From Eledone cirrhosa (taxonomy: Eukaryota), in NCBI GenBank assembly GCA_964016885.1, contig OZ024743.1:373116001-373180000 (forward strand): a stretch of DNA of 64,000 nucleotides. The letters are read 5' to 3'. This document shows, one piece after another, positions 1-64,000 of this stretch. Numbering within the stretch: position 1 is the stretch's first letter; every line of letters begins with the position of its first letter. A program made the translations under genes and the position numbers. The notes beneath the pieces were generated by a model, which was given only the letters and a program-made list of their open reading frames with translations, did not search any database and was not told where the DNA came from.

Positions 1-1505
1 CTACACGATCTCATTTGTTTCGGCCTCGATGGCGCGGCACCAACATAACTTTACATAGAACGGGGTGGTGTGGATGGGGTGGGGGCGGGGTGGTGGGACG
101 GGGTGTATTTTGTTAGAGATGCCTACTGATTGTAGTAGGTTTTACTATGTATTTAGGTAAGGCGGGTCTTCTCTGTTACTGAGTACCGCCAAAGGTCTCG
201 GTCCAGTGACATTGTCTTGGAGAGGTGTAAGTGTGTGATGTCGGAGTTTATCAGCTCGTCCCAGGTTTTCCTAGGTCTGCCTATTCCGTGACTACCGTCT
301 ATCTTTATTGCCCTGCACTTTGTTATACAGCTATCGACTTTCATGCGCATCACGTGTCCATACCAACGTAGCCTTCTCTCGAGTAAACAACATCTGATCC
401 CTCTTATCTCTAATTTTTTCCTTAGTTCGTTTATGCTTTGCTGTTCACGTATATTACTGTTACACATCCAGCGGAGCATGCAAGCTTCGTTCCTCTCTAG
501 TCTGCGTATATCCTCTGCACACAATGCCCAGGTCTCACTGCCGTGCAGCATTGCTGTTCGTATGCAGGCATCGTACAACCTGCCTTTCATTTTTAGTGAG
601 AACCCTTTAGCAGCTAATAGTGGTATAAGCTCTCTGAACTTTTTCCAACCAGTTCTGACTCTAGCTACAGTACTTTCAGAGCACCCTCCCCCACTGCTGA
701 TTTTATCGCCCAGGTAACGGAAGCTGTCCACTATTTCTATAGAACCCTCTGCGCAATTGAAAGAGCTAGTAGTTTGTGGGCACTTGCTGCTACTTATTGC
801 ACCAGAGCACCGGCCACATGTAAAATCTATGTTCTTAGTTAGCTTACCTGTGATCCCACTACATCTTTTATGCACCCATACTTTGCATTTAGGACATAAA
901 ATGGAGTTTCTACCTACGCCTTTCCTACACACCGAGCACGACCATTTCCCAGAAGGGACCGCCGCCTTGTTTTCTTTCCTACAAACTAGTACTTTGGTCT
1001 TAGCCAGGTTAATTTTAAGTCCTTTTGACTCTAGGCCGTGCTTCCATGTTTGGAATTTCTTCTCTAGCTCGGCCATTGATTCCGCTATGAGTGTCAGGTC
1101 GTCTGCGTATAGGAGTTCCCATGGGCAGCCTGTCTTGAACTCCTCTGTTATAGCCTGAAGGGCAATAATAAATAGTAGTGGGCTGAGAACAGAGCCCTGA
1201 TGGACGCCAACTTTTACGCTAAACTCTTCACTATATTCGTTGTTAATTCTAACCTTGCTGACTGTTTCTTTATACATGGCTTGTATAGCCCTCACAAGCC
1301 ATTCGTCAACGCCTAGTTTTCTAAGAGCCCACCAGATAATGGAGCGGGGGACTCTGTCGAAGGCTTTCTCCAAGTCGACAAAAGCTAAGTAGAGGGGTTT
1401 ACCTTTAGATAGGTACTTCTCCTGTAGTTGTCGTACTATGAAAAGAGCGTCTGTGGTACTTTTGCCTGACACAAACCCGAACTGCATTTCATCTAGGTCA
1501 AATTC
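1..1505 (-). mobile_element. RTE-clade LINE, 5'-truncated (family A); 3' UTR runs off the window start
   Basis: RT ORF plus the 3' UTR shared with other copies; 5' end abuts (TA)n at about 1505. Confidence 0.9.
153..1487 (-). CDS. RTE reverse transcriptase (C-terminal part) with inserted PHD-type finger
   Basis: [56 protein letters not shown] motifs; CSVC/CPKC-x4-H-x2-C/CGRC insert. Confidence 0.88.
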
Positions 1506-1536
1506 ATATATATATATTCATATATATATATAAATA

Positions 1537-1572
<36 letters not shown>

Positions 1573-1600
1573 TATATATATATATATATATATTCATATA

Positions 1601-1632
<32 letters not shown>

Positions 1633-1826
1633 CATATATATTTATATATATATGCATATTTATATATATACATATTTATATATGTATTTATATATACATA
1701 TTTATATATATATATATACATATTTATATATGTATTTATATATACATATTTATATATATATATATACATATTTATATGTATATTTATATATATATATTTA
1801 TATATACATATTTATATATATATATT

Positions 1827-2235
1827 TCATCATCATCATTATCATCGTTTAACGTCCATCTTCCATGCTAGCATGGGTCTGGACGAGAATTGTCCCACTT
1901 GAGGCAAGATTGGTTGTCTTGCTCAGGACTGTCTAGCGGCTTTTCTATGGCTGGATGCTCTTCCTAGCACCAAACACGTTTACAGTGTGGACTGGGAGGT
2001 TTTTACCGTGTTACCTACACGGCCACATTACAGTGTGGACTGTGTGTTTTTTTTGTCGTGACACCTACACGACCTCATTTATTTAGGACTGGATGTTGTA
2101 GTACCAGCATAGCTTTACATCAAAAGGGGTGGTGTAGATGGTGGTGGGGGTAGGGTAGTGAGACGAGGGTGTATTTTGGTTAAGAGGTGCCTACTGACTG
2201 TAGGTTTCGCTTTGTAGTTAGGCAAGGCGGGTCTT
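1827..2235 (-). mobile_element. RTE LINE 3' UTR fragment with (GAT)n tail
   Basis: Matches the family A 3' UTR (AAGACCCGCCTTGCC...CCATGCTAGCATGGAAGATGGACGTTAAACGATAATGATGATG on the minus strand). Confidence 0.8.
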
Positions 2236-2294
2236 ATATTTATATATACATATTTATATATTTATATTTACATATACATATTTATATATATATA

Positions 2295-2352
<58 letters not shown>

Positions 2353-2368
2353 CATATATATATATATT

Positions 2369-2442
<74 letters not shown>

Positions 2443-2456
2443 CATATATATATATT

Positions 2457-2659
<203 letters not shown>

Positions 2660-2933
2660 ATATTTATGTATATATATATATATATATATATTTATGTATA
2701 TATATATATATATATTTATATATTTATATATATATATATATATATTTATATATTTATATATATATATATATATATTTATATATTTATGTATATATATATA
2801 TATATTTATATATTTATATATATATATATATATATTTATATATTTATATATATATATATATATATTTATATATTTATATATATATATATATATTTATGTA
2901 TATATATATATATATATATATATAAATATATAA

Positions 2934-2966
<33 letters not shown>

Positions 2967-3230
2967 CATAAATATATATATATATTTAAATGTAAGTATG
3001 CATGTATACGTACATACATATATGTATACAGACGTACAGTAGCATGCACATATATATATATATATACATATATACATACATATGCATACAGGTACACATA
3101 CATATATGCACGTATCAGTTTATCGGCGCTAACGTCGCTTTGTTCGTTTGTAAACAAACTGAACAGCCTGAATTTATGCCATACGGTGTTAAGGCAACCA
3201 CGTCACCTTTTTGTTCAACACTAACACAGG

Positions 3231-3275
3231 AACGATGTACTAGTTTCAAGCTTGTTAGCTATCATCAGCACCGTT
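3231..3275 (-). ncRNA. Minimal type I hammerhead ribozyme
   Basis: AACGGTG CTGATGA T AGCT aaca AGCT T GAAA CTAG TA CATCGTT: 7-bp stem I, stem II, palindromic ACTAGT stem III, GUA site. Confidence 0.85.
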
Positions 3276-3696
3276 TACCCATCTGCCAGATAGTTGAACG
3301 TTCGAAAGTATATACTTTCCTTATGAAAATTAACGGCTGAGCAGCCTAATTTGCATATTGAGTGAGTTAAATCGGTCAGGCATACCGAAAACGATAAATT
3401 GAAACAAAATGAAAACGAAATTTCATTTCTCACTCTTAGTATGGCACTTACTTAAATGTAAGTATGCATGTATACGTACATACATATATGTATACAGACG
3501 TACAGTAGCATGCACACATATATATATATATACATATATACATACATATGCATACAGGTACACATACATATATGCACGTATCAGTTTATCGGCGCTAACG
3601 TCGCTTTGTTCGTTTGTAAACAAACTGAACAGCCTGAATTTATGCCATACGGTGTTAAGGCAACCACGTCACCTTTTTGTTCAACACTAACACAGG

Positions 3697-3741
3697 AACG
3701 ATGTACTAGTTTCAAGCTTGTTAGCTATCATCAGCACCGTT
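3697..3741 (-). ncRNA. Minimal type I hammerhead ribozyme (second tandem copy)
   Basis: Same sequence as 3231-3275, 466 nt away. Confidence 0.85.
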
Positions 3742-4086
3742 TACCCATCTGCCAGATAGTTGAACGTTCGAAAGTATATACTTTCCTTATGAAAATTAAC
3801 GGCTGAGCAGCCTAATTTGCATATTGAGTGCCATACTAAGTGTGAGATACTAAGTAAGTGCCATACTAAGAGTGAGAAATGAAATTTCGTTTTCATTTTG
3901 TTTCAATTTATATATATATTTATATATATATATATATATATTTATGTATATATATATATATATTTATATATTTATATATATATATATTTATATATTTATA
4001 TATTTATATATATATATATATATTTTTGTATATATATATATATATATATTTATATATTTATATATATATATATTTATATATTTATA

Positions 4087-4208
<122 letters not shown>

Positions 4209-4221
4209 GTCTATATATATA

Positions 4222-4698
4222 TTAAGTTAAAGTGTACATCTACATATGTATACGGAAGTATTAGTATGCATATAAATACACATATGTATACATATGTACA
4301 TGTACCGAGCTTTTCACTAGACACTTTACAGTGAGTGTCCAGCTAGTCTGTATGTAAACAGACGAACCGGGTTTTAAAGTCATACGAGTTTTCAAGGAAA
4401 CACATTTCCTCTATTCTCGGCTCTCTGGAGAATAGAGGAAATGTGTTTCCTTGAAAACTCATTTGACTTTAAAAGCCGGTTCGTCTGTTTACATACAGAT
4501 TAGCTGGACACTCACTGTAAAGTGTCTAGTGAAAAGCTCGGTACATGTACATATGTATACATATGTGTATTTATATGCATACTAATACTTCCGTATACAT
4601 ATATAGATGTACACTTTAACTTAATTGTTTAAGCGTCAGTCATACAAAAGTGAGTTAGAAGCGAAACGAAATTTAATTTCGTTTCGTTATTCGTTTTT
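4222..4698. repeat. About 400-bp fold-back palindrome (4222-4624, 9-nt loop) with a one-sided tail of about 75 bp, in (TA)n
   Basis: Arms are reverse complements around CTATTCTC ggctctctg GAGAATAG, with a few mismatches. Confidence 0.85.
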
Positions 4699-4761
4699 AT
4701 ATATATATTTATATATTTATATATATATATATATTTATGTATATATATATATATATATATT

Positions 4762-4842
<81 letters not shown>

Positions 4843-5003
4843 TTATGTATATATATATATATATATTTATGTATATATATATATTTATATATTTATGTAT
4901 ATATATATATATATTTATATATTTATGTATATATATATATTTATATATTTATGTATATATATATATATATATTTATGTATATATATATATATATTTATAT
5001 ATT

Positions 5004-5049
<46 letters not shown>

Positions 5050-5057
5050 TATATATA

Positions 5058-5102
<45 letters not shown>

Positions 5103-5189
5103 ATATATCTATATATTTATATATATATATTTATATATATATTTATATATATATATTTATATATATATTTATATATATATTTATATATA

Positions 5190-5229
<40 letters not shown>

Positions 5230-5277
5230 GTTATATATGTATATATATATTTATATATATATATATTTATATATATT

Positions 5278-5316
<39 letters not shown>

Positions 5317-5359
5317 ATATATTTATATATGTATATATATATTTATATATATATATATT

Positions 5360-5443
<84 letters not shown>

Positions 5444-5445
5444 TA

Positions 5446-5917
5446 TATGCAAATTTTTATTTAAATTGTTGGGTTAACAACGAGTAAATATTTATAACTG
5501 ATATAAAAGCACTCAACAAGTATTTGGAGTATATTTACGATATTAAATAAATGGAAACTATATTCATAAAACCATATTTATTTCATTATATATATTTCAG
5601 GGATATCATATTAAAAATATGTTATGCCTTCTTCAGACAAAATACAATATAAACAGTCTTATAAATAGATAGATTCGACATACCTTTCAACTTCGACTTC
5701 TATTTGAAAAGTTGATTTGGTAGTGAAAAAATATTAGGGACAGTTATAAAAAGAAAGAAAGAAAAACGAAGAAAAAGAAGAAATGCATGCAACTAAATAG
5801 AGAGAGATAGATATAGAGAGATAGATAGAGAGAAGAAATTCATGTAAAGAAACAGAGAGAGATATATAGAGAGAGGAAAAAAACACAGAGGGAGATAGAT
5901 AGAGAGAGAGAGAGAAG

Positions 5918-5961
<44 letters not shown>

Positions 5962-6967
5962 GAGAGAGAGAGAAAATATAGAGAGATAGATATAGATAGA
6001 GATAGAGAGAAAGAAAATAGGTAGTTGGGCACCAGTTGAATGACGTATCAATGATATATTTATTTATTTATTTATTTATTTAGCTCTAGTATTAATGTAG
6101 AGAGAGATATATGTGGTTAAGAGAGAAAACAGCCGTTACATAGAGGGAAAAGAAAAATATCCAGACATAAACGAGGCAGATTTAAAACACTATGTTTCAT
6201 CAATGTAAAAAATATCAATTCGTATAAAACAGGCATTATAATGTAAATATCAGTATTCATGAATGAGACACGGATCAATAATGTGTGAAAAATAATGATC
6301 ATATGTCTAGTTTAAAAATTCCTAGGTTTATATTAGAGTTGAGGTAAAATAGAAGGTTATCCCAGATTTTATACTATATACATCCATGTGAATTTACGTG
6401 ATCAGCTCTGCAAATTCCTATTTCACACGAAAACATTCTCATTGTGCTATAAAAATTCTATTATACATATATGTGTACATACACACAAATATATATAGAG
6501 TCTACATTAATTTTAACAATACTATTCATGTCTTTACTCTACATGATTATCGTTCAAGCATAAATAGAGAACAGATATCAATATATCAATAAAAATATCA
6601 GAAACAAAAAAAAATAAATAAAAAACAAAAAAATCAAAAAAATATTAAAAATAAAAATATTAAAAATATTAAAAATATTAAAATAAAAATAAAACATAGT
6701 ATGCCCCGCAAATCAACCACAGAGATCAACCCTTCAAAGTTAATTGACAATATATTGCCAAGTTCGTTATAAGCATCAGAATCAAAAGCAAACAAAACCA
6801 AAAATTATTTACCAAATCCTGTCTAGCAGAAAACATTCCAAAAGTTTAGGATACCCATTTGATCTACAGATGGTCTTATATTTAATATAGAGGTTTGTCT
6901 AGTGTAAAATTTATTCGATATATTTGGAGCATCAACTTTTAGGGTAGTTTAATTATTCATGAAGAAT
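5446..6967 (-). repeat. 3' pseudo-LTR of the PLE
   Basis: Near-identical to 9314-10795; differences mainly in GA and TTTA microsatellite lengths. Confidence 0.9.
5574..5650 (-). ncRNA. Type I hammerhead ribozyme in the pseudo-LTR, sense to the ORF
   Basis: TATTTTGT CTGAAGA AGG..CATAT/ATATG..CCT GAAA TATATA TA ATGAAATA: 8-bp stem I with 2 G-U pairs, long stem II, palindromic AT stem III. Confidence 0.7.
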
Positions 6968-7029
6968 GTTTAAAATAAAAAGGAATCGAAAGATTTATCG
7001 GCGAGTTTCATAAATAATTATAAATCAAA

Positions 7030-9268
7030 TTAAATATACCACATTTTAAATTTATATTTATATTTAAAAGTTGAGTTCAATCTATGTCTGCAGCAACTGA
7101 ATAAATTTGTCCGTAAATTAAGGGAATTTTTAGATTTTAGTATAAAGAATATCTCCTCCGCGCAGAGGTCACATGTCTCAGAGGATGAATTAAAAGGAAT
7201 CCCTCTTGAGACTATATTCCAGGCCGTTGAATATCCAACGTTATCATGCCTAAGTTGCCAGAGTAAGCCTGATAGTGATGTTGAGGATTTTTTGCTTGGA
7301 TCTGTGAAAGAATTCTTGTGGTTATTATAGCGAAGTTTAAATTCTGTCGAGGTGGAACCAACATAGTTAAAAGAATTTAAGTCCGTTTTAACATTACAGT
7401 TGTATATTATATTTTTAACTAAGCAATTGTTATTTAACGGACATTTAGATCTATCTCTACAGTTTCATTTGTTAACTTGGATATTATTTATGCTATTATC
7501 GGTATTTTGGCTAGGTTTTAAATTCCTATTATTTATTCTATTAATATTTTGTGCTAAATTTTTGGTGGATGAGTAGGTTAATTTTATAGTATATCTATTG
7601 AAAATTGAGTGATACCTATGTGTTCTAGGGAAGCGATTATCAAGAGCATTAAAAAATAGTTTAGCGATGTGGGTTTTAATGTTTAGTGAGAAAGGGGGGG
7701 GGCAAACCATATTATATTCCTAGTTCTATTTCTTTTTTGGCTTTTGGAATTATTGTAATGCTTTCTATTATAGTTGTTAAAGTTGTTGCCGTAATTAAAA
7801 TTGTTGTTATTTTGGTTAGTTTGTCTATTATTATCTATGTACATAATTTTATCACTATATCCTGCTCTAGCTAACGCTTCATTGTAATACTGGGCTTTTT
7901 CGTCGAAAATCTTTTTATTAGATGAGATTCTAGAGATACGATTTTGAACAGAGTTTACTATAGTATTTTTAACAGATCTGGGGTGGTTAGAGTTAAAGCT
8001 GACATAGTTTAAGTTTTCATTCAACTTGTGAAATGGATAGTGAAGACATGTGTTGAGATTTAATGTTACATCTAGGAAATTGACTATTCTATGGTTATTC
8101 TCAATTTCTATTTTTAGATTAAAGTAATTAAAAAATTGTGTAATTTGTTTTCTTTTTCTATTTAGTTCAGAGTTATTATTTTCAATAAGTAAAAGCATGT
8201 CATCTCTATATAAACCTCCGGTAGCACCGGGTATTTTCCTATGCAGCGAATTGATTAAAAATAGGCCCACAAGGTCAGTTACCTGAGCTGAGTCGGATGA
8301 TCCCATAGTAATGTCGAAATTGTTATCTCTATCTGCTCTGGTCCATAGTTGGTCATTAAATTCTATCAATGTTTTCCTAGCCGATAATATAATGTGCATT
8401 TCATTGCTAGTTAGGTCTGTATGTTTGAATGCGTAATTTAGTGCCTTATTTAGTAGATTAGGGGTAATAGATGAATAATAGTTAGCGATATCTAGTTGAA
8501 TAAACTTATTATTATTGTTATATTTAATTTCTTTAAACCACTCAACAACCTCTCCAGTTCCCTTCCACAAGCTCAAGTTAGGTACACAATTCAAGTTTTT
8601 AATTTGCTGTATCACCCTGTCTAGAATGTTTTTGCTTAGTTTACCCAGGTCCGATTTTGATGGTGCAATCAATCTGACTGGCAGGTCATTTTCAAAATTA
8701 CTTTTGTGATCTTTCATATTGATCTTCGGTTTCCTGGGCACGAAAGGTTGTGTTCTGTTCTCAATTTCCAACTCATGCATTATACAAGATGCCTCAACAT
8801 TCATTTTCTCAAGCTCGGCCTTATCTGCTACCTTGTACTTTTTCCTCAGTTCTTTCAGTATGAGGCCATTATACATGTCTTTTTGCACTCCATAGAGGTT
8901 GTTGGTCTTGTCAGATTTCACCAAGATCTTCTCAGTTTTCTCTAAGCTCTTAATATTATCCTAATGCCTTTCAGATATTCCTGGCCTTTGAAGTTTCTCT
9001 TGAATTTGACTCCTTGTATGATAGAAATTATATCGTTTTCAAAGTCAAATAAAAGTTTGTTGGGGGGTGGATTTCTTTTAGATTTGAAAACTTTGTCTAA
9101 GTCCGAGACATTTTCATTTATATTAGATTTATCAAAGTGGAATGCCCGCCACCTGATTCTCCTTATAAAAGAGTCAGATTTATCTATTAATTGTTTAATA
9201 AAAATAAAGTCTTTGTTTCTAGGTAGAGGTATGTCTTTTAAAGAGGAAGAAATCTTAAAGAATTCCAT
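7030..9268 (-). pseudogene. PLE RT + GIY-YIG endonuclease ORF with two frameshifts (about 8950 and the G-run at about 7700) and an in-frame TGA (7465-7467)
   Basis: KSDKTNNLY, DIANYYSSI, ITMGS, GLYRDD, NFLDV, IIWFAPPFS. Hand translation past the TGA gives NCRDRSKCPL...NIIYNC...YVGSTSTEFKLRYNNH...CDLCAEE...LN..CRH, ending at TAA 7030. Confidence 0.85.
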
Positions 9269-9313
9269 TTTTTCAGTTATAATATAAAGCGCTCAACAGT
9301 ATTGGAGCAAGAT

Positions 9314-10795
9314 ATATGCAAAGTTTTATTTAAATTGTTGGGTTAACAACGAGTAAATATTTATAACTGATATAAAAGCACTCAACAAGTATTTGGAGTA
9401 TATTTACGATATTAAATAAATGGAAACTATATTTATAAAACCATATTTATTTCATTATATATATTTCAGGGATATCATATTAAAAATATGTTATGCCTTC
9501 TTCAGACAAAATACAATATAAACAGTCTTATAAATAGATAGATTTGACATACCTTTCAACTTCGACTTCTATTTGAAAAGTTGATTTGGTAGTGAAAAAA
9601 TATTAGGGACAGTTATAAAAAGAAAGAAAGAAAAACGAAGAAAAAGAAGAAATGCATGCAACTAAATAGAGAGAGATAGATATAGAGAGATAGATAGAGA
9701 GAAGAAATTCATGTAAAGAAACAGAGAGAGATATAGAGAGAGAGGAAAAAAAACACAGAGGGAGATAGATAGAGAGAGAGAGAGAGAAGAGAGGAGAGAG
9801 AGAGAGAGAGAGAGAGAGAAAATATAGAGAGATATATATAGATAGAGATAGAGAGAAAGAAAATAGGTAGTTGGGCACCAGTTGAATGACGTATCAATGA
9901 TATATTTATTTAGCTCTAGTATTAATGTAGAGAGAGATATATGTGGTTAAGAGAGAAAACAGCCGTTACATAGAGAGAAAAGAAAAATATCCAGACATAA
10001 ACGAGGCAGATTTAAAACACTATGTTTCATCAATGTAAAAAATATCAATTCGTATAAAACAGGCATTATAATGTAAATATCAGTATTCATGAATGAGACA
10101 CGTATCAATAATGTGTGAAAAATAATGATCATATGTCTAGTTTAAAAATTCCTAGGTTTATATTAGAGTTGAGGTAAAATAGAAGGTTATCCCAGATTTT
10201 ATACTATATACATCCATGTGAATTTACGTGATCAGCTCTGCAAATTCCTATTTCACACGAAAACATTCTCATTGTGCTATAAAAATTCTATTATACATAT
10301 ATGTGTACATACACACAAATATATATAGAGTCTACATTAATTTTAACAATACTATTCATGTCTTTACTCTACATGATTATCGTTCAAGCATAAATAGAGA
10401 ACAGATATCAATATATCAATAAAAATATCAGAAACAAAAAAAAATAAATAAAAAACAAAAAAATCAAAAAAATATTAAAAATAAAAATATTAAAAATATT
10501 AAAAATATTAAAATAAAAATAAAACAGTATGCCCCGCAAATCAACCACAGAGATCAACCCTTCAAAGTTAATTGACAATATATTGCCAAGTTCGTTATAA
10601 GCATCAGAATCAAAAGCAAACAAAACCAAAAATTATTTACCAAATCCTGTCTAGCAGAAAACATTCCAAAAGTTTAGGATACCCATTTGATCTACAGATG
10701 GTCTTATATTTAATATAGAGGTTTATCTAGTGTAAAATTTATTCGATATATTTGGAGCATCAGCTTTTAGGGTAGTTTAATTATTCATGAAGAAT
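9314..10795 (-). repeat. 5' pseudo-LTR of the PLE
   Basis: Direct repeat of 5446-6967; ends about 45 bp upstream of the ATG at 9268. Confidence 0.9.
9443..9519 (-). ncRNA. Type I hammerhead ribozyme in the 5' pseudo-LTR
   Basis: Copy of 5574-5650. Confidence 0.7.
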
Positions 10796-12458
<1,663 letters not shown>

Positions 12459-12643
12459 TTAATACAATAACAGAGATAGTTTAAAGCTAATCTCTGACTG
12501 GTAACCATCTCACTCAACAAACATTAGGTTATATTTTAATATAAACCCAATTTAAGTGTTTGGTGTGCTAACAATATGTATTATGTGGAAGAGCCAGTTG
12601 TATTATTTTATGAGACATAATTGAAGTTAAAATATATCTCTCT

Positions 12644-12768
12644 TTCCAAACAATTGTTTCATTATAAGTTTTCTACAAATTCGGAGAATATTTCCAGTTT
12701 ATGTAGAAGCCTAATATACATTCATGTAAGAATATATTTAGGTGGGCGTTTATAAATCATCAGTGGAA
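12644..12768 (-). ncRNA. Type I hammerhead with long branched stem II, inside a non-coding island (about 12459-12975)
   Basis: TTCCA CTGATGA T TTATAA...TTATAA T GAAA CAATTG TT TGGAA; palindromic ACAATTGT stem III; internal helices CCTAAATATA/TATATTAGG and TTCTACA/TGTAGAA. Confidence 0.7.
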
Positions 12769-13036
12769 GCCCATTAAACTTTGATATAAGAAAAACATTT
12801 CTTACCACAGTTAAAAATCGTGTCTTGTTAAGTTGCTCCTTCCCGCATCGAATGACCGGCAAATTTGAAATTCCAGCAGTTTTTGACTTAGGAAGTATTG
12901 TAGCGTCACTAAGCGGAAAGGGGAGACAACCACGATCCACGAAAGGATGAAAAAAAAATAATATACACGCGGGTTATATATATATATATTTATATATTTA
13001 TATATATATATATATTTATATACATTTATATATATT

Positions 13037-13067
<31 letters not shown>

Positions 13068-13080
13068 ATTTATATACATT

Positions 13081-13115
<35 letters not shown>

Positions 13116-13202
13116 ATACATTTATATATATATATATATACATTTATATATATATATATATACATTTATATATATATAAATATTTATATATTTATATATA
13201 TT

Positions 13203-13236
<34 letters not shown>

Positions 13237-13818
13237 GCGGCGATGAATTAGTTTTGCGAGGTTTTTTATATGAAATCGTGTGTCGAAACAGATATTGTTA
13301 TATTTGGGGAGGGTCATATTTGCGTAATATTGCCAGAATTAATAACAGAACACACTCACTGTTTGGTTGGTTTTCGCTTCTCGCTGTCTTTTATATATAT
13401 ATATCTGCGATCTAGCTTACTCGGTCCTCAATGTTGCCATTGACTGACCGGCGGTCAAAAATAATACAGATACAATATAGACAAACACATATATATATAG
13501 TTTACATAAATCTTTCGTTGCACATCTGCAACATCGTCAGTGGTGTTATATTCATTGTTCCTCCTGTTGTGTTGTATGTCTACGCCATTTTTTTTTGTTC
13601 AGTCTGTCTATATATTTATTTATTTATTTGCTTGTTTGTTTATCTTATTTTATTTTGTCTTCTTTGCGCATGCGTTTGCGTGTGTGTATAGTGTTATGTG
13701 TGATGTGTGATGTGTGACTAGTGTGTATAGTGTTGTCTGCTGGGTGACTAGTGTGTGTTTATGTGCTTGTGTATGTATTTATTTATCTTATTTTATTTAA
13801 TTTAATTTACTTATTTAT

Positions 13819-16146
13819 TTATACTTCTCTTAGGTCAGTGTTGTTTGTTTGGGTGTTGTTGTTGTTCCACTCATTCTTTCTGTTTAGCTTTGGTCTTCTA
13901 ATTTCTATTTCACTGGCCTCTCTGATTTGCCTATCTGCTGGGTCATTCCTATGTTTAGATATTATTCTAATTTCTATGTTGTCTATGTTACCGTCATGAT
14001 GTTGTCTAGCATGTTCGTATAGTACTGACCCGTTTTTTCGTCCTTTTAGTTCCCCCCAGTGTTGGTCTATCCTTTCACCTATGCTACGAGCTGTCTCACC
14101 TATGTATGTTGTTGTCGTGTTTCTGCAAGTACCCTCTGTACATCTTATGCTATAGACTACGTTTCTAGTTTTACAGTTTATCCGGGGGTTCACCTTACAT
14201 ATGATACATTTCCTATTGGTACAGTGGGTTTTCTTAAAAGGGTAGGTTTTGCTGATCAGGGATTTTATGGTGGTTCCTGGCTTTTCTACCACCTTTATTT
14301 TTAAGTGGGTCTTTCTCAGGGCCTTTCTACACTGGTTAGCTAATTTCCCTCCAGGGGTGGCGTCCACAAACATGACACTCTGATATCTCTGGTTGTCGTA
14401 CCATGATGTGGCCTTCCCTATCTTATGTCTAGCCCTATCTAAGCTATTCCATGATTTGCTCCTGTATAGTGGGCAAATTCCTTTCATGTCCAGTTCTATG
14501 AGGGTCTTATACTTTTCCATGGCTCCTTCGTATACTCTGACTCTGTCTCTTTGGTTGTAGCCAGAGAACTGCATGCGGTTGATGAAGTGTTGGATGTGTC
14601 CTTCCATTTCTGTTGGGTCGCACATGCTGGACACATTCTTCATCACTCGTACCAAATCTGCGATCAGAATATTAAACTTAGCACTACTGGACATTGCTGA
14701 GTTTTTGAGTATCAGGTATTTGGAGGCCATGGGTTTAGCATAGTGTGAGTGGAGAATTTGGGCTCTCTCGTCTATAGTGTTAATCCAGAGTTCTGTGTCT
14801 AATACAGGTAGTCTATTGTTAGGGTGTTTGGAAGGGAAGTCTATAGTTACAGTTATACTCTGGTGTATGGAATTAGCTATCTGCTGGATGCTTTCCATCG
14901 TGCTACGTTCTAAATCAAACTTGTTAGTGCTGTCTAGTGGGGGTGTTCTTATAACTATATTGATATCGTCTACATAACGAGAGTACATGATGAGGTCTAT
15001 GGAGCTTTCATTAAGGAGATCTTTAAGTCTCCTTTCCCACCATACCATGAAAAGGTTGGCAACATCGCCAGCTATGCTGACGCCGATGGCTGCTCCCTCA
15101 TTTTGGGTGTAGATTTTCTCATTGAACTTAAATATGTGGCCCTTTAGGGTAGTTTTGATACTAGCCCCTATTGCATGTGCGACCATTTTTCTTACCTGAT
15201 CAGTGTTTTGGGGGGTCCGTATAGCTTTGGTCCACCCAATCCACCTTCCTATGGGAGTCTTTTTAGCCATTGAGGTTATGGTGGGGGGTCTACCTCTTAT
15301 AGGTCTACTAGGGCAGAAACATCTAAGGTCATGGCTGTCTAGGTAGTCAGTGTCGTAGGTAAGTCTAAGTAGGAGGCCCAGTTCGTCTGTGTCGACGTCG
15401 CAGAACTCCACCTCACTCTCAATGATCATCTCCACACATCTTTTCACAGCAAAATCAATGTTAATGGATGGGTACAGTGACACCACATCCATGCTGCCTA
15501 TTATGCAGTTGGATAGGCTCCTGTTTTTGTTGCACTCACTGATTCTGCTGAGGAGGTCCTCTGTACTTTCACATACATCTGGGGACATCTTGATTATGGG
15601 GCGTATAACCATTGAGAGGAAGTAGGAGATCCTGTAGTTGCTAGCTATATTAGCTCCGCATACAGGTCTTGTTGGTGGTCCTATTGTCGGGTCGTCGACT
15701 GTCTTGTGGTCTTTGCGGAGCCCATACAAGGGTGGTATGCCATTGTTAGACGCCTGGAAGTTGTTGGCAGTGCGTCTGCTTGGCTTTAGGATGTCAGTCC
15801 ACATCATCATGTGAGCGTTGAGGATTTTTTCTCTCCCATCGTGTGTTAGTTGTGCAACTTCGCTCGTGTTGGTGATGTGGGGTTGCATTGCCTCGATGTA
15901 GTTCGGCATGCTATCTATTGACATCCTACCAGACTTATCTGTGGGTAGACACACTACCTCACCATCCCTTGTGCGCTGCTTGAGGCTAACCAAGCCTTCT
16001 ACAGGTTTTATCCCAAGTTGTTGGGCCTCTGGTCTGCTCTGTCTCATAGTGTACCTGTCTACTACTTGTCTAATCTTATTTCTAGCTATGGTGAACTGTG
16101 CCTCCGTCTCGTCATCTATTTTAAATAGATGACGAGACGGAGGCAC
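13819..16146 (-). CDS. PLE RT + C-terminal GIY-YIG endonuclease (5'-truncated; the first 8 or so codons come from the opposite arm)
   Basis: PTDKSGR, LYGLRKDHK, SMDVVSLYPS, GAAIG, YSRYVDD, LPVLD, Cys-rich linker, VVYSIRC...YIGETAR...H...H...REA...LN. Confidence 0.88.
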   Translation of the reverse strand: MPPSRHLFKIDDETEAQFTIARNKIRQVVDRYTMRQSRPEAQQLGIKPVEGLVSLKQRTRDGEVVCLPTDKSGRMSIDSMPNYIEAMQPHITNTSEVAQLTHDGREKILNAHMMMWTDILKPSRRTANNFQASNNGIPPLYGLRKDHKTVDDPTIGPPTRPVCGANIASNYRISYFLSMVIRPIIKMSPDVCESTEDLLSRISECNKNRSLSNCIIGSMDVVSLYPSINIDFAVKRCVEMIIESEVEFCDVDTDELGLLLRLTYDTDYLDSHDLRCFCPSRPIRGRPPTITSMAKKTPIGRWIGWTKAIRTPQNTDQVRKMVAHAIGASIKTTLKGHIFKFNEKIYTQNEGAAIGVSIAGDVANLFMVWWERRLKDLLNESSIDLIMYSRYVDDINIVIRTPPLDSTNKFDLERSTMESIQQIANSIHQSITVTIDFPSKHPNNRLPVLDTELWINTIDERAQILHSHYAKPMASKYLILKNSAMSSSAKFNILIADLVRVMKNVSSMCDPTEMEGHIQHFINRMQFSGYNQRDRVRVYEGAMEKYKTLIELDMKGICPLYRSKSWNSLDRARHKIGKATSWYDNQRYQSVMFVDATPGGKLANQCRKALRKTHLKIKVVEKPGTTIKSLISKTYPFKKTHCTNRKCIICKVNPRINCKTRNVVYSIRCTEGTCRNTTTTYIGETARSIGERIDQHWGELKGRKNGSVLYEHARQHHDGNIDNIEIRIISKHRNDPADRQIREASEIEIRRPKLNRKNEWNNNNTQTNNTDLREV

Positions 16147-16196
16147 AGTTCACCATAGCTAGAAATAAGATTAGACAAGTAGTAGACAGGTACACT

Positions 16197-18425
16197 ATGA
16201 GACAGAGCAGACCAGAGGCCCAACAACTTGGGATAAAACCTGTAGAAGGCTTGGTTAGCCTCAAGCAGCGCACAAGGGATGGTGAGGTAGTGTGTCTACC
16301 CACAGATAAGTCTGGTAGGATGTCAATAGATAGCATGCCGAACTACATCGAGGCAATGCAACCCCACATCACCAACACGAGCGAAGTTGCACAACTAACA
16401 CACGATGGGAGAGAAAAAATCCTCAACGCTCACATGATGATGTGGACTGACATCCTAAAGCCAAGCAGACGCACTGCCAACAACTTCCAGGCGTCTAACA
16501 ATGGCATACCACCCTTGTATGGGCTCCGCAAAGACCACAAGACAGTCGACGACCCGACAATAGGACCACCAACAAGACCTGTATGCGGAGCTAATATAGC
16601 TAGCAACTACAGGATCTCCTACTTCCTCTCAATGGTTATACGCCCCATAATCAAGATGTCCCCAGATGTATGTGAAAGTACAGAGGACCTCCTCAGCAGA
16701 ATCAGTGAGTGCAACAAAAACAGGAGCCTATCCAACTGCATAATAGGCAGCATGGATGTGGTGTCACTGTACCCATCCATTAACATTGATTTTGCTGTGA
16801 AAAGATGTGTGGAGATGATCATTGAGAGTGAGGTGGAGTTCTGCGACGTCGACACAGACGAACTGGGCCTCCTACTTAGACTTACCTACGACACTGACTA
16901 CCTAGACAGCCATGACCTTAGATGTTTCTGCCCTAGTAGACCTATAAGAGGTAGACCCCCCACCATAACCTCAATGGCTAAAAAGACTCCCATAGGAAGG
17001 TGGATTGGGTGGACCAAAGCTATACGGACCCCCCAAAACACTGATCAGGTAAGAAAAATGGTCGCACATGCAATAGGGGCTAGTATCAAAACTACCCTAA
17101 AGGGCCACATATTTAAGTTCAATGAGAAAATCTACACCCAAAATGAGGGAGCAGCCATCGGCGTCAGCATAGCTGGCGATGTTGCCAACCTTTTCATGGT
17201 ATGGTGGGAAAGGAGACTTAAAGATCTCCTTAATGAAAGCTCCATAGACCTCATCATGTACTCTCGTTATGTAGACGATATCAATATAGTTATAAGAACA
17301 CCCCCACTAGACAGCACTAACAAGTTTGATTTAGAACGTAGCACGATGGAAAGCATCCAGCAGATAGCTAATTCCATACACCAGAGTATAACTGTAACTA
17401 TAGACTTCCCTTCCAAACACCCTAACAATAGACTACCTGTATTAGACACAGAACTCTGGATTAACACTATAGACGAGAGAGCCCAAATTCTCCACTCACA
17501 CTATGCTAAACCCATGGCCTCCAAATACCTGATACTCAAAAACTCAGCAATGTCCAGTAGTGCTAAGTTTAATATTCTGATCGCAGATTTGGTACGAGTG
17601 ATGAAGAATGTGTCCAGCATGTGCGACCCAACAGAAATGGAAGGACACATCCAACACTTCATCAACCGCATGCAGTTCTCTGGCTACAACCAAAGAGACA
17701 GAGTCAGAGTATACGAAGGAGCCATGGAAAAGTATAAGACCCTCATAGAACTGGACATGAAAGGAATTTGCCCACTATACAGGAGCAAATCATGGAATAG
17801 CTTAGATAGGGCTAGACATAAGATAGGGAAGGCCACATCATGGTACGACAACCAGAGATATCAGAGTGTCATGTTTGTGGACGCCACCCCTGGAGGGAAA
17901 TTAGCTAACCAGTGTAGAAAGGCCCTGAGAAAGACCCACTTAAAAATAAAGGTGGTAGAAAAGCCAGGAACCACCATAAAATCCCTGATCAGCAAAACCT
18001 ACCCTTTTAAGAAAACCCACTGTACCAATAGGAAATGTATCATATGTAAGGTGAACCCCCGGATAAACTGTAAAACTAGAAACGTAGTCTATAGCATAAG
18101 ATGTACAGAGGGTACTTGCAGAAACACGACAACAACATACATAGGTGAGACAGCTCGTAGCATAGGTGAAAGGATAGACCAACACTGGGGGGAACTAAAA
18201 GGACGAAAAAACGGGTCAGTACTATACGAACATGCTAGACAACATCATGACGGTAACATAGACAACATAGAAATTAGAATAATATCTAAACATAGGAATG
18301 ACCCAGCAGATAGGCAAATCAGAGAGGCCAGTGAAATAGAAATTAGAAGACCAAAGCTAAACAGAAAGAATGAGTGGAACAACAACAACACCCAAACAAA
18401 CAACACTGACCTAAGAGAAGTATAA
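16197..18425 (+). CDS. PLE RT + C-terminal GIY-YIG endonuclease (mirror copy)
   Basis: Same protein as the minus-strand copy; frame is open back to the TAA formed at the palindrome centre (16122-16124). Confidence 0.88.
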   Translation: MRQSRPEAQQLGIKPVEGLVSLKQRTRDGEVVCLPTDKSGRMSIDSMPNYIEAMQPHITNTSEVAQLTHDGREKILNAHMMMWTDILKPSRRTANNFQASNNGIPPLYGLRKDHKTVDDPTIGPPTRPVCGANIASNYRISYFLSMVIRPIIKMSPDVCESTEDLLSRISECNKNRSLSNCIIGSMDVVSLYPSINIDFAVKRCVEMIIESEVEFCDVDTDELGLLLRLTYDTDYLDSHDLRCFCPSRPIRGRPPTITSMAKKTPIGRWIGWTKAIRTPQNTDQVRKMVAHAIGASIKTTLKGHIFKFNEKIYTQNEGAAIGVSIAGDVANLFMVWWERRLKDLLNESSIDLIMYSRYVDDINIVIRTPPLDSTNKFDLERSTMESIQQIANSIHQSITVTIDFPSKHPNNRLPVLDTELWINTIDERAQILHSHYAKPMASKYLILKNSAMSSSAKFNILIADLVRVMKNVSSMCDPTEMEGHIQHFINRMQFSGYNQRDRVRVYEGAMEKYKTLIELDMKGICPLYRSKSWNSLDRARHKIGKATSWYDNQRYQSVMFVDATPGGKLANQCRKALRKTHLKIKVVEKPGTTIKSLISKTYPFKKTHCTNRKCIICKVNPRINCKTRNVVYSIRCTEGTCRNTTTTYIGETARSIGERIDQHWGELKGRKNGSVLYEHARQHHDGNIDNIEIRIISKHRNDPADRQIREASEIEIRRPKLNRKNEWNNNNTQTNNTDLREV

Positions 18426-18700
18426 ATAAATAAGTAAATTAAATTAAATAAAATAAGATAAATAAATACATACACAAGCACATAAACACACACTAGTCAC
18501 CCAGCAGACAACACTATACACACTAGTCACACATCACACATCACACATAACACTATACACACACGCAAACGCATGCGCAAAGAAGACAAAATAAAATAAG
18601 ATAAACAAACAAGCAAATAAATAAATAAATATATAGACAGACTGAACAAAAAAAAATGGCGTAGACATACAACACAACAGGAGGAACAATGAATATAACA

Positions 18701-18740
18701 CCACTGACGATGTTGCAGATGTGCAACGAAAGATTTATGT
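18701..18740 (+). ncRNA. Hammerhead-like motif in the PLE 3' UTR (mirror copy at 13504-13543)
   Basis: CTGACGA T GTTGCA gatg TGCAAC GAAA GATT TA; core and stem II good, stem I only 2 bp. Confidence 0.5.
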
Positions 18741-18948
18741 AAACTATATATATATGTGTTTGTCTATATTGTATCTGTATTATTTTTGACCGCCGGTCAG
18801 TCAATGGCAACATTGAGGACCGAGTAAGCTAGATCGCAGATATATATATATAAAAGACAGCGAGAAGCGAAAACCAACCAAACAGTGAGTGTGTTCTGTT
18901 ATTAATTCTGGCAATATTACGCAAATATGACCCTCCCCAAATATAACA

Positions 18949-18980
<32 letters not shown>

Positions 18981-19108
18981 ATATATATTATTTATATATA
19001 TATATTTATATATATATATATAATTCATATATATATATTTATATATATATATATGTATATATATATATTATTTATATATGTATATTTATATATATATTTA
19101 TATATGTA

Positions 19109-19234
<126 letters not shown>

Positions 19235-19238
19235 TATT

Positions 19239-19275
<37 letters not shown>

Positions 19276-19303
19276 CTAAACTAATTCATCGCCGCTATAT
19301 ATA

Positions 19304-19350
<47 letters not shown>

Positions 19351-19354
19351 ATAT

Positions 19355-19400
<46 letters not shown>

Positions 19401-19424
19401 TATTTTTCAACTTATATATATATT

Positions 19425-19523
<99 letters not shown>

Positions 19524-19526
19524 ATT

Positions 19527-19643
<117 letters not shown>

Positions 19644-19672
19644 ATATATATACATATATATATTTATATATA

Positions 19673-19711
<39 letters not shown>

Positions 19712-19713
<2 letters not shown>

Positions 19714-22142
19714 TCTTTTACACTATTACTCTTTTACCTGTTTCAGCCATCCGGCTGAGGCCATGCTGGGGCACCGCCCTTGTTGCTACACATTTTATCT
19801 CCAGCCTGTATAGGTTGGCCACTGGTGTAGGAGGGAGTTTGTTGCTGCTGCCCTTAGGTTTCCCTCGTGTCTTGCTGTGGGCTCATCCGGGATCCTGGAT
19901 AACAAGGTGTCGAGATGTTTCTTAAAGACATCCACCTCCACGTCATGGAAGTCTCTCAGATGCCTCGGCAGCCTGTTGAAGAGTTGAGGGCCCCTGAATC
20001 CCAGGCTATTGCAATACCTGCTCCTTATTCTAGATGTGGAAGACGGGACCTTTGGCACCACACAGTGACGTCCTGTTCGACGGTTGGTCCAGCTCCCAAT
20101 CCCAAAGTTTGGTGCTAGTCCCTCCAGGATTTTCCACATGTAGATCACTGCGTATCTCTCCCGTCTTCGCTCCAAGGAGTAGAGGTTCAGTTCCTTCAGC
20201 CTCTCCCAGTAGCTTGTCTCCCTCATCTTGGCAATCCTCTTGGTGTAGCTTCGCTGGATTGCCTCAAGCTCCGTGGTTAGTTTGACACTATGGGGTGACC
20301 ACAGCTGGGAGCAGTCGTCCAGGCGGCTTAGGACAAAAGTCCTCCACAGTGTCAACATGGTGTCTCGATCTCTTGTAAGGAAAGTCCTCAAGATCCAGCC
20401 AGCGAATCGTCTACATGCTGTCGCCACCTTCATGATGTGTGAAGAAAAAGATGCATCATCGCTCATGTCTATGCCCAGGTCTCGTATCGATTTTGACACT
20501 GGGATATCGGTCCCTCCTGGTCCTGTGTAGCTGTGTTCCGCTATATTTGTGTTTGTGTTTGCAGGTTTGTATTGTAGGGCTTGGAATTTGCCAGCATTAA
20601 ACTGCATGTTGTTTTCTTCCGCCCATCTGTATATGGCATCCAGATCCTGCTGTAAGAGGGCAGCGTCAGCCGGGTTTTTGATTGCCTGTGCTACCTTAGT
20701 GTCACCAGCATAGCTAGTGAGGGATGTTGTTGCATGCACCACAGAGGGCATGTCCGAGAGAGCCACCAAAAACAGTAGTGGTCCCAGGACTGTCCCCTGA
20801 GGCACCCCACTTGTTATCGGTGTTTCCCTCGGAAGGGCCCCATTTGCTGCGACTGCCTGGCTTCTGTCCCTTAGGAAGCCATGCAGCCACTCACCTACTT
20901 TTCCAGTTATGCCGAGTCCGCCTAGTTTGTGACATATCATTCCGTGGTCGACCTTGTCAAAGGCCTTCGCAAAGTCAAGATATATCACGTCTACATGTGA
21001 GCTGTCTAGTAGTTGTCTCAGTACCCAGTCGTAGTGATGTAGCAGCTGTGTAAGGCAGCTTCTTCCTGGGCGGAAGCCATGTTGCGTGCTAGTCAGGCGG
21101 TCATTTTCTTCGAGGAAAGTGATTAGTTTCTTTCTGACGACTCGCTCCATGACCTTACTGATATGCGACGTCAGGGAGACTGGCCTATAGTTCTTGGCCT
21201 CCGCTCTACTACCTCCTTTATGGATAGGGCATATTCTGCCTTCTTTCAGCTCCCTGGGTAGTACACCGCTAGCCAAGGAGCTTCTGAAGAGCATCTTCAG
21301 TGGAGTTGCTAAGGCCCGCTTACATGTTTTTAGGAGAACTGCTGGGAATCCATCAGGTCCAGCATCCGAGTCTGTTCTAATTTCATCAATGGCGTACACC
21401 ACATCCTCCTCCATTATGTCTATGTGGTTGATGGTTGCCATTTCTTGATGTAGTGTTGTGTCATCAAAGAACTCCTCTGGCTTCGTTATTTGCATGTGCC
21501 TCAGTGGACATGTGAAGACACTTTTGTACTGTTCGTTCAGTATTTCACATATCTCTTGGGGATTTTCGGTTAATGAACCGTCCGTGTGGAAGAGTGGTCC
21601 AATCTTGCAGTGTACTGAGGCAGTTTCTTTTGCAAATTTAAAGAAGGCCTTAGGGTTTGTTTTAATGTTTTCTATGGCCCTGTTCTCTTTCCTTGCCCTC
21701 TCATTCTCATGTGAAAGCTTGAGTGCAATCTCGGTGTCAAGTAGTGCACGTTTCAAATAGGATTCCTTCTTGTTTTGTTGACTATTCAACTGGTTTGAGA
21801 GTTTAGTTCTACGTCTCATAAGGATTTTCCTATCTCTGGGAATAAGATTTTTGTGTCTGTTTGCCTCTTTCTCCGGGACACACTTTTTGCATATGGTGTG
21901 TATCGTTGTCATGAAGTGTTGAAATTGTGTGTTAGTGTCTTGTGTGGCGATGTTTGCACTCCATGTTTGCTTCCGGATTTCACTCTTAATCTTCTTCCAG
22001 TCAGCCCCGTAGAAGTTAAGGCTGGATAGCGTCCCGGAGCTTCTTGGTGGTTTTGTCTCTGTTGGTTCTCTTGGACCACATATCATTAGCTCCACCAAGT
22101 TATGATCCGAGAGAATTGTTGGTGTCACCTTTACATTGTGGA
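19712..22142 (-). mobile_element. CR1-clade LINE, 5'-truncated
   Basis: RT ORF; short 3' UTR GGCGGTGCCCCAGCATGGCC...GGCTGAAACAGGTAAAAGAG; (TA)n on both sides. Confidence 0.85.
19795..22128 (-). CDS. CR1-type ORF2 (end of endonuclease + RT); catalytic YADD changed to YAGD
   Basis: [73 protein letters not shown]. Confidence 0.85.
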
Positions 22143-22402
22143 TATATATATATATTTATATATATATATTTATATATATATTTATATATATATTTATATA
22201 TATATTTATATATATATATTTATATATATATTTATATATATATATTTATATATATATATTTATATATATATATTTATATATATATATTTATATATATATA
22301 TTTATATATATATATTTATATATATATATTTATATATATATATATTTATATATATATATTTATATATATATATTTATATATATAAATTTATATATATAAA
22401 TT

Positions 22403-22525
<123 letters not shown>

Positions 22526-22553
22526 GATATAGATATATATATATATAATTATA

Positions 22554-22700
<147 letters not shown>

Positions 22701-22711
22701 ATAAATATATT

Positions 22712-22777
<66 letters not shown>

Positions 22778-22783
22778 TATATA

Positions 22784-22867
<84 letters not shown>

Positions 22868-22949
22868 TATATATATATATTTATATATATATATTTATAT
22901 ATTTATATATATATATTTATATATATATATATTTATATATATATATATT

Positions 22950-23022
<73 letters not shown>

Positions 23023-23040
23023 ATGATATATATATATATT

Positions 23041-23090
<50 letters not shown>

Positions 23091-23108
23091 AATATATATA
23101 TGTATATT

Positions 23109-23143
<35 letters not shown>

Positions 23144-23146
23144 ATT

Positions 23147-23177
<31 letters not shown>

Positions 23178-23180
23178 ATA

Positions 23181-23211
<31 letters not shown>

Positions 23212-23285
23212 TTATTTATATATATATATATAAATATTTATTTATATTTATATATATTTATATTTATATATATATATATATATAT

Positions 23286-25361
23286 GTCAGATAAATCTAC
23301 CAAGAGTTTACGGTAGTGTCCAATCCGTATGAAGAACTCAATGTATTCCGGATATCATGGAAAGAAGAAATGTAATGAAAAATCACTTTCGGTGAGAGAT
23401 AAACGGTATACAGAGTCAAGATAAAATATTAAACAAATAATGAATAAACAATTCCTTATATTAAACAAAAAAAAGTTCATTATTTAACGATCGTTTCTAG
23501 GATATATATGTGTTAGAGTTGGCATGCATATTCAACAGATCTATGTACAAAATTATACAAAATTATACAAACTATCAAGATTAAATATACATACCAACAC
23601 ATATATACGCCGTCTTCAGAAATAATGAAATATATTTATTGATAATAACAACAATTCAAACTTTCAGGTCCGTTTGGGAACAAAATTGTCCAATGAAAAT
23701 ACAAAAGGTTTAATGCCGTTCGGTGTGTGTATATACATGTAATAACCCTTACACATATTTTACAAAAATGTATGCACAACCTGTATACTCATACAAAAAG
23801 GATGGATGCAAATACAAAATTTCAAGGTTAATGTCTCTGTAAGTTTATAATGCACAGATAAGATGCGTATAGATACATAAATATGAAATAAATGTATACA
23901 CATATTTTCATACTAACACATATCCATACAATCACACATACACGCGCGTATATGCATAAACATACACATAAACTACAAACATATAAACACACACACACCA
24001 CCACTCACATATATATATGTGGATATAAAATCCTAAGCACATGGATATTAATTCACTCACATAAACACTGGCACACACATTTAGATAAAGATACAGAAAT
24101 TAGGTGGGAGGGGGGGGGGGGGAGGTCAGTATTCAACGGTTTGGGCTGCCTGCTTAATATAGATGTATCTATAAACTAAGAAAATAAAAAATAATAATAA
24201 ATAATAAATAAACATTAAAAAGGAAAGAGAAGAAAAGAAAAAGAAGAAAAAGAAGAAAAAAAGAAAAAAGAAAAAGAAATATATCAAGAAAATATATATA
24301 TATATATATACATATATATATCCATACATATATATATATCTATATATATATATACATACACATATATACATACATACACATACATACATACACACACACA
24401 CATATACATATACACATACACATATACAAACACATACATACATATACACACATCCCCACTTAGAACATAACATACACACACATATATAAACATATACATA
24501 TACACACATAGATACAAATACACACATACTTTTTTCTTTTTTCTTTTTCTTCTCTTTCCTTTTTAATGTTTATTTATTATTTATTATTATTTTTTATTTT
24601 CTTAGTTTATAGATACATCTATATTAAGCAGGCAGCCCAAACCGTTGAATACTGACCTCTCCCCCCCCCCCCCCCTCCCACCTAATTTCTGTATCTTTAT
24701 CTAAATGTGTGTGCCAGTGTTTATGTGAGTGAATTAATATCCATGTGCTTAGGATTTTATATCCACATATATATATGTGAGTGGTGGTGTGTGTGTGTTT
24801 ATATGTTTGTAGTTTATGTGTATGTTTATGCATATACGCGCGTGTATGTGTGATTGTATGGATATGTGTTCAGTATGAAAATATGTGTATACATTTATTT
24901 CATATTTATGTATCTATACGCATCTTATCTGTGCATTATAAACTTACAGAGACATTAACCTTGAAATTTTGTATTTGCATCCATCCTTTTTGTATGAGTA
25001 TACAGGTTGTGCATACATTTTTGTAAAATATGTGTAAGGGTTATTACATGTATATACACACACCGAACGGCATTAAACCTTTTGTATTTTCATTGGACAA
25101 TTTTGTTCCCAAACGGACCTGAAAGTTTGAATTGTTGTTATTATCAATAAATATATTTCATTATTTCTGAAGACGGCGTATATATGTGTTGGTATGTATA
25201 TTTAATCTTGATAGTTTGTATAATTTTGTATAATTTTGTACATAGATCTGTTGAATATGCATGCCAACTCTAACACATATATATCCTAGAAACGATCGTT
25301 AAATAATGAACTTTTTTTGTTTAATATAAGGAATTGTTTATTCATTATTTGTTTAATATTT

Positions 25362-25364
<3 letters not shown>
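23286..25364. mobile_element. Non-coding inverted-repeat element (arms about 23421-24250 and 24530-25364, microsatellite spacer, 135-bp left tail); PLE pseudo-LTR-like
   Basis: Arms are reverse complements, each with a hammerhead; flanked by (TA)n. Confidence 0.75.
25157..25310 (+). ncRNA. Type I hammerhead with a stem II region of about 115 nt (mirror copy 23476-23629, minus)
   Basis: TTCATTATTT CTGAAGA ...TATATATGTGTTGG...CTAACACATATATA... GAAA CGATCG TT AAATAATGAA; perfect 10-bp stem I, palindromic ACGATCGT. Confidence 0.75.
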
Positions 25365-25438
<74 letters not shown>

Positions 25439-25451
25439 ATATGTTTATATT

Positions 25452-25504
<53 letters not shown>

Positions 25505-25527
25505 ATTTTTATATATATATATTTATC

Positions 25528-25871
25528 AGTAATACAGGGTACCCGACCTCCCATGGGTACATGCTGAAGCATATAAACAATATGCCCCCCCCCCCCCCAC
25601 CGCAAGGTGGTCGTGGAGGTGCCACGGCAAAAAAGCACCCAGCCCACACTGTAAAGTGGACGTGTAGGCGCCACGAAAAAGCACCCAGCACTCACTGTAA
25701 ATGAGGTTGGTGTTAGGAAGGGCATCCAGCTGTAGAAATCAAGCCAGATCAGTTCCTGTATGAGCAAGGCATGGTCAGCCGACCAGACACTGCCCACAAC
25801 AGGACAACCCGTCTAACCCATGCTAGCGTGGAAGAACGGACGTAAAACGGTGATGATGATGATGATGATGA
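25528..25871 (+). mobile_element. RTE family B 3' fragment with (GAT)n tail
   Basis: Matches 45840-46177. Confidence 0.85.
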
Positions 25872-25873
25872 TT

Positions 25874-25974
<101 letters not shown>

Positions 25975-25989
25975 ATATATTTATATATT

Positions 25990-26038
<49 letters not shown>

Positions 26039-26039
26039 T

Positions 26040-26073
<34 letters not shown>

Positions 26074-26090
26074 TAGATATATATATATAT

Positions 26091-26260
26091 TTACGATATT
26101 AAATAAATGGAAACTATATTTATAAAACCATATCTATTTCATTATATATATTTCAGGGATATCATATTAAAAATATGGTATGCCTTCATCAGACAAATGC
26201 CTATATCTGTTATAAATATTTACTCGTTGTAACCCAACAATTTAAATAAAACTTTGCATA
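26091..26260 (-). mobile_element. Rearranged fragment of the Hydra-like PLE pseudo-LTR containing its hammerhead (about 26130-26197)
   Basis: 26091-26197 matches 5535-5641 (core CTGATGA here); 26209-26260 is the inverse of 5447-5498. Confidence 0.75.
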
Positions 26261-26360
26261 ATATATATTTAGATATATATATATATTTAGATATATATAT
26301 ATATTTATATATATATATATATTTAGATATATATATATATTTATATATATATATATATAT

Positions 26361-43592: not shown

Positions 43593-43931
43593 GGAGGCAC
43601 ATGGCTTAGTGGTTAGAGCATTAGCCTTGCATTCGAAAGGTTGTGAGTTCAATTCTCAGACCGGGTGCTGTGTTGTTTCCTTGAGCAAGATACTTTATTT
43701 CACATTGCTCCAGTTTACTCAGCTGTAGAAATGAGATGATTGGGACTGGGGTCCATATCATTCCACTGTAAAGTGGTTGTGGAGGTGCCACGGCAAAAAA
43801 GCATCCAGCACTCACTGTAAATGAGGTTGGGGTTAGGAAGGGCATCCAGCTGTAGAAATCAAGCCAGAATCAGTTCCCATCCCACCCTTGCAAGCAGGGA
43901 AAAAGCGGACGTAAAATGATGATGTGGATGA
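43593..43931 (+). mobile_element. tRNA-derived SINE with an RTE-derived 3' tail
   Basis: TGGCTTAGTGG A box, GAGTTCAATTC B box, TCCTTGAGCAAGATACTT core, then the RTE 3' UTR GTTAGGAAGGGCATCCAGCTGTAGAAA and (GAT)n. Confidence 0.8.
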
Positions 43932-43932
43932 T

Positions 43933-44390
43933 ATATATAGTGTATTTTGCAATACATTGTATGCTTAATCAAAAGCATTTCGAAGACCTTACGCTATTAT
44001 TTTAGAGTAGTGACAGTCTCACTTACTTTAAATTTTCAGCAAAAAATAAAGATAAAGCTGACAGAGCTCTGTTTCGTACTTTTTGGTACTTATCAAAGCT
44101 AAGTACTCCACCAGTTTGTTGAAAATCATGAATGTTTGATTCTTATAGAATTCAAGTAATAATCAGGAACTGATTATACAGAGCGGTTGCCGGTAAAGCA
44201 GAAATTGAAAATTAGAATTGGTGCTCTGAAATAGCGATATATATATGAATGTATATATAGTGTATACTGTCACTACTCTAAAACAATAGCGTAAGGTCTT
44301 CGAAATGCTTTTAATTAAGCATACAGTGTATTGCAAAATACACTATATATATACATTCATATATATATCGCTATTTCAGCGCACCAATTC

Positions 44391-44397
<7 letters not shown>
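43933..44397. mobile_element. Non-coding island with nested inverted repeats and a hammerhead
   Basis: 43933-44017 is the inverse of 44266-44350; 44207-44262 is the inverse of about 44341-44397. Confidence 0.7.
44056..44100 (-). ncRNA. Type I hammerhead, U3-A8 core variant
   Basis: AGCT TTGATAA GTAC caaaaa GTAC GAAA CAGAGCTCTG TC AGCT; palindromic ACAGAGCTCTGT; GUC site. Confidence 0.8.
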
Positions 44398-44423
<26 letters not shown>

Positions 44424-44427
<4 letters not shown>

Positions 44428-46177
44428 CGATGCACTAGATAGAGGAAACTATAGAGGTATAAAGTTGATGGACCAGGTCATGAAAGTAACAGAAAGAGTT
44501 ATAGCACAGCTGATTAGGGACCGGGTGAATATAGACGAGATGCAATTTGGGTTTGTACCAGGGAAAGGCACCACTGATGCGCTCTTCCTTGTGAGGCAAT
44601 TACAGGAAAAGTACCTAGCTAAAAGTAAGCCACTCTACTTGGCATTTGTCGACCTTGAGAAAGCCTTTGACAGAGTTCCACGTGCAGTAATCTGGTGGGC
44701 TCTTAGAAAACTAGGAGTAGATGAATGGCTTGTGAAAGCGGTACAAGCCATGTATAGGGGAGCAGTCAGCAAAGTTAGGATTGGCAATGAGTATAGCGAG
44801 GAATTTAGCGTACAGGTTGGGGTCCACCAGGGCTCTGTTCTTAGCCCTCTCCTGTTCATCATAGTCCTGCAGGCAATAACGGAGGAGTTTAAGACCGGAT
44901 GCCCATGGGAACTCCTGTATGCTGATGACCTCGCACTCATAGCTGAATCTATGGTAGAACTAGAGAATAAATTCCAAACCTGGAAGCAGGGACTAGAGAG
45001 AAAGGGCCTCAAAGTCAACATGACAAAGACTAAGGTCCTTATAAGTAGACGAGAAAACAGAACCCAGATCCCCTCAGGGAAATGGCCTTGCTCAGTATGT
45101 AGGAAAGGTGTAGGTAGGAACTCCATTCTTTGCCCCAAATGCAAACAATGGGTACACAAGAGATGTAGCGGGATCTCAGGAAGCTTAATTAAGAATGTAG
45201 GATTCACATGCAGCAGCTGTGCTGAAACAGCAAGCAAACAGCCACAGGAAACAAGTACCACCAATCTCTGGGAGGGCCCTGTAGAAACAGTAGACAGCTT
45301 CTGCTACCTAGGTGACCGAATTAGCAACGGAGGTGGGTGCTCAGAAAGTACAATAACTAGGGTAAGAACGGGATGGAAGAAGTTTAGGGAACTACTACCA
45401 CTGCTAGCTGCAAAAGGCTTCTCCCTCAGAATGAAAGGCAGACTGTATGATGCGTGTATCCGAACAGCGATGTTGCATGGTAGTGAGACCTGGGCGCTGA
45501 AGGTGGAAGACCTACGTAGATTAGAGAGAAACGAAGCCTGCATGCTCCGATGGATGTGTAACAGTAATATACGTGAACGACAAAGCATAAATGAATTGAG
45601 AGAGAGACTGAGCATAAGAGGAATCAAATGCTGCGTGCAGGAGAGGCGGTTACGCTGGTATGGACATGTGATGCGTATGAAGGATGACAGCTGCATAAAA
45701 AGGTGCAGAGCACTAGAAGTTGATGGAAACCGCGGAGTGGGGAGACCCAAGATGACTTGGGATGAGGTGATAAAAGCCGACCTTACCCAACTACACCTCT
45801 CAAAGTCAATGACACACGACCGTGACTTCTGGCGTCACGCAGTAATACAGGGTACCCGACCTCCCATGGGTACATGCTGAAGCATATAAACAATATGCCC
45901 CCCCCCCCCCCCACCGCAAGGTGGTCGTGGAGGTGCCACGGCAAAAAAGCACCCAGCCCACACTGTAAAGTGGACGTGTAGGCGCCACGAAAAAGCACCC
46001 AGCACTCACTGTAAATGAGGTTGGTGTTAGGAAGGGCATCCAGCTGTAGAAATCAAGCCAGATCAGTTCCTGTATGAGCAAGGCATGGTCAGCCGACCAG
46101 ACACTGCCCACAACAGGACAACCCGTCTAACCCATGCTAGCGTGGAAGAACGGACGTAAAACGGTGATGATGATGAT
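44424..46177 (+). mobile_element. RTE LINE family B, 5'-truncated
   Basis: Open RT frame, 3' UTR, (GAT)n tail. Confidence 0.92.
44465..45880 (+). CDS. RTE reverse transcriptase with PHD-type insert
   Basis: NYRGIKL upstream in frame, QFGF, DLEKAFD, QGS, YADD, C4HC3 finger, YLG. Confidence 0.88.
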   Translation: MMDQVMKVTERVIAQLIRDRVNIDEMQFGFVPGKGTTDALFLVRQLQEKYLAKSKPLYLAFVDLEKAFDRVPRAVIWWALRKLGVDEWLVKAVQAMYRGAVSKVRIGNEYSEEFSVQVGVHQGSVLSPLLFIIVLQAITEEFKTGCPWELLYADDLALIAESMVELENKFQTWKQGLERKGLKVNMTKTKVLISRRENRTQIPSGKWPCSVCRKGVGRNSILCPKCKQWVHKRCSGISGSLIKNVGFTCSSCAETASKQPQETSTTNLWEGPVETVDSFCYLGDRISNGGGCSESTITRVRTGWKKFRELLPLLAAKGFSLRMKGRLYDACIRTAMLHGSETWALKVEDLRRLERNEACMLRWMCNSNIRERQSINELRERLSIRGIKCCVQERRLRWYGHVMRMKDDSCIKRCRALEVDGNRGVGRPKMTWDEVIKADLTQLHLSKSMTHDRDFWRHAVIQGTRPPMGTC

Positions 46178-46194
46178 ATATATATATATATATA

Positions 46195-48435
46195 TTCTAC
46201 AACGCGAGGACCAAAAACGCGAGGTGTTCAGGATTGCTAGACAATGTGTCAAGGAAAACCGTGATATTGTCGGGGAGAAGTGTGTCTATAATGATAACGG
46301 TGTACTTGCCCTCACTGATGCTGATAAGAAGATAGCCTGGAAGTGTCACTACGAGAGACTATTAAAGGAGGAGAATAAGTGGGAAAAAGATAGTCTACCC
46401 CAAATCGATCCAATAGAAGGACCAGCGGTGCAAGTTAAAGGTAGTATAATAAGTAAGGCAATCAAAGATATGAAGACAGGCAAGGCAGCTGAGCCTTCGG
46501 AGATAGTTGCTGAGATGTTGAAGGCATCTGAAATGGTGGGACATACTATGGTCACCCGTATAGTTAACCAAGTAATACAGAATGGGGTCATACCAAAAGA
46601 CTGGCGTAGCAGCATCATCTTTAACTGCTACAAGGGTAAAGGAGATGCTCTAGATAGAGGAAACTATAGAGACAGTAAGTTAATTGACCAGGTCATGAAG
46701 GTCACAGAAAGAGTTATAGCACAACTAATCAGAGAGCGAATTGATCTAGATGAAATGCAGTTTGGGTTTGTGTCAGGTAAAAGTAACACAGATGCTCTTT
46801 TCCTTGTACGACAACTACAATAGAAGTACCTAGCTAAAAGTAAACCCCTCTACTTAGCTTTTGTAGACCTGGAAAAAGCCTTTGACAGAGTCCCCCGCTC
46901 CATTATCTGGTGGGCTCTTAGAAAACTAGGTGTAGATGAATGGCTTGTGAGAGCTATACAAGCTATGTTTAATGAAACAGTCAGTAAGGTTAGAATTAAC
47001 AATGAATATTGTGAAAAATTTAGTGTAAAAGTTGGTGTTCAACAAGGCTCTGTCCTTAGCCCCCTCCTATTTATTATTGCCCTTCAGGCTATAACAGAGG
47101 AGTTCAAGACCGGCTGCCCATGGGAACTCCTATACGCAGATGATCTAACGCTCATAGCTGAATCAATGGCTGAACTAGAAAAGAAATTCCAAACATGGAA
47201 GCATGGCCTAGAATCAAAAGGCCTTAAAGTTAACTTGTCTAAGATTAAAGTCCTAGTTTGTATAAAGGAAAATAAGGCATAGGTACCCTCAGGGAAATGG
47301 CCTTGCTCAGTGTGTAGGAAAGGAGTAAGCAGAAATTCAATTTTATGTCCCAAATGCAAAGTATGGGTACATAAAAGATGTAGTCGGATCACAGGTAAAC
47401 TATCCAAGAACGTAGACTTTATATGTGGCCGATGCTCAGGTGCAATAAGTAGCAAGTGTCCACAGGATACTAGCCTCTTCTATTGCTCAGATGGTTCTAT
47501 AGAAATAGTAGACACTTTCCGTTACCTGGGTGACGAAATCAGCAGTGTTGGAGGGTGTTCTGAAAGTACAGTAGCCAGAGTCAGAACGGAATGGAAAAAG
47601 TTCTGAGAGCTTATACCACTGTTGGCCACAAAACGTTTCTCTCTAAAAATGAAAGGCAGATTGTATGATACTTGTATATGAACAGCAATGCTACATGGCA
47701 ATGAGACATGGGCATTGCATGCAGAGGAAAAGCATAAATGAACTAAGTGAGAAATTAGGAATAAGAGGGATCAGATGCTGTTTACTTGAGAGAAGACTAC
47801 GTTGGTATGGCCATGTGATGCGCATGAAAGACGACAGCTGTATAACAAAGTGCAGGGCGATCAAAATTGATGGTAGTTACAGAGTAGGTAGACCCAGAAA
47901 AACCTGGGACGATTTGATAAATTCTGACCTTACACACTTGCACCTCTCTAAGACAATGTCAGTGGACCGAGATCTTTGGCGCTACGCAGTAATACAGAAG
48001 ACCCGCCTTGCCTATGTACAAAGCGAAACCTACAGTCAGTAGGCACCTCTTAACCAAATATACACTCCAATCCACTACCCCTACCCTATCCTCCCACTCC
48101 CAACAACACCACCCTCTCTCTATAAAGTTGGTACCACAACATCCAGTCCAAATAAATGAGATAATAAGATTGAGATCGTGTAGGTGTCATGACAAAAAAA
48201 AAAACACACAGTCCACACTGTAATGTGGTCGTGTAGATAACACGGTAAAAAGTTCCCAGTTCCACACTGTAAACGTGGTTGGTGTTAGGAAGGGTATCCA
48301 GCCGTAGAAAACCTGCCAGATAGTCCTATATGAGCGAGACACGGTCACCCGACCAACCTTGCCTCAAGTGGGACAACTCCCGTCTAACCCATGCTAGCAT
48401 GGAAAGTGGACGTTAAACAAGGATGATGATGATGA

Positions 48436-48438
<3 letters not shown>
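46195..48438 (+). pseudogene. Older RTE copy (family A-related) with premature stops and an internal deletion
   Basis: ORF pieces 46134-46823, 46947-47282 and 47310-47606 are collinear RT; stops at 46821, 47280 and 47604; (GAT)n tail. Confidence 0.88.
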
Positions 48439-48502
<64 letters not shown>

Positions 48503-48623
48503 AATGTAACATATCAAATATGTTAGAATTATGTGCTTCTCAATAAATTAGCTCAATAGACATTATCCAGAGCATCATTAAGTTAAAAGTAGAAGATATA
48601 TATATAGAGAGAGAGAGACAGAG

Positions 48624-49356
48624 AGAAATAACAGTCGTATATATGAGGCGGCTTGCAGCTCAAACTAGGAGCAGTTAAATTAATAAGGTAATGAATTCTT
48701 TTACAATGGAATTAGCTCGAAGGAGGAAAATACCCCCTGAGCCGTGTATAAACTAATATGTATGTGATGAAACACAGATACCAACACATCTGTATATATA
48801 TTGCAAAAGAAAAATTTAGCCAGATTGAAGTATACTAATTATTATACTACAGTTTGTCCATATCGATTTAAAATAATAAATCAACGAAGACGAACTGTAT
48901 TGCCAAGAGGCTATGCTCCTAGTTTGAGCTGCAAGCCGCCTCATATATACGACTGTTATTTCTAGCAGTACGGTTATGAGACTAGTTAGATACTGTAAAA
49001 CCATGTGCGTCACGCAGTCTTTTAAATTATTTAGAAGTGAAGCATATCAATTTGTCCCTGGATGTTTACTGAGGAGAGCAGGACATGATATTCCTACACT
49101 TATTTAACTCGAAACATATTTGGATTTTAAAGTTTAAACTTATCTACGGAACAGGTTTGATTTTGAAATTTAAATGTGTCTAAACATCATAGCCTCTTGG
49201 CAATACAGTTCGTCTTCGTTGATTTATTATTTTAAATCGATATGGACAAACTGTAGTATAATAATTAGTATACTTCAATCTGGCTAAATTTTTCTTTTGC
49301 AATATATATACAGATGTGTTGGTATCTGTGTTTCATCACATACATATTAGTTTATA
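48624..49356 (+). mobile_element. Non-coding island with two overlapping inverted-repeat pairs and a hammerhead
   Basis: 48624-48673 is the inverse of 48914-48963; 48747-48915 is the inverse of 49188-49356. Confidence 0.72.
49061..49188 (+). ncRNA. Type I hammerhead with extended stems II and III
   Basis: GATGTTTA CTGAGGA GAG...CTC GAAA CATATTT...AAATGTG TC TAAACATC; perfect 8-bp stem I, 7-bp stem III base, GUC site. Confidence 0.85.
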
Positions 49357-49369
49357 TATATATATATAT

Positions 49370-51346
49370 ATTCTTAGCCCCCTACTATTTATTATTGCTC
49401 TTCAGGCTATAACAGAGGAGTTCAAGACCGGCTGCCCATGGGAACTCCTATACGCAGATGACCTAACGCTCATAGCTGAATCAATGGCCGAGCTCGAGAA
49501 GAAATTCCAAACATGGAAGCACGGCCTAGAATCAAAAGGCCTTAAAATTAACCTGGCTAAGACTAAAGTTCTAGTTTGTAGGAAAGAAAATAAGGTGCCG
49601 GTCCCTTCCGGGAAATGGCCATGCTCAGTGTGTAGGAAAGGCGTAGGTAGAAACTCCATTTTATGTCCCAAATGCAAAGTATGGGTGCATAAAAGATGTA
49701 GTGGGATCACAGGTAAGCTAACTAAGAACACAGATTTTACATGTGGCCGGTGCTCTGGTGCAATAAGTAGCAGCAAGTACCCACAAAATACTAGCTCTTT
49801 CAACTGCGCAGAGGGTTCTATAGAAATAGTGGACAGCTTCCGTTACCTGGGTGACAAAATCAGCAGTGGGGGAGGGTGCTCTGAAAGTACAGTAGCTAGA
49901 GTCAGAACTGGATGGAAAAAGTTCAGAGAGCTTATACCACTATTAGCCGCTAAAGGGTTCTCCCTAAAAATGAAAGGCAGGTTGTATGATGCCTGCATAC
50001 GAACAGCAATGTTGCATGGCAGTGAGACCTGGGCATTGTGTGCAGAGGATATACGCAGACTAGAGAGGAACGAAGCTTGCATGCTCCGCTGGATGTGTAA
50101 TAGTAATATACGCGAACGGCAAAGCATAAACGAACTAAGGAAAAAATTAGAAATAAGAGGGATCAGATGTTGTTTACTCGAGAGAAGGCTACGTTGGTAC
50201 GGTCACGTGATGCGCATGAAAGACGACAGCTGTATAGCAAAGTGCAGGGCAATAAAGATAGACGGTAGCCACAGAGTAGGCAGACCCAGAAAAACCTGGG
50301 ACAAGCTGATAAATTCCGACCTCACACACTTACACCTCTCTAAGACAATGTCACTGGACCGAGACCTTTGGCGGTACTCAGTAATAGAGAAGACCCGCCT
50401 TACCTAAATACAAAGTAAAACCTACTACAATCAGTAGGCATCATCATCATCATCATCATCATCACCGTTTTACGTCCGTTCTTCCACGCTAGCATGGGTT
50501 AGACGGGTTGTCCTGTTGTGGGCAGTGTCTGGTCGGCTGACCATGCCTTGCTCATACAGGAACTGATCTGGCTTGATTTCTACAGCTGGATGCCCTTCCT
50601 AACACCAACCTCATTTACAGTGAGTGCTGGGTGCTTTTTCGTGGCGCCTACACGTCCACTTTACAGTGTGGGCTGGGTGCTTTTTTGCCGTGGCACCTCC
50701 ACGACCACCTTGCGGTGGGGGGGGGGGGGGCATATTGTTTATATGCTTCAGCATGTACCCATGGGAGGTCGGGTACCCTGTATTACTGCGTGACGCCAGA
50801 AGTCACGGTCGTGTGTCATTGACTTTGAGAGGTGTAGTTGGGTAAGGTCGGCTCTTATCACCTCATCCCAAGTCATCTTGGGTCTCCCCACTCCGCGGTT
50901 TCCATCAACTTCTAGTGCTCTGCACCTTTTTATGCAGCTGTCATCCTTCATACGCATCACATGTCCATACCAGCGTAACCGCCTCTCCTGCACGCAGCAT
51001 TTGATTCCTCTTATGCTCAGTCTCTCTCTCAATTCATCTCTAACAAAATACACCCCCGTCCCACCACCCCCACCCCATCCACACCGCCCCTTTCAATGTA
51101 AAGTTATGTTGGTGCCACAAAATCCAGGCCAAAACAAATGAGATCGTGTAGGTGTCACGACAAAAAAACACACAGTCCACGCTGTAATGTGGCCGTGTAG
51201 GCAACACGGTAAAAACCTCCCAGTCCCACACTGTAAATGTGGTTGGTGTTAGGAAGGGCATCCAGCTGTAGAAATCAAGCCAGAATCAGTTCCCGTCCCA
51301 CCCTTGCAAGCAGGGAAAAGCAGACGTAAAATGATGATGATGATGA
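49370..51346 (+). mobile_element. RTE family A copy (RT ORF to 50407) with its 3' UTR split by a nested insertion
   Basis: UTR breaks at TCAGTAGGCATC (about 50442) and resumes at CATCTCTAACAAAATACACCCC (about 51035). Confidence 0.88.
50439..51034 (-). mobile_element. RTE family B 3' fragment nested in the opposite orientation
   Basis: Reverse complement of about 45592-46177; its (GAT)n tail merges with the target CATC. Confidence 0.88.
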
Positions 51347-51540
51347 TCATCATCATCATCATCATCATCATCATTTTATGTCTGCTTTTCCCTGCTTATA
51401 TATAATTTTGGATAACATATATACACTATATATAAAGGATCGATTGACTTTCATTAAATCGGACCGATGAAACAATGTTTCCGTTGGTCTTTCCAGTTGC
51501 TAATACTATCTATTGGTCGCAACTCCAGGTAGAAGGAGTA

Positions 51541-51653
51541 ATGTGAAATAAAGTGTCTTGCTCAAGGACATAACGCATCGACCGGTCCAAGAACCAAACT
51601 CACAACCTCAAGATTGTGAATCCAATTCTCTAACCACTCAGCCATACGCCTTC
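51541..51653 (-). mobile_element. tRNA-SINE head and core fragment
   Basis: Minus strand: GGCGTATGGCTGAGTGGTTAGAG...GTCCTTGAGCAAGACACTTTATTTCACAT; matches the 43593 family. Confidence 0.7.
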
Positions 51654-51731
51654 ACATACATCATCATCATCATCGTTTAACGTCCATTTTCCATGCTAGC
51701 ATGGGTCTGTATATATATTTAATATAGAAAT

Positions 51732-51782
51732 GGCTTCTACAGGACTAGAACTGTTTCATTCAGGAGAAATCATCAGGAAGCC
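51732..51782 (-). ncRNA. Isolated type I hammerhead
   Basis: GGCTTC CTGATGA T TTC tcct GAA T GAAA CAG ttctagtc CTG TA GAAGCC. Confidence 0.78.
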
Positions 51783-52899
51783 GACTGTCCAAGTTATATG
51801 GTGGTATATATATATATAGAGAGAGGGGGGGGGGATATCATCATCATTTAACATGATTTCACTGCTAGCAACAGTTGGATGGGTCTTCACAGATCGAGTC
51901 AGTACTCAGATGGGCAGGGGACCATCATTTCATTGATATATGCTCCTGTGCTCTACTGAGTGCATTTTATTTTGTCACCACCACTAGGCACGTTCTCATG
52001 TCTTTGACACCTGAAAAGTCCCACCAACCCTTTGTTTGGCAGGTTTTCTGGGGCTGGAAGCCCTTTCTATCACCAACTACTTTACAGAGTGTAGTTGGTA
52101 AGTTTATTGTATAGATCACGAACACTAGAGATGCTGTACCATTGACACAACTGATGTATCCTTTTGACCCTTTTTTGGCATAGTTCCTGGAGTTGTAACC
52201 ACTTCCTGTCGCCAACCGCCTAGAAAGGTGTACTGAGTGTGTTTTTTATGGGATCAGCACTAGAGAGATTGTTGAGTCATTACTGGAAGTTCCTCTCAAC
52301 CCTTTGTAGAATGGATTCTACAGCTGGAAGCCCTTGCTAACATCAACCACTTGTGTATTGGTTGCAGGGAACATTTTATCATGGCACCAGCATTAGGGAG
52401 GTTGTCAGTCATAGACTTAACAGTATGGATCTCTCTACCTTGTTGAGGGGTGTTGTATGGTGGTGATAGGAGGGTGTAAGGTATATCATGGGTAAGCAAC
52501 ACGAGGGAGTGGAGGGGGCTGACAGGTTCGCTTATCAGGGTTTAAGTTGTGTTGTGAAAAAGAAAAGTGGTGAAGAAAGTATGTGTTAAAACATGTGTAG
52601 TGGGGTTTGACAGATTGATGTGAGGGTGAGAACCTTGTACTCCTGGGTAGAGTGGGAGGTGTTTATGGGTATGGGAATTGTTTCTAAAGATCAGTGGTTT
52701 GTGGGTTAGGTGAGCGTTCAACACTGCATGACATTCATGAGATTCAGCTTCCTAATATAGCTTTTCACTACTTCATCACATGTCTTCTAAGCCTACTTCT
52801 TCCACAAATCCCATCCACAGGTCAGCTTTGCCTTTCAGCCTTCTGAGGGTTGATAGTATAAGCTTTGGGGTTGATTTAATCAACTCTGCCCTTCTGTGT

Positions 52900-55800
52900 C
52901 TTCATGTATTTTACCATGTCTTGTCAGAACACAAGCTGACTTGCAAATTAAGCTACACCCAGGACAAATGGACCTGGTGGTAAAACTATCTTACAAGATT
53001 TCCCTCTGGCTCATGTGACATTATGTGGTTGACTAATCCAGTTCTTGAGAGAAGAAATCATCCACACATACATGTCACACTTCAATTCCTGCAGGTTGCA
53101 GATACTACACTTGTGTTTTGCTTACAGAGTGAACACTTCAAAACAGTGTGATCCACTTCCTTTTGCTCAAAGACACCACATCTATTCTCAATAATCTTTC
53201 TCCAAGATGCACACAAAGAGAGCTTTGTGTTTGTAGTGATACCCTGATCTAACCAGACTTGCTTCTTGACTTTCCCAAAAGAAACACAAGTTTTCACAAT
53301 CTTGTGGTTTATTTCAGAATCAAGGGCGTCATCTCTACTAAACATTCTTCTGAGATACACAAAGCTGTCTACCATTTCATGTCTTTTTCCTTCCATGAAA
53401 ATATTAGTCTCCACCATACATTCTCAACTGGTGAAGTGTACATGACCTTTGTCTGGTTAAGTGTAAATGAGCTTTGCGCCATTTGAAAAGAGGCGCTACT
53501 TGGACTAGGAGCACTTTCTATTAAAGTCAGATAAGCTATCGTCAGAGAGTGAAAAAAGAAACTTCTTCAGATGTATGATCTGTCTTTGATTATCATGGAT
53601 GAGAAACACTATGGTGGCTGGATCATTAAACCATTTGTATAAATTATTAGGCCAATAGTGAAAAATACATTGCTGGGAACTACATGACTACACAGGCATA
53701 CCTCATAGTATGAATTGTCAAATATTTTAATAGGGTTTTAATATTTGTCAAAGATCAGTATTACACAGATCACTCCCTTTAATATTTGTCAAGGATCAGT
53801 ATTACACAGATCACTCCCTTTAATATTTGTCAAGGATCAGTATTACACAGATCACTCCCATTAATATTTGTCAAAGATCAGTATTACACAGATCACTCCC
53901 TTTAATATTTGTCAAAGATCAGTATTACACAGATCATTCCCTTTAAATACACTAACACTTTTGCCAATACTTTACGTACATTTAAGTCTAAAGAATACCT
54001 GTAGAACAAATGAAAATGCAGTTTAATACCCTAAACCTCCATTTATTTAAACTCCGCTGTCAATCCCATTGTCGAAAAACTACTATGTAGCTTGCTGCAT
54101 GGATAGGGGCACAATTTCAATGTTTGCTATAGGCGCTATTTTCCCTTGTTACATCTCTGCAAGAGTGCCAAATGTTTTTAACTTGGTGTTGAAAAGTCTT
54201 AGATTGAAGACTTTGCCTGAGGTTCTCAATCATATCTATACACTCCTTGATTTCAGATACTTATATGAAAACTTAAATGAATATTCTTACTATGTTGGTG
54301 GCTACAGTTGCATAAACTAACAAAGTTTCATGTGGTATTGGTTGATATCATAGACACTTGATGTGTTGCTCAGCAAACATCAATGTAATGATCATTTAAG
54401 TTTTGATATTATAAGTATTTGAAGTGTTTTTGTTGTCACCCTGTATACATTGGTTTTGCAGTCTTGGAAGGCATATATTAGTAACACAGCAAAATAGATG
54501 GAGAACAGAGTGGGTTGGTATGTCAACTTGTTTGGCACTATTTCCCACTGAAATTAGCTCAGAAAGTGTCACATTGAAGTTTACTTTTGCCTTCATGTTA
54601 TGATGAAGCTTTTTGAATTCAGGAGGGCATCCAAGCTTCTTCAATATGACCCACAATGCACTATGATTAACAATATCAAAGACCTTAGTTAGGTCCCAAA
54701 ATACTTCATACAGTGGCAACACGCTTCTCCATAAGCTACTCTCAGATCTTGAATACCCCCCCCCCCCCCCACACACACACACCGCTTATTAATTTTTCAG
54801 ACTTTTTCACTCCGCCCGATTTTATTCCCCATCCCCTGTGCTTATTAAATTTTGTAAATCTATCTCTGGCGAAATTTTATTGTAAGTAATACAGCAGCTG
54901 GAGAATCTTATAAATACTTTATTTTACATTAAAAAACATATATGACAAAAAAAGAACATTATAAGAAATTCCATATTTACGAATGTACACTCTACAATTA
55001 ACCCCCCCCCCCCCCGTTTATTCCATCCCCCTCTCCCCTGTCGTGTATAAGAATTTGAGCAAATGTCCAATCCCCCTATTATTTGGGACCCAAGAGTAGC
55101 TGGTTGAGAAGATCATGTCCATAGTACTCTGACCAGCTCTAAATCCACACTGGGTCTCAGGGATAACACCAGGGAAAATCCATTTGTTAGTCGATTCAAC
55201 AAAAGCTTGGATAGAAAGTTTTCTGTGAAATTGAGCAGACTTATACCATGATAGTCACTACATTCAGACTTGGAGCCCTTGCCCTTGTAAATGATAAGCA
55301 TAATTGCATCAACCCACTCTTGCAGGACAGACTCGCCATGACATACAGATAAAATTAGCTCATTAATGGCTATAACAATATTGTCTCCTCCAAAGCTGAT
55401 CAGCTCAATAGGTATTCCAAACCTGAAGCTTTCCCTATGTTTATCTCTTTGATACTAGACCTTATCTTATCAATGGTTGATTCATTCATCATCTCTATCA
55501 GAGTCTTCTTTCACAGCAGTCCATTAATAATTTAATCATCAACTACAGATGGGTTCTGAAACAGATCTTTAAAGTCCACCAATTCATGATTCCTGTTGGA
55601 TCTTTAATGTGGGCACTCTCAGCTTTTGACTTCACTGGTGTCACTTTTAAGGTCTTTGGATCAACAATTTGCAAAAGAAGACCATTGGTATTAATCTTGT
55701 CCATGTCAGTATGTCCTGAAGCACTCTGCATGTTGTGCTTACTGTTCACACATTCATTGAAATCTCCAAGCAGCAAGATCTTATTTGCATGTGGAATCAA

Positions 55801-56290
55801 TGTTATACATTCTTGTAAATCTTGGTAAAAAGCCATGATTGATTCCTGGCGACTATCTAAGGTTCTTTGATGAATGGTCAATGCTTTGTAGTTGTTCCAG
55901 TCATTTAGCGACTTCTGTCCAGACAACAAAACCTACTCCTCAATTCTTTTTCTCCTCATTTGGTTTCCATTTCCAGAATGTATAGCCAGCATCCCTTTCT
56001 AAAATATGACCTTTATCTCTAAGACAGGTTTCAGAGAGTGTGACTATATCAATATTATATCTTCTCAATTTTCTTCCTGCAATAGCAGATCTGCGTTCTG
56101 GGTTTGAGAATGATTCCCTAGCAAGAAGTGTTGTAGCATTCGATGTAGCAACATTCAATTTGATTCTAATCTTTTGAAAATTACTAATCTTGTGTATCCT
56201 GCTTGTATGAACAGCCATCAGTCACAGGTATCTGACCAGCTTGATGGTAGAACAGACATTGCTGGGGTCACCCTTTCTAGACACCTCTCA
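52900..56290 (-). pseudogene. Highly decayed BovB-like RTE LINE (APE endonuclease + RT), interrupted by later insertions
   Basis: PERRSAIAGRKLRRYNIDIVTLSET, LLLGDFN, IYKGKGSKSECSDYHGISLL, DLTKVFDIVNHSALW..LGCP, SFVYL..LDSEINHKI; boundaries approximate. Confidence 0.75.
53737..53946. repeat. 41-bp minisatellite, 5 copies
   Basis: Unit TTTAATATTTGTCAA(A/G)GATCAGTATTACACAGATCACTCCC. Confidence 0.95.
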
Positions 56291-56804
56291 AGATTTGGAG
56301 TAGTAGCGTAAAAAGTGCTGCTCAGTCTCTTAAGTGCCGAGACTGAGCAGCACTTAAGTGTACTCAATCTCAGCCCATGTCTCCCTTAAAAAGTGCTGCT
56401 CAGTCACAAAAGACTCTATCCAAGTCAGTTCATGCTCCCAAAACTAGTAATGATGTTAGATAAGACTTATGATCTGCATATGTTGTTGCAGGACTTTGAA
56501 CAGATATCTGCACAAGGAGATCAAAGCAACATGTGCTTATGCTACGCACACACCATCCTCTAAGTATCAATGGCCAGAATCCAATGCCAAGCAGACAGAA
56601 GATGATTAGTAGCTGTATCAACCATAAGTTTTTCCAGAGTGTACTCATAAAAAAAAGTTATCATCACATGCACACATATCTATCTATCTATTGCACATAT
56701 TATTTCTTGTTTTATATATATATATATATCCCTGCTCTGAGATTCCTACAGTTTTATGAAAAGTCATATATGTATATATATATAAATAGGGAGACACATG
56801 TTAC

Positions 56805-56849
<45 letters not shown>

Positions 56850-57482
56850 TACACACATAGTTTTACATATATATACATGCAGATACATACCTGTATATAT
56901 ATACATACAACAGAATTTATAAGTCAAATTTGCCGCAAAAGAGGCAAGTTTTCTGATGGCCTCCAGAAACATAAAACCCACAAAGCTGGGTGTGATTCAG
57001 GTGATCACACTTTGCTATCAATACCATCTAAACTCGACTGCAAAATTTACCAAAAAACCTTTTGCTCTATGCCTGGACTTAAAATCTACTTACAGGCTCA
57101 CAGGAGAAATCTTTCTATTTCTTAAAAAAAAAAAATTGTACACTCTAGAAGCAGTATTTTACTCATTCATTGAGTGACAACTATTATATATATCATCACT
57201 ATTTAACGTCCATTTTTCCACACTAGCATGGGTATACACACACACACACATATATAGATATAAATTAAATTAAATCTGCCTTCCTAACAACAACTAATCT
57301 CTGACTGGTCCTTTAAAACCTTTACAGGGATACTCCCTTGCTAATGGGTTTTTAAACCGGAAAATATCTGGGATAATTAAATTTGCTAAGGTAAAATTCT
57401 ATTGCTATCTTGGCACCTTTAATTTTCTAATGCATTGTATGGCTTTTAAAATTATTTGAATTTATATATATATATATATATA

Positions 57483-57650
57483 AATAATTGTTTCTACTTT
57501 TGGCACAAGGCCAGCAATTATCCAGTGCATTACTGGTACTTTATTTTATCGACCCCGTAAGGATGAAAGGCAAAGTTAACCTCGGCGAGATTTGAACTCA
57601 GAATGGCAAGGGCCATAACTCTATACATCAAAGCATGGTGTCCGACCCTC
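57483..57650 (-). mobile_element. SINE of the 40.5-kb family, truncated by an RTE tail
   Basis: CTGGTACTTTATTTTATCGACCCCGTAAGGATGAAAGGC...TTTGAACTC. Confidence 0.75.
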
Positions 57651-57998
57651 TAACGAAAATACACCCCCGTCCCACTACTCCCACCCCATCCACACCACCT
57701 CTTTCGATGTAAACTTATGTTGGTACCACATCCAGTCCGAAATAAATGAGGTCGTGTAGGTGTCACAACAAAAAAACACACAGTCCACGCTGTAATGTGG
57801 CCATGTAGGTAACATGGTAAAAACCTCCCAGTCCACACTGTAAATGTGGTTGGTGTTAGGAAGGGCATCCAGCTGTAGAAAACCCGCCAGACAGTCCTAT
57901 GCTAGCAAGACAACCAATCTTGCCTCAAGTGGGAAAACTCCTGTCCAAACCCATGCAAGTGTGTAAGATGGATGTTAAACGATGATGATGATGATGAT
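57648..57998 (+). mobile_element. RTE family A 3' UTR fragment
   Basis: Matches 31768-32131; (GAT)n tail. Confidence 0.8.
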
Positions 57999-58054
57999 GG
58001 TTGTCACTCAATGAATGAGTAAGACACTTCTTGATTGTGTGAATACAAGGGGCT

Positions 58055-58413
58055 GAAATGGGGTTCCTCTGAAGGGTCTTTGGAGTAACGTTACTTGATT
58101 GAGTGCATAGCTCAGAGATCTGAGTCACTCTAGGTAGAGCTGCTACCTCTCCAATGGGGCAATGGGGATGTGGTTAGAAGGTCTCAGGAAAGAAATGCTG
58201 GACAGATTTTATGGGCAAAAAAAAACTGGCAGGAAACCCAGGGGTAGACCCTGAGCAAAATGGTTGGATAACATCCATGAGCTTGGTTGGTCTCGCTTAG
58301 GGATCCAGCTGGATCAGTTGGAGACGGTTGCTTCTGACAGGGCCCGCTGGAAGGAGTGTTTCAGGACCTTTGCCTCATGACCCTCTCAGTCAAGAAGAAG
58401 AAGAAGAAGAAGA
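58055..58413 (+). mobile_element. RTE 3' end with (GAA)n tail
   Basis: Remnant MGFL*RVFGVTLLD..GRKPRGRP..WLDNIHELGW. Confidence 0.65.
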
Positions 58414-59559
58414 CATACATACATACATATTGTTGTTTGAGTGTGAATTTGTAATTTCGAAAGGATGGGCCCTTGATATATAAACAGAAGAATTTTATGT
58501 TACTTAATATGGCGATAACTGAAAAAGCATATAGAGTCGCACCCCCAATGCCTGGTTACACCAGTTGCGGGTGAAGTGAAGGTTTTGGTTGTTGTGGAAG
58601 AAGATGATAAGCCTGACAAATACCAATAATTCTGGTTGAATTTAAATCTTTACTTCACTTCAGTAAAAAGGAAAAAAATATGATTACTTTGATCCATAAA
58701 TATAAAGTTTGATTATAATATTCACAAATGAATATAGTGTTCAATAAGGCTTCTGTGTTGTGTGGGAGTCTCTTTGTTTATCATGCGATGTTCCCTTAAA
58801 AAGTGACAAGTTGTAGTCAGACAGTATGTATCAGCAGAGGTAGTAGTAAATTCTATTATGGTGAAGTTGCGTTGTACAAGTGCAGTGGCAAGGAAATTGT
58901 GTTGTCTAGGAGAAGAGGCAGATCACTGAGAGTTGTTGAAGTGCTAATGGAAGAATTGCTGTTGGGCTCTTGTTGAGGGGGGTGGAATGTTTGGCTAAGT
59001 GCTGCATCTCTCTGCTTGCTAGAGCAACTCCATATGATGTCTCCTTCCTGACAGGCAAGAGCAGAATGTGTGTAGAAGCTAGTTAACTTCTGATAAACTG
59101 TAAATGACTCTCCTCTCCAGACTGGGAGATGCTGGATTTTGAAACAAAAGAAAATGACCAACGTATTACCCAGAGGTCAGCATATGTGGTCACACTGACC
59201 TACTTTGCTAACATCAGAACAAGAGTTTAGATTACATCTACACGGAAACATAATGATGATGGTGATGATAATGATGATGTTGATATTATATATATCCACT
59301 GTTTAACGTATTGTGTACATTCTGAATTAAAGATTCGTATTTACAAGATGTGATTTCTGTAAATTCATAGGCTATACATAATTTAAATGTATAACTTATA
59401 GTTAATTATATATATATATTAGTTTTTGTTTAAAAAAAAGATTATTACTTCTCTCACTAGCTCTTTTTGATTATCAACTGTAAGGAGTACTCGATACTTT
59501 CCTTAATCTGGCATGGCTTACTAGCTCTATACGGACGTTTAAATTAAATAATTAAATAA

Positions 59560-60016
59560 ATAAATAATTATTTCTACTTTTGGCATAAAGCTGGCAATTA
59601 TCCCAGTGTGTTACTGGTACTTTATTTTATCGACCTCGTAAGGATCAAAAGGCAAAGCTAACCTCGGCAGGATTTGAACTCAGACCATAAAGAGCCGTAA
59701 TTCTTTTCTGCAAAGCATGGCGTCCGACCCTCTACCGATACTGCCAATCCACCCAATAAATAATTGTTTCTACTTTTGGTACAAGGCTAGCAATTACCCA
59801 GTGCATTACTGGCACTTTATTTTATCAACCCCAAATAATTGTTTCTACTTTTGGCACAAGACCAGCAATTATATACAGTGTATTACTGGTACTTTATTTT
59901 ATCGACCCTGTAAGGATGGAAGGCAAAGTTAACTTCGGCGGGATTAGAACTCAGATCATAAAGGGACGTAATTCTATGCTGCAAAGCATGGTGTCCGACC
60001 CTCTACTGCCAATCCA
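59560..60016 (-). mobile_element. Tandem cluster of SINE copies (two long, one short)
   Basis: Repeated AATAATTGTTTCTACTTTTGGCACAAG...CTGGTACTTTATTTTATCGACC. Confidence 0.75.
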
Positions 60017-62304
60017 ATAATACTATGCGATTAGTACGCTGAACAAAACATCTTGAGGCATTTGATTGTACTCTGGCTATGGTTTTTTGGTTAGCTTTGC
60101 CATTTCACATTACGATGGTGATAAAGTAATTGGTAATAGTTAACTGAAAGTCCTTGAATACTGTGCGACAGAATGGACGCCGTTCAATGAATGAAACCAG
60201 CAAAAGAATAAATGTAAAACATTCTAACGCAAGGGAGATAACCTCTTTAATTAGTAAGGTACCACCAATTATAGAATTCTCTCCCATTGACCGAATAATA
60301 ATTATTGACATTTCTGTGCTGGTCGCCATTGAAACTGCCGTTTTCTTTTCTTTCAAATCGGGACAACGGCATCACACCCGAAGAGGAACATGGCGAAGTG
60401 GAATGTCTGACGTAGGTGATATTTCTCGGAGTTCTCCATATATTGATTTCCACACACTCTCACAAACTTACATTTAAAATCAATCAAGTTCCCGTAACTC
60501 ATGCAGGCAGTAATTAGGGTGTCACTCCAGATGGTTCACTGTCTTCATCATGGCATTTCAATGGAATTTAGAAATGCTTGGTGGTGCCCACCTCTTCTCC
60601 AAGCATTCAGTCACTTACTAACTTTAGCCTGCCATCATAAACAGTTCTCAAGATGTGAATGAAAAACGCCCCGGAGCCAAAAGGGAGTGTCAGGTGAGGA
60701 CCGTCTTCCCATTCGAAGCAGGTAAATCCCTCATCTGGGACGCCACCTATTGTGGCACGGTCTCCGCCTTCAAACACTGGTATTGCGGCTCGCAATGCAG
60801 AGGACAGGAAGACAAATAAATACCGGGGCTTGTTTGGCTGCTTCCTCTTCGCATTGGTCGCCGTTGAGACCTCGGACTATAGCGAGGGCTTTTGATGGTC
60901 GAGTTGGTTAGTTGATTGTGTTGTGGTGTTGATTCGTTTGTTGCGTGTGTGCTGACATGTAGCTTGTTGTGGTCACTGTTGTGTGATACAGTGTGACCAG
61001 AGGTTGCATGTGTACAGGTAAGTGAGTACGCGTTCAATAAGATGATGATGATATGATAGTTCCTTGATCACGCAGGAAATGAATATATATAAATGAACCA
61101 CGATGACACCAAACCGCTATATTATTAATTTATTGAAATTAGCTCACGCCGAAGCTATACGAAAAATAGACAAGAACTATGTACGTTATTTGTTTGTTTA
61201 TAAGTAGAATGAAATTGTATTACCAAGAAAACTTCATGAACTTCACTGGCTTGGTTAAGAGAGAGACCAAGCGATAGAGATTGAGTGAAAGAGAGAGAGA
61301 GGGAGAGAGAGAGAGAGAGAGAGTCTGTAAGACCCCAAAAGGGTCTGTAGGAAGCAATAGTTCACATGTTCACCCTCTCAAGAACCGCTTCGAACTGCTG
61401 CCTGTGCTGGTCTAGGGCAGGCTATTTATCTATATCACTTCCTCTGTTCCCAAACCTTGAAAACAAAGGACAGACCTGTTGACGCCCGAAAGGACATATG
61501 CCAAAAAATGACCGTTAAATGTCACCCAGGGGACGAGGTGTGGACAGATTTCGCTACAGGACTCTGTACTGCCGAGCTCCGCCACAAAATCGGAACGTCA
61601 GCAACCCGTCTGAGGTGGTGTAGCTGTTGCAGTGAGTGTCGTTGGTCAGTGGGTGTGCAGCCCAAACACCACCCTGCCCTAGGCATATCACCCTTTCCTT
61701 TTCTTCTGTGGCCCTAGAGTCCTTGCTTTTTCCCTCCTTTCCGTTTCATTTATGGCACTTATAGACCTTTCCTCTACATCCAGATCAGCCCTTCTCCTTT
61801 TTTCTCATTATCTAATTTTATTTTTATCTTTGTTTTTAATATTTATGTAATTATCAATGGTTTTTAAGCCAACTTTGTGAGTGAAACACATGTATTGAGA
61901 ATAAACATATATTTTATATTCCCAATAAAGTAATTGTTTACATCCCTAATGATATTGCTGTCAAACATCATTGCATTCTGTACACCACTGATAGTTCACC
62001 TTGCGCATGCTCAACCGGATATTGATTATATTCTGCTTCTGCCATTGTTAAAGAAATGTCTTTCGTTATTTCCAATCGAATCACATCTGACTGTAGAATA
62101 ATCTATTATATATAGCATAAAACAAGTTTTTGAAAAGCAGATATATTTATTTATATAGAGAGGGAGAAGGAAAGAGAAAATACTCGTAATTATTCTCCAT
62201 TCGGCATCATAATCGACCACCATCACTGAGGTATTTTATGTTAAAGTTGTTTACTTTATTCAATCGTCTTTTCTTCGGGTATTATTAATAGCAAATTAAT
62301 TAAG

Positions 62305-62474
62305 GGGCGGTGGATTGGCAGTACCGGTAGAGCGTCAGACACTATACTTTGCAGCATAGAGTTCTGAGTTCAAATCCCGCCGAAGTTACCTTTGCCTTTC
62401 ATCCTTACGGGGTCAATACCAGTAATACACTGGTTTAATTGCTGGCCGTGTGCCAAAAGTAGAAGCAATTATTA
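62305..62474 (+). mobile_element. SINE of the 40.5-kb family
   Basis: GGCGGTGGATTGGCAG...GAGTTCAAATCCCGCC...GCCTTTCATCCTTACGGGGTC. Confidence 0.75.
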
Positions 62475-62612
62475 ATGGAAAATTCCTATTAAAGTGAAAA
62501 CAAAATCAATCGATCCGGTATACTGGATGTTTTGATTAAACGATTATTATTATTAACGAAATGAATGAAAGAAAAAGAAAGCTTAACATATGTAGGTCTG
62601 CAAATATAAAAC

Positions 62613-63788
62613 TGAGGTGTCAGGTGATGCCCGTGAGGCTGCTTGGTTGTTTCAGCACCTTAGCCTCACAGACACTTAGCCTTGCCATCACCTAGGCTTA
62701 CTGAGGTGTCAAGTGATGCCCGTGAGGGTGCTTGGTTGTTTCAGCGCCTCAGCCTCGCCATCACCCAGCCTTACCGAGGTGTCAAGTGATGCCCGTGAGG
62801 GTGCTTGGTTATTTCAGCGCCTCAGCCTCGCCATCACCCAGCCGTACCGAGGTGTCAAGTGATGCCCGTGAGGGTGCTTGGTTATTTCAGCGCCTCAGCC
62901 TCGCCATCACCCAGCCGTACCGAGGTGTCAAGTGATGCCCGTGAAGGTGCTTGGTTGTTTCAGCGCCTCAGCCTCGCCATCACCCAGCCTTACCGAGGTG
63001 TCAAGTGATGCCCGTGAGGGTGCTTGGTTATTTCAGCGCCTCAGCCTCGCCATCACCCAGCCGTACCGAGGTGTCAAGTGATGCCCGTGAGGGTGCTTGG
63101 TTGTTTCAGCGCCTCAGCCTCGCCATCACCCAGCCGTACCGAGGTGTCAAGTGATGCCCGTGAGGGTGCTTGGTTGTTTCAGCGCCTCAGCCTCGCCATC
63201 ACCCAGCCTTACCGAGGTGTCAAGTGATGCCCGTGAGGGTGCTTGGTTATTTCAACGCCTCAGCCTCGCCATCACCCAGCCTTACCGAGGTGTCAAGTGA
63301 TGCCCGTGAGGGTGCTTGGTTATTTCAGCGCCTCAGCCTCGCCATCACCCAGCCGTACCGAGGTGTCAAGTGATGCCCGTGAGGGTGCTTGGTTATTTCA
63401 ACGCCTCAGCCTCGCCATCACCCAGCCTTACCGAGGTGTCAAGTGATGCCCGTGAGGGTGCTTGGTTATTTCAACGCCTCAGCCTCGCCATCACCCAGCC
63501 TTACCGAGGTGTCAAGTGATGCCCGTGAGGGTGCTTGGTTATTTCAACGCCTCAGCCTCGCCATCACCCAGCCTTACCGAGGTGTCAAGTGATGCCCGTG
63601 AGGGTGCTTGGTTATTTCAACGCCTCAGCCTCGCCATCACCCAGCCTTACCGAGGTGTCAAGTGATGCCCGTGAGGGTGCTTGGTTATTTCAACGCCTCA
63701 GCCTCGCCATCACCCAGCCTTACCGAGGTGTCAAGTGATGCCCGTGAGGGTGCTTGGTTGTTTCAGCGCCTCAGCCTCGCCATCACCC
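62613..63788. repeat. GC-rich 73-bp tandem array: about 15 near-identical units from 62703 plus one diverged 90-bp lead unit
   Basis: Unit GAGGTGTCAAGTGATGCCCGTGAGGGTGCTTGGTT(A/G)TTTCA(G/A)CGCCTCAGCCTCGCCATCACCCAGCC(T/G)TACC. Confidence 0.97.
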
Positions 63789-64000
63789 GTGGTAATATGA
63801 GCGTCCGTTGACTCTTGTGTGTGACCGATTGTCCCATTTAGTGGTGAACTGATGGTAGTTTTGTTTAATCTTATATATGGAAGTATTCTATATATTATTT
63901 GTGTTTATTTTCATTCTGTAAGAAATATAAATAACTTGTAGTGTTATTTATACAATTGTGAATTTACAGAAGAAATAAATAGAAAAATATATTTAGCCCA

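Follow-up and report, generated by a model that had tools for sequence, protein, structure and literature searches.

Non-LTR retrozymes of animals, as characterised in the relevant sections of Cervera & de la Pena 2020 (PMC7229834) and Li, Clavereau & Pollet 2026 (10.64898/2026.07.22.740005), consist of tandem noncoding units of a few hundred nucleotides with one type I hammerhead ribozyme each, and further share a low GC content, thousands of copies, a self-paired predicted circle and the coexistence of Penelope-like retrotransposons (PLEs). In published animal retrozymes either RNA circles or sequence kinship to PLEs has been shown, kinship to PLE terminal repeats being given for 24 of 57 Xenopus families (10.64898/2026.07.22.740005). 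In a word search of the main texts of these two papers, neither tails nor inverted arms nor a targeting of TA sequence turned up, and a literature search on retrozyme end anatomy (main texts, incomplete coverage) found no paper on the subject.

PLEs themselves, including PAc of Anolis and the Hydra and Neptune clades, are described in the sections consulted as bearing two internal 3' end sites around a tail, partial tandem copies, inverted 5'-truncated arms, a bias towards (TA)n targets and a hammerhead (PMC11167929; Craig et al. 2021, PMC8557442). In vitro the purified PAc protein cleaves AT-rich DNA on both strands and extends them, and its reverse transcription initiates at two internal sites, the interval between which corresponds to the genomic tail (Frangieh et al. 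2024, PMC11167929). Non-autonomous PLEs of Chlamys, such as MRC1, are likewise noncoding, multicopy head-to-tail insertions mobilised by PLEs, while differing from the family described below in that they have 3' sequence in common with autonomous partners and in that most Chlamys elements are without canonical hammerheads (PMC8557442). Newt satellite 2 and the schistosome hammerhead satellites, compared here by description, are also tandem hammerhead repeats with dimer cleavage through a weak helix III (PMC7229834, PMC2220036).

The window analysed here, a 64-kb stretch of the Eledone cirrhosa genome, contains a locus that is a young daughter insertion, 1.8 units long, of a high-copy noncoding tandem repeat with a type I hammerhead motif, that is, a non-LTR retrozyme, likely put into (TA)n by a PLE enzyme acting in trans. 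The 466-nt unit is numbered from the base after the predicted cut (window position 3703, minus strand), and the features of the locus are as follows.

2235..2982, no strand: left (TA)n target tract
2983..3830, minus strand: main arm of 1.8 tandem units (unit 340-466, 1-466 and 1-~251), with its 'short' end site in (TA)n
3228..3280, minus strand: hammerhead 2, same sequence as hammerhead 1, predicted cut 3238/3237
3238..3703, minus strand: 466-nt monomer, the interval between the two predicted cuts, GC 0.36
3322..3357, again at 3788-3823, minus strand: hairpin with octamer-like ATGCAAAT, common to the 467-nt sister family
3394..3454, minus strand: 'tail' segment (unit 250-310) bounded by the two fixed end sites of the family and carrying a terminal hairpin
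3459..3582, minus strand: internal TA/TG-rich self-complementary segment, the origin of most unit-length variation
3694..3746, minus strand: hammerhead 1, canonical type I, predicted cut 3704/3703
3831..3850, no strand: 20-nt filler where the two arms meet head to head, in part a repeat of the beginning of the inverted arm
3851..3911, plus strand: inverted second arm, an exact copy of unit 250-310, with its 'long' end site in (TA)n
3912..4222, no strand: right (TA)n target tract
4223..4697, no strand: head-to-head fragment of the 467-nt sister retrozyme family, with one short and one long end

The octamer-like motif is reminiscent of the snRNA-type promoter in newt satellite 2. The two halves of the direct repeat (2983-3364 and 3449-3830) differ at 2 of 382 positions, both within TA-rich sequence, and the inverted arm (3851-3911) matches 3394-3454 at all 61 nucleotides. 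The inverted terminal tail to which an earlier note on this DNA had drawn attention is an exact 61-nt arm spanning the two fixed end sites of the family, and it is the most informative feature of the locus. The tandem dimer of the same note proved to be an ordinary 1.8-unit daughter insertion.

The hammerhead cores lie at 3734-3710 and 3268-3244 on the minus strand, and a strict type I descriptor, applied to both strands of the window, found these two matches only, and none in each of 100 local shuffles. Helix I comprises 6 bp followed by a bulge and three further pairs, helix II has a U-U mismatch at its base followed by 4 bp and an AAYA loop, and helix III is a single A-U pair closed by a palindromic loop. 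The earlier description of two identical ribozymes on the minus strand with predicted cuts exactly 466 nt apart, both with the stem III palindrome (ACUAGU), holds in these respects, but the term minimal does not apply by helix lengths. According to the definitions given by Cervera & De la Pena 2014 (PMC4209133), the min-HHRs of PLE terminal repeats have a helix II of 7-8 bp, a helix I of 4-5 bp and a poorly defined loop 1, whereas canonical metazoan type I ribozymes have a helix I of 6 bp, a helix II of 4 bp and a helix III of 1-2 bp with a palindromic loop; by this standard the hammerhead of the window is of the canonical metazoan type I with an intact core. With respect to the axolotl ribozymes, its palindromic helix III of 1 bp is as in HHR_Amex1 and the U-U at the base of its helix II as in HHR_Amex2 (PMC7229834). 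A search of Rfam gave nothing at the gathering score and only a weak match to HH9 (19 bits, E 0.096); miRNA matches were discarded, as they arise from the TA repeat.

Across nine sequences of four families all 126 of 126 cells of the covariation test pair and nine of the 14 pairs have changed on both sides, as opposed to only 38-48% paired in slid controls, the four lineages amounting to few independent events and the structure having been drawn from the same sequences. The compensatory changes between families indicate that the predicted RNA fold is under selection. Between families the helix III loop has changed from CUAG to CGCG with the palindrome kept. The 467-nt sister family has a non-palindromic CUGG loop in 18 of its 44 listed ribozymes. 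Per-position conservation of the core was left unused, being biased by the choice of loci through exact core matches. The computed cost of closing helix III in a monomer is approximately 5.4 kcal/mol and the intermolecular palindrome duplex yields -4.8 kcal/mol, which agrees with dimer cleavage as reported for the axolotl retrozymes (PMC7229834). The U-U mismatch at the base of helix II and the single pair of helix III would, by comparison with the ribozymes in PMC7229834, predict weak activity of the monomer, and the minimum-energy fold of the ribozyme region differs from the active fold (z -1.78). In Xenopus, eight of nine retrozyme dimers failed to cleave in vitro according to the preprint (bioRxiv 10.64898/2026.07.22.740005). 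We consider it probable that the predicted ribozyme is active in vivo.

An exact 31-nt core of the element has 10,718 matches in the 3.0-Gb assembly and its reversed control has none. Arrays range from less than one to about 19 units, sit inside (TA)n and are spread over many contigs (the best 40 matches fall on at least nine); unit length is 454-526 nt among 66 distinct units, and the window copy falls within a young subfamily whose arrays on other contigs are 99-100% identical. In view of the number of cores, the many contigs and the near-identical dispersed arrays, the repeat is an independent mobile element. The possibility, raised in the earlier note, that the unit is no more than a coding PLE's 3' UTR with no independent copies fails on these counts and on the lack of a parental upstream PLE ORF in the loci examined. 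An older subfamily (428 nt in the extracted unit) has the hammerhead geometry of the window family. The 467-nt sister family, of which the fragment at 4223-4697 is about 67% alike to the window family over 252 nt with a common tail layout, has an exact 27-nt core occurring 1,506 times, arrays of at least 15 units and, elsewhere in the genome, a canonical hammerhead with a GUC cut. A third retrozyme family, whose unit has 310 nt and whose helix III loop is CGCG, occupies the same TA tracts (L041:5500-6520; L061:1970-3031) and is also arranged head to head in sampled region L061. These three, the older subfamily, the 467-nt family and the 310-nt family, all with the same hammerhead geometry, were met in loci fetched for other reasons.

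Part of the window stretch is also present in 20 sequencing runs labelled as 16 organisms. The eight runs aligned comprise contigs of unspecified kind and one Hi-C run; runs X3, X4 and X12 hold near-identical unit pieces at depth 4-7, X7 at approximately 80-160, and X1 and X16 at high depth, while X20 contains no reads of the unit and X21 and X22, from the sample of X12, none of its words. Carry-over of a very high-copy repeat seems a likelier explanation for these matches than horizontal transfer.

The claim that the unit holds no real ORF was borne out: the 112-aa antisense frame begins in the TA repeat, reaches at least 100 aa in just 22 of the 66 distinct units, whose lengths occupy all three frames, and is thus not conserved, and a Pfam search of the element gave no match above the cut-off. 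A tRNA search of the 466-nt monomer found none, an RT or GIY-YIG endonuclease ORF, as expected of an autonomous PLE, is absent from the element, and no LTR layout was present in any locus examined. The predicted 466-nt circle folds at -146.6 kcal/mol with 67% of its bases paired (z -5.6; -3.1 without the TA segment; 25 shuffles each). The element thus has what is expected of a retrozyme, namely one type I hammerhead per tandem unit, a unit of a few hundred nucleotides, dimers to multimers at many loci, and, by sequence, a noncoding character, a GC content below 50% and a highly self-paired predicted circle. Its placement in the retrozyme class, proposed earlier as a resemblance, is one in which we have very high confidence. 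Retrozymes being already known, the window family is an additional family that agrees with them in all sequence-level traits tested; it is known from DNA alone and with no parent terminal repeat found, in which it differs from the published animal retrozymes.

The insertion ends were surveyed in 53 fetched regions of contig C1, which cover the first 100 listed matches to the exact core with the exception of the last one. Arms were mapped by BLAST and one insertion per region was entered by hand in a table, any further pieces within a region, among them a second insertion in L138, not being counted; arms split by microsatellite growth were merged by hand in L051, L109, L110 and L112. The resulting 80 arm 3' ends fall at unit 300-312 in 41 cases (long), at 232-256 in 34 (short) and elsewhere in four, with one running out of the fetched DNA, so that two fixed internal sites, separated by about 59 nt, account for 75 of 80 and the ribozyme cut for none. 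Among 114 ribozyme matches none ends and none begins at the cut, this being the only figure kept from an automatic end classifier whose short-end calls were too loose. The 5' ends are scattered, one of 80 being within 8 nt of the cut. Head-to-head insertions numbered 27 and paired a long with a short end in 23 cases, two short ends in one and two long ends in none (three were unclassifiable). The long arm barely exceeds the tail in the window copy, L028, L034 and L130, as if stopped by the second start site, and there is a hint of clustering of short-arm 5' ends, 13 of 26 of which lie within unit 285-405 (p 0.007, for an interval picked after viewing the data). In the older subfamily the homologous end sites are 56 nt apart, as judged by eye. 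Target-site duplications are unreadable inside (TA)n.

Two fixed 3' end sites, with one per arm in inverted insertions, constitute the two-site 'tail' signature of PLEs, and it is for this reason that mobilisation of the element by PLEs is regarded as highly likely. The PLE-like traits are all present, i.e. the two-site tail, the inverted 5'-truncated arm, the partial tandem and the (TA)n target, and coding PLEs of the E. cirrhosa genome show the same two-end pattern, with a tail of about 57 nt in the Neptune/Nematis-type PLE of the window and of about 87-90 nt in Hydra-type PLEs (both by eye). These labels derive from the linker zinc-finger motif in the former case and from DKT and CxCx5C motifs in the latter. 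Tail length weakly favours a Neptune/Nematis-type PLE as the helper. The element departs from described PLEs in the absence of the RT/endonuclease ORF and in its tail of about 59 nt as against 30-40 nt; furthermore, in the in vitro work on PAc (PMC11167929) the start site is equal between strands, whereas the window family nearly always has one site per arm.

DNA searches with the unit, the older subfamily and the fused Hydra-type PLE found no parent PLE, and five to six protein queries placed no PLE ORF upstream as a parent in the sampled loci; a rare parent PLE bearing the unit as its terminal repeat may exist. Among 38 non-canonical junctions there are sense-sense TA-free fusions to a Hydra-type PLE (L102, L105) and to a Neptune/Nematis-type PLE (L177, L182). 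Terminal repeats of PLEs (L139, L181) and copies of RTE (L062, L113, L116) are joined to the retrozyme head to head. In L102, L105 and L177 the long/short pairing is kept though the two ends stem from different elements. The fusions were rejected as proof of a helper PLE, as later insertion with deletion explains all of them and RTE copies abut the ends too.

Several other elements were observed in the window. A Neptune/Nematis-type PLE at 13240-18960 forms a near-perfect 4.5-kb inverted duplicate with a partial ORF of 766 aa (RT and GIY-YIG); its hammerhead-like cores lie at 18704 and 13540, and of its two ends one is long and the other short. A Hydra-type PLE occupies 5449-10795 on the minus strand (RT 7683-8960, endonuclease 7030-7464) with direct terminal repeats of about 1.6 kb and hammerhead-like cores at 5636 and 9505, a further piece lying at 26090-26260. 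A head-to-head insertion of a PLE terminal repeat only is present at 36500-37165 (hammerhead-like cores 36757 and 36964, tail about 58 nt), and an inverted duplicate of about 510 nt (23421-23932 / 24853-25364) is found beside TA tracts at 23290-25364. Minisatellites occur at 62611-63788 (73-nt unit), 53737-53946 (41-nt) and 29853-30018 (37-nt); RTE-type LINE fragments are numerous across the window, and one other LINE RT is located at 19795-22155.

The preferred explanation, which we regard as fairly likely, runs as follows. The arrays would be transcribed, and cleavage by the hammerheads, likely acting as dimers by way of the palindromic helix III, would release monomers that a host ligase could close into circles. 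Both strands of (TA)n would be cut by the endonuclease of a PLE and would serve as primers for reverse transcription, each starting at an internal site of its own (unit 310 and ~251). The RT would cross intact ribozyme junctions, for which rolling round a circle is the simplest course, and the two cDNAs would join head to head. That the insertions record asymmetric double priming on a ribozyme-made RNA circle in this full form, with PLE cutting of both (TA)n strands and one cDNA per fixed site rolling until collision, is put forward tentatively and is somewhat doubtful as a whole. A circular or single-unit template for most insertions, taken by itself, is slightly favoured.

Since the arms cross ribozyme junctions freely, the template must have had intact junctions, which leaves as candidates a circle, an uncut multimer and monomers that the RT joined by jumping. 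The most serious alternative, which we deem rather unlikely, is that the element is a PLE derivative, itself non-autonomous, whose copies are made from linear multimeric transcripts left uncut, with the ribozyme kept and circles being rare or a by-product and not the template. In the in vitro system of PAc, unprocessed RNA was indeed the main template and ribozyme mutants left insertion unchanged (PMC11167929). Units differ at a median of 3 positions within arrays and 13 between them (34 and 462 pairs, 293 columns), and seven of 12 arrays, eight of the 12 having just two units, carry a private substitution fixed in all units, most other private changes being singletons. Such fixed substitutions suggest a one-unit (circular) template, whereas linear inheritance needs a separate homogenisation. 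On the same side stand one variant unit of a mixed array that is the sole unit type of two arrays elsewhere, one array that alternates between two unit types, A and B, three times, and the stable predicted fold of the circle, and the maintenance of the ribozyme fold across families by compensatory change likewise speaks against copying of uncut RNA alone. Nevertheless, some of the long arrays contain mixed units with periods of 5 and 8 units, which a single monomer circle leaves unexplained and which are in keeping with multimeric templates, as is a rare variant common to both arms of one insertion. Joints that go back 466 nt in three sequence runs were rejected as evidence of circles, a collapsed tandem repeat yielding the same. 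Nor can junction RT-PCR, as proposed in the earlier note, show a circle, since genomic arrays already contain the uninterrupted cut junction and an uncut multimeric transcript would do so too.

The remaining explanations concern the origin and the carrier of the repeat. The 5- and 8-unit periodicities of long arrays also fit later local duplication, and the preprint 10.64898/2026.07.22.740005 proposes as one route that unequal crossing-over expands an orphaned PLE terminal repeat on the spot into a minisatellite, with no transposition of multimers; thousands of dispersed copies, RT-type ends at fixed sites in (TA)n, 5' truncation of varying extent, head-to-head arms and near-identical arrays on different contigs largely refute it as the main route, and it is judged very improbable. 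Equally improbable is mobilisation of the same retrozyme by an RTE-type LINE in place of a PLE. RTE-type LINEs are abundant in the genome, also at TA tracts, and three retrozyme 5' ends adjoin truncated RTE copies, but no poly(A) or simple-repeat 3' tail and no 3' end in common with RTE was seen, and the two fixed internal starts, one per arm, match the PLEs of this genome and of the literature. That the unit is merely the terminal repeat of a coding PLE is the least credible reading: it would account for all the structural hallmarks of a PLE and for the few copies fused directly to PLE sequence, yet the loci tested with protein queries revealed no parental ORF upstream, 29 other copies of the fused Hydra-type PLE carry their own unrelated terminal repeat, and the fusions occur at arbitrary positions and to different PLE families.

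The preferred reading thus remains that of a retrozyme carried by PLEs. PLEs have so far been proposed as retrozyme carriers mainly from co-occurrence and sequence kinship, and the window family carries the two-site initiation signature of PLEs directly in its ends. The way in which PLEs produce tailed copies in tandem and inverted form is, according to Craig et al. 2021 (PMC8557442), not yet settled. Were double priming on a circle to hold, it would provide one mechanism for the PLE tail, the inverted arm and multimers, the rare fusions with coding PLE sequence would have arisen by template switching and would identify the helper, and the presence of at least four retrozyme families in one genome would offer thousands of natural replicates. 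A 466-nt noncoding RNA with mapped start sites would also serve as a small substrate for studying PLE copying and for discriminating between circular and multimeric templates.
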